From: Promethearchaeota archaeon
GTDB lineage: Archaea; Asgardarchaeota; Lokiarchaeia; Sigyniarchaeales; SOKP01
Assembly: GCA_030599585.1 (NCBI GenBank)
Contig: JAUVNS010000017.1
Location: 28,471-92,470, forward strand
Length of the DNA: 64,000 nt
Reading direction: 5' to 3'
Shown: positions 1 to 64,000 of the stretch, one piece after another
How positions within the stretch are numbered: the stretch's first letter is position 1
Layout of the letters: every line of letters starts with the position of its first letter
Position numbers and translations under genes: made by a program
Notes under the pieces: generated by a model
Told to the model about the DNA's origin: nothing
Database searches by the model: none
Seen by the model: only the letters and a program-made list of their open reading frames with translations

Positions 1-183
1 TTCTGCTAAAATGCTTAGAACATAAGTTATTTGAATTTCAGATTCTTGTTGTTCTAATAAATCATTAAGTTGTTCAACGACAAGTTTTACTTTTTCAGTC
101 TTATTTTTATCAAGTAGCTTATTGAGGTTCTCAACTAAGGAATAAAGAACTTGATCTTTTTCAAACTCTTCCAAATTAAACAT
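1..183 (-). CDS. N-terminal part of an alpha-helical (possibly HEAT-repeat-like) hypothetical protein, truncated by the window edge
   Basis: ATG at 183 (cat 181-183), 2 nt after the stop of the HAD gene. Open frame MFNLEEFEKDQVLYSLVENLNKLLDKNK...LSILAE runs to base 1. Confidence 0.65.
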   Translation of the reverse strand, partial: MFNLEEFEKDQVLYSLVENLNKLLDKNKTEKVKLVVEQLNDLLEQQESEIQITYVLSILAE

Positions 184-185
184 TA

Positions 186-953
186 TTAACGATGTGTAAT
201 GTTTTCTCGAATAATAATTTTTTTGAAAGGGTCAATCTCTAATATATCCTCAATATCCCGAAGGATTATTGTTGGATTTGCTTTTTCCAAGCTCAATTTA
301 GTACCATGACCAGAAAGTAATGCAATACTCTTAACTCCTGCGTTATGAGCACATTCAATATCCGTAGGAAGGTCTCCGATTAGATAAACATTATTTTTTT
401 CAATTGGAGTTCCTAACTCCTTCTTGAGCTGTTGCAATGCTATAATAATAGGATGACCGTGAGGTTTTCTTGCAGGCGTATCGTCGCGGGAAACATAAAC
501 AGAAAAAAACTCGTCTAAGTTTAGCCTATTTCTAAATATGGCTAGCCGTTCACCGCTCGTATTTGACACAATCCCAAATTTGACACCATTTCTTTGTAAA
601 TCGATTAAAATTTCTCTCAGTTTTGGTTTTAGCGTTTCATACTTCTCATATTTAGGATACATCCTCCTGAACCTTATAAAAAATAAAACTCGTTTCCATC
701 TACTCGGAATGTAATTCTTGAATACTCTGTAAACATTGATAATAGCCTTAATTTTGTTCTTTGAGTCAGATTCCTCAAAAAGTCTTGCTATATCAATTAA
801 TCTTAGAGATTCTGTGTTTCTCCAGCTATAAAAGTTTTTTTTAAGGTGAACTAGAGCAGCATACTCGAGAGATTTTTGAGTGATTACGCAACCATCGAAA
901 TCGAACAATAAAATTGGGGGATGTGCCATATGTAATAAGGAGAATATAGCCAA
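186..953 (-). CDS. HAD-superfamily hydrolase (phosphoglycolate phosphatase-like)
   Basis: Motifs LFDFDG, IVSN, KP and IGD..TD. True start may be the downstream ATG (MAHPP). Confidence 0.85.
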   Translation of the reverse strand: MAIFSLLHMAHPPILLFDFDGCVITQKSLEYAALVHLKKNFYSWRNTESLRLIDIARLFEESDSKNKIKAIINVYRVFKNYIPSRWKRVLFFIRFRRMYPKYEKYETLKPKLREILIDLQRNGVKFGIVSNTSGERLAIFRNRLNLDEFFSVYVSRDDTPARKPHGHPIIIALQQLKKELGTPIEKNNVYLIGDLPTDIECAHNAGVKSIALLSGHGTKLSLEKANPTIILRDIEDILEIDPFKKIIIRENITHR

Positions 954-1049
954 ATTCTTATAATTTTCTTAAAAATTATAAATAGTAAAAATAAAAAAAA
1001 AAATAACGGAGTTATTAGATATTTAATTTGAATTTTATATTCTGTGGAT

Positions 1050-1718
1050 TTATGCGTCCAATTCGTCTGGCTCTATTGAAACATGGCTCAATAAATAGTC
1101 TATCTGCCTTTGTTTCTTGTTGATGTTTAGTACTGTCGGAAGATTTATCACATCTCCATGGCCAGGCATGAGCGTAATTGAACCTGCTCGTAAGATAAAG
1201 AACTCAAACACATCTGGGATCTCCTTCTTGATTCTTAGGCTTTTTGTAGGCATTCTCTCAGCAGAAGAAAATATTCCTTTCTTATGATAAATCTCGTTTC
1301 TTTCGATTTTCCAGTAATCAAATCTTGAACTCAAAACAATGAGTCCTAAAATAAATGCCATTATAATAGTAACTACTAAGTAAAATTCTGCTGTTAAACC
1401 TGGATTAAAGCTTCCTCCTGGAAGAATAGTAAACAATCCCGGAACTAGAAAAACAAGAAGGAGCACAACTACTACAACGACCATAATTAACACGAAAAAT
1501 TTCGCACTACTAAAATCGAAAGCAACGATAAACATGTTGACAAAGAATACGACAAGCCATATATTACCAAACACTGGAAGAGGGGTTGGGTAAATCATTT
1601 GCAGAAGCCACAGAATAAACGAAACGAGTGCCATAGGCCAGAAAAAAATAACTTTTGGGTAAGACCTTAAGAAAACTTCGCTTACCGCATCAGTTGATGT
1701 ATTAGGCATTTTATTCAC
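1050..1718 (-). CDS. Membrane protein, 4 predicted TM helices plus a C-terminal soluble (bPH-like) domain
   Basis: Four hydrophobic stretches, then YWKIERNEIYHKKGIF... Confidence 0.6.
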   Translation of the reverse strand: MNKMPNTSTDAVSEVFLRSYPKVIFFWPMALVSFILWLLQMIYPTPLPVFGNIWLVVFFVNMFIVAFDFSSAKFFVLIMVVVVVVLLLVFLVPGLFTILPGGSFNPGLTAEFYLVVTIIMAFILGLIVLSSRFDYWKIERNEIYHKKGIFSSAERMPTKSLRIKKEIPDVFEFFILRAGSITLMPGHGDVINLPTVLNINKKQRQIDYLLSHVSIEPDELDA

Positions 1719-1882
1719 TAATTTTAATTCGATTTTTTTTTTAATTTAAAATGAAGTGATTAACTTGAATATAGAAGTTTAGGTTAAAAAATGTTCTTAT
1801 CAGTTAAATATCAAATGATAATAGAATTAAGATTCTAAAGAGTATTAAAAGATTAATGTAGAGGTGTAAAGTTAATAAAAGA

Positions 1883-2635
1883 TTAAAAAAAGTTTTTCAT
1901 TGATTGAACCATCTTATAAGAATAGTCTACTTGCTGATTACCGTTATCACTTATGTTCATGTGACCCGGAAGTAGATATTTGACGTCTAACTCATTTACA
2001 AACTTAATTGAATTGATTAGAGCATCTAAGGATCCTCCAGGAAAATCGTACCTTCCAAAACTCCCGCCAGTAAATACTAAATCTCCGGGAATCAAAATTT
2101 TTTTAGTTTCCTCATAATAACAAACTGAGCCATGGGAGTGTCCTGGTGTATGAAAAACTTTAAAGCTAAAATTTGACCCAATTCGAATAGGTTCATCCAA
2201 TTTCAAATCAACTATGTCTAATGGAATAATTTCTAAATTAAACATTTTTGGGCTGATCCCGAGATTTCCGGGAAAAATCCTTGATTCGTCGCCTTCTACT
2301 AGTATTTTCACCGTATCGCCATAAGCATATAATTTAGGAGGATTGCTTTTTAGAACTTTTATCAACGGGTACAAGCCAAGAACATGATCTACATGCTCAT
2401 GAGTTAGAAATACTTTAGTTATTTTTCGATAATCTAAACCCAAATTATTCATACCTTCAAATAAACCCTTTAATGAGATTCCATTTCCAGAATCAAAAAG
2501 CGCTAACTCACCCGTGCTTTTTTCATTGATTACAAACTGATTGCAATCTAACATAGGGGACTCCCCGAAATAATAGACATCTTTAAGAACACTTCTACCT
2601 AATTTTACCGAACTGTTAGAATCTGGAAAAAACAT
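1883..2635 (-). CDS. Metallo-beta-lactamase-fold hydrolase (glyoxalase II-like)
   Basis: THEHVDH, HTPGHS, GD and LPGH motifs. Confidence 0.9.
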   Translation of the reverse strand: MFFPDSNSSVKLGRSVLKDVYYFGESPMLDCNQFVINEKSTGELALFDSGNGISLKGLFEGMNNLGLDYRKITKVFLTHEHVDHVLGLYPLIKVLKSNPPKLYAYGDTVKILVEGDESRIFPGNLGISPKMFNLEIIPLDIVDLKLDEPIRIGSNFSFKVFHTPGHSHGSVCYYEETKKILIPGDLVFTGGSFGRYDFPGGSLDALINSIKFVNELDVKYLLPGHMNISDNGNQQVDYSYKMVQSMKNFF

Positions 2636-2741
2636 AATTAATCAGTGTAAATATTTTACACAAAAAAACACCTCTTACCTTTAATGTTTTTCTCTTTACT
2701 CTTATAAAAACAATTAAAATAGAGAAAATCAATTAAATAAT

Positions 2742-3164
2742 ATGGAAGACCATTCTAGCGAAAATTTGAACGAAGAGCCTAATCTTGAAAATTTAAAAAA
2801 GAAAGTTGGATTTGGAGTTAAATTTTGGTTGGAATTTCAAGATAATCAACGCGAAAATATTCTAGGCTCTGGATGGGCAAATCTTCTTGAAAGTATTTCT
2901 ACGACAAACAATAACGAGCCCAAGTCTTTAACTCAAGCAGCGAAAGAATGTGGATATTCGTACAAGTATGCGTGGAACATCTTAAACAAGATAAAAGAGA
3001 GGACGGGGAAATCACCGGTAGAAACCAAAAGAGGAGGTACTGGAGGCGGAGGGTCAGTCAAACTGAATGAGTGGGGCCTATATTTAATAAAAACATATAA
3101 AAATCTCTTAGTAGAATTAAAAGAAGTCGAAAAGAAACTCGAAAAAACCTTTAAAATTGATTAA
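2742..3164 (+). CDS. ModE-type winged-helix regulator (N-terminal domain only)
   Basis: SLTQAAKECGYSYKYAWN...VETKRGGTGGGGSVKL is typical of the ModE HTH. Confidence 0.85.
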   Translation: MEDHSSENLNEEPNLENLKKKVGFGVKFWLEFQDNQRENILGSGWANLLESISTTNNNEPKSLTQAAKECGYSYKYAWNILNKIKERTGKSPVETKRGGTGGGGSVKLNEWGLYLIKTYKNLLVELKEVEKKLEKTFKID

Positions 3165-3429
3165 GAAGTATAGTTTATCTTTATAATAAGTTTTCACAAC
3201 ACAGTAATTGCTTAATAATTGGTGTTGCTTGGAGACATCAATCATGGAAGGGCTATTTAAATAACTATTTGATTAAATAAACATCTATTATAATATTCTA
3301 ATTATCTGTCCTCTTTTGGAAAAATTATTTAATTAGGGAAAATCATTTTATTATATTATTGTACTAATACTTAAATTTAGAGATTTATATAGAAGAACAT
3401 ATAATCTTAAAAATTACAATTGATTACGT

Positions 3430-4956
3430 ATGGCAATACCTCTCCCCGGAACACCAATTATAGTAGATATTGGTTCAGCGTATACTAAAATAGGATTCGC
3501 TGGAGAACCCAGTCCACGATTTGTATTCCCAACAATTACGGGTAAAGAAAAATATAAAGCTGTCATGGTCGATGTAACCGCCCGGAACATCTATGTAGGT
3601 GCGGACGCGAAAAAAATGCGCGGAGTTCTGAAGATTAAGCATCCAATAGAAAGGGGTGCCATTATGGATTGGAACGATTATTATGAAATTTTGAATTACA
3701 TCTTCTATTCACTCCTACGAATTGAAAATATTTCTCATTACCCGGTATTATACACCGAACCCCCGTTTTTAAACCAAGAAACTAAAGAATACATTGCTCG
3801 CGTTTTGTATGAAACACATAGAGTAAAGAGCTTAATAATGATTCCAACACCCGTATTATCCCTATTCAGCGTAGGATTAACAACGGGAATTGTGATAGAA
3901 AGTGGCGATGGTACCTCATGGGTATGTCCTATTATAAGTGGGGAGATTGTAGATCAAGCCGTCCAAAAGTTAACATTAGCAGGAACAGATGTCAATCAGC
4001 ATCTTAAGAATTTATTAATGCGAGAGGGAATCAATATCGAGTCGAGTGCAGTAGATGAGATTATTAAAGAAATTAAAGAAAAAAACTGTTTTTTTGCCTT
4101 AGATCCCGAAAACCCTCCTAATTTAGATGATACTTTTAGTTTCACTATGCCAGACGGATCAAATATTAATATTCCTAATTACATATTTCATGAAGCTCCC
4201 GAAGTATTATTCAAACCAAATTTGTTAGGGTATAATATTTTAAATATTCCACAAGCGGTAATCAATAGTGTTAAAAGCATTGACAAGTATTACTGGAGCG
4301 ATTTGTTGTCTCATATAATGCTTTCGGGTGGAAATCTATCATATTCGGGCTTTGAAGAACGATTACGATCAGAGCTAGCTCAATTAGTCCCTCAATTAGG
4401 AAAAATACCTAAACCAAAACCAGTAAAATCCTCTAGGAACGAAAGGCAAAAAATGAAATCAAAAGAAAGAAGCGTAAAGAAAGAGGATACCTGCCCTCAT
4501 TGTGGGATTTTAGTAGATTTAACTGACGGTAAAGAATATTGTCCTTCATGCAACGGTCGAATCGTTCTACCAGAACTTTCAATTGGTAGCACTACATTAG
4601 CTAAGAAACCTAAGTTAGATAAAGGTAATTTAGTCTGTCCTAATTGTAAGAAGTTGATAGGAGATAAGGATTCTATTTTTTGTCCTTATTGTGGGGGAAG
4701 TTTTCAATCGAAAATATTACCAGAGGAGCCCTCTGAAATAATAAAACAATCTCCTCCTGCTACGGAATTTTCTGGATTTTACGAGGCTTCTAATGAGGTG
4801 GTAAGGTTTTTTGTACCTGAAAATCTTCAATTTGCGATTTTCAATGGTGCGAGTATTCTTGGATCACTCCCCTCGTTTCAAAGTTTATTTGTTAGCTATG
4901 AAGAATTTAAAACTAACAGCGCTGCTTTGTACAAAAATATAAGTGAAATATTTTAA
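3430..4956 (+). CDS. Actin-family protein (actin-related) with an inserted double zinc ribbon
   Basis: Actin motifs IVDIGSAYTKIGFAGE, HPIERG, IESGDG, LAGTD, LSGG and AIFNGASILGSL. Insert carries CPHC/CPSC/CPNC/CPYC. Confidence 0.92.
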   Translation: MAIPLPGTPIIVDIGSAYTKIGFAGEPSPRFVFPTITGKEKYKAVMVDVTARNIYVGADAKKMRGVLKIKHPIERGAIMDWNDYYEILNYIFYSLLRIENISHYPVLYTEPPFLNQETKEYIARVLYETHRVKSLIMIPTPVLSLFSVGLTTGIVIESGDGTSWVCPIISGEIVDQAVQKLTLAGTDVNQHLKNLLMREGINIESSAVDEIIKEIKEKNCFFALDPENPPNLDDTFSFTMPDGSNINIPNYIFHEAPEVLFKPNLLGYNILNIPQAVINSVKSIDKYYWSDLLSHIMLSGGNLSYSGFEERLRSELAQLVPQLGKIPKPKPVKSSRNERQKMKSKERSVKKEDTCPHCGILVDLTDGKEYCPSCNGRIVLPELSIGSTTLAKKPKLDKGNLVCPNCKKLIGDKDSIFCPYCGGSFQSKILPEEPSEIIKQSPPATEFSGFYEASNEVVRFFVPENLQFAIFNGASILGSLPSFQSLFVSYEEFKTNSAALYKNISEIF

Positions 4957-5082
4957 CAATTATTTTTAGCTTTCAAATTTTTAATTTTATCGTAATTTGC
5001 ATGATAATCCAACTATAAACTCAAAATATCGTTAATTTTAATTAATTTAAAAAATTAAATTTAGTTAAAACCAGATTGGGGT

Positions 5083-6201
5083 TTGTATTTAATGAAAAAC
5101 AAACGGAATTTATCACTAGGACTAATACTCATTATTACTTTACTTAGTAGTATTACCCCTATAGCCTTAGCAAAGACCCGGCAGAACCACTTAGTTGAAT
5201 TTATTTACGATAACCAGAAAGGCGACGGTACTTTTGGCAGTGCTTATCAAGATACAGCGTATGCTATAGAGATTATAGAGTATTTCAACGCATATTCTGT
5301 GGAAGTCTTATTTGAGGCAACTAAAAGCGTAGATATTGAGGCATTAAAAACAAATCTGATAGATCAGCTACAAACTATGTTTAACGATGAAAATATTGAT
5401 TTATACAAATTATTACATTATCTAGACACTCTTAACAGATTGGAGACTTTAGAAACATCCTTAGATTCAAGTCTACACAATAACATTTATCGGTATTTAA
5501 ATGAAACGACTCAAATTGATGGTGGATTTGGTTCCACAAATATATCGACGACAGCAGACATGGTTTCAACTTTCTTCGTATATAATATATATACCATACT
5601 ACAAGAAACAGTTGTAAACCAGACAGCCCATAAGACCTGGGTTTTGTCGTGTAATAACACTGATGGTGGTTATGGAGGAGATAAATTAATACCTTCCACA
5701 ATAGTTACGACTTATTTTGCCGTTTATCTTGTCGATGCACTAGGAGATGTAAATGATCTGGTAAACAAAACTAAAACTTTAGAATATTTTAAATCCTTTT
5801 ACATCGATGATCCAGAAAACACAGAAAATTTTGGTGGCTATTTACCCGATATTCTCGCCGATATTACTTTACTAAGTAGTACTTATTATTGTGTTGGTGG
5901 TATTGAGCTAATGGATGAAAGTGAATTGAATGGAGACGCTACTGTAAAATGGGTTCTAAATCACCAGAACTTTCTCGACGGTGGCTTTGGTGATTGGGTT
6001 GAAGGAAATGATCAAAGAAGATCATCAGTCAGTGCATCTTATTACGCATTTAATCTCTTAAAGACTTTTGACTCATTAAGCTTGTTAAATGAAGATATCT
6101 TCCAAATTGAATTAAACTATTTAATCTTAATAATAATTCCTTCAATTATTGCAGTTATTATTGGAATAATCTATTTCTTCATTCGAAGGAGAAGAATATA
6201 A
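5083..6201 (+). CDS. Prenyltransferase/squalene-oxidase repeat protein with signal peptide and C-terminal TM anchor
   Basis: Repeated QxxDGGFG-type motifs (NQKGDGTFG, TQIDGGFG, CNNTDGGYG, HQNFLDGGFG). Hydrophobic N- and C-termini, ending RRRRI. Confidence 0.8.
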   Translation: MYLMKNKRNLSLGLILIITLLSSITPIALAKTRQNHLVEFIYDNQKGDGTFGSAYQDTAYAIEIIEYFNAYSVEVLFEATKSVDIEALKTNLIDQLQTMFNDENIDLYKLLHYLDTLNRLETLETSLDSSLHNNIYRYLNETTQIDGGFGSTNISTTADMVSTFFVYNIYTILQETVVNQTAHKTWVLSCNNTDGGYGGDKLIPSTIVTTYFAVYLVDALGDVNDLVNKTKTLEYFKSFYIDDPENTENFGGYLPDILADITLLSSTYYCVGGIELMDESELNGDATVKWVLNHQNFLDGGFGDWVEGNDQRRSSVSASYYAFNLLKTFDSLSLLNEDIFQIELNYLILIIIPSIIAVIIGIIYFFIRRRRI

Positions 6202-6316
6202 ACCTTCTCTTACGTTTTAATAAGCTTATAATAATAGCTATTTATTTGTTTGAATGTCTAAATTAAATTATTGTTAATCTAATTTATCTTTTAATCATTC
6301 ATATTTCAATTATCTT

Positions 6317-7174
6317 ATGGGAAAAATTTTAAACGGGAAAGAACTAGCGGCAAGACTGAATTCAGAATTAAAAAACAAAATTAATTTAGATTATCAAAGA
6401 ACGGGTGTTAAGCCAAAATTAGCTGCAATATTAGTTGGAGACGATCCCGCATCAAAATTATATATTAGAATTAAAAGAAAAACTTGTGCTGAAATCGGGA
6501 TCGATTCGATTTTAATTAATTTAAACGGGGAAGTTTCAAATGCCGAACTATTCACAAAAATCAGTGAGTTAAACAATGATATTACAGTCCACGGTATAAT
6601 TGTGCAATTACCCTTGCCTGTAAAGTTTAAACCCTTTACTCTTGAATTTATTGAACAAATCGATCCACTTAAAGATGTGGATGGTTTACACCCAATCAAT
6701 AAAGGAAAATTATTCGATTACAACGAGGAATTCGTACCCGCCACTCCTAAAGGCATAATTACGCTTCTTGAGTTTTATAACATAGAATTAAAAGGAAAGC
6801 ATGTCGTTATTATTAACCGATCAAATTTAGTAGGAAAACCTCTGATCTTTATGTTTTTAAAGAGGAACGCAACAGTAACAATATGTCACACTTCGACATC
6901 AAACTTAGAGAACCATATAAAAAAAGCAGATATTTTAGTAGTAGCTATTGGTCAACCTGATTTCATAACTAAAGACAAAATCAAGGAAGGCGCTGTAATT
7001 ATTGATGTAGGCACAAGTAGAGTAAATGGAAAGACTCGAGGAGACGTAAAGTTCGATGATGTTTTTGATAAATGTTCGTGGATAACTCCAAATCCAGGCG
7101 GGATAGGCCCAATGACAGTTAGTTTTTTACTTCAAAACACATATAACGCCTATAAACGCAAAATTAGTGAATAA
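6317..7174 (+). CDS. folD: Bifunctional methylenetetrahydrofolate dehydrogenase/cyclohydrolase
   Basis: HGIIVQLPLP, KDVDG, PATPKG, RSNLVGKP and ITPNPGGIGPMT. Confidence 0.97.
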   Translation: MGKILNGKELAARLNSELKNKINLDYQRTGVKPKLAAILVGDDPASKLYIRIKRKTCAEIGIDSILINLNGEVSNAELFTKISELNNDITVHGIIVQLPLPVKFKPFTLEFIEQIDPLKDVDGLHPINKGKLFDYNEEFVPATPKGIITLLEFYNIELKGKHVVIINRSNLVGKPLIFMFLKRNATVTICHTSTSNLENHIKKADILVVAIGQPDFITKDKIKEGAVIIDVGTSRVNGKTRGDVKFDDVFDKCSWITPNPGGIGPMTVSFLLQNTYNAYKRKISE

Positions 7175-7322
7175 TATTTGCTAACAAATCATGTCGAATT
7201 TTGAGAAGAAGTTAAAGCAAAAACGATTTCAAATTATCGATTCGTTTTATAAAGTTAAACTTATATATATACTTACAACCTAATAAGGTTAGGATAAATA
7301 CATAGAATAATATCGCTTTAAA

Positions 7323-7778
7323 ATGGCTATTCTGGAGCTTGGTATAAATTTAGGCGTAAGGAACATAGTAAACAAAAAATACTACGATTCCGATACGGGA
7401 GTAGGATTAGATCCCGAATTAAGAGCTGGATTCCTCTCTGCACTCGAAAGCTTCACCTCTGAAGTTTTTGGAGATGACATAAATGTGATTTCATTAGCCT
7501 CTTTCAAACTGGTTTGTTATTGCGATTTAATAGCTTTACCAAACGATGAAAACAATAAGCAACCATTAATATCTTTTGCCATAACTGAGAAAGAAACAGA
7601 ATCAGAAGTAGTTAAAAAGCATTTAGAAGAAGTAAATTTCCATTTTCTTAATAGATATTCTCTTAATGATATTTTTATAAAAAAGGCAAAGTTCTTTAAG
7701 AAATTTGAAGGAAGAATAGACGATATCATAGGAGATTTGAAGTTAAAAACGGAAGATCGTTTTAGGTCTATCTTTTGA
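7323..7778 (+). CDS. Longin-like domain protein
   Basis: DPELRAGFLSALESFTSE helix followed by beta strands, resembling Asgard longin-like proteins. Lies next to a GTPase. Confidence 0.6.
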   Translation: MAILELGINLGVRNIVNKKYYDSDTGVGLDPELRAGFLSALESFTSEVFGDDINVISLASFKLVCYCDLIALPNDENNKQPLISFAITEKETESEVVKKHLEEVNFHFLNRYSLNDIFIKKAKFFKKFEGRIDDIIGDLKLKTEDRFRSIF

Positions 7779-7808
7779 AAGTTTCAACTGTTAAAACTAC
7801 TTATCATT

Positions 7809-9011
7809 ATGAGTTCTAATATAGGAGCTGAAGCTCAAGCGGCATACAATAAGTACCTAGATGCCACTTCTATAGACGAGAAAATAAAGCGTTTAGAGGA
7901 ATTTATTTCTTTAGTCCCTAAACATAAAGCTACAGAAAAAATTGTTGCTTTAAATAAATCTCGATTAGCTAAGCTTAGAAGAGAACAAGAAGCAGAAAAA
8001 ATCCGAATTAAAACAACTGGTAAAAAAGCTAGTCCCTTTTCAATAAAAAAAGAAGGAATTCAACTGATTCTAATAAGTGATTATCATTCTCCAGGTGTTG
8101 GTAAAACTTCTCTATTAAATTTATTAACGGGAGCAGCAAAAGATAAAATAGGAAAATTTACTCCCATACCTGAAATTGGTATCTATGAGCAAAATAAAGT
8201 TCGCTATCAAATAGTTGACATGCCATCAATTATGGATGGTGCTTCAAGCGGAATAGGAAACGGTAGAGAAATAATCTCTCAATTAAGGGCTTGTGATCTT
8301 ATTTGTTTTTGCGTAGATTTATCGCGTGATTATAAAGAGCAAATTGAATTACTCTTGAATGAACTAAACAAATCACATGTGAGAGTAAATGTTCCACCTC
8401 CCCCCATTACAATTGAGAAAACTGGCTCGAATAAAATTCAGGTATTTTATTTAACTAATGAAGCTAGAGAGCTGAATGATGTTGAAGAATTAACTGAAAA
8501 AATTAAAGAAATCACTCATGCAGGAGGCATACGGAATGGTATAGTCAAAGTATTCGGGAAGATCGAACTCGATCATGTTGTCGACGCTTTAAATCCATCC
8601 GTAGTATATAAAAAATCTATTATTTTTGGGACAAAAGGGGACTTAGCGCTAACTGAGATTAAATTCAACGAATTAGAGAAATTTTATTCAAGTATCTTTC
8701 CTTTGATTATCGGAACGAGCGTGAAAATGAGAAAAATTCCTGGTGATTTTGGAAAAATTGTGTTAACTTACTTACACAAAATAAAAGTCTACACAATGAA
8801 TAAAGGAATAGTCGCTGAAAAACCTCTCCTCATCAATTCCACCCCCAATAAACCAACAATACGAGATGTAGCAATAAAAATCCATCGTAGTTTTTATGAA
8901 TCGTTCGATCATGCAATAGTCATTCGGAAAGATGCTAGACAAGAAAAGAAAAAAGTGGGTTTAGAATACGAATTAGAAGAGAATGACATCATCGAGTTAC
9001 ACACCAAATAG
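7809..9011 (+). CDS. DRG/OBG-family GTP-binding protein with C-terminal TGS domain, divergent G motifs
   Basis: VPKHKATEK...LKSRLAKL-like N-terminus, PGVGKTS, IVDMPS, TKGD, and TGS-type AIKIH...KVGLEYELEENDIIE. Confidence 0.85.
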   Translation: MSSNIGAEAQAAYNKYLDATSIDEKIKRLEEFISLVPKHKATEKIVALNKSRLAKLRREQEAEKIRIKTTGKKASPFSIKKEGIQLILISDYHSPGVGKTSLLNLLTGAAKDKIGKFTPIPEIGIYEQNKVRYQIVDMPSIMDGASSGIGNGREIISQLRACDLICFCVDLSRDYKEQIELLLNELNKSHVRVNVPPPPITIEKTGSNKIQVFYLTNEARELNDVEELTEKIKEITHAGGIRNGIVKVFGKIELDHVVDALNPSVVYKKSIIFGTKGDLALTEIKFNELEKFYSSIFPLIIGTSVKMRKIPGDFGKIVLTYLHKIKVYTMNKGIVAEKPLLINSTPNKPTIRDVAIKIHRSFYESFDHAIVIRKDARQEKKKVGLEYELEENDIIELHTK

Positions 9012-9036
9012 TCATAAAAAAGAAGCATTTTATCGC

Positions 9037-9996
9037 TCAGTTTAAATAATGGTCGACATTAAAACTCATTTTTAACACATTTTGGATGATTTCAGATAAT
9101 TCGTGTTCAGTTAAAGCTTCTTTATCTATCAAACTCCTAGCCATATCGCGGTATATTTTCCAATCGTTTTCATTCATTAGTTTCAACTTAGTACTAAAAG
9201 AGTAGAGATTGAGATAAGCGTTTTTAAAATCTCCAGAATGGATAGGATTATTACCTAAGTTGGCAACTGCTTCATTTAATGATACTCTTATCCCCTCAAG
9301 ATAATAATTTAGCTTAAACTTCGCATCTTTGATTTCACGATTAAATCGTTTTAGTTCATTCTGATATTTTAGATAAGTAATCTCGTCTTTGAGTTTTTCA
9401 GATAGGGCTATAACAGATTTTGACATAGCTGCTTTTCTGGGGAGATTCACTGCTTTCTCGATTTTGTATATCAAAAGATCGCGTTCTTGAATCAGATTAT
9501 CAATCGTTTCTCTTGTTAACTGTTTCCTATGAGCCCAAATTGACTTCAGTATCTGATCTGGTTGTTTGAGTAAAGACTTTCGAACCACCTTTACATTTGC
9601 TAATACTAATTCAGTTAAAGGGTGATCTAATATGTCAAATTCTTCTCTATCTCCATCCCAACTAAGAAATAATTGCTCGTATTTATTTAAGAATTTAACT
9701 AATTTTGGAATTAATTTGTTCACAGATTTATTATCTTCCTTATCAGTAATAATGACCATATCGACCTTAATTGTAGGAAGTGAAGTTAATATAATTATGT
9801 AATCACTTAGTTCTATGTTTGTTAACTCAGTTGATCGATCAAGAGAGTCATCAATGACGATTTCTGATACGAATGTTTTCATGGCTGAAATAAAAGAACT
9901 GAACATTTCTGTATTTCTAGCATCTGTATCTTGAAAATTTTTTTCGTAAATCAATAATCCCGTGTGACTCTGATAAAGAAAGATTGTATAAATCAT
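9037..9996 (-). CDS. Longin-like N-terminal domain plus helical/coiled-coil protein
   Basis: IFLYQSHTGLLIYEKNF...MFSSFISAMKTFVSE is a longin-like pattern. Confidence 0.6.
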   Translation of the reverse strand: MIYTIFLYQSHTGLLIYEKNFQDTDARNTEMFSSFISAMKTFVSEIVIDDSLDRSTELTNIELSDYIIILTSLPTIKVDMVIITDKEDNKSVNKLIPKLVKFLNKYEQLFLSWDGDREEFDILDHPLTELVLANVKVVRKSLLKQPDQILKSIWAHRKQLTRETIDNLIQERDLLIYKIEKAVNLPRKAAMSKSVIALSEKLKDEITYLKYQNELKRFNREIKDAKFKLNYYLEGIRVSLNEAVANLGNNPIHSGDFKNAYLNLYSFSTKLKLMNENDWKIYRDMARSLIDKEALTEHELSEIIQNVLKMSFNVDHYLN

Positions 9997-10132
9997 ATCT
10001 ACAGGTTTTTTTTTAAATTTTTATATGAGACTGAGTTTTATAAGAGTAATTATTTAATTATCGAATAATATTTCCTTTATTATATTTTTATCATTAGTGA
10101 CTTTAAATTCTCTTAACATCTAATGAAAATAT

Positions 10133-12814
10133 TCATTTTCTAATCCTTTCTATAATATTTGGAATATCCGAAATCTCCTCGTTATATATGGGATCTAAAT
10201 TAGGTACTCCTTTAGAAATGTTTAATACGCTCTCAAAAGAGTAAATTAAATTTTCTAAATAATCAGTAATGTCACCCTTGTAAATCATAATTTCCAATTC
10301 ATTTTCAAGATATTCAGCAATTTCTTTTATTGAAAAATTATCCTCAATTCTTAAATTCAAGATTATCCTTTCTAAATTCAGCCTACCACATTCACAATAA
10401 GGGTTATCTTTACAATCGCAGTTAAAGATTTCTGTTGTCCATTTTACAACATATCTTATAAAATCATCCGAAAATGATCGTCTTTTCTTCACATAATTAG
10501 CATCCATTAAAGATAAATTGCTTGCGCTGAAGAAATTATTTGAGGAGTACTTTGCTGGTCTATGTTTCGATAAATCTGCGACGACTCTTTTAGTGAGATA
10601 AACATTTCTTAAGCTTTTTAACTCTAGGACTATTTCGATAATCTTTTTTTCTTTCTTCTTTAGTTCTTCAATAATGCCTAGACTTTTCTCAATAGTTAAA
10701 AATGATTTCGCAACAGATTGACCCAAAAAAGTAGCTTTGTACAGATTTCCGTTATTTAATCGAATGAGGCGATAACTTATTAATTTATTTATAAACCCTT
10801 GTATATCATAATTGGCATTAATTATATCGTCATTAAATTTATAAATGATTTCCTTTTCAACGCCTTCATTAAACATTGATATAAAAGCTAGAAGTTCTGT
10901 TAAGGATCTGTCTTCGTCGGGGTGTAGCTCAAAATCTTTGATTTTCCCATTAAGTAAGGTAATCGCTATGTTTTCTTCAGTAGTTTTATCTCTTGACGAA
11001 TAGCTTTTCCCTGGTTCAATAAGGAGATAGGCTCTGCCCAAGTCGTGTTTTTTCAATCTACCAGCTCGACCTAACATTTGTTCAAAATCTGCTACTGTCA
11101 GAACATTTATCCCCATCAAAAGCGATTCAAAAATAACTTGTTTTGCAGGCAAGTCTACACCTGCTGCTAACGCTGCCGTGGCAACAACGGCTGCTATAGA
11201 TTGTTTTTGAAATTGTTTTTCAATTATCATTCGTTCCTCATTAGTTAATCCTGAATGATATGATTTTGTTCTTATATCTTTATTTTGCAGATAAGCAGCA
11301 AGTGACTCGCACTTTTTTCTTGAATTCGTAAATATAATTGATTGCCCCTTGAATCCGTAACTAGATTTCTCAAAAAATGCTGCTCGTACTAATCTCGTTA
11401 TATTTCTCAACTTTATTGATTCGTTGAGACATAGGATCAAGTGTCTTTCGATTGGAACTGGACGATTATTATAATTAATCAATAGACAGTTTAATTTTTT
11501 GGCTAACGCATCTGGTTCGCCGATCGTAGCGCTTAAATATAAATATTGAGCATCGTTATATACCGATTTAAGTCTAGCAATTAAACCATCTAGGATAAAA
11601 CCACGTTCTTGATCACTTAAAGTCTGAATTTCATCAATAATTATTGTTCCGAGGGAGCCTAAAAAAGCCTTATTGCCGCTTCTTAAAATATGATCTATCG
11701 CTTCGTAGGTAGCAATTATTACATCTGCTTTCTCTAGTGAATCTAAATCTTCCGGTTCCCTCTTATCTAATAAAGATTCTCCAATCTTCTTTATAACTGT
11801 TAAATTAAGGGATTTATACTTGGATTCAAATTCTACAGTTCTTAAACTTGCTAACGCTCTGATTGGAACTAAATAAAGCATTTTTCTTTTATCACTAAGT
11901 ATTCTCGAAATTCCTGCCAATTCACCTACTAAAGTTTTACCTGCTGAGGTGGGTGCCATAATTAATTGATTTGAGCGTTCTTTTATTAGTCCTCTTTCAA
12001 TTGAAATTGCTTGTATTGGTAAAAGGGTTAAAATTTTCTGAGATTTTAGCAAATCTTTATATTTCTTCTGAATTTCGAGATCATCAACCCTATAATTTAA
12101 ATATTTCTTACTTACTTGTGGATTCCTTTCAACATCGTACAACGTCATCTCTTTGTTTTTGACTGGATTAAAATCGACTTTAAAAGAATCCAAAACCCTT
12201 TTCGCATCTCTAAATTTCGTGATAAGATGATTAAAGAAGTTCTTAAGTTTAGGGTTCAGTTTTTTAGATGAAACAAGTCCTGCAGCGCTTGCTTGTTTAA
12301 TTATTAAGTCTAATGCGCAATTTGAGCAAAGGTATTGGTTTTGTAATGATTTTATCTTAGTTGTTTCGCTTAATAGGGTAAATTTCTTACTTTCTAAACA
12401 TTTTTTGCAGAATGTAAGGTTTAAAATTTTATCTTCTCCAAATTCTTTTCTTACAATAAAATTTTTTATAGGTTTAAATTCATCTGGTTGCGTTTGATCT
12501 GAAAAAGCAACAAATTTATTTTTAGCATCAAGTAAGAATTTTTTAAACAGTCTTGGGTTAATAGGTTCAAGGGTTCCATCTTTTTGGAGCTTAGAAAAGC
12601 TCACAGGTTGAAATTTATCTTGATAATCTGCTTCGAGGAGTACAGTCCCTCTGAAAAAGGGATCAGTGATATAAGAAAACGATTTGCTTTTTTTCTTAAA
12701 TGATTTTAGATAAAAAAAATTAAGATTGAATGACAGTTGCTTTTTGTTCTCCCAATTTCTATCAAAAACAATAAAGAAATCTTTAGTAAAGAGAGTTGTC
12801 AAAAGAAATTTCAC
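10133..12814 (-). CDS. Archaeal SF2 DEAD/DEAH helicase with DUF5814-type C-terminus
   Basis: APTSAGKT, DEIQ, SAT, QMLGRAGR and C-terminal CDCKDNPYCECG. Confidence 0.9.
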   Translation of the reverse strand: MKFLLTTLFTKDFFIVFDRNWENKKQLSFNLNFFYLKSFKKKSKSFSYITDPFFRGTVLLEADYQDKFQPVSFSKLQKDGTLEPINPRLFKKFLLDAKNKFVAFSDQTQPDEFKPIKNFIVRKEFGEDKILNLTFCKKCLESKKFTLLSETTKIKSLQNQYLCSNCALDLIIKQASAAGLVSSKKLNPKLKNFFNHLITKFRDAKRVLDSFKVDFNPVKNKEMTLYDVERNPQVSKKYLNYRVDDLEIQKKYKDLLKSQKILTLLPIQAISIERGLIKERSNQLIMAPTSAGKTLVGELAGISRILSDKRKMLYLVPIRALASLRTVEFESKYKSLNLTVIKKIGESLLDKREPEDLDSLEKADVIIATYEAIDHILRSGNKAFLGSLGTIIIDEIQTLSDQERGFILDGLIARLKSVYNDAQYLYLSATIGEPDALAKKLNCLLINYNNRPVPIERHLILCLNESIKLRNITRLVRAAFFEKSSYGFKGQSIIFTNSRKKCESLAAYLQNKDIRTKSYHSGLTNEERMIIEKQFQKQSIAAVVATAALAAGVDLPAKQVIFESLLMGINVLTVADFEQMLGRAGRLKKHDLGRAYLLIEPGKSYSSRDKTTEENIAITLLNGKIKDFELHPDEDRSLTELLAFISMFNEGVEKEIIYKFNDDIINANYDIQGFINKLISYRLIRLNNGNLYKATFLGQSVAKSFLTIEKSLGIIEELKKKEKKIIEIVLELKSLRNVYLTKRVVADLSKHRPAKYSSNNFFSASNLSLMDANYVKKRRSFSDDFIRYVVKWTTEIFNCDCKDNPYCECGRLNLERIILNLRIEDNFSIKEIAEYLENELEIMIYKGDITDYLENLIYSFESVLNISKGVPNLDPIYNEEISDIPNIIERIRK

Positions 12815-12866
12815 TAATTTTATATAGTAGTCTTACTAATATTGTTCAAACAAAAAAAATCAGAAT

Positions 12867-13034
12867 CTAAAATCCAAAAACGGCTTTTATTTTATCGTAA
12901 ACTTGTTTAATTTGCCTTAACTTAGCCTCATCGCCCTGATTTATAAAATGCTCAATCCACTGGGCTAAGCCACCTCCACTAGGTGACATCCATTCTTTAA
13001 AATACTCAACTGCTTGACGTTCTTCTGCTGACAT
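12867..13034 (-). CDS. Small hypothetical protein (55 aa), not in ORF track
   Basis: ATG 13034 to TAG 12867: MSAEERQAVEYFKEWMSPSGGGLAQWIEHFINQGDEAKLRQIKQVYDKIKAVFGF. TATA-like TTTATATA upstream; fills the intergenic gap. Confidence 0.7.
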   Translation of the reverse strand: MSAEERQAVEYFKEWMSPSGGGLAQWIEHFINQGDEAKLRQIKQVYDKIKAVFGF

Positions 13035-13132
13035 TGTTGTTAGTAATTTTTATTATAATTTCTGCTATATAAAATTATTAAATTAGTCTATTTTATATCT
13101 TTATAATTTTAAATAATAGTTAAAATTTATTA

Positions 13133-14104
13133 GTGGATATTAAAATGACAGATGTTCGAATTAAAAGTCCGAATTTAGACGAAATCTTTGAAAAGTGGAA
13201 GCAACGTGCTGTGAGAAGCGATAAAAAAAAGATGGAAAAACAGTTTGGTACCAAAGGGGCTATTTTTTCATTAGATGCCATAAGCGCGGCAGAATACGTC
13301 AAAGACATAAAAAAGGAAATTGCGATTTATTTTGCGATTAAAAAAACAGTAGGGGAAGTAAAAACAAAAACGGAAGAAAAATCCGTTCTACCGCCTAAAG
13401 TAGCTAGAGAAACCTTTTATTCGTTTAAGGGTAAAGCAAAGATCAATAAAGACGACTGGAAGGGCGATGATATGGTACCCTTGTATGAAACACTCAAAAC
13501 AATTCCATGCAAAAATTGTAATGGGAAGGGTTATGTTGAAAACAAGTGTAAGACATGTAAGGGCACAGGAAAGATCGAAGAACAGTTGCAAGTTTTAACT
13601 GGTGAGGAGCAAAAAAAGGAAGTTAAACCATTTTCCTATTCGTGTGGTGTGTGCTTTGGTACAGGTTCACATAAGGAACAATGCAGAGATTGTGGTGGAT
13701 ATAAAAACTTGTATAAGTACCAAATTTTACCAGTTCCTTTTAAAACTGTTGTGACCGGCATTCCAGTGCTACACAGCAGCGCACAAACTAAATATGAAAA
13801 AGAAATTGAACGGGACCTTCATCAAATGATTGAAGAAGTCGAAGGTATCCGGTTTAATGATTTTAAAGAACTTGAATCGAAGAGCGAAGCTTCATTAGGG
13901 TATTGGAACAAGAACATTAAGAAGACGATAAGCACTGCAGGAAGTGATTATAAAAGTTATTCAAAAGATAAAGAAGCTCAAATCACTACGCAAATCTATC
14001 TATTTCCTATGATTCAAATGTTCTGTGAAACAAAAAAAGGAGCTAAGTTCGAAATATACAGTTTAGGTTCAGCAAATAAATTTATGATATATTCTAATTT
14101 TTAA
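13133..14104 (+). CDS. DnaJ-type Cys-rich (CxxCxGxG) zinc-finger protein without a J domain
   Basis: CKNCNGKG, CKTCKGTG, CGVCFGTG and CRDCGG; no HPD motif. Confidence 0.75.
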   Translation: MDIKMTDVRIKSPNLDEIFEKWKQRAVRSDKKKMEKQFGTKGAIFSLDAISAAEYVKDIKKEIAIYFAIKKTVGEVKTKTEEKSVLPPKVARETFYSFKGKAKINKDDWKGDDMVPLYETLKTIPCKNCNGKGYVENKCKTCKGTGKIEEQLQVLTGEEQKKEVKPFSYSCGVCFGTGSHKEQCRDCGGYKNLYKYQILPVPFKTVVTGIPVLHSSAQTKYEKEIERDLHQMIEEVEGIRFNDFKELESKSEASLGYWNKNIKKTISTAGSDYKSYSKDKEAQITTQIYLFPMIQMFCETKKGAKFEIYSLGSANKFMIYSNF

Positions 14105-14154
14105 AATATTTTTTTAATTTTTTTTTTATACCTTTTTTACATTTTATTTTTTTA
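14104..14154 (+). terminator. T-rich archaeal terminator-like tract
   Basis: Several T6-T10 runs directly after the stop, between convergent genes. Confidence 0.45.
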
Positions 14155-14174
14155 TGAGAGCAGGTTGTAGGGAC

Positions 14175-16772
14175 TTATTCAAGTATATCGTATCGATTAA
14201 ATAATTTCATAACTAATTTTAAAACCCAATAAAACTTTCTTGGAATTCGACCTATTAAAGCGTTAAAACTAGTCATCATATCCGACTGTAATGAGTGTCT
14301 ATTAAGTTCAAAATTGGGGTAACATAACCCCCCCGTAACTTTAGGCGGTGAGCCAAAACTCTTAACTTTCCTCCACTGTCCGTTAAATTCTCTAGTTCCA
14401 AACCAACTCTTATCAGTATAAATTTTAATTATACGATCTGATTTTAATTTAATTTCACCATAAATATTCACTGATCCTACTCCACCAGCGTATTGCATAG
14501 TTTCTATTAGAATTATATTTTCACCTTTCCTGATGTAGTCTTTTAAATCAAAAATTTGGATGTTATTTTTTAACACAACATAGTTTAACGATTGTCTGGT
14601 AATTACATGTCCCACGAGTTTGTTATTTAAGCTCAATTTAGCAAAGTTCCATCCAATTACTTGCACGTAAGCACTTTTAATTTCTTCTTGGATTTTAAAA
14701 GTTTTTTTAAAAAATACAGTATCAACTTGGTGTTTTTTCTTAGAATCAAGATATATAGTTTCACTGGGGAGGTTAGGATTTATCCATTCTCTCCTACTAT
14801 TAATTTCTTCGATTTTTTCACGATAGAACTCTATTAACCAGAGATATTTGATTTTAATTGCTTCAAAACCATCTTTCTTAGCGGTGCTCATCCAAATCGA
14901 TTCGTATTCATCAAGGAGAGACGTTAAATCCTGTATTAGGTTTTTGATTTCTTCTATTATTTGCGTTTTTAAGCTTATTTTTAGTCTTTTTGGATTATAA
15001 GCAACTAATTTCTTTGAGTTAATTCTTTTTTTACAGTAAAATTTAATGTGTTTTGCAATAAAGGCAAAAACCTGCAGATTTTCTTCATTCATTAACACAT
15101 CCAATTCCAATTCTTTACAAGTTGTAATAATATCATCCATATCTTTAATTACAGCATCAAATTTTGAGGTTTTAAGATTTTTTCTATGGATTTTGCTTTT
15201 CTTATTGTAAGGATGGGAGAAGAAGTGATTATAGTAAAATGTCTGTCGAGTATGTAAACGATTGCTGGCTTCCACAGTTCTCAATATTTTTATTACTTTC
15301 AATAATCGTGAATCATCAATCCCAAAAAAATGAAATAAAACGCTCTTCCAGAATATAAGGAAATTCATTTCCCTAACAGGATCCCAACCTATTTGAGCTG
15401 AATAAATAAATCCGTATATTCTATTCTCTCTGATTTCTTTATTATTAAAGTCTCCCCAGCTTGAAGTAATTTCTCCAATTGCCCCATTTTCATAACCGTA
15501 TTTAATTAAGTTTGTTATATTTTTTTCTGAACGCAAAAAGGAAGGAAAAATTCGATTATAATCAATTATAGATGGGCTAACAACTAGCGGTAATTTAAAT
15601 TCTTTAATTTTATCAACAATTGGATGTTTATCTTTGGTATTATATTTCCAATACATGATAATTATGTCCTCCGGTAACCCCTCAAGTACTTCCTTATGTT
15701 TATAAAGAATGTCGTGATAGATAATGATTTTGGTGTATCCATGTTTTTTTACAATTTCGTGCACTTTTTTGTAATGTTTTAGATATGCCTGGCTGATTCC
15801 TACTTTTTCGACATAAGCTTTGGATGCACCCTTCCCTACATCCCAGCTTTCGTCTGCACCTATGTGGAAATACTCTGATTTAAACACTTCATGTAATTCC
15901 CCTATCATGTTATCTAAAAGAGTGTATATCTGCTCATTTGCTATATTTAAACTATTCGAGCCGGGAAATTCTCCGTAATCCCAGAAATTTTCATCATGAA
16001 GGATATTTTCCCAGTGCCCAATCGTTTGAAAAATAGGTATTAATTCTACAAAATGTCTTTTTGCATAATCAAATAAATCTTTTATTTCTGCTTTAGAATA
16101 AGCTCCTCTGCCTTTACCAATATCAGGATAATTTTCAAATTTAAACATATCTTGCATATAAACTAAATAATAATGGTTAATTTTGAAATGACTCAGCGTT
16201 TTAATGAATTTCTTTAAGTTTTCAACGGTTGCTGCTTGACCTCTTGATATATCGTCAGACACGCCTCTTATCTTTAATCTAGGATAATCGACAATAGCCA
16301 CCTGTCTGAGTAAGTTTTTTGAGTTGGTAGAATTTAGAAGCTGAATTATAGTTTGGATACCATAATAAATGCCTTGAAGAGAATCTGCTTTTAAATACAT
16401 TGTCGAGGCTTCAGAAAAAAGAAAGTATCCTTGTTCAATTGCGTTTTGGTTTCTTTTAACACTATTTAAATCTAGTTGTGGGAAATTTTTTTCGCACAAA
16501 CTCAATATCACTTTATCGTTCTCTGCTGTATTCAGAGAATTCTTTTCGTACCGTACCTTCAATTCAAATTCTTTTTCATAAAGTTGTAGATGTTCTATAA
16601 GCTGTTCTAAAACAAACCAATCTTCTTTAGGTATATCAGTTAAAATTAAAGAATTTCCACTGAATTGCAATAATTGAGTATCCGTTAGCTTATAATAAAG
16701 AGGTAACGGAAGTAACGAAATTTCTTTTGAATCTATTTCAGTTTTAATTAAGCTACTTATGCAAATTAACAT
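14175..16772 (-). CDS. GH20-family beta-N-acetylhexosaminidase with C-terminal beta-sandwich domain
   Basis: [16 protein letters not shown] and catalytic HIGADE. Confidence 0.9.
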
Positions 16773-16988
16773 AATTATAAATTATACAAATCGATTAATT
16801 TTAATATTTATTATTTAAAGAAACGAGAGATTTCGACTTTTCTGTAATTGGCAAACTCGATCTCAATTAATTCGCTTGAATTTTTTAGGTATTCCTCAAA
16901 TTTCATCAAGCTCATGCTTAAAATGAGAGAAAAATTATAAATATGAATTCTTCATATACTAAATTGGAAAAACATTGAACTCTTATGT

Positions 16989-17603
16989 GTGTCTAATGTT
17001 ATTATGAATAATCAAAAATTAGCAAGAAAACCGAATTTTTTAGGCTATCTACTCCCCTTTAATTCACTATCATTATCTATGATTGGCATTTTTGGAGCAT
17101 TTACTTGTGTGGTTACTATGGTGATAGCATTCCCCATCCCAGCCACTAACGGCTTTATAAATATCGGAGATGCTGTTGTTATGATAACTGGATTAATGTT
17201 TGGGCCAATAATTGGAGGTATTGCAGGTGGCATTGGGTCTTCTTTAGCTGATTTATTCTTAGGTTATGCAATTTATGCCCCTGCCACACTCGTCATAAAA
17301 GGCTTAGAAGGTTTTTTTGTAGGATTAATAGCAAATCCAAAAAAGAATCATAAATGGAATTACAGAGATTTTATAGCTGTAATAGTAGGTGGATTTATAA
17401 TGATAATTGGATATTTTCTTTACGAAACTATGATATTTGGATTACCTAGTGCTCTGTATGAATTTATTTTAAACAGTATAATCCAATTTGGTTTGGGTTC
17501 AGTAATTGCCTTAATATTCATTTTCGCAGCAAGAAAGAATATTAAAACAAGTTTGCCACAAGTGTTCGATAAAATATACATCTCTCCTGAATTAACTGAG
17601 TAA
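16989..17603 (+). CDS. ECF transporter S component
   Basis: IPATNGFINIGD...GGIGSSLADL...APATLVIKG. Confidence 0.9.
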   Translation: MSNVIMNNQKLARKPNFLGYLLPFNSLSLSMIGIFGAFTCVVTMVIAFPIPATNGFINIGDAVVMITGLMFGPIIGGIAGGIGSSLADLFLGYAIYAPATLVIKGLEGFFVGLIANPKKNHKWNYRDFIAVIVGGFIMIIGYFLYETMIFGLPSALYEFILNSIIQFGLGSVIALIFIFAARKNIKTSLPQVFDKIYISPELTE

Positions 17604-17608
17604 ATAAA

Positions 17609-17626
17609 TTTACGATCGATCGTAAA
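17609..17626. promoter_or_regulatory. Perfect 18-bp palindrome, candidate operator upstream of the ZIP transporter/DtxR-family pair
   Basis: TTTACGATCGATCGTAAA is its own reverse complement and abuts a TATA-like TTTATAT (17628-17634). Confidence 0.6.
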
Positions 17627-17677
17627 ATTTATATTTTTTAAATCATCAATTATCTAAGAATAGGTAATAATGGTGTA

Positions 17678-18439
17678 ATTATCATTCTTGAATGGATAAT
17701 TTTATTTAGTATTTTAGGTAGTATTGGAGCGATTTCAGCAGCCGCTCTTTTTGTACTATTAACAGAAAGAGTTCAAAAATCGCTCATTTCAATGTTGATC
17801 TCATTTGCGACTGGAACTTTGCTCACAGCAGCGTTATTTGGATTAATTCCTGAAGCGATAGAGAGTGCGGGGGGGGAACCCCATACTGTAATGCCATTTG
17901 TTTTAGGTGGCATTCTTTTCTTCTTTTTCTTGGAAAAAATAATTATATGGCGAAATTGCGCCGACGAGGACTGCGATGTTCACGCAGCAGCTGGGCCTAT
18001 TATCTTGATTGGTGATGCATTTCATAATTTTATAGATGGAATTGTCATTGCTGCGAGCTTTCTTACAAGTTTTACAGTTGGAATAAGCGTAAGTCTTGCT
18101 ATAATTGCTCATGAAGTTCCACAAGAGACAGGGGATTTTGGAATCCTTTTACATGGTGGTTTTTCAAAAAAGAAAGCTTTTTTTCTTAACACACTATCAA
18201 GTGTAACAACAATTCCAGCAGCAATAGTCAGTTATTTCGTTTTAGCAGAAATATCCTTTATCGTACCCTACGCCTTAGCAATTTCAGCAGCAAGTTTTCT
18301 TTACATTGCTTTATCAGATTTAACACCTGAGTTACATAAGAAGTGGGGGCTCAAGCACACAATACAACAATTAATTTTAATCTTATTAGGGGTTACAGTA
18401 ATGATCTTAACCATGAGTGTCATGGGTCACAATCATTAA
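17678..18439 (+). CDS. ZIP-family metal transporter; N-terminus extended beyond the track start at 17792
   Basis: GDAFHNFIDG and AHEVPQETGDF motifs. The frame is open upstream of 17792 and encodes TM1 (IIILEWIILFSILGSIGAISAAALFVLL) with no ATG; GGTG lies just before ATT/ATC. Exact start uncertain. Confidence 0.85.
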   Translation: MIILEWIILFSILGSIGAISAAALFVLLTERVQKSLISMLISFATGTLLTAALFGLIPEAIESAGGEPHTVMPFVLGGILFFFFLEKIIIWRNCADEDCDVHAAAGPIILIGDAFHNFIDGIVIAASFLTSFTVGISVSLAIIAHEVPQETGDFGILLHGGFSKKKAFFLNTLSSVTTIPAAIVSYFVLAEISFIVPYALAISAASFLYIALSDLTPELHKKWGLKHTIQQLILILLGVTVMILTMSVMGHNH

Positions 18440-18468
18440 TTTATCAAAATCAAGTAATAAATCGAGCT

Positions 18469-18891
18469 ATGCAAGATTTAGAGTATACTGTTATTAAGTT
18501 TTTATTTCAGAAGAGTATTCCTTTAAAAGTTGGAAAAATTGCTAAAGAACTCAATATACCTCACTCTACATTGGGGAGTTGCATTACGAGATTAAAAACA
18601 AAGGGATTTGTAGAATATGAAGCTTATCGTGAAGTCGAATTAACTTCTAAGGGTAAGGATTTAGCAATTGAATTAATCAGGCACGCAAGACTCTTAGAAA
18701 TTTTTCTCCATAACGAATTAGGCGTAAAACCAGAACTTGCTCATAGCGAAAGTGAAAATTTAAATCTGCTTTTCTCGTGTGAAACCATAAATAAGATTTG
18801 TAAGAAATATGAGCATCCAAAAAAATGTCCTTGTGGTGAAGTGATCTTAAGTTCTAGTCACTGTGGATGTGAAACAGAAGTAAAAAAATAG
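18469..18891 (+). CDS. DtxR/MntR-family metal-dependent transcriptional regulator
   Basis: wHTH KVGKIAKELNIPHST, then LTSKG..AIELIRHARLLEIFL and HPKKCPCG. ATG 18469 is preferred over the overlapping track start at 18343. Confidence 0.88.
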   Translation: MQDLEYTVIKFLFQKSIPLKVGKIAKELNIPHSTLGSCITRLKTKGFVEYEAYREVELTSKGKDLAIELIRHARLLEIFLHNELGVKPELAHSESENLNLLFSCETINKICKKYEHPKKCPCGEVILSSSHCGCETEVKK

Positions 18892-18935
18892 AGAATAAGA
18901 ATATAAATACTAAATAATATCGTTAGAGGAGTAGG

Positions 18936-19175
18936 TTAGGCTTTAAAAGGTTTATCGTGAATAACTTTATCAATTGCGTCCATACAAGCATCTTCCCAGT
19001 CATCATTCGGATCAATTTCTTCGGAACAGTCAGAACACCAATCGTCAGAATATCCGTCATCGAAATCATCACTTTCTAAATCGCCATTTAAAGTCCCACC
19101 GCAATAAAAGCATTCATTATCGTCGTATCTATCTAAAATTTCTGCTATTAACTTGATTTTTTTCTTATTGTTAAT
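18936..19175 (-). CDS. Small acidic CxxC...CxxC zinc-finger protein (79 aa), probable ATT start, not in ORF track
   Basis: INNKKKIKLIAEILDRYDDNECFYCGGTLNGDLESDDFDDGYSDDWCSDCSEEIDPNDDWEDACMDAIDKVIHDKPFKA*. In-frame TGA two codons upstream; AGGTG 6 nt before ATT. Confidence 0.7.
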   Translation of the reverse strand: MNNKKKIKLIAEILDRYDDNECFYCGGTLNGDLESDDFDDGYSDDWCSDCSEEIDPNDDWEDACMDAIDKVIHDKPFKA

Positions 19176-19270
19176 TTTTCACACCTATTTCTCGATATAT
19201 AAATCTTTATTATAATATGGGTCTTAATATAAAAAAAGTATAGGCAAAAATTTTTAGTAAGAAAAGTGAA

Positions 19271-20305
19271 TCAGATTACCATCTTTGAAGCTTTGATTAA
19301 AGATTTTTCAGCGGTTGCTACAATGTTATCCATTATATCTTTAACGCTTTCAATAGATTTAATAACTCCAATACTTTGACCCAATAATACTGCACCATCA
19401 TCGACATTTCCCTCATAAGTCATTTCATAGTGTTTTTGGTCTTCTAAAGCCTTTTGTGGAGTAAGTTGAGCTTCAAGAGCCATCTTTTCTTCTTTGCTAG
19501 TTACTACTCCATGGTCAAGTGAGTATTTATTCCTCCAAAGTCTAATAGGACCTAATACACCAGTAACCCACATTGTATCATTTGCTCCAGCAGCTGGTAC
19601 GATATTTTTATAATTTTCATGAAACTCACTTTCTTTTGAGGCTATAAATCTAGAACCCATCGCAATCCCTCCTGCTCCAAGCGATAAAGCTGCAGCCATT
19701 CCTTCTCCTGTAGCTATCCCCCCGCATGCTATTAATGGGAGGTCAGGGTGTTTCAATTTAACTTGCTGGAGAAGAACTAAAGAGCTTACTCTTTCATAGG
19801 ATTGGTGGCCTCCACCTTCCCATCCCGTTACTACTACACCATCGCATCCAGCAGTCACGCATTTGTCTGCCAACCATAGGGCAGGTGCTACATGAAAATG
19901 TTTTATCTCTGATCCACCATCTCTTAGTTTTTGAAATGCTTTGTTATAGATCATCTTTGGAGTACCAGCGCTCGTGATTATATAACGACATTGTTCTTTG
20001 ATCTTGGGGTTGTTGTTAATGAACCGAGGAATTGCCCGACATAAGCCAGGTGCATCCATTTGCATTCTTGAAGTTCTAATGTTAAAGCCAAAAGGTTTAT
20101 CTGTATGTTCAACAACATACTCCATATTTTTCTTCATTTCAGTCAAACTACTTTTACCAAATAAATTAGTATGACTTAATACTCCAAGACCTCCAGCTTC
20201 AGAAACCGCAATAGTTAAATCTGTGGTATAAAATGGACCCATTGGAGCAGCTAAAATAGGATATTTAATCCCAAACATTTCAGTGATGTTAGTTTTTAAA
20301 CCCAA
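19271..20305 (-). CDS. Nitronate monooxygenase / FabK-like flavin oxidoreductase
   Basis: YPILAAPM, AVSEAGGLG, GWEGGGH, IACGGI and MGSRFIASKES. Confidence 0.92.
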   Translation of the reverse strand: MGLKTNITEMFGIKYPILAAPMGPFYTTDLTIAVSEAGGLGVLSHTNLFGKSSLTEMKKNMEYVVEHTDKPFGFNIRTSRMQMDAPGLCRAIPRFINNNPKIKEQCRYIITSAGTPKMIYNKAFQKLRDGGSEIKHFHVAPALWLADKCVTAGCDGVVVTGWEGGGHQSYERVSSLVLLQQVKLKHPDLPLIACGGIATGEGMAAALSLGAGGIAMGSRFIASKESEFHENYKNIVPAAGANDTMWVTGVLGPIRLWRNKYSLDHGVVTSKEEKMALEAQLTPQKALEDQKHYEMTYEGNVDDGAVLLGQSIGVIKSIESVKDIMDNIVATAEKSLIKASKMVI

Positions 20306-20459
20306 TCTCTTTCCCTATTATAATGTTTTAATTGTTATTAAGAAAATAATATGAAATGTATTAAATAATCTTTTTGACCTTTTAAATACGAAAAAATGCT
20401 TTTAGTTAAGGAAATATTTCTGTTCTTTCAAAAAAAACTTATACAAAAAAAATTAAATT

Positions 20460-20714
20460 TTACAGAAAGAATCCGAAGATACTATTGAAATAAAGAATGA
20501 TAATTATAGCTACCACCACAAAAACAATCGCTAGTAGATAAGACTTCTTTTTAACCTTCCGATTCATTTTCACTTTACAACTAGGGCAATCTATCGTTGG
20601 TGCATTAGTTCTTAAAGAAACTCCATGCTCGATATGTTCGCTACAAAGTGGAACTCCACATTTTGAGCAATTAGCAACAGATGGTTTTCCACATATACTG
20701 CATTTTGATTCCAT
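20460..20714 (-). CDS. Small zinc-finger protein with C-terminal TM helix
   Basis: CSIC..CSKC..LCSEH..CPSC, then a hydrophobic tail. Confidence 0.7.
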   Translation of the reverse strand: MESKCSICGKPSVANCSKCGVPLCSEHIEHGVSLRTNAPTIDCPSCKVKMNRKVKKKSYLLAIVFVVVAIIIILYFNSIFGFFL

Positions 20715-20840
20715 AGATCAAACCTTGATAATTAGAGGGACTATGTAATTAATTAAGATATATTTTATTTTAAAAACTTGTTTTATATAAAATAAAGGCT
20801 ACAATTTTATATCCTACTGAAAATTTGTGATTTAGATGCA

Positions 20841-22595
20841 TTGATGCATATAACCATAATATCATATAAAAAATTATCACTGTTGCTCATTGTTGTGGGG
20901 ATAGTTTTATCAGCAGTATCTATCCTCTCTGCCGTATCATTGGGGATCACCAGATTGGAATTTTTCAACGAGGAAAATATTGTTTACGAAAAGTTCTCTG
21001 TAAAAATGAGTGATGGCGCGTCAATTAAGGGTGTGCTGTATGTTGATAAGACTCTTTATTCATTTAATAACAACTCCGTTCCTATGATATTAATGTTAAA
21101 TGGTATAAATGCACGAAAAGAGGATAACATAAATAAAGCATATCAGCTTGTTAAAAGAGGTTTTAGTGTTTTTTCTGTGGAACAAAGAGGTCACGGAGAA
21201 TCAACAGGACCGAGTGGTTTTTTAGGTAAGGAACCATACGATATGGTGGAGGTTTTAGACTATATTGGGAATCAATACAATTTTCCTAACATTTCTCACA
21301 CTGCTTTATTTGCATTTTCTTATGGAGGTGGTATAGGTGCTATTCTTCAAGCCATTGATAGTAGGATCTTTACTACTGTTCTATACCATCCATTAACTTC
21401 TCTGAATTTATTTCTTGATATTTTTCCGTTCCAAAATTTAATTGGAACAACAACTACCATAAACAGGTTAGAAGAGATTCAAGACGCGTTTGATATCGCA
21501 AATGAAACTAATACTGAGAATTTATTGCTTATTCACGGAACTGGTGATACTTTAATATATCCTAATTCAAGTATAGATTTTTACTCTCTGTTAAATGGCG
21601 ATAATAGAACCGATATTGAGTTAAAATTGAGACCTGGATTAAGTCACTCTGCAAATGAATACGATCAAACATCATTAAAATTCTCGCTTGCTTGGTTTCA
21701 GTATTATTACTTTAACTCCTCGATTGATATTTCTAATTTAGAGTCCGAAATTACACATATATATTTATTTCCTTTAGCGTATCCTAAAAGTGATATATCA
21801 GAAAATTCAATTATTATTGCTTCAGTTTTATTTTTTATAGCTATAAGTATTCTTGCAATCAAATTTAAAATCCAGCCCGTTTGGGAGAAGATACCTGGAG
21901 AAAAATCCCCATTCGATGAAAAAATTGCAAATGAGAAATATAAAAAAATGATTATCTATCGTTCTAGTGCTTATCTCCTTACAGCTCTCATAACAGGCAT
22001 TTTTTGCTCAATTTTTAACGTTTCATTAATGTTTGGTTATTTCATCCTCTATCCAATAGTAACTCTAATCATTCTCCTTTTTATACCAAGTGAACTGCAT
22101 TCAAATTGGAAGAATGAATGGAGAAGTTGGATTAAGCACGACTTTTTACTATTTTTCTATACATTTTTAACAATTCTTATTCCTATGGTTCTATTTTTGA
22201 TTATTTACAATTTAAACGCTACAATTATGCTAAAATCGTTCATTCCCATTATAAATACATCGCTGTTCATATCATTAGCGATAGGACTAGGGTCAGGAAT
22301 TATGGATTATATGTATTTAAGAGAATTTAATCCAAAACACACTTATATTTTAATGGTAATACGGTTAGCCTCGTTGTTGATTTTTATCATATTTGTCCCT
22401 ATTCCGCCCTACCCTTTGCTTGGAGGCGTAATTTCACTTATTGGGTTCTTTGCTTTATTTGGAGTATTCACCTTTTACATTAGACAATTGGTTATGTATT
22501 TATCAAAGTTTTATAAAAGCAGTTTGGCGCTTTACTGCTTAGTAATGTGTCCGCTTATTATTTTTTATGTCAAGATTTTTTTTAGAATTGTGTAA
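20841..22595 (+). CDS. Membrane-bound alpha/beta hydrolase with multi-TM C-terminal domain
   Basis: RGHGES, AFSYGG nucleophile elbow, IHGTGD and SH; several C-terminal TM segments. Confidence 0.8.
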   Translation: MMHITIISYKKLSLLLIVVGIVLSAVSILSAVSLGITRLEFFNEENIVYEKFSVKMSDGASIKGVLYVDKTLYSFNNNSVPMILMLNGINARKEDNINKAYQLVKRGFSVFSVEQRGHGESTGPSGFLGKEPYDMVEVLDYIGNQYNFPNISHTALFAFSYGGGIGAILQAIDSRIFTTVLYHPLTSLNLFLDIFPFQNLIGTTTTINRLEEIQDAFDIANETNTENLLLIHGTGDTLIYPNSSIDFYSLLNGDNRTDIELKLRPGLSHSANEYDQTSLKFSLAWFQYYYFNSSIDISNLESEITHIYLFPLAYPKSDISENSIIIASVLFFIAISILAIKFKIQPVWEKIPGEKSPFDEKIANEKYKKMIIYRSSAYLLTALITGIFCSIFNVSLMFGYFILYPIVTLIILLFIPSELHSNWKNEWRSWIKHDFLLFFYTFLTILIPMVLFLIIYNLNATIMLKSFIPIINTSLFISLAIGLGSGIMDYMYLREFNPKHTYILMVIRLASLLIFIIFVPIPPYPLLGGVISLIGFFALFGVFTFYIRQLVMYLSKFYKSSLALYCLVMCPLIIFYVKIFFRIV

Positions 22596-22686
22596 AAAAA
22601 CTCGAGTTTAGAATTTATTATAATTTAATTTAAATTTTCTAAACAGCAATTTAACTTATTAAAATAACAACTTAGTTGCATCAAAG

Positions 22687-23901
22687 TTGACACGATATCT
22701 TAAATCAAAATTTGCGATTTTAATTACAATTTCAGTTTCGTTACTGTTTTCTCTTACGGTATGGTTCAGTGTAAACGCTATTGTAGATCAACTGATAAAT
22801 TTATGGGCGCTAAATGAATATGACATAGCTATACTAAGTATGATACTTATATTTGGATTTGTTACAGGGGGTGTTTTTTCAGCGCTTTTAAATTTGTCAG
22901 ATACAATAAAAACAAAAAACTTCTATAGCCTTTTTGCAGGATTGAGTGCTTTAACTAATTTTTTAGTGATTTTTTCTCCTAATTTTTTATGGTTATTATT
23001 ATTCCGTTTTTTCACGGGTTTTTTTCTCGCTGGTGTTTATCCCACAGCTATGAAGCTTATGGCATCTTGGTTTCAAAAACATCGAGGTTTAGCGGTTGGG
23101 ATATTACTTGGTGCCTTAACTGCAGGGTCTGGACTTCCCTACGTATTTAATATCATAGGTTCGCCTGAATGGCGACTATTATTAAGTATATCATCTCTCC
23201 TGGCTTTAATAGGTTCAGTTTTGATATATCTATTTATTACTGAAGGTCCTTATGTATCCCATGGTGCGAAATTTAAACTCTCAAATTTGAAGGTAATTTG
23301 GGCAAAAAATTCAGTTAAGTACGCAAATTTAGCCTATTTTGGCCATATGTGGGAACTTTATGCTTTTTGGGTTTGGATTCCTGTTTTTCTTAAAGAATCT
23401 TATAATTTGTCTTATCCAAGTGGAGATGCTACATTATTTTTTTCGATTGGAACGTTTATAGTCTTTATTAGTGGTGCTTTAGGTAACGCCTTTGGAGGAT
23501 TGCTCGCCGATCGAATCGGAAGAACAAAATTTAACATTATAATGCTGATCATAAGTGGATCTAGTTCGTTAATAATTGGATTTTTTTTTAATAATACAAT
23601 ATTGGCTTTAATAATTGCTGTAATCTGGGGTATTACTGTTGTTCCAGACTCACCTCAATATTCCGTTATGATAACCGAATTGAGTGATCCGGATTACATT
23701 GGCACTTCTTTAACAGTTCAAACCTCTGTGGGTTTTGGAATTACTTTAATCTCCATAAGGTTGTTGCCTTCCTTTGTACACACGGTAAGTTGGTCATTTG
23801 GATTTACGCTATTAGCTTTAGGTCCTTTAATAGGAATTTTATCTTTGATCCTACTTCGCAAAGAACCTGATTCTACAAAAATAGGTCAAGGTAAAAAATA
23901 A
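22687..23901 (+). CDS. MFS transporter
   Basis: About 12 TM segments; GLLADRIGR and GHMWELYA. Confidence 0.9.
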   Translation: MTRYLKSKFAILITISVSLLFSLTVWFSVNAIVDQLINLWALNEYDIAILSMILIFGFVTGGVFSALLNLSDTIKTKNFYSLFAGLSALTNFLVIFSPNFLWLLLFRFFTGFFLAGVYPTAMKLMASWFQKHRGLAVGILLGALTAGSGLPYVFNIIGSPEWRLLLSISSLLALIGSVLIYLFITEGPYVSHGAKFKLSNLKVIWAKNSVKYANLAYFGHMWELYAFWVWIPVFLKESYNLSYPSGDATLFFSIGTFIVFISGALGNAFGGLLADRIGRTKFNIIMLIISGSSSLIIGFFFNNTILALIIAVIWGITVVPDSPQYSVMITELSDPDYIGTSLTVQTSVGFGITLISIRLLPSFVHTVSWSFGFTLLALGPLIGILSLILLRKEPDSTKIGQGKK

Positions 23902-23975
23902 GTTATAGCTTATAAAATATTAAATTCTATTACATACTCTGTTAAATTAACGTATTTTAATGATTTAAATAGAAA

Positions 23976-24947
23976 TTGATGAAAATGAAGCCTATTATAA
24001 TTAGTTTAGGAGAATTATTAGTCGAGATAATGCGTACGGAAGTTGATGTGCCACACGGGAGAATCGGTTCTTATTATAAAGGTCCATTTCCAAGTGGAGC
24101 TCCTGCCATATTTATAAACACGGCCACTCGGATGTCTAAATCATTTAATTTAACTACAGGTTTTATTGGAGTTGTTGGAAACGATGAATTTGGAGAAGAA
24201 GTTCGTAAAAAATTAAAATCTGATGGTGTTGATATTTCTAAAATACGGATTGATAATTTAAGAACTACTGGAATAGCTTTTAATCAATATAATTCAGATG
24301 GCACTCGAAAATTTATTTTTGCTGTTGGAGCGGCAGGACAAACTTCTCCTGACGATATTAATGAGGAATACTTTTCGAACGTACAAGTTCTTCACATTAT
24401 GGGGAGTTCTCTTTCAATAAGTGAAAGTTCCCGGAAATCATGCTATAAGGCAATTGAGATTGCAAAATCTTTAAATCCACAAACTATTATTTCATTTGAT
24501 CCAAATTTACGACCAGAAATGTTAGATATTAAGACGATTATCGAAATTTCTAAACCAGTATTAGACAAGACTACCATATTATTCCCAAGTGGGGAAGAAG
24601 CAGAAATGCTAGCTGGTATTAAAGGTGCTGAAAAAGCTTGTAAAAAATTGCTGGAAATGGGACCCAAAATAGTAGTCTTAAAACAAGGAAAAGATGGTTG
24701 CACCATATATTCTTCAGAAGATACTAATGGAATTAAAATTAAAGGGTTTGAAGTAGAAGAAATTGACCCTACTGGCGCAGGAGACTCGTTTGATGGTGCC
24801 TTTATAGTTGGATATTTAGCGGGGTGGGATTTAAAAAGAATTGGAATGTTTGCAAATGCCACTGGAGCTTTGAAAGTTCAGTTTTTTGGACCTATGGCTA
24901 ATGATACATATGAAGATGTATTGAAATTAATGGATAAGAAGATTTAG
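23976..24947 (+). CDS. PfkB-family sugar kinase
   Basis: GVVGNDEFG, FDPNLR and DPTGAGDSF. Confidence 0.93.
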   Translation: MMKMKPIIISLGELLVEIMRTEVDVPHGRIGSYYKGPFPSGAPAIFINTATRMSKSFNLTTGFIGVVGNDEFGEEVRKKLKSDGVDISKIRIDNLRTTGIAFNQYNSDGTRKFIFAVGAAGQTSPDDINEEYFSNVQVLHIMGSSLSISESSRKSCYKAIEIAKSLNPQTIISFDPNLRPEMLDIKTIIEISKPVLDKTTILFPSGEEAEMLAGIKGAEKACKKLLEMGPKIVVLKQGKDGCTIYSSEDTNGIKIKGFEVEEIDPTGAGDSFDGAFIVGYLAGWDLKRIGMFANATGALKVQFFGPMANDTYEDVLKLMDKKI

Positions 24948-24963
24948 TTTTTCTTAATTAGGC

Positions 24964-26946
24964 TTACTTTAAATGTAGAGAAAATACTTTAGCAGCTATT
25001 ATTTGATCATTTTTAATCGTATAGTATCTAAATCCGGGGGGTTTAAATTTGAATTTAGCAGAAAGGGGACCAACTGCTTGCGTTTGAAATACAAAGGGCT
25101 TATTAACATCGAACCATATCTTTAAATCGAGTAGGTTTTTGAATTCTTTAAATTTATCCCGATATCGTGAGGTGTAAATTTCACATGGTACCTCAATGTA
25201 AATAGGAAAAAACCAAAAACCAAAATTAATCCTATCTGTTTTTTTAGCTTCTCTTAACCTGTACTCTTTTAAGGTGTGAGTATGCCCACACACTACAAGA
25301 TCTACTTTTCTTCTAATGACTTTATCTGAACCGGTAAAAATTCTCAAAATTGTTGACCAGTTATACATAATTGTTTGATATTTGAGGTTTAATATCGTAT
25401 CCAATCTTCCAGTTTCATTATAGCTTCTTAAATTACTCTCGTAGAAGTCTGACCATTTTAATGGTCTATTCTTGATGTTCAATTTTTTTTTATATTTTCT
25501 CCTCTTGTATCGACTAAGGTTTGGGGAAACCGGAGGAGTATGCATAACTACTATAATTTTTTCATTATGAGCTATTTGAATAAAGGCACGTAATAAATCT
25601 ACTTGGTATTCTTTAATTCCTTTCGTACTTGGCCCGCCTTTTAATAAGTCATGCATATCTGCAATTGAATCTTGACCTGTATCAAGGAATATAAAATTGT
25701 AATGTTTTCCTATCTTAAGATTAAAGTTGAGATTTGGATTGATATATCTAAAATAGTCTTTCAAATATTTGTCATGAGATCTAAGAGCGGTGAAGTAGTT
25801 AAAGAATTTAGTATCGTAATAGCCTTTTACATCTTTATGAGTCATGCCAAATATTCTATGAATTTGACCAAAACGCATTCCATAGTGGTTTGACCTATAG
25901 TCATGATTACCAATTGTTGTAAAAATAGGTACCATAATTTCTTGGGAATTAACATACTCATCATCAGAACCTAAAAACGGTGGTTTATCCAATCCTTTAT
26001 TTCTTCCGAGTAAAATATCTAAAAAGACAATGTAATTGTTCTTATATTGATAGTTTCCTCTCGCTATGGTTAAATAATCTATTAAATCCCCAGTCATAAG
26101 CATGAAATCCAAGTTCTTCTGCGAGGATTTTGTGTTTGCAAAACTAATTAACTTTCTCAGATTGGAATTGAAGTTAAATTTAGCTTTTCGTAAATCTTCC
26201 CATCGATCTTCTTGAAACTCTTCTTTAAATTCAAAATCTCTTGTGAGAACAAATGTATCTACTTTTTTTTTTTTTTCATTAGTTTTACATCGCTCGATCT
26301 TAATCCTTGCCTTATCTTTTAGATAATGTAAGATGAAGTCATTTCTTCGAGCAATATGGAAGTCAGTAGCGTGAATGAAACTGAAATCATTCCAATCTTT
26401 ATTAAAAATAGCGATGCTGTGGTAATTAACCTTGTTCTCGGTTAAATTAGGGATATCGTGTACGATGTCAAATAAAAGAAAATCTCTAGTATTAGTTTTT
26501 AGCATTTTCTCAATGCTCAAGATGTCCCGAATTTCTACTTTAATTCTATAGAGTTCTTTCCTTTTTCCAAATACATCGTCAAATTGAAATACACTATTGT
26601 TGATATCCCATACAATACAATTCTCTTCTTCTAAAACGGGTTGATCTCTGAAATCTAATTTTTCAATTTTTTCGATTTGAACTAAATGTAGGTCAATTAA
26701 GGTTCCTCTTCTCTTTTCAAAATCGCCACTCGCTTTTAAAATTGGTTGAATAAATAAATTTTGGTGAAAATGTTCCAAAATATTTTGAGTTGAATGGGAT
26801 TTAGATGCAATAACGAGGGCTTCGAACGATAAATTCTTAATTGGAAACTGAGCGGGCTCTTGATAATCCCTTAAATTTAGTAATATTGGTTTGCCTATAT
26901 TTGGTGATATAATTATGGGATATAATCCTAATTTTAGGTCAATCAT
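24964..26946 (-). CDS. Calcineurin-like metallophosphoesterase with long N-terminal extension
   Basis: HATDFH, TGDLID, GNHD, MHTPP and CGHTH. Confidence 0.85.
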   Translation of the reverse strand: MIDLKLGLYPIIISPNIGKPILLNLRDYQEPAQFPIKNLSFEALVIASKSHSTQNILEHFHQNLFIQPILKASGDFEKRRGTLIDLHLVQIEKIEKLDFRDQPVLEEENCIVWDINNSVFQFDDVFGKRKELYRIKVEIRDILSIEKMLKTNTRDFLLFDIVHDIPNLTENKVNYHSIAIFNKDWNDFSFIHATDFHIARRNDFILHYLKDKARIKIERCKTNEKKKKVDTFVLTRDFEFKEEFQEDRWEDLRKAKFNFNSNLRKLISFANTKSSQKNLDFMLMTGDLIDYLTIARGNYQYKNNYIVFLDILLGRNKGLDKPPFLGSDDEYVNSQEIMVPIFTTIGNHDYRSNHYGMRFGQIHRIFGMTHKDVKGYYDTKFFNYFTALRSHDKYLKDYFRYINPNLNFNLKIGKHYNFIFLDTGQDSIADMHDLLKGGPSTKGIKEYQVDLLRAFIQIAHNEKIIVVMHTPPVSPNLSRYKRRKYKKKLNIKNRPLKWSDFYESNLRSYNETGRLDTILNLKYQTIMYNWSTILRIFTGSDKVIRRKVDLVVCGHTHTLKEYRLREAKKTDRINFGFWFFPIYIEVPCEIYTSRYRDKFKEFKNLLDLKIWFDVNKPFVFQTQAVGPLSAKFKFKPPGFRYYTIKNDQIIAAKVFSLHLK

Positions 26947-27063
26947 ATGTAACTCGATAAAAATTAGAAGAAATTAACTTAATAATTATTATTTGATTTC
27001 TTACATTAAAATAATTTAGTTACAATAATTTTCACATAAGAATTTCTTGAAAAGTGTTTTTAC

Positions 27064-28533
27064 ATGGAAAGATTATACCAGCCAGATTTTAGTTCTATTT
27101 TTGGGGCAAAATATGCAAATGCGTTTACCTATGGACAAATTGATTCTTTAATATGGCCAATTTTTAACGATATCGAAGGATCCAAAGCTTTAATAAAACT
27201 TTTAGAACTAAAAAATCACGACGGGAGAAGTTACTTTTATAATAGAAAAATAAGTATTGAAGATGAGAAAGTAGAGTTGTTTTCCTCAAATGTTAAAAAC
27301 GGATTTGTTCAAGCAATGGATTTAAATAAATCTTATGGGATTACCAATGACGATGTTTTATCTGTCGTAGGAAGTGACCCTGAGATCTTTAAAGGAATTT
27401 TATCTTTTAATCTTGAGAACAGTGCTATCGCAGATTTAGAATCAAAAGCAAATCAAATTCCTGTTGTTGGAGTTGTTCTTTATCCCTCTTTTTGCAAAAT
27501 TGATATAACTGATGTTAATAACCAGAATTTACTTGAATTACTTAACTATTGTAAAAAAAAGGAATACTTCGTGAAAATTGATGTAGGAAATATGAATCTA
27601 CCAGAAAATTACGCTGAATATACGACATATGATAAAGTTAAGTCGTTTTTATCAAGAAATCCAGAAATTATCTTCGTTTTAAGTGGATTGGATATTTCAG
27701 GAGATTTTAATCTGTATTACCAGCTATTAAAATTGTACAATAACTTATGGATTGAGATGGATCCGCGAAATTTTGGAGGAATGACACCAACTGATTGTTT
27801 TACGGAACTTTTCTCAATAAAAGGATTTATTCAAAATGCTTGGCACAGGATAATAATAGGAAGTGCGACACCCACCTTGGAAATATCTCAGATGAAGAGA
27901 GGATTCTTGGAAGCAACAGAAATTTTAAATTTTCCACAGAGAAATTTGTTGAAAAGTTGGGCTTTTAGAAACGCTAATAGGTTATGTCTTGCTATATTTG
28001 AGCCTATAATCGATCCAAACTTGTTTGGAGCCGTTAAAGAAATAAAAAAAATTAAACAAATTGAAAATGATAACGATGTAATTATTTCATATAATGTAAA
28101 GTTGAGAAGTTTTGCTATTACTCAATTATTATTTATCACAGACCTAATAAAAAATCTCTATAAATCTTGTTTAGAAAAAAACCCTCATTTTACTGATGGG
28201 GAAATATTTATCAGATCCTACCATACAACTGTTAGTTTAATTATCAACGAGCATGAATTCGGTAATTATCTTGATATGCATTATAAGTTTGCAGAAATTT
28301 CTTCAAGGGATAGCTCTCAATTTCTACATACCGTAAGGGCCCTAGAGAACCGCCCTGATTTCAACCACTTTGATCATGATATGGCAAATGAATATAGCAA
28401 TCGACAATTAATTTTACCCGTTCTTGATGGTGAAATTAAAATTGGCGGGCGGGAAAATTTTTATGCTTTAGTAACTTTTGGTCCTAGAACATTTAACATT
28501 CACATCAAGATTAAGCTAACTAAAGGTAAATAA
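27064..28533 (+). CDS. Fusion of a degenerate amidohydrolase-like TIM barrel and a YjbQ/UPF0047 domain
   Basis: N-part VVGVVLYP...RIIIGS...NANR. C-part SYHTTVSLIINE...LILPVLDGEIKIGGRENF...GPR. Confidence 0.7.
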   Translation: MERLYQPDFSSIFGAKYANAFTYGQIDSLIWPIFNDIEGSKALIKLLELKNHDGRSYFYNRKISIEDEKVELFSSNVKNGFVQAMDLNKSYGITNDDVLSVVGSDPEIFKGILSFNLENSAIADLESKANQIPVVGVVLYPSFCKIDITDVNNQNLLELLNYCKKKEYFVKIDVGNMNLPENYAEYTTYDKVKSFLSRNPEIIFVLSGLDISGDFNLYYQLLKLYNNLWIEMDPRNFGGMTPTDCFTELFSIKGFIQNAWHRIIIGSATPTLEISQMKRGFLEATEILNFPQRNLLKSWAFRNANRLCLAIFEPIIDPNLFGAVKEIKKIKQIENDNDVIISYNVKLRSFAITQLLFITDLIKNLYKSCLEKNPHFTDGEIFIRSYHTTVSLIINEHEFGNYLDMHYKFAEISSRDSSQFLHTVRALENRPDFNHFDHDMANEYSNRQLILPVLDGEIKIGGRENFYALVTFGPRTFNIHIKIKLTKGK

Positions 28534-28971
28534 CCCTATAAAATTTATCCAATCTATTGTTATAATGCAATTATCAAGCACAATAGATTAAAAATCCATT
28601 GAACATTCTAAGTTCACAAATATCTTCTAAATTTATCAAGAATATTCTAATTGGGCTACATACTATTAAATTCTACTATTAAACGGTGGTATCAATTTTT
28701 TATCTTTCTATAGATACTCCTATATAAATTTATTGCTTGAAATAGAGACGAAATACCCCCAAAAGAAAATAAACTCAAAAGTTTAAATATTTGTAATAAG
28801 TATATTTTATAAAGAAGTAAGTGAGTTGGAGAAAATGAATTCTGATTTGTGTCAACATTTAGTTGAACAAAAAAAAGCCAATTTTTTACTTTATAATAAA
28901 TATTAAATTATAGAATCCCAATTCTCCTTTTATTGAATGAAATTCAAAAAATCCTAAAATAAAACTATAAT

Positions 28972-30420
28972 ATGACTGACGAGATCAAAGAGACGGAAAA
29001 AGCAGAAGAGAAGTCTGAAAAAGACATTGATAAAATAGACAAAGAATACTTATCAAAAGCTAAAAATTCCAGAGATCTCATTGATAAGAAACTTAGAACC
29101 TTTGAAGATAGCATTGAAAACATCTCTGACACTATAAAAAATGGTGATACTGAACCGGAGAAAAAGGAGAGGAAACCTGAGAAAATAAGCGAAGAAGTTC
29201 GAGAAGCCCAAATAAAGTTAGATTCAATTCAAGCTAAAATTGATGATAAGGAAGAATACTTAACTGCGATTGAGGAGACCATTAAAACGCTTGAAGAGAG
29301 ATATAACCACAAAAATGAAGATATGCAAAATTTAGAAGAACGTTTTGAAATTGTTACGGAAAGTAAAGATACTCTAGAAGAGGAGTATAAAGAACTCTTA
29401 AGGAATAACGAGCAATTAGTTCATACTTTTGAAACTAGACAAGTTGATTTAATTGTACTTACAGATAGTGTTAAAGAAAAGGTTTCTAATCAAGAAGAAT
29501 TCCGCTCTAAACTTGTCAAATTAAATCAAGAAATTCAAGAGAAAGAGTCTTTACTTGAGAGACAAGGAGAAAATGCGGAAGCTTTAGAGAAAAAAATCAA
29601 GAGTCTAACGGCTGAAAACGAGACTCTAAAAGTTTCAATCGTTAAAAATAAGTTTGAATTAGATCACACAAACAACGAAATTGAAGTTAAAGAAGAAGAG
29701 AAGAAGCTTTTATCCGAGCAAATTGAAAAAAACGAAACTCGCATTAAAATTATAGAAAGAAACATTGAGGATTATAAAGATGGTTTTCCTGAAATGGAAA
29801 AACAAAGAGAAACGTACGAAGAACTAATCGCAAAATATAAAATTCAACTCTCTGAAAAACAGGAGTTATTAATTGATGTTGAATCTAAAATTCAACAGCA
29901 TAATGACGTAATAAACTCTATTGATGAACAGATTTTAAGTAAAGAAAATCTAGTAAAAGCTAATGAGATAAGATTAGAAGATTTAAAAAAAGATATTGAG
30001 GTTACTAGTCTAGAGTATGCTGAGAGAGAGGAAAGAATGGCTTCTCTCGATGAAAAATTAAGTTATATGAATGTAGAGCATGAAAAACTTGTAAAATCTA
30101 AGGAAGTAATAGACCTCAGTACAAATGATGCTAAACTCCTTCTTCAAAAGCTAAAACTTGAGCTCGATACGCAAGAGGAGGAAATTCGAGATAAAGAAAG
30201 TAGAATTCATCGGTTAGAATTCCTCTCATTAGTTTACAGATTATCAAAATTTTTTGGTGGGATTCTTATTGGTGTAGGAATTCTTATAATAATTGTAGTA
30301 CTTTTTGGCCTTACGGGAATATTAAATTTCGCTGATATTGAAATATTGCTTTTTATCATACTTATAATAGCTGGAATCTTCTCAGTTGTTAGTGGAATCT
30401 TTCATTTGGAGAAATCATAA
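28972..30420 (+). CDS. Long coiled-coil protein with two C-terminal TM helices
   Basis: About 400 aa of E/K/L heptad-rich sequence followed by two hydrophobic helices. Confidence 0.8.
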   Translation: MTDEIKETEKAEEKSEKDIDKIDKEYLSKAKNSRDLIDKKLRTFEDSIENISDTIKNGDTEPEKKERKPEKISEEVREAQIKLDSIQAKIDDKEEYLTAIEETIKTLEERYNHKNEDMQNLEERFEIVTESKDTLEEEYKELLRNNEQLVHTFETRQVDLIVLTDSVKEKVSNQEEFRSKLVKLNQEIQEKESLLERQGENAEALEKKIKSLTAENETLKVSIVKNKFELDHTNNEIEVKEEEKKLLSEQIEKNETRIKIIERNIEDYKDGFPEMEKQRETYEELIAKYKIQLSEKQELLIDVESKIQQHNDVINSIDEQILSKENLVKANEIRLEDLKKDIEVTSLEYAEREERMASLDEKLSYMNVEHEKLVKSKEVIDLSTNDAKLLLQKLKLELDTQEEEIRDKESRIHRLEFLSLVYRLSKFFGGILIGVGILIIIVVLFGLTGILNFADIEILLFIILIIAGIFSVVSGIFHLEKS

Positions 30421-30481
30421 TTGGATGCTTTTTTAATAATAAGATCCTTTAATTATAAAATAATAAATTCCAAAAAGAAAA

Positions 30482-32353
30482 TTGAACGAAACCAAACCTA
30501 AGGAAGTTCTACCCAAAAGAACTCTAAAATTGTCCCACGCGGTAGTATATGGTATAGGATGTGGAATTGGTGGTTCCATTTTCGTACTGTTAGGATTGGG
30601 GATTGAAATTGCTGGATCAGGTTTACTTTTAAGCTTGTTATTAGGTGGAATTTTAATATTCTTCACTGGGTTGAATTATGCTGAACTCTCAACAAGCTTA
30701 CCTATGGCGGGTGGTGCGTATAACTTTGGAAAAGAAGGAATAGGGGGGTTCTTAGCTTTTATAATTGGCTTCTTCTTATGGATTGCAAATGTTGCTATGT
30801 GTGCATTTTCGGCTCAAATTTTTGCTCTCGTGTTTAATGAAGTTTTTGCTAAATTTAATATAGCAATTCCAGTCACTGTTCTAACCTTAATATCAATTTT
30901 ACCAGTACTACTAACAAGCTTAATTATTTTTAGAACACAGAAAATAGCAATTAGAACCTTATTACTATTCACATTTATTCTAATCGCGTTGTTCGCATTC
31001 TTTATTGTTTCAGGATTATTTATTGCCCCAATTACTAATCCAACTTTTACATTGCCCCAAATTAAATTTGAGGGGATTCTACCTGCTTTTTTATTATTAT
31101 TTATATTATTTACTTCAATTACTTCAAATTTAGCGTATCTCAATCCAGAATTAAAAAACCCTTCAAAGAATATTCCTAAAACTATTATGTATGCTATTTT
31201 AATAACACTTGTTTTATACATCTCAATTACATTTGTCGTGCTAATAGATCTTGGAGAAAATCCTACAGGTCTAAGTGGAAATCCTGTGTTGTTAGCGGAC
31301 ATATTGGAGGGCGTGATTGGACCGTTTGGGTTTTTAATTATGGTTATAGCGGCTATTATTTCAACGTTAATAGCTATTAATTCGTCATTAGGATCTGCTG
31401 TTAGTGTTATATCAGCTTTAGCAAGAGATCGATTTTTTCCAGAAAAAATAAGAAAAACCAAAACAAAATCTGATATGCCCGTTTTTGGATTAATGATATC
31501 CGTGATTTTGACTCTCCTTTTCACAATTTTTGCAGGTATTGGATTTACTGCCGAAATTACTAATTTCATCTATTTCTTTGCACTTGCATTTGTAAATTAT
31601 GCTGCTGTAAAACTACGACGTAAAAGAAAGGAATTAGATCGTCCATTTAAAGCTCCATTCTATCCCGTATTACCAATTTTTCTTTTTATATGCTTCATAG
31701 TTTTTGCAGTTGTACTAGGTATAATAATCTCTTTGGAAGCGTTAATTCTTGGCTTAATTATCTTAATAATAGGTTTTACTTACGAATTATTAGTGATTAG
31801 TGACAAAGCATCAATTAATTTTACGCTGTCAGGGATAAAATTTTTCTTTTCAATCATTATAGGCCTTTTTATATGGGTTATTAACAATTTTTCGGTTGTT
31901 TTTCCAGAGATAATATTAATTAATAGAATCTTAATCATTTTGTGTGTATTCACACTCATTACAGTTATTTTTGATTTATTGCCTTTAAGAGAATTGGCTT
32001 ATTATTACGTTAAATTTGTAGATAAGGAAAAAGTCGCAATTAATATTGGCAAAGCTCAGATCATAGATTTAGGCAAAAAGAGATCTCAAACTATTCACTA
32101 CATAAATTTACTGATAGCATTTTTGCAATTTAGCGCTGGTGGTGTTATACTAATAATTGTTTTTATGTTAGTAAACCAAAGCGTTGCTGTCCAAGATATT
32201 ATTTTTACTCTAGGGGTTAACGTTTCTATTATTCCTAGTTTGGCGGGATCAACGCTTTTAACAATCATATTATTTATTTTTGGTTTGACTCTTCTCATAT
32301 GCGGTATGCTATCATGGTACCGGAATAAAGAAATAAAATCGCTTGGAATTTAA
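30482..32353 (+). CDS. APC-family amino acid permease with extra C-terminal TM helices
   Basis: GIGGSIF, YAELSTSLPMAGGAY, ELKNP, ALARD and RPFKAP. Confidence 0.9.
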   Translation: MNETKPKEVLPKRTLKLSHAVVYGIGCGIGGSIFVLLGLGIEIAGSGLLLSLLLGGILIFFTGLNYAELSTSLPMAGGAYNFGKEGIGGFLAFIIGFFLWIANVAMCAFSAQIFALVFNEVFAKFNIAIPVTVLTLISILPVLLTSLIIFRTQKIAIRTLLLFTFILIALFAFFIVSGLFIAPITNPTFTLPQIKFEGILPAFLLLFILFTSITSNLAYLNPELKNPSKNIPKTIMYAILITLVLYISITFVVLIDLGENPTGLSGNPVLLADILEGVIGPFGFLIMVIAAIISTLIAINSSLGSAVSVISALARDRFFPEKIRKTKTKSDMPVFGLMISVILTLLFTIFAGIGFTAEITNFIYFFALAFVNYAAVKLRRKRKELDRPFKAPFYPVLPIFLFICFIVFAVVLGIIISLEALILGLIILIIGFTYELLVISDKASINFTLSGIKFFFSIIIGLFIWVINNFSVVFPEIILINRILIILCVFTLITVIFDLLPLRELAYYYVKFVDKEKVAINIGKAQIIDLGKKRSQTIHYINLLIAFLQFSAGGVILIIVFMLVNQSVAVQDIIFTLGVNVSIIPSLAGSTLLTIILFIFGLTLLICGMLSWYRNKEIKSLGI

Positions 32354-32403
32354 TCTCTGAGAATTAACAATTTTATAATACGGTATGATATTATTTTAAG
32401 AAC

Positions 32404-33138
32404 ATGGAACTACCTAAGTTAAATTTACATATTCATTCTAAATTCTCTGATGGAAGAAATTCAATATCTCAAATAGTTTCAACTGCCCTTGATATGGGTT
32501 TAGATTATATATGCATCACGGATCACTTTACGAATTCTTGGAAAGCTGATGTAATTCCTAATCTTAACAGTCTCGCTAAAATTGAAATGTATTTAGATGA
32601 AATAGATCAATTTCAAAAATATCTTCTTGATGAAGAAAGGCAAATGGCTCTGTTTAAAGGAATAGAAATAGACTTAAGTAGTACAGAAAAGTTCATTGTT
32701 AACAATATCCTACCTACTCGATTTGATATCTTATTATTTGAATATCTTGAAAGCATTGAAGGCATATTCTTTATTAAAAAAATCTTAAACCATTGGAAAG
32801 GAAACACTAAAAACTCCACGGATTTTCCGTTAATAGGTCTCGCACATTTTGATCCCTCCTTTTTCGCCATTAATGGTATGAACATTCTTATTGATTTTTT
32901 AACAGAGTATAAAATCTTCTTTGAATTTAATTCAAGTTATCCACAATTTTACTCTCAGAAATATCGCTCTTTTTTTGATCAATTGAAAGAAAGAAACGTA
33001 TTAGTTTCAATTGGTTGTGATTCTCATCATATATCAACTCTAAAAGACATAGAAGAAGCTTACGATAGGATAAAATTTTACGAGTTGGAAAGCAACCTCA
33101 TTGACTTAGTTCAAATTCTAGATAAAAAGAGGATTTGA
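32404..33138 (+). CDS. PHP-domain phosphoesterase
   Basis: NLHIHSKFSDG, ITDH, GIE, AH and GCDSH. Confidence 0.9.
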   Translation: MELPKLNLHIHSKFSDGRNSISQIVSTALDMGLDYICITDHFTNSWKADVIPNLNSLAKIEMYLDEIDQFQKYLLDEERQMALFKGIEIDLSSTEKFIVNNILPTRFDILLFEYLESIEGIFFIKKILNHWKGNTKNSTDFPLIGLAHFDPSFFAINGMNILIDFLTEYKIFFEFNSSYPQFYSQKYRSFFDQLKERNVLVSIGCDSHHISTLKDIEEAYDRIKFYELESNLIDLVQILDKKRI

Positions 33139-33157
33139 AAAATTTTAAAGTAAGGTA

Positions 33158-33550
33158 TTATTTCTGCGTTCTATGAAGGTGTTCGAGATAATACTTAAAT
33201 GCCCTTTCAAAGGCAATATCGAGAAGTAATTCACTTTCCTCTTTTGGATATGATAGCATTTCTTTTAAATGAACTTTACCTATATTGAATATCTCTTTAA
33301 ATGTAGTTAACTTTTCTGTTATTTCCATATTGGCAATTTCTGATATTGGTTTATCTTTCATTTTCTGCCAATCAGTTATAGCATACCAGGTTATACAGCG
33401 CATTGCTAATTCGGGAATTTCTATTTGTTCGCAAACGAGGTTCGAGATTATTTTAATTAACTTTTGTTGTTCAGGTTTAAAATTAACTTTTGCATAATCA
33501 ATTTGTCTAGATGAAATTTCTTCTTTATTAAAATTTAACGCGTATGTCAT
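33158..33550 (-). CDS. Hypothetical protein
   Basis: 130-aa ATG ORF filling the gap; no recognised motif. Confidence 0.6.
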   Translation of the reverse strand: MTYALNFNKEEISSRQIDYAKVNFKPEQQKLIKIISNLVCEQIEIPELAMRCITWYAITDWQKMKDKPISEIANMEITEKLTTFKEIFNIGKVHLKEMLSYPKEESELLLDIAFERAFKYYLEHLHRTQK

Positions 33551-33747
33551 AATATATCCAACCTAATTTATCCTAATAATATTTCAACTTAAAAGAATAT
33601 AAAGATCTACAAAAATCCTATACCTAAAAAGAAATTAGAATTTACACTTATAAAGTAACTGGTAATTTTAGAAGTTCGTGTCAATATTTTAACTGACCGA
33701 GTAAACACGATAATAATATCAAATGAAATATATTTTTATTTTCAAAA

Positions 33748-34518
33748 ATGCTTCCTCTTAATATGGAATTGGATGAAAAAATTGACTTAGCCGCAAAGTG
33801 GATTTATGATTCTAACAATCTTGTCATATTCACTGGGGCAGGAATTTCTACTGAAAGTGGACTACCCGATTTTAGAGGTCCAGATGGAGTATGGACTCGT
33901 CGTGATAAGGGTTTACCACCCCCTAAATCTCCACCATGGGATCAAGTCAAGCCTAATCAAGGTCATCATGCAATAGTTGATTTATTGAAGATGAAAAAAT
34001 TAAATTATGTTATTTCTCAAAATGTTGATGGACTTCACGCAAAATCTGGTATTCCCTTCGATAAACTAGCAGAATTGCATGGAAATATGTACTTCATGAA
34101 ATGTTTGAATTGCGGAAAAAAGTTAACTTTTGAGGAAGCAGGTTGGGATAAGAAAAAATGGGGACAGGGGTATAGAACTGGTATAACTCGTAAAAATCAA
34201 CCAAAATGTCCTGATTGTGGAGGAAAAATCATCTCAAGTATTGTTAATTTTGGCGATCCATTACCAATAGACGAACTTGAAGAATCTATGAGGGCATCTC
34301 AAAGTGCCGATGTATTCTTTGTAGTCGGGTCTTCTTTAGTTGTGAGCCCCGCTGCAGATATGCCTGGAATTGCTTTGAGAAATGGTGCCAAATTAATAAT
34401 TCTTAACAAGGGCGAAACTCCATATGATAGTGAAGCTGATTTAAGGTTCTTTGATCAAATTGGAGATGTTCTTCCCAAAATTGTTATAAAAGTAAAAGAA
34501 ATGATGAATGTCGATTAA
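33748..34518 (+). CDS. cobB: Sir2-family NAD-dependent protein deacylase
   Basis: TGAGISTESGLPDFRG, SQNVDGLH, ELHG, two CxxC pairs and GSSLVV. Confidence 0.93.
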   Translation: MLPLNMELDEKIDLAAKWIYDSNNLVIFTGAGISTESGLPDFRGPDGVWTRRDKGLPPPKSPPWDQVKPNQGHHAIVDLLKMKKLNYVISQNVDGLHAKSGIPFDKLAELHGNMYFMKCLNCGKKLTFEEAGWDKKKWGQGYRTGITRKNQPKCPDCGGKIISSIVNFGDPLPIDELEESMRASQSADVFFVVGSSLVVSPAADMPGIALRNGAKLIILNKGETPYDSEADLRFFDQIGDVLPKIVIKVKEMMNVD

Positions 34519-34541
34519 ACTGTTAGTATCAATAAAAGTGG

Positions 34542-36461
34542 GTGAAGAAGATGTCAACAGAAGGGAATGACAGTAGATTTCCTAATTTAGATAAATATAA
34601 GCAGAAGCATGTTGACGTAGAGCAAGCAATTAAACGATACATCAAACCTGGAGATCGGATTTTTATCGATTCTGGATGTTCTGAACCCATAGACCTTACG
34701 TCAAAACTCATTGAACTCGGTCCTCAGCTTTCTGATGTAGAGATGATTCATTTTATCAGCCTGTCCGATCTCGATTATTATAAAACTGCGGGAGGTAATG
34801 AAGATTTATTTCGACACAATGTTTTTTTTATTAGTGAAAATCTTCGAGACGCTGTAAAAAGAGGATTTGCAGATTACACTCCAATGTTACTTTCAGACAT
34901 TCCAGGATTCTTTGAAAGGGGACAAATGCATGTAAAAACTGCCCTTATTCAAGTTAGCCCTCCTGACCAATTCGGATTTTGTAGTTATGGTATTAATGTA
35001 GATATTGCAAAACCTATAGCAGAGGTAGCTGAATTTGTAGTAGCAGAAATTAATCCTAAGATGCCACGTACACTTGGTGATTCCTTCATTCATATGAACG
35101 ACATAAACGCCTACATTTTATCCGATCACGATATTATTGAGTTTAAATATGATCCCCCCGATGAGTCCATCAAAAAAATTGCACAATATGTCGCATCTCT
35201 TATTGAAGATGAATCTACGATTCAAATGGGAATTGGAAAAATTCCAAACGCGTTAGCGATCGAATTAGAAGATAAGAAAGATTTAGGAGTGCATAGTGAG
35301 GTTTTTTCAGATGGAATTGTTGATCTCGTTGAAAAAGGGGTAATCACGTGTAAAAAAAAGACACTTCATAAAGGAAAAATAATTTGTTCTTTTGTCATGG
35401 GTTCCCGACGGCTCTACGATTTTGTAGATAACAATCCCTTTGTAGAATTTCATCCCGTTAATTATTGCAACGATCCTTTCATTATTAGCCGAAATAAAAA
35501 ACAAGTGGCCGTAAACGCGGCCCTAACAATAGATTTAACTGGACAGATTAATGCAGATTCGCTTGGATATTTATTTTATAGTGGTATAGGTGGTCAAGTA
35601 GATTTTGTCAGAGGTGCTAATCGCTCTGAAGATGGAAAACCTATAGCCGTCCTCCCTAGCACTGCGACTTTAAAAGATGGAACCATAGTGTCTCGAATTG
35701 TTCCAAATCTTAAACCTGGTTCTGGCGTTGTTATTACTCGCGGAGATATTCATTATGTTGTTACTGAATGGGGGATTGCTTATTTATTTGGTAAGAGCAT
35801 TAGGGAACGAGTTTTACAAATGATAAACATCGCCCACCCGGACTTTAGAGAAGAACTTTTAGAACAAGCCAAAAAAGTAAAATATATCTACGCAGATCAA
35901 AAACTACCTCTTTCCGTGAGTGGTCGGTTGAGCTTATATCCGGATAAATATGAAACGGCTTTTCGAATGAAAGATGGAAAAATTATCAAAATTCGTCCAA
36001 TAAAACCAACAGATGAGAGAATGCTTCAAGGACTTTATTACTCTTTAAGTGATCAAGATAAATATCTGAGATTTTTCTCACGGGATCGAAAATTCCCTCA
36101 CAAATTTGTACAACCTTTAACAACTATAGATTATCAAACTGATATGATATTAGTAGGAGAATCTCTTCAAGAAGGCGAACAGAAAATAGTTGCTTCAGCA
36201 GCCTTTTTTAAAACTAACAAACCCTCAACAGTGGAATTAGCTATAGTTGTGAAGAAAGATTTTCGCAGAACTGGAATTGCTACATTTTTATTAAATTATT
36301 TGGTAATAATTGCGAGAGAATTAAATTACAAATTTTTTACGGGCTCAATTCTGCTTGAAAACAAAGCAATGCTTCATTTTCTTAACAACAGCGGATACAC
36401 TATGAAATCTAAAAGTGTGGAATATGGAGAAGTTCTATTTACGCTTGATATCTCAAAATGA
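34542..36461 (+). CDS. Acetyl-CoA hydrolase/CoA-transferase fused to a C-terminal GNAT acetyltransferase
   Basis: IQMGIG, GVHSE, SGIGGQVDF and VVTEWG. C-terminal IRPIKPTD...ELAIVV..FRRTGIA..N.AM. Confidence 0.9.
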   Translation: MKKMSTEGNDSRFPNLDKYKQKHVDVEQAIKRYIKPGDRIFIDSGCSEPIDLTSKLIELGPQLSDVEMIHFISLSDLDYYKTAGGNEDLFRHNVFFISENLRDAVKRGFADYTPMLLSDIPGFFERGQMHVKTALIQVSPPDQFGFCSYGINVDIAKPIAEVAEFVVAEINPKMPRTLGDSFIHMNDINAYILSDHDIIEFKYDPPDESIKKIAQYVASLIEDESTIQMGIGKIPNALAIELEDKKDLGVHSEVFSDGIVDLVEKGVITCKKKTLHKGKIICSFVMGSRRLYDFVDNNPFVEFHPVNYCNDPFIISRNKKQVAVNAALTIDLTGQINADSLGYLFYSGIGGQVDFVRGANRSEDGKPIAVLPSTATLKDGTIVSRIVPNLKPGSGVVITRGDIHYVVTEWGIAYLFGKSIRERVLQMINIAHPDFREELLEQAKKVKYIYADQKLPLSVSGRLSLYPDKYETAFRMKDGKIIKIRPIKPTDERMLQGLYYSLSDQDKYLRFFSRDRKFPHKFVQPLTTIDYQTDMILVGESLQEGEQKIVASAAFFKTNKPSTVELAIVVKKDFRRTGIATFLLNYLVIIARELNYKFFTGSILLENKAMLHFLNNSGYTMKSKSVEYGEVLFTLDISK

Positions 36462-36612
36462 TTAAAGTTTTAGATTTAATCGGTGAAGTATCTAATTTGA
36501 TGTAATTAAAAAAAACACTTAAATACAGAGAAGACATAATTAAGTATTAGAAAAAAATCAGTCAAGAATCAAATTTATATATAAAATAAATAAAAATAAG
36601 AGAAAACATAAA

Positions 36613-36996
36613 ATGAAAGATATAGCTGTTATTTTGGAAAATCGTCCAGGAGCCCTAGCTGATTTGGGGGAGCTATTAGGGAAAAATGGTATAAATATGG
36701 AAGGATTATGTGGAATTCCTCTTAAAGATAAGGCAGTTATACATATATTAGTTGAAGATGAAACTGTTGCGAGATTTGTACTTGAACAAGCTGGATTTGA
36801 GATTAGTGGCGTTCGTGAAGTTCTCGTGCATGACTTCAGTAATATAGCAGGAAAGCCTGGGACAGGAGGGCAAATGGCCCGCAAGATAGGGAATCTTGGT
36901 GTGAATATTGATTTAATCTACTTTGCTGAGAATAATAAATTAGTTTTCGGAGTTGACAACATCGAAAGAGCTAGAGTAGCACTAGCAAAAAAATAA
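36613..36996 (+). CDS. Tandem ACT-domain protein
   Basis: LENRPGALA..L...GINM and KPG......IG..GVNI. Confidence 0.88.
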   Translation: MKDIAVILENRPGALADLGELLGKNGINMEGLCGIPLKDKAVIHILVEDETVARFVLEQAGFEISGVREVLVHDFSNIAGKPGTGGQMARKIGNLGVNIDLIYFAENNKLVFGVDNIERARVALAKK

Positions 36997-37056
36997 TCAA
37001 ATTAGCCGAGGTTATGGCTAAACTTTTTCTTTAAAAATAACAAAACAATACAAACT

Positions 37057-38718
37057 CTATTTTATAATTCCATAAATATGCTTATCTCTATCGTATTCCT
37101 TAAGAACCTTTCTGCCTTCTTTATTTGAAAGGGAAAGCGCTATAACGCTTGATCGACTCAATGACCCAGTAAAGATTTCGTACTCATCTGCATAAACAAT
37201 GATGTTGCTACTGGCGTATACTGGATCTGCTTTTATTAGAATCTTTTGCTTACTAACTGTAATGTCTAACTCAATTTTTTTATTTCTTTTTCTTCTACTC
37301 GAAAACTCTTTTTTGAATTGCTCGTCACGTTTAAAAGAGCCCTTAGGTTCTATGGGGTTAATTGGATTGATGACGATATCTTGACCAAAAGAATATATCT
37401 CATAGGAAAGACGATTTGTTCTAAAATCTCTAACTTCAACTACAGGTCGTGCTAAATCTTTGTCCCTAAATCCATGGGGTACTTTGACTGTCATTTTTAT
37501 AATTAAAACAGCAGAAATATCCCCTCCTTCAATAAATATGATTGTATCAATAATTGATGGAAGCATACCAAGCTCTATACGACCAATAAAGCGCTGTATT
37601 GCGTCGATAGCTGATGAAGAATGAACAACTCCGACCATTCCGACTCCAGATAAACGAAAATCAGCGTAGATCTGAAAATCTTTTGTAGTGCGTACTTCGT
37701 CAAAAATTGTGAAATCTGGTCTAACTAAGAGTAAAATATCCGCAGAATTTTCAAGGCTTCCTTCCAATTTTGTATACTGCGTAATTTCGGGTTTAACTTG
37801 TAAATCTCGAACGCTTTCTAGCGTTTTCACAACTTTTCCTCGTTCTAAATAATAATTTGCTAGAGCTGCTGAGAAAGTGCTTTTGCCTGCACCAGGAGCA
37901 CCAGCTACTAAAATACCTTCTGCTTTTTGTAATCTTTCATTTAATTTTGAATCAATTGAATAGTCTTTCAATGAAAGTGTAACAAGTGGATGCACAGCAG
38001 TTATTTCAATGTCTTTTGAAAAAGGAGGTCTGGTCATGACTATCCTAAATTCTCTCAATTGGGCGACTTTAACGCCATGTTTCTCAATTTCTATAAATGA
38101 GTGATCGTCTTCCCTAACCATCTCTATTATTTCAATTGCTAACTCTTCTATAAGTTTAGTAGATAATGGATCTTCGCCAATTTTTTCTAAATGCCAATTT
38201 CCAGGGCTCCCTTTTTTGGCATAAGGAGGTAATCCTTGCTTTAGATGTACGCTCATTGTGGTTTCATCGAAAAATTCTAACAACTTAAGAGAAGAAGGGT
38301 CAGATTCTTTTGGAAAGAATTTTTCCTTTACATACATTATTTGAATCCCTTCGAAAATTCCTACGTCTCCCTGTATTCTATCTGCTGTAATTAAAGTAGC
38401 GCCGTATTCTAAAGCAGATTGTCTAATAAGCGCATCAAGTTCCCCTCCGGGACTCATTTTAATTTCTTCTCTTGTTGGCCTTTTTCCCACAATATTAAGG
38501 ATAATTTCCTCTTCTTGGTGTAATTTTCGTAATTCCTTTAATACATTTAAACCATAGAATCCTATTTCTTTTTGAACATTTGTACGATACTCAACCTCTG
38601 CAACAACCACATTGGGGATATAAATTTCGGGTTTTTCCCCCAATTCTCCATCTGTGATTAAATTTAAGATGAGGCCGTTAAAAATAACAGAAGTATCGCA
38701 AGCATATTTATCTGACAT
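37057..38718 (-). CDS. PINA-like PIN-domain/PilT-family ATPase
   Basis: PIN DTSV...E...DA...ITAD; Walker A GAPGAGKS; RPD...DEVR; GVVH. Confidence 0.9.
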   Translation of the reverse strand: MSDKYACDTSVIFNGLILNLITDGELGEKPEIYIPNVVVAEVEYRTNVQKEIGFYGLNVLKELRKLHQEEEIILNIVGKRPTREEIKMSPGGELDALIRQSALEYGATLITADRIQGDVGIFEGIQIMYVKEKFFPKESDPSSLKLLEFFDETTMSVHLKQGLPPYAKKGSPGNWHLEKIGEDPLSTKLIEELAIEIIEMVREDDHSFIEIEKHGVKVAQLREFRIVMTRPPFSKDIEITAVHPLVTLSLKDYSIDSKLNERLQKAEGILVAGAPGAGKSTFSAALANYYLERGKVVKTLESVRDLQVKPEITQYTKLEGSLENSADILLLVRPDFTIFDEVRTTKDFQIYADFRLSGVGMVGVVHSSSAIDAIQRFIGRIELGMLPSIIDTIIFIEGGDISAVLIIKMTVKVPHGFRDKDLARPVVEVRDFRTNRLSYEIYSFGQDIVINPINPIEPKGSFKRDEQFKKEFSSRRKRNKKIELDITVSKQKILIKADPVYASSNIIVYADEYEIFTGSLSRSSVIALSLSNKEGRKVLKEYDRDKHIYGIIK

Positions 38719-38719
38719 T

Positions 38720-39325
38720 TCAATCTTCGTTTTTCTCTATTTTATTCATGATTTCAAATTTTTTCACGCTGTAATAGATAGGTTTTGATAATCGGTCAAC
38801 CGTTGCCACAATTAAATCCTTACGAGAGCTCATAGCTACGCGAGACATTTTATCTAATTCTCTTAAATCTATAGGAGTACCCTCAAAAACCGGATATATC
38901 AAGAATTTAGCGGAATCTTTCTCAAAATCAGCCCCGCGCTTGTACACCAGAAAATCTATGCCTTCTCCGTATCCCGTTCTTACGATATACCCTCTTTTTC
39001 GCAAATCCATGTAAATAATGTACTTTCGCCATAAATTATCATCAAATTGGCTGAAATATATTAGTAAAGCCTCAAAATCGTATAGTTCACTATTCCTATC
39101 ATTATCTTTATACAATAAAATTCGATTTCTTTCACATAATAATAGAACTTCTAAAGGTCCAAAAACTAATATTTCTCCTCCTTCACTATTGTTTTCGAGC
39201 GTGCCAATATATGCCTTCCTATAAAACTCTTCGATGCAATCCTCATCAGTAATTATAACTTTTTCGTGGTCAATTACTCCCTCGAACTGTACTTTTTCGA
39301 CCTTTTCATTTGGTGTTTCATTCAT
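38720..39325 (-). CDS. endA: tRNA-splicing endonuclease subunit (possibly structural; catalytic His apparently absent)
   Basis: YMDLRKRGYIVRTG...DFLVY...RVAMSSRKDL. Confidence 0.8.
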   Translation of the reverse strand: MNETPNEKVEKVQFEGVIDHEKVIITDEDCIEEFYRKAYIGTLENNSEGGEILVFGPLEVLLLCERNRILLYKDNDRNSELYDFEALLIYFSQFDDNLWRKYIIYMDLRKRGYIVRTGYGEGIDFLVYKRGADFEKDSAKFLIYPVFEGTPIDLRELDKMSRVAMSSRKDLIVATVDRLSKPIYYSVKKFEIMNKIEKNED

Positions 39326-39384
39326 ATTCTAATATAACCTAGCAGTAATAATTAATGAATTTAACGCTTTAAATGAACTAGACT

Positions 39385-40266
39385 CTAATTATTGGTGTTT
39401 ATTATAAAATCTACTAATTTTCCAAGCTTCCTAACTTTAGAATAGATTTTGGGTGCATTTTCTTCTAAGTATGGTTTAAAAACTTCCCAATTTTCTCGTT
39501 TTACTGGAGGTGTTTTAGACAATAGATTTCTTATTTCGCCAAAATCGCTAGTAAAAATTAGTGCCTTATCAGTTCTATTTGCCTTATCGCTCAGAAGAAA
39601 TAAATAATAATCGTTAAGTTCTTGTGCGCTCATAACGTTTGGAGGTTTGTTTCCATCTTCTGCCTTACGACCTCTCAGCATGCGCGTATCTACTTGAGTA
39701 GGTAGTACCATGTTGAAGTTAATGTTTTCTTTTTTATACTCTAATGCTAAAGCATTTTGTAATCCTACTACGGCATATTTACTTGCAGTGTAGGCAGCAA
39801 GCTTTGGCATCGGAGTAGTAAACGCTCCGCTTCCGGTGATAATGAATCTTGATTTGTTATTCTTATCATTTTTCTTAAGATAAGGATAAGCCGCTTTAAA
39901 AGCATAAAATACTCCAGATACATTGACATTCAATATCTCAGTAAATTTATTGCTATCAAATTCATGGCTATTCCACATCCTTGAATATCCTGCGTTAGCA
40001 ATCACTCCATTAAATTCTCCTAATTCTTCATGAAATGCCTTAAATGCGCCCTCAATTTCTTCATATTTAGTTACATCAGCAGTTTTAACTGATACCCTTA
40101 CTTCAGTCCCTAATTCAAGAATCTCATCTTTAACTTCATTTAGTTCATCGAGAGTTCTTGCCGTAAGACCAACATTAGCACCCTCTTTTGCACAAGCGAT
40201 TGCTACAGATTTTCCTATCCCTCTTCCCGAACCTGTGATTACTATGGTCTTCCCTTTTAATAACAT
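39385..40266 (-). CDS. SDR-family oxidoreductase
   Basis: TGSGRGIG, NAG and YTASK. Confidence 0.93.
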   Translation of the reverse strand: MLLKGKTIVITGSGRGIGKSVAIACAKEGANVGLTARTLDELNEVKDEILELGTEVRVSVKTADVTKYEEIEGAFKAFHEELGEFNGVIANAGYSRMWNSHEFDSNKFTEILNVNVSGVFYAFKAAYPYLKKNDKNNKSRFIITGSGAFTTPMPKLAAYTASKYAVVGLQNALALEYKKENINFNMVLPTQVDTRMLRGRKAEDGNKPPNVMSAQELNDYYLFLLSDKANRTDKALIFTSDFGEIRNLLSKTPPVKRENWEVFKPYLEENAPKIYSKVRKLGKLVDFIINTNN

Positions 40267-40296
40267 AATAAAAATATAGAAGAGTAAAAAAAGAAT

Positions 40297-40342
40297 TTAA
40301 CTAAAATTAGTTTTTAAATTAAGATTTAATCTTGTGTTTTTT
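40297..40342 (+). repeat. Direct repeat copy 1 (46 bp), duplicate of the MFS gene 3' end
   Basis: ttaactaaaattagtttttaaattaagatttaatctt(g/t)tgtttttt matches 41818-41863 at 45/46 positions. Confidence 0.9.
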
Positions 40343-40476
40343 ATTGTTGATAGGCTTAATCAATACAAAGTTTAGGATTTATCCAAATATATAATAAACA
40401 TTAGTTTTATTTTTTATAAATAGATGAAAGGTTTATAATTGATAATATTTTAGAATATATCTTCCGTAATAAATCC

Positions 40477-41799
40477 ATGTTTGAAAGTATACCCAAAGAA
40501 ATCATTGGAATTGCTTATGCGTCTGAATGGGATCATATAAAACAATTTGTAAAAGCTCTCTTAGAGATGACCCTTGATTCAGAAGAATATTATTCCTTAA
40601 TTGTTCTCAATGCTATTATTAATAATAAAAAGTATGAAGAATACGATGTTCAAATAAAATCTAGAGCTCAGTTTAATATTTTATCTTCCATCACTGATTT
40701 TGAAAAAATCTCTCTTTATCAATACTCTGAATATAAAAGAAATAATATTAATATCTCTAAAGATAAGAATGTAATCGTCTTTACTGCTCAATATATGGGT
40801 CCTGAGATTGATCATACTAATTACTTCGATTTTGCCATCTATTTAGATAGTTTTAATCTTCCATATTTTAGTGATAATAAAGGAAATGTCTTTGAATGTC
40901 ACGAAATAATGGAAATTATTCAGAGATTCAAACCAAAAGCACCCAAAAAAGTAAAAAAACCAGAACCTCCTAAAAAACTAAATACATTCAAATCAGAAGT
41001 TGAAATTTATAAGATAATAACTAAGAAAAATGCTATGTGGAGTGGGAGTGAAACGAAAACATTCCAAAAATGGAAAATGAGGGTTCGTAGAGAGTTTCGG
41101 GAGAAGACAGGTGGTTTTCCGTACTATAAGGGAAAAATTACTAAGAAATATAAATTCTACTTAAATAATCTCATTAAGAAGCCTGTTTCTAAAAAAGCTC
41201 CACCTACAAAGTCTAAAGTTAAAAGATCTACAGTTAGAAGACCTATTGTTAAAGACTCTGTAGGTAAAAAGAAGCCAACTATTAAAAACTTAGCACCATT
41301 AAATTTGGAAGCTAATATTTATAAAAAATTGACAGGGAAGAATACTATATATGGTGGAAAAATAACTAAGGCTTTTGAAAATTGGAAAATAGTAACTCAT
41401 AAAGAATTTCGGGAGAGGACAGGAAGTTTTCCATACTATAAGGGAAAAATTACTCAGAAATATGATGTATACTTAAATAATCTCATTAAGAAGCCTGTAT
41501 CTAAAAAAGCTCCACCTAAAAAACCTAAAATCAAAAAATCTACAGTTAGAAGACCTATTGCTAAAAATTCTGTAGGTAAAAAGAAGCCAACTATTAAAAA
41601 CTTAACACCATTAAATTTGGAAGCTAAAATTTATAAAAAATTGACAGGGAAGAATACTATATATGGTGGAAGACTAACTAAGGCTTTTGAAAATTGGAAA
41701 TTAGAAACTCATAAAATCTTTCAACAAAAAATAGGTGGGAAGCCTTATTATAAAGGAGCTCTTACGAAAAAGTATCAAATCTATTTAAGTTCTTTTTAA
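40477..41799 (+). CDS. Basic repeat protein with three ~55-aa modules separated by Lys/Pro-rich linkers
   Basis: Three copies of ExxIYKxxTxKNxxxxGxxTKxFxxWK...GxxPYYKGxxTxKYxxYL. Confidence 0.8.
   Translation: MFESIPKEIIGIAYASEWDHIKQFVKALLEMTLDSEEYYSLIVLNAIINNKKYEEYDVQIKSRAQFNILSSITDFEKISLYQYSEYKRNNINISKDKNVIVFTAQYMGPEIDHTNYFDFAIYLDSFNLPYFSDNKGNVFECHEIMEIIQRFKPKAPKKVKKPEPPKKLNTFKSEVEIYKIITKKNAMWSGSETKTFQKWKMRVRREFREKTGGFPYYKGKITKKYKFYLNNLIKKPVSKKAPPTKSKVKRSTVRRPIVKDSVGKKKPTIKNLAPLNLEANIYKKLTGKNTIYGGKITKAFENWKIVTHKEFRERTGSFPYYKGKITQKYDVYLNNLIKKPVSKKAPPKKPKIKKSTVRRPIAKNSVGKKKPTIKNLTPLNLEAKIYKKLTGKNTIYGGRLTKAFENWKLETHKIFQQKIGGKPYYKGALTKKYQIYLSSF
41095..41718 (+). repeat. Intragenic tandem duplication, 312-bp period
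   Basis: tttcgggaga..acagg occurs at 41095 and 41407, and the following sequence is near-identical (ttaaataatctcattaagaagcctg..., ggtaaaaagaagccaactattaaaaactta...). Confidence 0.9.
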
Positions 41800-41817
41800 A
41801 ATGAAATAAAAAAAAAA

Positions 41818-41863
41818 TTAACTAAAATTAGTTTTTAAATTAAGATTTAATCTTTTGTTTTTT
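41818..41863 (+). repeat. Direct repeat copy 2 (46 bp), overlapping the MFS stop codon
   Basis: Matches 40297-40342 and contains the last codons KKQKIKS* of 41840..43207(-). Confidence 0.9.
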
Positions 41864-43207
41864 GTCCGTATGAATTACTTCAAGTTTTTCTCGCATTTCT
41901 TTTAGCTTTTCACCGTGGAGGGGGTAATAATACATGAAGATTAGGCTGATGGCAGTGATAATTGCGGGTATTAACAAAAACAAAATGTCGATTCCAATCA
42001 ATGTAGTTGCTGATTGAGTCTCTGAACCGGGAGCATATAAAAATACTTCTAATATGAGTGTTGCAACAATTGGTCCTAAACTGTTTGCTGGTTTTGTAAA
42101 AAGAGCGTTCATTCCTAAGAACATCCCTTCTCTACGTATTCCGTTATTAATTTCATCCTCGTCAGCAGATAAATACATTATAGGAACTACGAAAACACCA
42201 TAACCTCCGAAAAATGTAGCAATAATTAAGCCTATAATAGCTATCATGGAATTTTGAATCATTACCAACGAGAAAAATGCTATGAGCGACCCTACGGCTT
42301 TTAATAAACCGAATCTTAAAATTATCTTACGCATACCCCATTTAGGTCTAAGCTTCATGCATAGAATGTTCGAACCATACCCTACAAGGATGAATATTAT
42401 GAAGAACACGATGGTGGAATTATCTCCAAGAATAAATGCCCATAAAAACAGATAACTAAGGCCAATTGAGCTCAGAAACGTACCACAAAAGTTGAACCCT
42501 ATAAAAACTAAGAAAGACCTTAATTTTAGCGTTTCTTTAACAGATTTCCAAAAAGGAAATACCTCATCTTGTTGGTATTCAGGTTTTTCTTCACACAAAT
42601 ATGCTGTAAGCCATAGTAAGAGCGTAGAAATAACAGCAATTATTATCATTAAAAATAGAAAACTCTGAGATGTCGGTTCCATATCACCTAAAATAAGAAA
42701 GAAAGGTACTACAAAAATAGCCCCAAATACTAATGAGATAAAGTGACCTTTGTTTCTCTCATCAATATCTGCTGTCATCTCAGGTAAGAGCGCCATCCAT
42801 ACGAGAACAACAAGAGTTAACATAGTATCAAATAAGCAAATGCTTATAACATAGTGAAAGAAGATCGCTATCTGATTATCAAGACTCCATGGAAACCACA
42901 CCAATAAGAATGTTAAAGCCCATATTGGTGCGCCATATTTAATGTATATTATTCTACGACTGCCCCATTTTTTACGATTAGTACGATCAGACAGTTGTCC
43001 TGATAATGGGTCGTTTAATGCATTTATTGTCATATAGATAATCTGTCCAATTATAAATAAACCAGGTAATAACTGCAAATTGTCGTAGAAAAGCTCCACA
43101 TATTTGAGACTAAATACATATGATAATAATCCTGCTGGAATTGCTCCAATTGCATATCCCCATAAATTACGAGTACTTAATTTATCTTTTCCGCTATTTG
43201 ACAACAT
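41840..43207 (-). CDS. GPH/MelB-family MFS sugar transporter
   Basis: NALNDPLSGQLSDRT...GSRR, ALLPEMT, RREGMF and YPL. Confidence 0.92.
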   Translation of the reverse strand: MLSNSGKDKLSTRNLWGYAIGAIPAGLLSYVFSLKYVELFYDNLQLLPGLFIIGQIIYMTINALNDPLSGQLSDRTNRKKWGSRRIIYIKYGAPIWALTFLLVWFPWSLDNQIAIFFHYVISICLFDTMLTLVVLVWMALLPEMTADIDERNKGHFISLVFGAIFVVPFFLILGDMEPTSQSFLFLMIIIAVISTLLLWLTAYLCEEKPEYQQDEVFPFWKSVKETLKLRSFLVFIGFNFCGTFLSSIGLSYLFLWAFILGDNSTIVFFIIFILVGYGSNILCMKLRPKWGMRKIILRFGLLKAVGSLIAFFSLVMIQNSMIAIIGLIIATFFGGYGVFVVPIMYLSADEDEINNGIRREGMFLGMNALFTKPANSLGPIVATLILEVFLYAPGSETQSATTLIGIDILFLLIPAIITAISLIFMYYYPLHGEKLKEMREKLEVIHTDKKQKIKS

Positions 43208-43336
43208 AAATCACTTTTTATATTTTAAATTTTTTAAAAAACTATGTTTAATCTCCATTTTTGAGTTTATATGCTTTTATTTTTTTTGATAGAAATGCAA
43301 AAATTAATGTTTAATTATACAATTTATCTCCTAACC

Positions 43337-43906
43337 ATGGAAGATTTATATAAAAGCCTCTTGAATAGACTGAATGGCGTTAAAAGCTTAGTTTTTATGG
43401 GGATTGGAGAAGAAAAATTAAGTGATGAGGGTTTAGGACCTTATATTATAAGTGAGCTATTAGAATATTCAAGCGAAAAAGTTCTATTCATAAACGCTGG
43501 AACAGATGCCATGGCTCGAATTGATGACGTTGTTAATTTTAAACCTTCCTACCTGATTCTTATAGACACTTGCACTCTAAATAAACCTCCGGGAACGGTT
43601 GCGATATTAGAGCGTGAAAACATTAAGGAATATGTGCCTATATCTACTCACACAATTCCAGTTCACATTGTTATAGATTTAATTGTTGAAAAATTACCCG
43701 AACTGAACGTTTTTATGATTGGATTTGTTCCTGAAAGTCTTGAGGGTTTTATGGAGTTAAAACTTTACAAACAAGATGAGCTGACTCTTGAGGAGCGATC
43801 AGATAACATTGATCTACCTTTTTTTGAATTAAATCTGACTAAAACAATAAGAACGGAAGCAGATAAATTAATAGAAATAATTAAGAAATTAATTGACTCA
43901 TTTTAA
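43337..43906 (+). CDS. hycI: HycI-like hydrogenase maturation protease
   Basis: FMGIGEEKLSDEGLG, LILID and ISTHTIP. ATG 43337 (MEDLY) is preferred over the track start at 43271. Confidence 0.8.
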   Translation: MEDLYKSLLNRLNGVKSLVFMGIGEEKLSDEGLGPYIISELLEYSSEKVLFINAGTDAMARIDDVVNFKPSYLILIDTCTLNKPPGTVAILERENIKEYVPISTHTIPVHIVIDLIVEKLPELNVFMIGFVPESLEGFMELKLYKQDELTLEERSDNIDLPFFELNLTKTIRTEADKLIEIIKKLIDSF

Positions 43907-44098
43907 GGTTTGAGATTCATTCTTAGATTCTTTATTGTAATGGTTTACAATAATAATGATTGTGTCTGAAACGATTTGTTTTTCCTTTTCATTTAATTTA
44001 CGCTTTAAACCTTCAAGAAACTTCAAAGCTTTATCAGCGTCTCTTAAATTTCTCATGTAATCAGAGCCTTCCTTATTTAACGAGCCTCCCCATGCCAT
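43898..44098 (-). CDS. Small hypothetical protein (66 aa)
   Basis: ATG preceded by GAAGGA; co-oriented with the upstream flavoprotein gene. Confidence 0.6.
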   Translation of the reverse strand: MAWGGSLNKEGSDYMRNLRDADKALKFLEGLKRKLNEKEKQIVSDTIIIIVNHYNKESKNESQTLK

Positions 44099-44124
44099 TA
44101 TAATTCCTTCTAAATATATAGTTT

Positions 44125-45525
44125 TTATTTATTTGGATCTTCAAGTATCTTCGTAAATGGGCGAAGAAATTCTTGTTTCATGTTGATTTTAGTTCTAAGC
44201 TTATCTATTTTCATTAAAGGAATCAATTTTTCGTTCATTTTTTTTGCACGTTCGTCATTTTGCGGGAAAGAGTCATAAAAACCATGCTTCTCGTAATATT
44301 CGTGATCTGCTAAAAATACAAATCGATTTCTCCCAAAAATATCATCTCGAAATATTTTTTTACCTCCTTCTCCTAAAAATGTTATTGGTTTAAAGTAATC
44401 TGCTTTGGAAAATGTAACTAATTTCCGAGCAAAATCGTGGAGTAAGGCATCTATGTCTTCTGAGGTCCCAAATTCGTCAGTAATAATATCTACAAAATTT
44501 GAATCTTGAATTTCTATGTGAGCTTGAAACATTTGAGAAAGATTTGGAATTTGATTTACAGGTCCAGAGATAAGGTAACCCATCTGCATTCCTGTTAGAG
44601 TTGGTGTATGCGTCATATAAAAAGCTCGGTCTAAAACCATCTTCCATCTGGATGAAAGATACCTATCTTTAATAACACCAGCAAAAACAAGAATGTCCGC
44701 AGTCATTACTACATCTTCCCAAAATTCAAAAAAGCCATCCTTTCCTATATAGGAGCATTTATGATCGTAACCACATTGTAAACACGAGATACATCCCCCT
44801 TTAACGTCGATGTCGTATAAGTTTATGATTTCAATCTCGCTTGAAAAAGATTCTGCAAATCTCTTTATCATTTTTCCTATATTTGTGTTTTCATTAGTTT
44901 CATCACTAACAACAAGAATTTTTTTGCCAAGTGTATCAAATTTCTCTGAAACCTCTATAACTTTACCGGGAGTATATTTGAAGTCTCTCATTTTTAATGG
45001 AGCATAGTGTTTTGAAGTAGGATATTTATGTTCGATGTGATTTATAAATTCCTCAACGAATAAAAGCCATCTTGCTCGCCGCTTTGGGTAAAGAAGATCC
45101 CAACTATCAGCAGGATAATTTCCCACATACTTCATTTTTAAATCATCGCAAATACTTTGCATATAATTCTGGGCAGTGTGATCGTAGAAATGAATAGAGG
45201 TTGAAAGGACAATTGTGTACTTATTTTCAAAGGCAGCTTTAGCATTTCTCTCGGTAATCAATTCAATAAACCGCTTATATTGGGAACAGACTAACATCAC
45301 ATATAAAGGAAATCCCCATATTACACCATCTGATTCTTTTACTTGAAGAATAATGTCTTCAAATCTCTTTTCGTCATTTTCGATTTTTTTAATTGCTTGT
45401 GCTATGTTTATTATATTATATTCGTGTTCTGGATGTCTCTTCTTAATATACAAGACATATTGCATGGTAACGCTCTCAGCACCTTTGGGGCTTCCGTTCA
45501 ATATAGTGAACTTCATATCTTTCAT
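44125..45525 (-). CDS. Tandem flavodoxin-like / iron-sulfur flavoprotein-family oxidoreductase
   Basis: ILNGSPK...T and GFPLY; second domain with CISCLQC.....C. Confidence 0.85.
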   Translation of the reverse strand: MKDMKFTILNGSPKGAESVTMQYVLYIKKRHPEHEYNIINIAQAIKKIENDEKRFEDIILQVKESDGVIWGFPLYVMLVCSQYKRFIELITERNAKAAFENKYTIVLSTSIHFYDHTAQNYMQSICDDLKMKYVGNYPADSWDLLYPKRRARWLLFVEEFINHIEHKYPTSKHYAPLKMRDFKYTPGKVIEVSEKFDTLGKKILVVSDETNENTNIGKMIKRFAESFSSEIEIINLYDIDVKGGCISCLQCGYDHKCSYIGKDGFFEFWEDVVMTADILVFAGVIKDRYLSSRWKMVLDRAFYMTHTPTLTGMQMGYLISGPVNQIPNLSQMFQAHIEIQDSNFVDIITDEFGTSEDIDALLHDFARKLVTFSKADYFKPITFLGEGGKKIFRDDIFGRNRFVFLADHEYYEKHGFYDSFPQNDERAKKMNEKLIPLMKIDKLRTKINMKQEFLRPFTKILEDPNK

Positions 45526-45997
45526 ATGAGTTTATCAAATAAAAATTATATTGAGTAAAAAGAAAAATAAAGAATAAAATTAGATGGTAAAACTTTGAAT
45601 TTCATAGTGTTTCCAAAAAACAAAAATATCTCAGGTATGATTTACAAATTAGTTGATCGGTTCATGTTCGTTTTTTATCTCCTGTGGTTAGGGAAGATAA
45701 GGGTAATTTTTCCAGTTTATTTTTCAAAAAAATTTCCAATTTATTATTGCTATTTCCAATTTATTTTTCTAACCTCTCATCGAAACAATAAGAAGCGATT
45801 TCTCTAGGTAGATGGTCTAACAAATTTAACAACTAAACTCCGGCTAAACCTGCAAATAATTCAAACACGCCTTCGTGATTGTCTGAGTAATAAGTTATTA
45901 CATCTAATAAGTTTCTATAAATGAAATACGGAGATTATCAAATTTAAATAGTGTCTGATGGAAAGATTAGATGAATAAAGAAATTATGGGATAGAGC

Positions 45998-46987
45998 TTA
46001 TTTCTCAAAATTTATTGATTTTAAAAATTCAATTCTTTTTGATTTTATTTTATCCATATCTTCTCCGACCCACATGAAATGGCCTCCATGCGTCACCAAT
46101 AGTTCAAAATCCTTGAGATTGGCTTCGAGATATTCAGCATTTAACCATTTTACGTCATTGTCTTCTTTACTATAGACTAATAAGGATTTTACATTTATAT
46201 TATCAACTGGGATATTCTCAATTGATAATAAGAGCTCTATATCATGATTAAGACCAAGCTTTCTTAAACTCATTGGAAAGGTTGTATCTAAAAATTTTCT
46301 TAACCACATCCGTCTCTCCTTATCACGTGAAACGAGGTTAGTAAATTTCTTAATTCCTTCCTTGTCAAGTAAAGTTTCCACTTTGATTATACTCTTGAAT
46401 GTCGTCTTGAAAGCTACTTTAATAGCTATTACAGTAATCCAGCTCAAGAAATCTTGTATTCTATTACTCAGAAATAATTTCGCCCAAATTGAATCCATCA
46501 TGTCCTCACCTGGATTTTCGTATACCGTACTAACGCCAGCTTCCATCACTAGAGCATGAGTTCTCTCAGGATATTTATTAGCAAAGTTGAGGGCAAGAGG
46601 ACCACCAGCTGAGATTCCAATGGGAACAACCTTATCGATTGCTAGCTTGTCCAATAATTCTACATATTGATCAACTTGTTCCTCATAAGATAGAGGCACA
46701 AAGGGTGTTCTTAGATACCCGGGTCTTGAAACAACGAGTAATGAATATCCTTCTTGAACTAGATAATCGAGGGGGAAACCTTGGTCAATTCCTCCGGGAC
46801 CCCCATGCATAAAAAATAAAACAGGTCCCTCTCCAGTTAGTTTGTAATGTATTTTCCCCATCGCTGTCTCCATTACTTCTCCATCATCCATTACTCTAAT
46901 TGCGGATTTTTTCCACCTCTTAAAACCAATTGTTAAGAGAATAATGAAAACTACTATTACAAGTAAAACAAATATTAGTATTTGCAT
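45998..46987 (-). CDS. Membrane-anchored alpha/beta hydrolase
   Basis: HGGPGG, SRPGY, GISAGG, D (EDND) and GGH. Confidence 0.9.
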   Translation of the reverse strand: MQILIFVLLVIVVFIILLTIGFKRWKKSAIRVMDDGEVMETAMGKIHYKLTGEGPVLFFMHGGPGGIDQGFPLDYLVQEGYSLLVVSRPGYLRTPFVPLSYEEQVDQYVELLDKLAIDKVVPIGISAGGPLALNFANKYPERTHALVMEAGVSTVYENPGEDMMDSIWAKLFLSNRIQDFLSWITVIAIKVAFKTTFKSIIKVETLLDKEGIKKFTNLVSRDKERRMWLRKFLDTTFPMSLRKLGLNHDIELLLSIENIPVDNINVKSLLVYSKEDNDVKWLNAEYLEANLKDFELLVTHGGHFMWVGEDMDKIKSKRIEFLKSINFEK

Positions 46988-47259
46988 AATAATGTATCTT
47001 ATTGTTTAAATATTAAAAAATTATCCCTTGAACATTTACTTTCTTGTCCGTTAATTAGGGATATAAGAAATAGGAAGGGCTCGGCTTAAAGTATATAAAT
47101 TTTCATTGAAATCAGACACTGATTTTACCTTTCCATTTCGATTGAAATAAAATTGAGTAAAAGAAAAATAAAATTTAGGGAAAAGACTGTGATTTTAAAG
47201 AAAAAAATAATTATCCTATTATTTTTTCTCAAATAGCTTATTTTTACTGACAGTAAAAA

Positions 47260-48486
47260 CTAATTTACTTGAATCCATAAGAAAAACAAGGAAACAACTG
47301 CTAAAAATGCGATACAACCTAATCCCATCCATGAAAATAGAGCATTTTTAATATAATTAATTTTAAACTTGACCGCTTCATGGGGACATAATTCCACACA
47401 ACAGAAACAAGTTATACACTTCTTACTGTCCCATTTTGGGACATTACCCTTTTTTATTTCTAATGGGGGTGTTATTGCTCCAACAGGACAATTAGTCCAG
47501 CAAGTGGAACAGAGCTTACATTTTTCTTTGTTAAATTTAACCGTTGCTTTAAATATGGTCTTTCCGAGATAGTTGGCTAACCATTTTGGTAAAGGCATAG
47601 AAATTGGTTTTAGCTTAGGTCTTTTAAACTTACGATATACATCCTTTATCGTCTCACCAATGATCTCGACTTTCTCTAAATCTGTACTTCCCAATTCCTT
47701 TTGTTCTGCTTTTGCTAAATATAACACTTCAGATGGGTCAAATCCAATAATTTTACAAACTACTGAATCTAATGCTACAGGATCATATCCTGCCAAGATT
47801 AAGTCTAATTTCACTACATCCCCACTCGAAGGTCCCTGACCTTCCATACAAATATACCCATCTATTACTGTCAATTGTGGTTTAGACACTGAATATATAT
47901 CTACTAATGCTGAACAAAATCTATCAAGAACGGCGGCCTGAGCGTGAGTTTTTGCTTTATTAGCCAATAAAACTGTTCCAAACATATTTTTTATGCAACA
48001 TGTTAAAGTACATTGCCAATGAGTTTTTATTTTTGGAATATTGATTATAAGATCAGCATCGTCAATCAGTTTTGAACTTGAAATTTCCTCCAATTCAAGT
48101 GGATTTTCAATTTTGTAAATCTTCCTTTCACTTTTTTCAAAGGGTAAGCATTCAGCTCCTTCTTCTTCACATACTATCCCAATTCCGCTATCTACTATAG
48201 CTTTTTCTGTAATTCCTACCTTTGCCCCTCCAGCAGAATCGCATACATAGATTTTTGCAGGATTAAACTTTTTTACCCATTGGATAACAGATCGAACAAC
48301 TTCAGGATGGGTGTTTACCCCCCTCTCGGGAGGTTTACCCATTAAGATATTTGGTTTTAATAGCACTATCATATTATCTTTCTGCATTAATTCTTTTGCA
48401 TTAATAAGTTCAAGCGCTGAGAAAACAGAAGTTTTAACATCCTCATTTTTGATTTTTTGAATAGCTATTTTGGTTTTATAACCCAT
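47260..48486 (-). CDS. DUF362 protein with 2x[4Fe-4S] ferredoxin domain
   Basis: LLKPN...THP, PKIKTH...KN.FG, DPVALD, CKLCSTCWTNCP and CITCFCCVELCP. Confidence 0.92.
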   Translation of the reverse strand: MGYKTKIAIQKIKNEDVKTSVFSALELINAKELMQKDNMIVLLKPNILMGKPPERGVNTHPEVVRSVIQWVKKFNPAKIYVCDSAGGAKVGITEKAIVDSGIGIVCEEEGAECLPFEKSERKIYKIENPLELEEISSSKLIDDADLIINIPKIKTHWQCTLTCCIKNMFGTVLLANKAKTHAQAAVLDRFCSALVDIYSVSKPQLTVIDGYICMEGQGPSSGDVVKLDLILAGYDPVALDSVVCKIIGFDPSEVLYLAKAEQKELGSTDLEKVEIIGETIKDVYRKFKRPKLKPISMPLPKWLANYLGKTIFKATVKFNKEKCKLCSTCWTNCPVGAITPPLEIKKGNVPKWDSKKCITCFCCVELCPHEAVKFKINYIKNALFSWMGLGCIAFLAVVSLFFLWIQVN

Positions 48487-48867
48487 AATTAGTATTCATT
48501 TGAAGAAAGTTAAAAGATTTTGCAAAATAAAATAGAAAGAGAAAAAATTATTTAAAATGTAGAAGAAGTCCAATCGATTACTCTAAAGACTTCTCGAGAT
48601 CGTGAAATGAGTAAAAAAGAAAAGATTGAAGTTAAAGTAATCCCACAACCTAAGATTATACGTCCTTTAAAAATAGCAGGATTACAAAGAATAGAACTTT
48701 CGTCGATTAATGATAAGTTATCTCAAGTTAGAAAATCTATTATTATTATTGACTATAAAAATATTTTTTACTTTAGATAAAACCTCCTACCTTACTTTCC
48801 ATCCTTTTGGTTAAAAGAGATTTCTATTCTTTTTAACTATATCAGGAATATGGTTTAAAAACTATTA

Positions 48868-49716
48868 TTAATTAAAAATTACTTTTGAATGGTCACAATA
48901 ATCACAAAAAAAACAAATTCTCTCTGAACCAGGAAAATATATTGTAGGGGGTAAGTCTTCAACATTTTTACATTTTATTGCTTTTCTAATTTTAATTTTT
49001 AACTTATTTAATTCTGAATCTTTATATTTCCTTAATTTTTTAATTTTTTGAAAACCACTTTGAGGCGAACCCGGTTTAGTATTCCATAATTCTAAATTTA
49101 TATCCTTCTCTTGCTTTTCATCAAATAGTTCTTTATATAATCTTAATTGTCTATTGTGTTTAGTAGGGCTAGGTCTTCCCGTTTTTAATTCAATAAATAA
49201 AAATTCGTTAATTTCTTGACTAAAACAGACTAAATCTATTTTCCCTGTCAGCAAAACCCCGGGGAGAATTTCATATGAGACATTGAATTCATCATCGATA
49301 ACCGAGTTGATTAAATTATCATTATTCACATCAATTAATGATTTAGCATGTTCTATAAGTATGGGAAGTTGAACATTTATGTTATCCATCACTTCAGCAT
49401 ATTCAGATTTTTCAAGAATGTTAAAATTAATTTGTGTCTTCAATAGAAAAATCCAATAATCTAACACGAATTTAAATGCTAATCCAATTGATTCTTCTAA
49501 AGATTTTTTTAATCTGTAGTAGTAATATTCAATATAAGGAAATAGTTTTTTAAATGTAATTGGTAGTAAAGTGTGAATTATTTTTCCAATTCTCATATAA
49601 ATATTTGGAGCTTCTTCTTGAAGAAATCTTTTCATTAACCTTGAAATAATGTAAATATATAACTTTCTTTCACATGTATTTTCCGAAATACTTGAAATAC
49701 CTAAAGTAAAATGCAT
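48868..49716 (-). CDS. Cas4-like PD-(D/E)XK nuclease
   Basis: N-terminal SSI...CER, GKIIH, E, TGKIDLV, IELKTG, QLRLY and C-terminal CFFCDYC. Its ATG overlaps the TAA of the upstream Argonaute-like gene. Confidence 0.88.
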   Translation of the reverse strand: MHFTLGISSISENTCERKLYIYIISRLMKRFLQEEAPNIYMRIGKIIHTLLPITFKKLFPYIEYYYYRLKKSLEESIGLAFKFVLDYWIFLLKTQINFNILEKSEYAEVMDNINVQLPILIEHAKSLIDVNNDNLINSVIDDEFNVSYEILPGVLLTGKIDLVCFSQEINEFLFIELKTGRPSPTKHNRQLRLYKELFDEKQEKDINLELWNTKPGSPQSGFQKIKKLRKYKDSELNKLKIKIRKAIKCKNVEDLPPTIYFPGSERICFFCDYCDHSKVIFN

Positions 49717-51587
49717 TAGAATGGACTTTCCTCGTTATATTTATAGGGTATCTTATTAAATAAGTCTTTATTTTTATATCGTATTAAAAATGGCAGATTA
49801 ACTTTAGAAAAACTCTCTGTTTGATAGAATGTTAAATTAAATATTATCTGTAAGATATCCTTTGCCTTAATTTCATCTAATTCTGAAATTATTTTTACCA
49901 ATAAAGGATTTGGAAGACCATTTTCTGGAGTATCAGGAAATCCGGTATTTATTAATAAATAACTATTAGTGGTATTGCTAAATAATTGGATGTAGGAGCC
50001 ATTTTTAGGTATTTCATGTTTATTTTGAAAATGATGAAAAATTCTTGTATTCGGTCTTTTGATTAAAACACAATAAGATTTATCTTTTAAAATTTTGATG
50101 AAATCTTCAGAAAAATTCCCTTGTTCAAAAAGAAATAGTTCATTTATATATTCAAATTTATATTTTTTTTCTAAAATTGTGAGAATGTCATTGAGAATGT
50201 CTTCCCTTTCTTGATTAATTGAACTCCTGAAAAATATATCTTTGAATTTCATCAAATTTTTACTCGCAGTATTAAAAATAACACCAGAAATTTTAAATAC
50301 TTCAAAATCTGGATCGAAATTTACACCAAATGAAATTATCTTTTTAAAAATAGGTGGATTATCAAAGAACCATATCAAATTTTTATTACTTCTAAAATTC
50401 AGAGCTAACCAAATTAACAGTAAATTCTCACCAAAATCTTCGATAATTTCTAGAGTAGAAATATTGATAGCTTTTGAAATCTCTGCCTTTCTTTTTGCGG
50501 CAGCATAAAAATATTCAGAACCTTTATGTTTATCATTAATTAATACTAAATAGGGATAGTTGTTCGAGAAATTGAATTCATCTATATTATCGATATATTT
50601 TATTACTTTAATTTTGAAGAAGTATGAGTCTTCAAGTTTTTTAAGATAATCTTCTAAAATTTTATTAGATTCTAAATTATCTTGTAATTTAAAATTATCA
50701 ACAATTACCTCAATTTCTATTATTGGTATTAATTTTAAATTATTTTTAAAAAACTTTAATAAATTTTCTTCGAATGAAATGTCTTTATTCAAATCTATGT
50801 TTTGGTTTAAAAAATTGACATAAATTGCATTAGGATAAATAAAAGAATTAGAATCATAGGTTGAATTAATCTCAAGTTCAGTTATAAAATTGAAACCCTT
50901 AAGTTTATTAAAAATATATACGCGATATTCCTCAAATCGATCAAAAAATTTTTTTGGATTCAAAAAAACTAGAGAAGACCATTTGGAATCTCTTTCTATC
51001 AATTTTCTATCTTTAAAATTTAATGGTAAATCGAATAAATTTCCATAAATCTCATAATTTGGAAGGAAACTAATGATAAATTTATTTTCATATATAAAAA
51101 TTTCATGGTTTACGGATTTGTAGATTTTAATTTCATCATTTTTTTTTGATTCTTTTATTAAAATTGTAGATACTATTTCTTTTCTGTAAGACAACTTACC
51201 TTTAGCAGACTTTCCTAGAAAAGTTCTAACATCTATAGGCTTTTCAAATCCATATTCAATGTATAAGAAATCAATAAGAGTGTGTAGAAAACAAGAAATT
51301 CCTTCAGCTTTTTTTAAAGGGGCTAAATCGACTTCCTCAATAATCTCTCCAAGATAATTTCTAATAATAATTTCATTATTAAAAATGAACTCATCCATAC
51401 TAATTAAATAAAATTTATCAGCTTCCTTTAAAATTCCAAAAGGAAGGTTACTCTGATATTCACCTCGTTTAATATAGTAAATCAATGTTGAGATAGGAAT
51501 ATTATCACGATTAAACTCAATCGTATAACTTTTTAACTCATTTAAATTAATTGTTCCATACCATCCAGGAATTATAAGATTAGATAT
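49716..51587 (-). CDS. Second Argonaute-like (MID-PIWI) protein, degenerate and catalytically inactive; ~623 aa if ATA start (track start 51485)
   Basis: MID-like FYAAAKRKAEISKAINISTL...NL..IWLAL. PIWI-like ISFGVNF, LIKRPNTRIF, IPKNGSYIQL, YLLINTG, GLPNPLLV and ILQIIFNLT...VNLPFLIRY. Frame is open to 51587, behind GAGATGA. Confidence 0.75.
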   Translation of the reverse strand: MSNLIIPGWYGTINLNELKSYTIEFNRDNIPISTLIYYIKRGEYQSNLPFGILKEADKFYLISMDEFIFNNEIIIRNYLGEIIEEVDLAPLKKAEGISCFLHTLIDFLYIEYGFEKPIDVRTFLGKSAKGKLSYRKEIVSTILIKESKKNDEIKIYKSVNHEIFIYENKFIISFLPNYEIYGNLFDLPLNFKDRKLIERDSKWSSLVFLNPKKFFDRFEEYRVYIFNKLKGFNFITELEINSTYDSNSFIYPNAIYVNFLNQNIDLNKDISFEENLLKFFKNNLKLIPIIEIEVIVDNFKLQDNLESNKILEDYLKKLEDSYFFKIKVIKYIDNIDEFNFSNNYPYLVLINDKHKGSEYFYAAAKRKAEISKAINISTLEIIEDFGENLLLIWLALNFRSNKNLIWFFDNPPIFKKIISFGVNFDPDFEVFKISGVIFNTASKNLMKFKDIFFRSSINQEREDILNDILTILEKKYKFEYINELFLFEQGNFSEDFIKILKDKSYCVLIKRPNTRIFHHFQNKHEIPKNGSYIQLFSNTTNSYLLINTGFPDTPENGLPNPLLVKIISELDEIKAKDILQIIFNLTFYQTESFSKVNLPFLIRYKNKDLFNKIPYKYNEESPF

Positions 51588-51605
51588 CTAAATCATCTCG
51601 TGATA

Positions 51606-53828
51606 CTATAGATAAAAAGGTATTTTAAAGTCAAAAGAATCCAAATTATATTGAATCCCTTTCTGAAGTGTTGATCTAGCAAAATGTAGGGGAAATGGTA
51701 GTTTTGTTTCGTTTCTCACTAATGCTGGATTAAATCTGGTGAATTTAAACACTTTTTCTAAAATTTCGTTAATATTATTCGACTTGGAAGCTAAATTTCT
51801 AATTTTAATACATGATGGAGTACCGATTTTTGTTTTGGAAGTTATAATATGACCGCTTTGGTTGTTTAGAATCACTCCAGATCCTGGTTTAGGAGGATAT
51901 ATCATCCACTTCTTATTATCATCTTGTTCAAATAACCTAACTAAGGAGGTATATTTTATACTTATAATGCTATAATCTTTTATTTTAATTAATTCTTCAA
52001 TTGACTCTAGTATATTACTTGTGATAGATCCAAATACATATATTAAAATTTTTGAATACTCTGATAACTTACGCTTTAATAAAAGGAAAAACTCTTCTTT
52101 GAATCTTTCCGGTTCTTTATCGATATATCTCCCTTCTATAAAATCTCCTTGATTTGTAAAAAATAATAAAGATGATACTATATGATTTTTAAAAAATTTA
52201 ACATTTAAACCAACTATTATTTCATTTTTTCTATGGACTTCTTCTAAAATCCATGTTTTACCTCCAGATTTTAAATATATTTGAAGATATATCAATGATC
52301 TTAAAGGTCCATATCCTAAGTTATTTAAAGTATTTAGATTAATTGATTGATTTGGAATGTCTTTTTCAATTAAAAAAGCTTTAACATTATTATATATTTC
52401 TAGATGTTCCATGTCAACAATTATAACATAGAAATGATAATTCGTTGATTCTTCACTCTTAACAATCTTTTTTACATCTTCTAAGTTCCTTATTTTAGAT
52501 TTTGTTAATTTTATGTTTTTTACTTTTGAAAATGACTGATAAGTCTCAATTTTATTATGTTTCGATTCTGAACTTCTTAAAAGATTTTCGATTACATTCA
52601 ACGATTTATCTGATTTAAAATATAATAAATGAAAAAATAAGAATTCTTTTCCATTACAACTTGAACTATAAAATCCTTTATCATTATATTCAATAGAGGG
52701 GAATTCTGTACTGATGTCGTCCCTTAATAAATAAGTAGGATTATTAAGTTCAACCTTTTCTATATCAGATGAATTTTCACTTAAAATTCCTTCTGGGATT
52801 ATAGGAAAATTTATGTCTCTTATATCAGATATAACATTCGAATACTCATCTTTTATCAACTTAAATCTTTCAAAAGGTTTTGGTTGAATTTTTCTCATTA
52901 GACTCTTTGCATCCGAACCTGCATCACTAGTGTCGGGAATAACCCTTATTATGTCTAATGGATAAGAATATACTTTTTCAGGATTATTCCAAAAGAATTT
53001 TTGAATGATAGGTTCTTTATCTATAATTTTATCACTGATAAGACCAGTTGCACAGATTTTTTCATTTTTATAATAATCTATTAAATCTATTACGGTTTTA
53101 CTAGGATTTTCATTAACAAATTTTAAATCTCTAATATTACCGAAATAAGAAGGATAATTCAATTCACATATACCAAAAGGATTTAAATAATCAGGGCAAT
53201 TTTGCACGCAACATATCTTTTCTGTATTTTTATCGCTATAATAGTCTACTTTATTTTGGTCCCATAAATCTCTTAGTGTACTCTCTGAGAAAAATTTTGA
53301 TTTTGGTTCAATTATTATTCCCACAGAAGATTCAGAATTTAATAATATAGGTTTATATCTAAAACCTAGATGGACATGTATTATTCCAAATTTTTCGTCA
53401 ATTTCAGGAGAAGTCGCTTGATATACATTTTTTCCGTATTCTTCATATACAATATAATTATCTTCCCTATTTCTTAACACAACAGCGATTCTTTCACCGA
53501 TATATCTTAAAAAAAGCGTTTTAATTTCTAAATTTTTAATTGCTTTATTCAGACTGATTTTGATCCTTGAGACCTGACTATGGTCAATATTTAGATTCTT
53601 CTGGAGAAGAAATTCTAAAAGATTAATTTTATCTAAGATATCGACATCTGAAATAATAGAATTTCCATATTGGAAAATTGTAATTGTTTTGTATTTTTTT
53701 CTTAGTTTTTTTACTAAATAACCAATAGTTCTATATGTATTTTCTTCAATATGTTCTAAATGATAGGAATATAAGTTTAGAGAATAATCACTTAATTTTT
53801 TTAATTTAACAATATTCGTTAAAAGAAT
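51606..53828 (-). CDS. Long prokaryotic Argonaute (N-L1-PAZ-L2-MID-PIWI), catalytically inactive; ~740 aa if ATT start (track start 53480)
   Basis: PAZ-like DLIDYY...YSYPLD. MID YNNVK...IPNQSI...LQIYLKSGGKTWIL. PIWI IIVGLNV, VRLF, PKPGS, GTPSCI, KLPFPLHFA and C-terminal PFYL. Frame is open without a stop to 53840. Confidence 0.88.
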   Translation of the reverse strand: MLLTNIVKLKKLSDYSLNLYSYHLEHIEENTYRTIGYLVKKLRKKYKTITIFQYGNSIISDVDILDKINLLEFLLQKNLNIDHSQVSRIKISLNKAIKNLEIKTLFLRYIGERIAVVLRNREDNYIVYEEYGKNVYQATSPEIDEKFGIIHVHLGFRYKPILLNSESSVGIIIEPKSKFFSESTLRDLWDQNKVDYYSDKNTEKICCVQNCPDYLNPFGICELNYPSYFGNIRDLKFVNENPSKTVIDLIDYYKNEKICATGLISDKIIDKEPIIQKFFWNNPEKVYSYPLDIIRVIPDTSDAGSDAKSLMRKIQPKPFERFKLIKDEYSNVISDIRDINFPIIPEGILSENSSDIEKVELNNPTYLLRDDISTEFPSIEYNDKGFYSSSCNGKEFLFFHLLYFKSDKSLNVIENLLRSSESKHNKIETYQSFSKVKNIKLTKSKIRNLEDVKKIVKSEESTNYHFYVIIVDMEHLEIYNNVKAFLIEKDIPNQSINLNTLNNLGYGPLRSLIYLQIYLKSGGKTWILEEVHRKNEIIVGLNVKFFKNHIVSSLLFFTNQGDFIEGRYIDKEPERFKEEFFLLLKRKLSEYSKILIYVFGSITSNILESIEELIKIKDYSIISIKYTSLVRLFEQDDNKKWMIYPPKPGSGVILNNQSGHIITSKTKIGTPSCIKIRNLASKSNNINEILEKVFKFTRFNPALVRNETKLPFPLHFARSTLQKGIQYNLDSFDFKIPFYL

Positions 53829-53845
53829 AATAAAATCGCCTCATT

Positions 53846-54529
53846 CTACTCTTTAAACTCTAGAAAATTGATTTTTAACCTAAGATTTTTATTTCTTTTT
53901 TTTATAAAATTTGAAAGGATATCATATATTAAATAAATCCCATAATTCAGGGGAATATAGGTGCATTTCTCTTTCTTCAAAGTTTTATCTAGGTTAGAAA
54001 TATAAAGGATAATTGGTTCAGATTCCGTAATAAGTGGTTTCATTTGACTTCTAATTGAGAATGAGTCATTTGTTATATTTAAATGAGTTTGTATTAATGA
54101 ACTTTTAAAAGTCGACAATAAGATTTTTTTGTTGTCATCTACTGAAATACATTCATATGTCCCAAGAGATTCTAAGCTGTTTAAAAGAACTTCATTAAGA
54201 CTTTCAAAATTTAAAGAAGATTCATCAGTATAATTAATAATTTGACCAGAAATAAGATTTTGGTATGAAATTAATTCATTTTTGATAGGATAATATTCAA
54301 GTTTAGGAGTAGATTTTGAAAGAAAATTTTGTGTATTTGGATAATAAGTTATCTTCTCATGAGCAGTTAGTTCTTTCAAAATTTGTTCAATAATTTCTTT
54401 AAATTTAACTAGATTTTGAACTAAGATATTTTTATCTATTAAATATCTGAGTATGTCATTAATGTTTCCTTTCTGATATTCTTCAATATATTCAATTACA
54501 AAATCTCTATAATCTTCCGTTCTGATCAC
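53846..54529 (-). CDS. Hypothetical protein with probable N-terminal winged helix, in the Argonaute operon
   Basis: Helix-helix-helix-wing pattern (FVIEYI...NINDILRYL...IEQILKEL..HEKITY). Ends 17 nt before the extended Argonaute start. Confidence 0.55.
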   Translation of the reverse strand: MIRTEDYRDFVIEYIEEYQKGNINDILRYLIDKNILVQNLVKFKEIIEQILKELTAHEKITYYPNTQNFLSKSTPKLEYYPIKNELISYQNLISGQIINYTDESSLNFESLNEVLLNSLESLGTYECISVDDNKKILLSTFKSSLIQTHLNITNDSFSIRSQMKPLITESEPIILYISNLDKTLKKEKCTYIPLNYGIYLIYDILSNFIKKRNKNLRLKINFLEFKE

Positions 54530-54566
54530 TCTCTTTAGTTTAATATAATTGCATTAGTTTAAAAAC

Positions 54567-55868
54567 TTATATGACATAATCATCTGGAAGTTGACCGAGA
54601 AATCTATTGTCTGATGTATTCTTTACAATTAACAATTTTATATTCCCTGATTTTACCGAATTATAATTGTTTATGTACCATTTTTTTATTTGATCAATAT
54701 ATCCTTGAGTATCAATCTCTTTAACAAGAAAACCGCGATAACTTTTCCCCTTCGAATCAAAGAAGGTTAATGGAGGACCCGAATTTTCTTTTTTTTCTAG
54801 ATAGACATCAACAATTTTATATTCATTCAATTTATTTCTTTTATTTTCTCGAATTTGATGAACTTCGTACCATTGTTCTATTGGATAATAATGAATTACA
54901 TTAAATGTTATTATTTTTTCCTCTTCAAACTCCCATTTACGATTCTTATTATAAAAAAATACTATGGGTGTAATGGTTTCTTTAGAAAGATTAATTTTAT
55001 AAATATTAAATTGAACAGGAATTTCGTTTAGAGAGAAAATATCTTTTCTAGATTTAATATCTGCCAGAAGTGAGCCAACTCCAATGTTTTGAATTACTTG
55101 GTTTGACCAATAATAGTAATCATGCTTATGTCCAGAAAAAATTAAGTTTATTCTATTTTCTTCTAAAAAATTTATGCTTATCTTATTTTGTGCAAGATTT
55201 TCTAATGGATGATGACAAATTAAGAACTTATTCATACATTCAAAAACTCTTTGGCCATAGATTCTTTCTAATTCTTTGATAAGTTCTGATAAATCTTTTC
55301 TTAATAATACTCCTACATCCAAAAATTGTTTATCTAAATATTTATTAATATCTTTTACATTAAGATCTTTAATTTCTTCGTCGATATATCTTTTTTCAAT
55401 ATTCTTACAGGAATTTATAGCAATAAATATTGAATTATATTCTTTTAAATACTCAAAGCTAGCTTGATTTTCCTTAAAGTTCTTTGATAATTTAGTTTTA
55501 AATTTTTTCTTATTTTTTTTCATGAAATTTATAAAATCATTAAACTGTGAATTTGATTCTATAGAATCACGGTTTAAATCGTGGTTACCATTAGCGATGC
55601 ATATTGGTATTTTATTCTCAATAAATATATGAAGAAAATCTTTCAAATGCTCATTATGAAGATCAACTACTTTACCTTTGGATGTTATATCTCCAGATAT
55701 CATTACCAGTTTAATTGAATATTCAGAAATGACTTTTTTTATCGTGTCTTTTAAAAGCGAATAAAACTCGGTAAAAGAAGTTCTAAAAGTTGATTCATTA
55801 GCTATAGATTTAACTCCAAAATGTAAATCTGAAATATGAATGATGCTATAGATTATATTATGATTCAT
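54567..55868 (-). CDS. Calcineurin-like metallophosphoesterase with unknown C-terminal domain
   Basis: HISDLH, SGDIT, GNHD, CHHP and SGHKH all intact. Confidence 0.9.
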   Translation of the reverse strand: MNHNIIYSIIHISDLHFGVKSIANESTFRTSFTEFYSLLKDTIKKVISEYSIKLVMISGDITSKGKVVDLHNEHLKDFLHIFIENKIPICIANGNHDLNRDSIESNSQFNDFINFMKKNKKKFKTKLSKNFKENQASFEYLKEYNSIFIAINSCKNIEKRYIDEEIKDLNVKDINKYLDKQFLDVGVLLRKDLSELIKELERIYGQRVFECMNKFLICHHPLENLAQNKISINFLEENRINLIFSGHKHDYYYWSNQVIQNIGVGSLLADIKSRKDIFSLNEIPVQFNIYKINLSKETITPIVFFYNKNRKWEFEEEKIITFNVIHYYPIEQWYEVHQIRENKRNKLNEYKIVDVYLEKKENSGPPLTFFDSKGKSYRGFLVKEIDTQGYIDQIKKWYINNYNSVKSGNIKLLIVKNTSDNRFLGQLPDDYVI

Positions 55869-56251
55869 TTGTCCTTAGTTAATTAATATAAACTCATTTT
55901 CTTGTTCTATGCTTAATTATTATTCCAATTATTTAATTCTTTCGTGCAGACACATTGAATTATCATTTTAAAATACATAACCGACAAAAAACTTAATTCT
56001 TCTGATTTTTCTAAATATTTAATTTAATTCTAGTGAAAATAGATTAGATTTCTAATACTAAAAGAAAATTCCTATAACTGTTCCTTTCGTTCTATATCTC
56101 AAAATGTTTTGTATCATAATCCCTCCAGATAGTTTAATTATATGCTAATAATTCGTAGATTTTTGCATTTAATTCCCTTTTAATTACTTTTCTTCTACAA
56201 GATCTTACGAATTTTATTTTTCATCAATTAAAATTTCTAATATCCTACTGC

Positions 56252-57148
56252 TTAAAATTTCTCAATGTCTAAAATTGATTTTAGACCTGAGCGTCTTAAA
56301 TTTTGATCCAAATTTCCAAATTTTTGCTGGTATATTTCTAAATTATCGAATATTTCATTTGCAAATTGAGTTCTCTCGTTAACTAATGATTCAATTTGAA
56401 GTTTTTTTTGAAGATCTTTCAAGAATTGTGGAACCTCTGAAATCAGGTCAATAATATCACGGATATTAATTCCATGAACCCCTCCATATAAGCATTCTAG
56501 TGTATAATTAAAAAATTCATTCCGATTTATGTTGCTTCTTTTTAGAACATCATTTGCACCCATTAAATCAAAAATACCTTCTTGTTCTTTTCGAGAAGGG
56601 AGATTTATATTTCCGGTTTCATACTTACCGGGTGCTATAAACAAAATAGCATAGCCCAAATTCTGTATTTCTAAAGGATGAGGTATATAATGTTCAGATG
56701 TGTAATTCATTCTCTCTCTTAGATTCTTTCTATATTCTTTTATAAATTGATAAGAATCATTATCTCTACTATCGTGAAATAAGTTCCACAACTCTTCTCC
56801 AATACTATCATACTCTGAATAGTCTTTAATAAGTTTAATTCCTCTCGCATATCCTTCTCTTTTGCAAAATTTTGGAAAATCTTTTTGATTAATCTTAATA
56901 ACTAACCCTTCTAGACATCCTTGCTTCAGTTCCTTATTTATAACACTTCCTTTAAGCTTATAAAAAAAGTCCAAATCCATAAATATATTATTGTTTGAAG
57001 GCTTCGCAAAACCTCGTTTAGCTTTAATTTGAGCCCTAAAAGCATCCAATATCTTTATTTTATTCAGAATTCCTGTACCGTTTCTATAAAGACCATGAAA
57101 ACTCATAAGAGAACCATAACCAAAAATCAATTCTGTTTTATTATTCAA
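56252..57148 (-). CDS. Gamma-glutamylcyclotransferase (GGCT/ChaC)-like protein
   Basis: N-terminal IFGYGSLM and later KREGY. Confidence 0.6.
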   Translation of the reverse strand: MNNKTELIFGYGSLMSFHGLYRNGTGILNKIKILDAFRAQIKAKRGFAKPSNNNIFMDLDFFYKLKGSVINKELKQGCLEGLVIKINQKDFPKFCKREGYARGIKLIKDYSEYDSIGEELWNLFHDSRDNDSYQFIKEYRKNLRERMNYTSEHYIPHPLEIQNLGYAILFIAPGKYETGNINLPSRKEQEGIFDLMGANDVLKRSNINRNEFFNYTLECLYGGVHGINIRDIIDLISEVPQFLKDLQKKLQIESLVNERTQFANEIFDNLEIYQQKFGNLDQNLRRSGLKSILDIEKF

Positions 57149-57252
57149 CTCAATTCTACTCCAAACTTTTTTTAATTAACAGAAATTGTCCATAAATCAC
57201 TTCTTATTGCTATTACAGCTAATTATTTATTATGGAATTGAGACTTTTTACT

Positions 57253-57624
57253 CTAGAGGTTCTTCTTCTTATAATCTAAAATGGTTTTATATTCTTTATC
57301 GAATTCGGCTTCACTTAGTAGCACGAGATCAAATTTTCCTCCTTGTTTGAAGTCCAAATGAACGACGTTGTAATTACTCCCTGGAAATACTCTTTCGAGG
57401 GGAAAATTGCTTTTCAACACGGTCATCAAGTCAGGGTAGAAATTCTTCTGTAATGGATTTCCTGCAACAGCAAAAATTACATCCATATCACTGTCTGGTC
57501 TGTATTTCTTTTTAGCTCGCGATCCCGCTTGAGCGATTTTAGAGATTTTTAAATTGGAACTTTTCATTACGTTAACGATAGATTTCCATTTAGAATGGTA
57601 AAAATTTTCATCTGGATATGTCAT
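57253..57624 (-). CDS. Minimal Pol-beta-superfamily nucleotidyltransferase
   Basis: AGSRAK.....DSDMDVIF and third aspartate in FDLVL. Confidence 0.85.
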   Translation of the reverse strand: MTYPDENFYHSKWKSIVNVMKSSNLKISKIAQAGSRAKKKYRPDSDMDVIFAVAGNPLQKNFYPDLMTVLKSNFPLERVFPGSNYNVVHLDFKQGGKFDLVLLSEAEFDKEYKTILDYKKKNL

Positions 57625-57715
57625 GTATTAAAATAAGGGAAATATGTATATTAACTTAATGAAGAATAGAGGAATTTAATTTATAATACTACTTCAAAAG
57701 ACAAGTGGAGTTAAA

Positions 57716-58612
57716 ATGGATATCAAATCGGAAGGAAAAACACTTTTAGACAGTCATAAGAAGCTGTACAAGCAGCTTATTGAAATCCCCGAGAAAAGAG
57801 AAATGATATTTATTGAAGAAATAGAAGTGGGCGTTAAAGTCGGTAAACCTCGTTTTAAAAATCCCAAATATCAATGGCCTACGAGTTTACTTGTCGATGT
57901 GAGAGATCATCTACAAAACATTAGGAATTTTTTTGATAAGTATTCTTACTGGTTTGACGACACTCTGATACCGTTATTGAATACAGACGAAAGGAGAATT
58001 TCAAAAAAATCTATCATATTTCTCTTAGAGGAAGATGTGTGGTACACTGATGAAGTTTATGGACAATATCTCATAGAAGAAAGTCAAGATGGGATAACAA
58101 TTAGTTACTCCCGAAGAGGGAGAAAAATGAATCAAATTACTTTAAAATCGAAGGATGCTTCTGTGATAAAAGATTGGATTTGTAAAGATGCAAAAAACCA
58201 AATAGAGAACCAATTCAAATTCTTATGGGGAAAAATAGAAACAGAGATACAAGTATGTCTTGACGAGACTTTTCATAAGCAACCAAAATTAACCCTCAAA
58301 CCAGATTATATAAAAAACCAACTCGAAAAAACAATAACGATTTGTGAACAATGGGCAGAAGCTGGATTGTTAAACTTAGGGAGAATAATAGAACTCTGGT
58401 TATTAACTAGTTTGGGAAAAAAAAGTGTCTTTCGTGGTGAAGATATTATTAGAGAAGCAGAGATTGCTGGCATATTAGACAAACACGGTGTAAAACTCTT
58501 AAGGAATATTAAAACTAATTACAATAACTTGAAGCACAAAACCTACTATACAATTGAGAATGAGGATATAAAAACAATGGTAGAACGTTTTTCTAATCTA
58601 TTCAACTCTTAA
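57716..58612 (+). CDS. Hypothetical protein with C-terminal DUF4145/HEPN-like helical domain
   Basis: AGLLNLGRIIELWL...IIREA...GIL...LRNIKTNYNNLKH; canonical RxxxxH Arg replaced by Tyr. Confidence 0.55.
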   Translation: MDIKSEGKTLLDSHKKLYKQLIEIPEKREMIFIEEIEVGVKVGKPRFKNPKYQWPTSLLVDVRDHLQNIRNFFDKYSYWFDDTLIPLLNTDERRISKKSIIFLLEEDVWYTDEVYGQYLIEESQDGITISYSRRGRKMNQITLKSKDASVIKDWICKDAKNQIENQFKFLWGKIETEIQVCLDETFHKQPKLTLKPDYIKNQLEKTITICEQWAEAGLLNLGRIIELWLLTSLGKKSVFRGEDIIREAEIAGILDKHGVKLLRNIKTNYNNLKHKTYYTIENEDIKTMVERFSNLFNS

Positions 58613-59089
58613 TAGGTTTTTTTTTTCTTGTTCTACTCTACATCTGACACATAAATTATTTTTGGCTAATAATCTATCTTCTTTAACGATAGTTAAACCA
58701 AAGCATTTGCAGCACATAGTTTCGTATCTTCTACTTTCTCTTAAATCCTTTATCTTATAATCAGGATTAATCCCCATTAATAAAAATTCTCTCCTTCTTT
58801 CCCTTTCTGTTTTATCTATTCCAAGTTCACTTAAAATACCTAATAATTCATAAATTTTTGCTCCATTTGGACTTAAGGCATAATAGTATTTTCCATCTTT
58901 AAAAGCCCTCATTACATATCCACTCTTTACTAGACTTTTAAGAGAATTATGTAGCGTATTTTTCTTTTTTAATTCCTTTCTAAGTTGAATTTCTGGAATT
59001 GGAGATAAATCTTTCTTTCTAAATGTTAGAAAATATAGTTGTACAATAATTTGTTTTTGAAGTTGAGAAAGTGTTAAATCTATTTTCAT
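58598..59089 (-). CDS. Winged-helix protein with C-terminal zinc finger
   Basis: LHNSLKSLVKSGYV....YYALSPNG; CCKC...CVRC. Confidence 0.7.
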   Translation of the reverse strand: MKIDLTLSQLQKQIIVQLYFLTFRKKDLSPIPEIQLRKELKKKNTLHNSLKSLVKSGYVMRAFKDGKYYYALSPNGAKIYELLGILSELGIDKTERERRREFLLMGINPDYKIKDLRESRRYETMCCKCFGLTIVKEDRLLAKNNLCVRCRVEQEKKNLLRVE

Positions 59090-59419
59090 ATAACTCTAAA
59101 AGAGTAATTACGTCATTTATTTCAATTTATTTATTTGTAAATAAATAAGATATATAAATTAAATTACTCAACTTAAAACCTCTTAATATCAACTAAATCC
59201 CCTAATGGCTGTTTGAAAGATCTGTGGAATTCCAATTTTTTCCTTAATATCTTCTGTAATTAGAACCCGCCTCCCCCGTGGTGCCCCATCCTAAAAGAGT
59301 AGAGGTGGAATAGAATTTTTTTTTAAAAAATTAAAGATTTAAAAAAATAATTATTATTAGAATAAAAAATCTAATATTTTATCTGAGATTTATCATTTAA
59401 AGTTTCTCAAATTTGCTAC

Positions 59420-60775
59420 GTGTTTAAAATGTCTAGTGAAGAAGAAAAAAAGTTTATCGAAATTATTTCTCAAGATGTAGAATATTTAATCAAGAAAATA
59501 AAGATGAATGAAGCAGAATTATCAAAAAAACTTGATAATTTGATAAGAGATTGTGGTAATTTTAAAATTCAAGATAATTACTTTACATCAATAGTTAATA
59601 AATATTTATTTGATTCTGATATTGGTGGATATTTAGCACCCAAAAATAAAGCGTTTGAAATTAGATACTCTTTATTTAACAATATTCTTCTTGAAAAGTT
59701 AGAAGCTTCTCAAGTCAAACAAATATTCAATTATGCTTTTGATTATTTTGTCGTGCTGTATAAGTCTCCTGAGTTGTTATATATGTTATATCATGAAATC
59801 CTAAGGCAATTTTATTTAAATGGTAATAATTCAGTAGATATATTAAATAATATTATTAGAGAATGGAATCAATCATTTCTAGAAAGCTTACTCAATGTTA
59901 CAATAATAATCCCTTTATCTAACCTAAATATTATTGAAGAAAAAATATTGAGTTCTGATTTGAAAATAACAATGAGAGATGTATATGAAATTATAACTGA
60001 AACTGAGAAAATCCCTTATAATATTAACAATTTATTAACTCTTAATACACAAATAAGTTTCGGAGGTCAGCAAGACATACAATTCAATGAAAGAAAAGAA
60101 ATAACACTTAAAATTAATGAAGTTTTAATGAGCTTCTATCTTTGTGGTATAGAATTTAAAAAAGCAAGATATATTCTATTATCACCCTGGTGGATAGAAT
60201 CATATAATCAAGAAAAACTTCAAAATTTAGCAGCATGGGTCGGATATAATTATCCTGTGGATATAAATTCGATATTAAAGACTTATAATGCTATAAAAAA
60301 CAGTAAAATAATGCAAAATAAAAATTGGGATATAATTGTTTCAAGATATATGGAAATCTACAATCGTGATACATTATTAGACATACTTCTTGATGTCGCA
60401 ATAATTTTTGAGATAATTCTTACAAGGGGGCTTAGACAAGAATTAGGATATAGATTTAGGACAAATGGTGCATTTTTTCTGGGTGAAGATGAACAAGATT
60501 TTGATAATTATTATAAATTTTTCCAATCCTTGTATGAGATAAGAAGTAGTATTGTTCATGGAGGAAACTGGAAAAACGAATTAAATAACCAAATAGGAAA
60601 ATTAAATTTTATTTCTGAATTTGAATATAAAAAAGAATTATTTAGAATTTTAAATTTAACGCTATTAAAACTTATTGATCTCCAATTAACCCAAAATACC
60701 TCATTAACTGAACTTAAGGGACTATTTTTTATCAAATCATTTTTAAATAGAAATAAGAAAGAAGAAGTTAGATAA
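59420..60775 (+). CDS. ApeA-like HEPN-domain protein (putative RNase)
   Basis: AIIFEIIL...ELGYRFR...FLG...LYEIRSSIVHGG, an intact RxxxxH. Confidence 0.82.
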   Translation: MFKMSSEEEKKFIEIISQDVEYLIKKIKMNEAELSKKLDNLIRDCGNFKIQDNYFTSIVNKYLFDSDIGGYLAPKNKAFEIRYSLFNNILLEKLEASQVKQIFNYAFDYFVVLYKSPELLYMLYHEILRQFYLNGNNSVDILNNIIREWNQSFLESLLNVTIIIPLSNLNIIEEKILSSDLKITMRDVYEIITETEKIPYNINNLLTLNTQISFGGQQDIQFNERKEITLKINEVLMSFYLCGIEFKKARYILLSPWWIESYNQEKLQNLAAWVGYNYPVDINSILKTYNAIKNSKIMQNKNWDIIVSRYMEIYNRDTLLDILLDVAIIFEIILTRGLRQELGYRFRTNGAFFLGEDEQDFDNYYKFFQSLYEIRSSIVHGGNWKNELNNQIGKLNFISEFEYKKELFRILNLTLLKLIDLQLTQNTSLTELKGLFFIKSFLNRNKKEEVR

Positions 60776-61151
60776 TATTAAATTTAAAGACATGGATAAC
60801 GATGAATTTTAAATATAAGTACTCTAGAATGGAATTTTAGAGTCATTAATAAAGGAATAATGGATTCAAGAGTACGGAATTATAAGTTATGATGGGGTGG
60901 GAACCAATTATCGTCTAATAATGGAATCCGATTTAATTCAGATGAACAAAGGCTCTAAATCGTCGATTTCAAGGCAAGCTTTACTGCACTCTCGTTAAAT
61001 AAGATAAGAAAAAACGACACCTTTTTAGCAAAGTTAGAAAAACAAAAACTTTCCGAGACGCTACTTCATCTCGACGATGTCAAAAAGGGATTAGAATTTT
61101 TCCTTTATATACTATCACCTTTAGACTAAAGTAATTCAAAAATAAAATTAG

Positions 61152-63020
61152 ATGGATGCTATGGCGGTAAATGAGACCATAAGACAGTTTTTAGGAGATA
61201 AATACTCCGATCTCTCAGAATCGGATAGAGACAGGATTGAAAAAATCCAGAAAAAACATCTTCAAAATAATATTGCTCTGCTGGATTTGTATGGTGTAAG
61301 GGCTGAAAAAGTAGGAACTTATCCTTTTTTGTTGACTTTGAATAGTGATACCTTGAAAGAACGGTTTGAATTTTTACAATCTTTAGGTATTTCACTTAAG
61401 GAAATTAGAGGTAATCTAAAACTGCTTGAACGATCAACCATTACGCTTCAATCTCACTACAGTAGGCTAATCGCGATCAGTATGCCTCCTGAGAAGATTC
61501 TAAAGTGCACAAGAATTCTTTTATTAGCACCAACATCAATAGAGAAGAAACTTAAATATTACCAAGAGTTAGGATTAGAACGCCATAAAATAGTCCAAGC
61601 ACCGCGAACCTTACAGTTAAAAATTTCCACGGTAAAAGAGAGGTATAACTTTTTAAGATCGTTAGGACTTTCTAACTCGCAAATAAGTACTCACAACGCT
61701 TTGCTGTGTAAAACTAAAAAGACAATCCAAGAGAATTACGATTTTCTCATAGGGTGGGGAATAGTGCCAAGAAAACTACTTCAGGCTCCTGCTTTACTGG
61801 GAAAAAATCAAGATTCGCTCTATAATAATAAGAATTACCTCAAGTCGCTTGGAATCGAGGAGGGCAAAATTTTCCAGAGTTGTTCTTTATTAGGATTTAA
61901 AATGGAGTCGATTCAAAAGAAATTTGATTTTTTGGTCTCTCTGGGCATCTCTCAAAGCCAAATTGTCCGAAATCCGTTTTTATTATATCGCAAAATATCC
62001 TCGTTACAAGAAAAGCACGACTACCTTGTAAACTTAGGAATAAAACCTAAACTGATTTCAAGATATTCTACTTTACTAGGATACAACAGTAAAACGGTTG
62101 AAGCACATTTCAATAATTTAAGAACTATTGGGTTTCGCGATACCGATATATTAAGCTATCCTATAATCTTACAACTAAAACCTGAAACTGTAAAAGAAAA
62201 GTTGGATTGGCTACGATCAAAAGGACTTAGGGATCAAGATATTGTCAAAAGACCTCAGCTTTTAGCTCGTTCGCAAAAAAACTTAAATCAAAAACTAAAT
62301 TTCTTGGAAAACGAGTTTGGGTTTTCTAAAGACGAGCTATCTAAACATTCGAAGCTTCTATTTTCGAAGTTAGAGAGCGTTAAAAAGAAGCTTAATTTTC
62401 TCCAAAATTTGGGGATTGAAAAGAAGCGTATAGCAAAATTCCCTTCGCTTTTAGCTAGGAATATCGAGACGCTCCAGCACAATTTTAATTGTTTAAGAAA
62501 CTTAGGAGTTTCGGTCAAGAAAATCTCAACTTACGCAGGATTACTCCTTCGCGATCCTGATAGTTTAAATCGGAATTTCTGTTATCTGATGACTATTGGT
62601 GTAACTCGAGAAAATATTACGGATCACCCTCAACTCTTATCTTTGCATTGCGACGCTTTCGCTAAAGCTCTCCGTATATTTAAACTAAATATACTGGGTC
62701 TAAAAATTGCAGATAAGTTCAATCCAAACAAGATCAAGCATTATTTCAGTCGTTCCCAAGCCACAATCTTAGCGAAAAGTAAATTCTTGGAGAAAAACGA
62801 CGTTGATTGGACTAAAAATGTTTCTTGGCTTGGAGTTCCATGGCAATTTATGATTAAAAAAGCAACAGGAGTTCAAATGACAAAAAAGGAAGCGAGTGAG
62901 ATTTCAAAAACTTACACAGCACCCTTGAAAAAGAAATACGACAATTGGATGAAAGAATACAAACAATGGTGCGATCTATTTGCGATAAGAAGAGGTCGGA
63001 GATTGATAAGAAGGATTTAA
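61152..63020 (+). CDS. mTERF-like tandem repeat protein
   Basis: About 14 repeats of ~31-32 aa with consensus FLxxLGxxxxxIxxxPxLLxxxxxxLxxxx. Confidence 0.82.
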   Translation: MDAMAVNETIRQFLGDKYSDLSESDRDRIEKIQKKHLQNNIALLDLYGVRAEKVGTYPFLLTLNSDTLKERFEFLQSLGISLKEIRGNLKLLERSTITLQSHYSRLIAISMPPEKILKCTRILLLAPTSIEKKLKYYQELGLERHKIVQAPRTLQLKISTVKERYNFLRSLGLSNSQISTHNALLCKTKKTIQENYDFLIGWGIVPRKLLQAPALLGKNQDSLYNNKNYLKSLGIEEGKIFQSCSLLGFKMESIQKKFDFLVSLGISQSQIVRNPFLLYRKISSLQEKHDYLVNLGIKPKLISRYSTLLGYNSKTVEAHFNNLRTIGFRDTDILSYPIILQLKPETVKEKLDWLRSKGLRDQDIVKRPQLLARSQKNLNQKLNFLENEFGFSKDELSKHSKLLFSKLESVKKKLNFLQNLGIEKKRIAKFPSLLARNIETLQHNFNCLRNLGVSVKKISTYAGLLLRDPDSLNRNFCYLMTIGVTRENITDHPQLLSLHCDAFAKALRIFKLNILGLKIADKFNPNKIKHYFSRSQATILAKSKFLEKNDVDWTKNVSWLGVPWQFMIKKATGVQMTKKEASEISKTYTAPLKKKYDNWMKEYKQWCDLFAIRRGRRLIRRI

Positions 63021-63245
63021 CTAATTTATTACCCAATTTTTTGGCGTTAGATTTAGTCTCTTCAAAAAACAAGATAATTGCATGATGCTAATTCGGTTAA
63101 GTGGAAAGGTTTAAATAATCCCAAAAAAAAATAGATAGTGTTAAGAAAGATAAAAATAGTTAATTTTGTCTGGTCTCAATTTTGACTTTGATCAGAAAAA
63201 GAAGTAAGTAAGCAAATAAACAATAAAATAGGTATAAATTAAACC

Positions 63246-63365
63246 ATGACTCCTGTTGCCGCCCTGGATTTTTGTCTTTTGGTAGCGTGTTTTACACGCT
63301 CATTTCGCCCTCCTCCCCCTATTTTATTTTTGACCTTATTATTAGGTCTTGGTGACAGGGGTCAT
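63246..63365 (+). ncRNA. Candidate structured RNA, unknown family
   Basis: 15-bp closing stem AUGACUCCUGUUGCC/GGUGACAGGGGUCAU with 3 G-U pairs. Internal hairpins AGCGUGU-UUU-ACACGCU and GACCU-N7-AGGUC. GC-rich within AT-rich DNA. Confidence 0.5.
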
Positions 63366-63448
63366 CCTTTCTCTTCTTTGATTGAATAATTTTCGCTTTT
63401 TTGACAAATTTTTTTTTTTTTTAAATAGGTTTAGCGCTTCAAAGTGTC

Positions 63449-63727
63449 ATGAATAAAAATGCTAAAGTCATGGTTCGCGTTGAATACGAACGAGGTGGGA
63501 TAAGAAGAGTATGGTATGGCGAAATAGAAAAGGTAAAAATAGAAAATTTTAATGATGGAGCTGAGAATTTTATATGTATGGAAAACGAAGGAAACATCAA
63601 GTGGCTAGAAAAGAACTCATTGGTTTCCATAGAAATCCTACAGATTAAAACCGTAGTTCTTATAAAACCAAGGATTACAGATTTTAGTCGAGATCGTAGT
63701 CATAAGAATACCGGAATTTGTTTTTAA
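63449..63727 (+). CDS. Hypothetical small beta-rich protein
   Basis: 92-aa ATG ORF; no recognised motif. Confidence 0.45.
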   Translation: MNKNAKVMVRVEYERGGIRRVWYGEIEKVKIENFNDGAENFICMENEGNIKWLEKNSLVSIEILQIKTVVLIKPRITDFSRDRSHKNTGICF

Positions 63728-64000
63728 TTGTTAAAATCAAAAGTTTTGAGATTTTTTAACTTTTTCTTAAAGGAAATTAGTTCACATAATCAAAATTACG
63801 GTCTTAAAAACTTAGAAATAAAGTAATAAATCTTGTGAGATGTCTGGAAAAGAAAAGTTTTATGAACTGAATAAAAAAAAGAATAACATTTTACAAGATC
63901 CTCTAATGTCTTTAATATACGCGTAATTCAAATTAATGTGATTATTAATATTTTAAGAATAGAACAATTCTTTTCTTAATAATTACCATGAACTTAAACA

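Follow-up and report, generated by a model that had tools for sequence, protein, structure and literature searches.

The window, a stretch of 64,000 nucleotides from an Asgard archaeon, carries on its minus strand two adjacent and very different Argonaute genes, here called AgoA and AgoB. We favour, with confidence a little above even, the reading that AgoB keeps a 5′-phosphate pocket that is more basic than usual and probably metal-free, and that it acts as a specialized second protomer controlling a nuclease. The AgoB pocket looks rebuilt and not decayed, in the manner of a redesigned working pocket, because its odd residues are invariant across a very diverged family.

A cassette with two Argonautes

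AgoA and AgoB belong to a cassette with the gene order effector, wHTH-like protein, AgoA, AgoB and Cas4-like nuclease, which was found in 14 loci, mainly Asgard. Each of the 14 has two distinct Ago genes, and the A-B-nuclease order is kept in 13, the remaining locus (L030) having the cassette in two modules, one of wHTH and AgoA-like genes and the other of AgoB-like and Cas4-like genes. The effector encoded by the first gene is exchangeable, being either a metallophosphoesterase or a Cap4-type nuclease. At the other end, the PD-(D/E)xK nuclease (48868..49716, minus strand) matches PF12705 at 5e-9 and Cas4 models weakly, and its start codon shares 1 nt with the AgoB stop, such that the coding regions overlap and are translationally coupled. 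A nuclease-sized gene lies 3′ of AgoB in every locus having downstream sequence; in a Pfam scan of nine of these genes, PF12705 was matched by those of L001, L002, L005, L006, L009, L010 and L030, and those of L004 and L008 gave no match. We know of no prokaryotic Argonaute system with more than one Ago species, and a search of the literature, in a library that is itself incomplete, returned no description of two Argonautes in one operon.

AgoA (51606..53831, minus strand; ∼740 amino acids, with residues numbered from the codon at 53840) is a catalytically dead long Argonaute that is recognized by the PADLOC pAgo models (9e-35 and 5e-31). A PDB search with the single AgoA or AgoB sequence gave no match and family profiles alone succeeded, the AgoA profile matching AaAgo, its best solved relative, at 1.4e-19, AfAgo at 3e-7 and EcAgo at 4.8e-5. 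The 14 orthologues behind this family were taken from contigs beside AgoB relatives, and word-indexed homologue searches added none. Superposition of the AgoA model on AfAgo (1ytu) gives a Z of 30.7, with model residues 360–744 set against chain residues 2–427, the latter being the last residue of AfAgo; this structure alignment and the HMM alignments to AfAgo and AaAgo both show the MID-PIWI fold together with Y-K-Q-K and the hydrophobic C terminus. The N-lobe is poorly modelled (pLDDT below 50 for residues 126–357). The slicer residues are absent, the catalytic positions reading GLN (544), FGS (601) and HFAR (719).

AgoB (49716..51596, minus strand; ∼623 codons, with residues counted from 51560) is, judged by its AF2 model (pLDDT 87.8, pTM 0.88), a genuine but extremely diverged Argonaute that lacks a PAZ domain. 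Foldseek finds Argonautes with this model at an E of 3e-21, and VIA superposes it on HrAgo1 (8r3z) with a Z of 24.3 and an r.m.s.d. of 3.8 over 474 residues, on many other Agos with Z of 22–24 over residues 1–606, and on AfAgo, across AgoB residues 235–614, with a Z of 22.5. The bilobed N-L1-L2-MID-PIWI fold is thus seen in the model, by Foldseek, by VIA and by hhalign. At the level of the single sequence, Pfam returns one weak sub-threshold Piwi match (6.8e-4), and PADLOC and NCBIfam give none. AgoB is catalytically inactive, as both the KmAgo alignment and direct reading find GVNF (411), FEQG (478) and RYKN (593) instead of GxD, RDG and HYxD.

The two proteins differ in the region between L1 and L2. 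The last L1 strand of AgoB, FIISFLPNYEI (residues 161–171 within a strand spanning 160–173; 51048..51080, minus strand), is followed in the model by just three helices (182–221; pLDDT 85–93) and then L2, with MID starting near residue 281. The earlier note had held that the spacer after this strand is too short for a full PAZ, and the model bears this out; none stands between L1 and L2, and all 33 members of the AgoB family are without a Pfam PAZ match. AgoA has at this place a PAZ-like region (52962..53213, minus strand), recognized by conservation and by alignment to AaAgo, with four cysteines (C210, C215, C225 and C263) and a YsYP junction motif. C263, Y291 and P294 are invariant in the family and the other three cysteines nearly so. 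From residue 235 onward the PAZ-to-L2 junction can be aligned to AaAgo, leaving ∼110 residues between L1 and the junction that are modelled at pLDDT below 50, and Pfam gives no PAZ match in the AgoA family.

The AgoA and AgoB families are homologous over their whole length, as hhalign matches them with a probability of 97.7–98.8% and an E of 2e-12; an earlier, shallow comparison of 8 with 7 sequences had given an E of 0.22, and the best cross-family HMM score is 24 bits. In an unrooted quick IQ-TREE tree of 59 MID-PIWI rows, built without L027_A (partial), L039, L046 and L054 (wrong ORF), there is essentially a single group apiece for A, for B and for the remaining Asgard Agos, with SH-aLRT values of 96, 89 and 87. 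AgoA and AgoB are therefore not in-paralogues, a question the earlier note had raised; the tree excludes a recent duplication and, being unrooted with three groups, is silent on a sister relationship between A and B. The same broad clusters recur in the two subtrees. AgoA and AgoB are an old pair that has diversified together.

The 5′-end pockets of AgoA and AgoB

All motifs that the earlier note had listed for the two proteins lie on the minus strand where it had placed them. In AgoA they make up a canonical Y-K-Q-K pocket (52269..52394), with Y483 (52394–52392) and K487 (52382–52380) in YNNVK, Q498 (52349–52347) in IPNQ and K524 (52271–52269) in YLKSGG, and the family profile pairs these four residues with ‘YYKLK...PSQ...SKLGG’ of AfAgo. 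Across the AgoA family Q498 and K524 are each kept in 13 of the 14 sequences and K487 in 9, with Arg in 2 more. The drifting position is the stacking tyrosine, Y483, kept in only 2 of the 14.

In AgoB the corresponding pocket (50391..50507, minus strand) consists of Y352 (50507–50505) and K356 (50495–50493) in YAAAK, K363 (50474–50472) in ISKAI, where Lys takes the place of Gln, and R390 (50393–50391) in NFRS, which replaces the KxGG turn and its Lys. The equivalence of these residues was established by hhalign of the 33 AgoB sequences against the 14 of AgoA, which sets Y352 on Y483, K356 on K487, K363 on Q498 and R390 on K524. The sequence alignments and the modelled secondary structure suggest that the four cluster in one predicted pocket, and the model has pLDDT values of 86–94 at these residues. 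K356, K363 and R390 are each found in 33/33 AgoB relatives, which share 17–40% identity, and Y352 in 30/33, with His in the other three; the three basic residues make up three of the seven zero-entropy columns among 544 AgoB columns (hypergeometric p = 5e-6). Lys or Arg is also frequent at positions +2 to +4 after R390.

AgoB consequently departs from the canonical MID 5′-phosphate motif (Y/H/R)-K-Q-K, and to our knowledge no characterized Ago has Lys at the Gln position. YKKR or HKKR is present in 23 of 25 B-family rows, as against YKQK, HKQK or YRQK in 18 of the 19 other Asgard Agos; since those others are canonical at the pocket positions, Y-K-K-R is specific to the AgoB family. A MID domain without Gln at the third position or Lys at the last has been classed as non-canonical MID*, with specificity unknown (PMC6299218).

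The C termini differ likewise. AgoA ends in PFYL (51609..51620, minus strand; L744), followed by TAG at 51608–51606, and this tail is the counterpart of the plug formed by the C-terminal carboxylate in prokaryotic Agos. Of the 14 AgoA orthologues, 13 have such a hydrophobic end, P-[FWI]-[YF]-[LI], and among the 19 other Asgard Agos the majority of picked ORFs have a short hydrophobic or aromatic tail such as FYL, MFI, WFL or WWY. The AgoB tail, ...NEESPF (49719..49757, minus strand), followed by TAA at 49718–49716, is unplaced in the model, with pLDDT below 50 for residues 602–614; an EExP[FY] tail recurs in 11/33 relatives and the remaining tails are unrelated.

These data do not agree with the proposal that the AgoB pocket has decayed. 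All 33 relatives keep the substituted K363 and R390, it is AgoA in which the Tyr drifts, and both genes are under purifying selection of the same strength, with dN/dS of 0.223 for AgoB and 0.215 for AgoA (0.15–0.23 for the remaining three cassette genes). Nor can loss of the PAZ be read as a sign of lost guide binding, as PAZ-less fAfAgo binds 5′-phosphorylated guides (PMC10954474). The suggested subfunctionalization into a sensor and a pseudo-Ago adaptor holds in part. The two Agos are differentiated, because Lys for Gln, Arg for Lys, the absence of a PAZ and a non-canonical tail are found in AgoB alone, and AgoB always stands beside the nuclease, but a pseudo-Ago is at odds with K356, K363 and R390 being kept in every relative.

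AgoB as a putative second protomer

In the mechanism that we propose, AgoA is the conventional Argonaute, with its PAZ-type region, Y-K-Q-K pocket and hydrophobic C-terminal plug in the arrangement that holds the guide 5′-phosphate through Mg2+ in AfAgo and in EcAgo (BPAN). AgoB would most likely grip a 5′-phosphorylated nucleic-acid end, its extra positive charge replacing the Mg2+/carboxylate pair, and as the specialized second protomer of a two-Ago sensor it would recruit or license the Cas4-like nuclease encoded behind it. Eukaryotic Agos such as human Ago2 hold the 5′-phosphate without Mg2+, extra Lys and Arg residues supplying the charge, although these lie elsewhere, beyond the last Lys and in PIWI, and the Gln is kept, unlike in AgoB. 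A complex prediction with AgoA residues 360–744 and full-length AgoB scored 0.05, against a mark of 0.32, which says nothing for or against association of the two. A more elaborate and rather doubtful version would make AgoA and AgoB an obligate hetero-Argonaute, a hard-wired form of the Ago-Ago dimers of BPAN in which the two protomers read different nucleic-acid ends. AgoA would then hold a 5′-phosphorylated guide in an Mg2+-dependent manner with the 3′ end in a cysteine-metal PAZ, AgoB would hold a second strand, or an end that has been processed, in its metal-free Y-K-K-R pocket, and double occupancy alone would free the Cas4-like nuclease and the swappable effector.

Two other roles for AgoB have to be weighed against that of a phosphate-binding protomer. 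It might be a pseudo-Argonaute that has lost guide binding and serves purely as a scaffold linking the sensor AgoA to the Cas4-like nuclease, as would befit a protein with two of its four pocket positions non-canonical, with neither a PAZ nor a conserved C-terminal plug, falling under MID* by the published rule (PMC6299218) and having the nuclease always directly 3′ with the coding regions overlapping. We regard this as unlikely, since the substitutions are invariant at ∼20% identity and, being basic, are suited to phosphate, the dN/dS is the same as that of AgoA, the architecture of the N-L1-L2-MID-PIWI channel is kept in full, and a guide can be bound without a PAZ (PMC10954474). The pocket might otherwise have been retargeted, to a 5′-triphosphate or modified end, to an end belonging to a target or a cleavage product in place of a guide, or to a nucleotide-like signal, with the two Agos reading two chemically different inputs. 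The added charge of K363, R390 and the basic residues after R390, together with the loss of the Mg2+-holding C terminus, would suit such a change, for which the MpAgo MID-OH group offers a precedent of a respecified pocket (PMC6299218), but nothing separates this from plain 5′-monophosphate binding, and AgoB keeps the stacking Tyr and the first Lys as ordinary 5′-phosphate pockets do; we consider it improbable. The invariant basic residues could as well make contact with a protein or bind some other ligand.

Several known systems stand close to this cassette. In BPAN target sensing falls to a dead long Ago, which activates a co-encoded nuclease, and here too the Agos are catalytically inactive, both being without the tetrad, and a nuclease is encoded beside them. 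Activation of the EcBPAN nuclease requires MID-PIWI Ago-Ago dimers, with the nuclease docking at the MID/PIWI interface (PMC13535254); AgoA further shares with EcAgo an X-K-Q-K pocket and a C-terminal Leu. Whereas BPAN forms homodimers of one Ago, the two Agos here are very different (24 bits at best between the families), AgoB has Y-K-K-R and no PAZ, and the nuclease is Cas4-like, unlike bAgaN, and is accompanied by effector and wHTH-like genes. In APACE1, which pairs a long-A pAgo with ACE1, the Ago likewise adjoins a Cas4-family nuclease that has one cysteine in its N-terminal part and three in its C-terminal part, and ACE1 heterodimerizes with its pAgo by binding the MID-PIWI lobe (PMC12094033). 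ACE1 and ACE2 were described in bacteria (PMC12094033), and the APACE1 Agos are single and active slicers, unlike the pair described here.

AgoB itself resembles the PAZ-less long-B pAgos and the fAfAgo heterodimer in having N-L1-L2-MID-PIWI without PAZ or slicer residues (PMC10954474). AfAgo, however, has the canonical Y123/K127/Q137/K163 and a C-terminal carboxylate where AgoB has Lys for Gln, Arg for Lys and a variable tail, and AgoB has a second complete Ago as its partner. The short pAgos with APAZ (SPARTA, SPARSA and SPARDA) are likewise PAZ-less dead Ago modules that depend on an effector, and APAZ and short Ago together provide the N-L1-L2-MID-PIWI that AgoB has in a single chain without an effector domain. 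Short pAgos have near-consensus HK/RK-Q-K pockets (PMC6299218) and a partner with a fused effector domain, neither of which applies to AgoB. As in MID-OH (the MpAgo group) and MID*, the departure from YKQTNK is family-wide and conserved, and marks there a changed end specificity (PMC6299218); MID-OH pockets turn hydrophobic and lose the Tyr, whereas AgoB is more basic and keeps both Tyr and Lys.

A second Ago, diverged beyond recognition, has persisted next to its partner throughout the radiation of the cassette, with a pocket that follows the fixed alternative recipe Y-K-K-R. If AgoB does bind a 5′ end without metal, it would represent a new MID class beside Y/H/R-K-Q-K and MID-OH, and a route to a eukaryote-like cation-free pocket within Asgard archaea; the pair would also provide a natural hetero-dimeric Ago sensor for studying how Ago dimerization licenses effector nucleases. 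Departures from a consensus motif should not be taken as decay before conservation has been checked across the family.

Start codons of AgoA and AgoB

Gene callers place the start of AgoA at GTG 53480. The start is probably an ATT behind a GAGG motif, at 53831 or at 53828, the coordinate given earlier, which is itself ATT, a non-canonical start codon. Conservation in L010 and L001 covers the 120 N-terminal codons, among which there is no ATG, GTG or TTG. A 1-nt frameshift, with translation from the out-of-frame ATG at 53844, was rejected because L010 is without that ATG and three genomes have the open, conserved 120 codons behind GAGG/GGAGG and ATT.

AgoB starts with ATG at 51596, followed by ATT and TAG (51590–51588), with an open frame onward, and the codon aligned with this TAG is CAG in L010 and CAA in L001. 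Because of the TAG at codon 3, full-length AgoB may not be made in this genome. Read-through is unlikely, since neither PylS nor PylD scores above the cut-off in this genome, in a search that a Methanosarcina control passes, and TAG also ends AgoA; read-through as pyrrolysine was rejected on the PylS and PylD result. AgoB could accordingly have been freshly inactivated here by nonsense, leaving an intact Ago beside a dying one, and restarting at the next canonical start, TTG 51485, would cost 37 residues of the N domain. We give this little probability, as the other 620 codons are open with a dN/dS of 0.22 and the TAG amounts to one C>T change, for which an error of the metagenome assembly or a minor variant is possible. 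Moreover, an ATA stands immediately 3′ of the TAG, and non-canonical starts seem usual in the cassette, with ATT for AgoA in three genomes and an AgoB without ATG in L002.

AgoB as an Argonaute within the cassette

The cassette lies in a stretch of ~25% GC within a source assembly of 4.85 Mb in 52 contigs, and its nearest relative is found in a Promethearchaeota (Asgard) MAG. Five tightly packed genes on the minus strand encode a metallophosphoesterase (54567–55868; PF00149 2e-14, with weak matches to SbcD and to an anti-phage phosphoesterase), a 227-aa protein (53846–54529), AgoA (51606 to ~53831), AgoB (49716–51596) and a Cas4-like PD-(D/E)xK nuclease (48868–49716), the ATG of which overlaps the AgoB stop. 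The slicer positions are replaced in both Argonautes.

By sequence, AgoB is almost invisible: its sole match is a sub-threshold one to Pfam Piwi (6.8e-4), and neither PADLOC nor NCBIfam matches it. An AlphaFold2 model built from a 33-sequence alignment (pLDDT 87.8, pTM 0.88) matches full-length Argonautes with a Foldseek E of 3e-21 and a VIA Z of 24.3 to the Asgard HrAgo1, and residues 235–614 match AfAgo with a VIA Z of 22.5. The secondary-structure map of the model opens with an N domain and the three long strands of L1, which reach residue 173, followed by three helices, L2, MID (Rossmann-like, beginning near 281) and PIWI; it leaves no space for a PAZ fold and none is seen, in agreement with the earlier note, which had judged the spacer after the L1-like strands too short. 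A loop between the L1 helices and strands, RTFLGKSAKGKLS (residues 112–124; 51189–51227, minus strand), ranks with the best-conserved segments of the AgoB family, with K120 and G121 nearly invariant and low model confidence, and may contact nucleic acid or a partner.

The AgoA model is good in MID-PIWI only (Z of 30.7 to AfAgo, with the alignment reaching the last residue of AfAgo). Four conserved cysteines and a junction motif alignable to AaAgo lead us to infer a PAZ domain in AgoA. In this PAZ-like region (53052–53213, minus strand), C210, C215, C225 and C263 are kept across the orthologues that have it; they resemble a candidate metal site inserted into PAZ, in a part of the model where confidence is low.

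The AgoB start (51585–51596, minus strand) reads ATG ATT TAG ATA, with a stop as codon 3 where two orthologous loci have CAG (L010) and CAA (L001). Downstream, the first canonical start is a TTG at 51485, and gene callers give a 560-aa product; the frame beyond the TAG is intact, and no recognisable pyrrolysine machinery was found in the genome. The conserved first 120 codons of AgoA have no ATG, GTG or TTG to start them, and a GAGG/GGAGG motif followed by ATT (53826–53848, minus strand; L010 3040–3070; L001 5752–5790) is common to three genomes, which points to a putative ATT start or to re-initiation after the upstream TAG. AgoB of a further locus, L002, has no ATG. As cassette genes repeatedly lack canonical starts and no further lesion interrupts the frame, the AgoB TAG may have arisen very recently, may be a variant of the assembly, or may be bypassed by initiation at the following ATA.

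The guide 5'-end pocket

Checking of codons confirmed, each where it was said to lie, the pocket motifs read in the earlier note, namely Y483, K487, Q498, K524 and a C-terminal PFYL in AgoA, and Y352, K356, K363, R390 and a C-terminal EESPF in AgoB. Over the Y-K-Q-K stretch, a profile of AgoA orthologues aligns with two solved Argonautes, AfAgo (E of 3e-7) and AaAgo (E of 1.4e-19), and an hhalign comparison between 33 AgoB relatives and 14 AgoA orthologues (probability 97.7–98.8%, nearly full length) pairs Y352/Y483, K356/K487, K363/Q498 and R390/K524. These two independent alignments support the equivalence of the pocket positions.

Clustered at 50%, the AgoB family has 49 representatives. 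An alignment was made of 33 full-length members, which share 17–40% identity with the window protein, two close orthologues excepted. Among its well-occupied columns, just seven show no variation, and K356, K363 and R390 account for three of them; the chance of three of the four pre-specified positions landing among these seven is 5e-6. The Y352 column holds Tyr in 30 members and His in three. The earlier note had read K363 and R390 as decay of the pocket in a pseudo-Ago, yet this conservation makes them the most strictly kept residues of the family, and both are basic. Pairwise dN/dS against an 84%-identical orthologous cassette is 0.223 for AgoB and 0.215 for AgoA, both within the range of the other three cassette genes. 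The reading of AgoB as decayed, or as a pseudo-Ago, is thus unsupported.

The differentiation of the two proteins, by contrast, is supported. AgoB relatives have YKKR or HKKR at the pocket columns, where 18 of 19 other Asgard Agos (from 400 genomes) have YKQK, HKQK or YRQK. Within the AgoA family (n = 14), Q498, K524 and the hydrophobic C-terminus are each kept in 13 members, the K487 position is Lys in nine, and the stacking residue is Tyr in only two.

A solitary 734-aa Argonaute in another genome (L057 5799–8000; G320:C51), ending in LPF, aligns with H/T/K/R at the four columns, so that Lys stands where Q is canonical and Arg replaces the last Lys. Its pocket is like that of AgoB, yet it scores better with the AgoA profile, and it may be an intermediate form.

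C-terminus and a proposed two-Argonaute mechanism

The AgoB C-terminus is not conserved: of the 33 relatives, only 11 have the acidic-aromatic EExP[FY] tail, which the model leaves unplaced. Binding of the 5'-phosphate by eukaryotic Agos does without a Mg2+/carboxylate pair. EcAgo and AfAgo hold the Mg2+ through their C-terminal carboxylate (PMC13535254). An unconserved plug together with the added Lys/Arg fits an AgoB pocket that no longer uses this pair, and we infer that the pocket is probably metal-free, like that of eukaryotic Agos. EExP[FY] ends AgoB in all five metallophosphoesterase loci looked up (the window, L001, L002, L004 and L010); as these form one clade, the co-occurrence is not independent evidence.

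In the mechanism we propose, AgoA would act as a conventional guide holder and AgoB as a second nucleic-acid-binding protomer, which would have given up PAZ and the metal plug, kept a strongly basic 5'-end pocket, and would couple to the Cas4-like nuclease. Each step is made plausible by a published precedent: activation of the BPAN nuclease requires MID-PIWI Ago–Ago dimers and its docking site is the MID/PIWI interface (PMC13535254), a pAgo and a Cas4-family enzyme assemble as a heterodimer (PMC12094033), and the PAZ-less fAfAgo binds 5'-P guides (PMC10954474).

Kinship and distribution

An AgoA profile scores 73 bits on AaAgo, but no AgoB relative exceeds 24 bits with it, and in an unrooted MID-PIWI tree the AgoA family, the AgoB family and the other Asgard Agos fall into one group each. 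The two Argonautes are therefore not in-paralogues, a relationship for which the earlier note had proposed a tree. Broad groupings are alike in the A and B subtrees, with the pair from locus L030 an outlier in both; the tree is compatible with what may be a very old duplication behind A and B.

The AgoA-AgoB-nuclease order recurs in other DNA, at L001/L024, L002, L004, L005, L006, L008, L010, L025, L026, L027, L028 and L029. In a remote version (L030 2245–9126; G082:C28), the cassette is broken up into a divergent pair of modules on opposite strands, one with a wHTH protein and an AgoA-like gene, the other with an AgoB-like gene and a Cas4-like nuclease. The first cassette gene (window 54567–55868; L026 9392–10459; L025 8860–9954) is swappable: near-clade cassettes carry a metallophosphoesterase there, distant ones a protein with a Cap4-type dsDNA endonuclease domain (PF14130). 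Within the phylum, 11 of 400 genomes have an AgoB relative, and within the genus only one of the 41 other genomes does, a patchy spread typical of defence genes.

The same genome has, on another contig (L032 1453–2961; G000:C24:2671–3516 region), a third ORF with a Piwi domain (~503 aa; 32.6 bits to Pfam Piwi), whose branch in the tree is very long.
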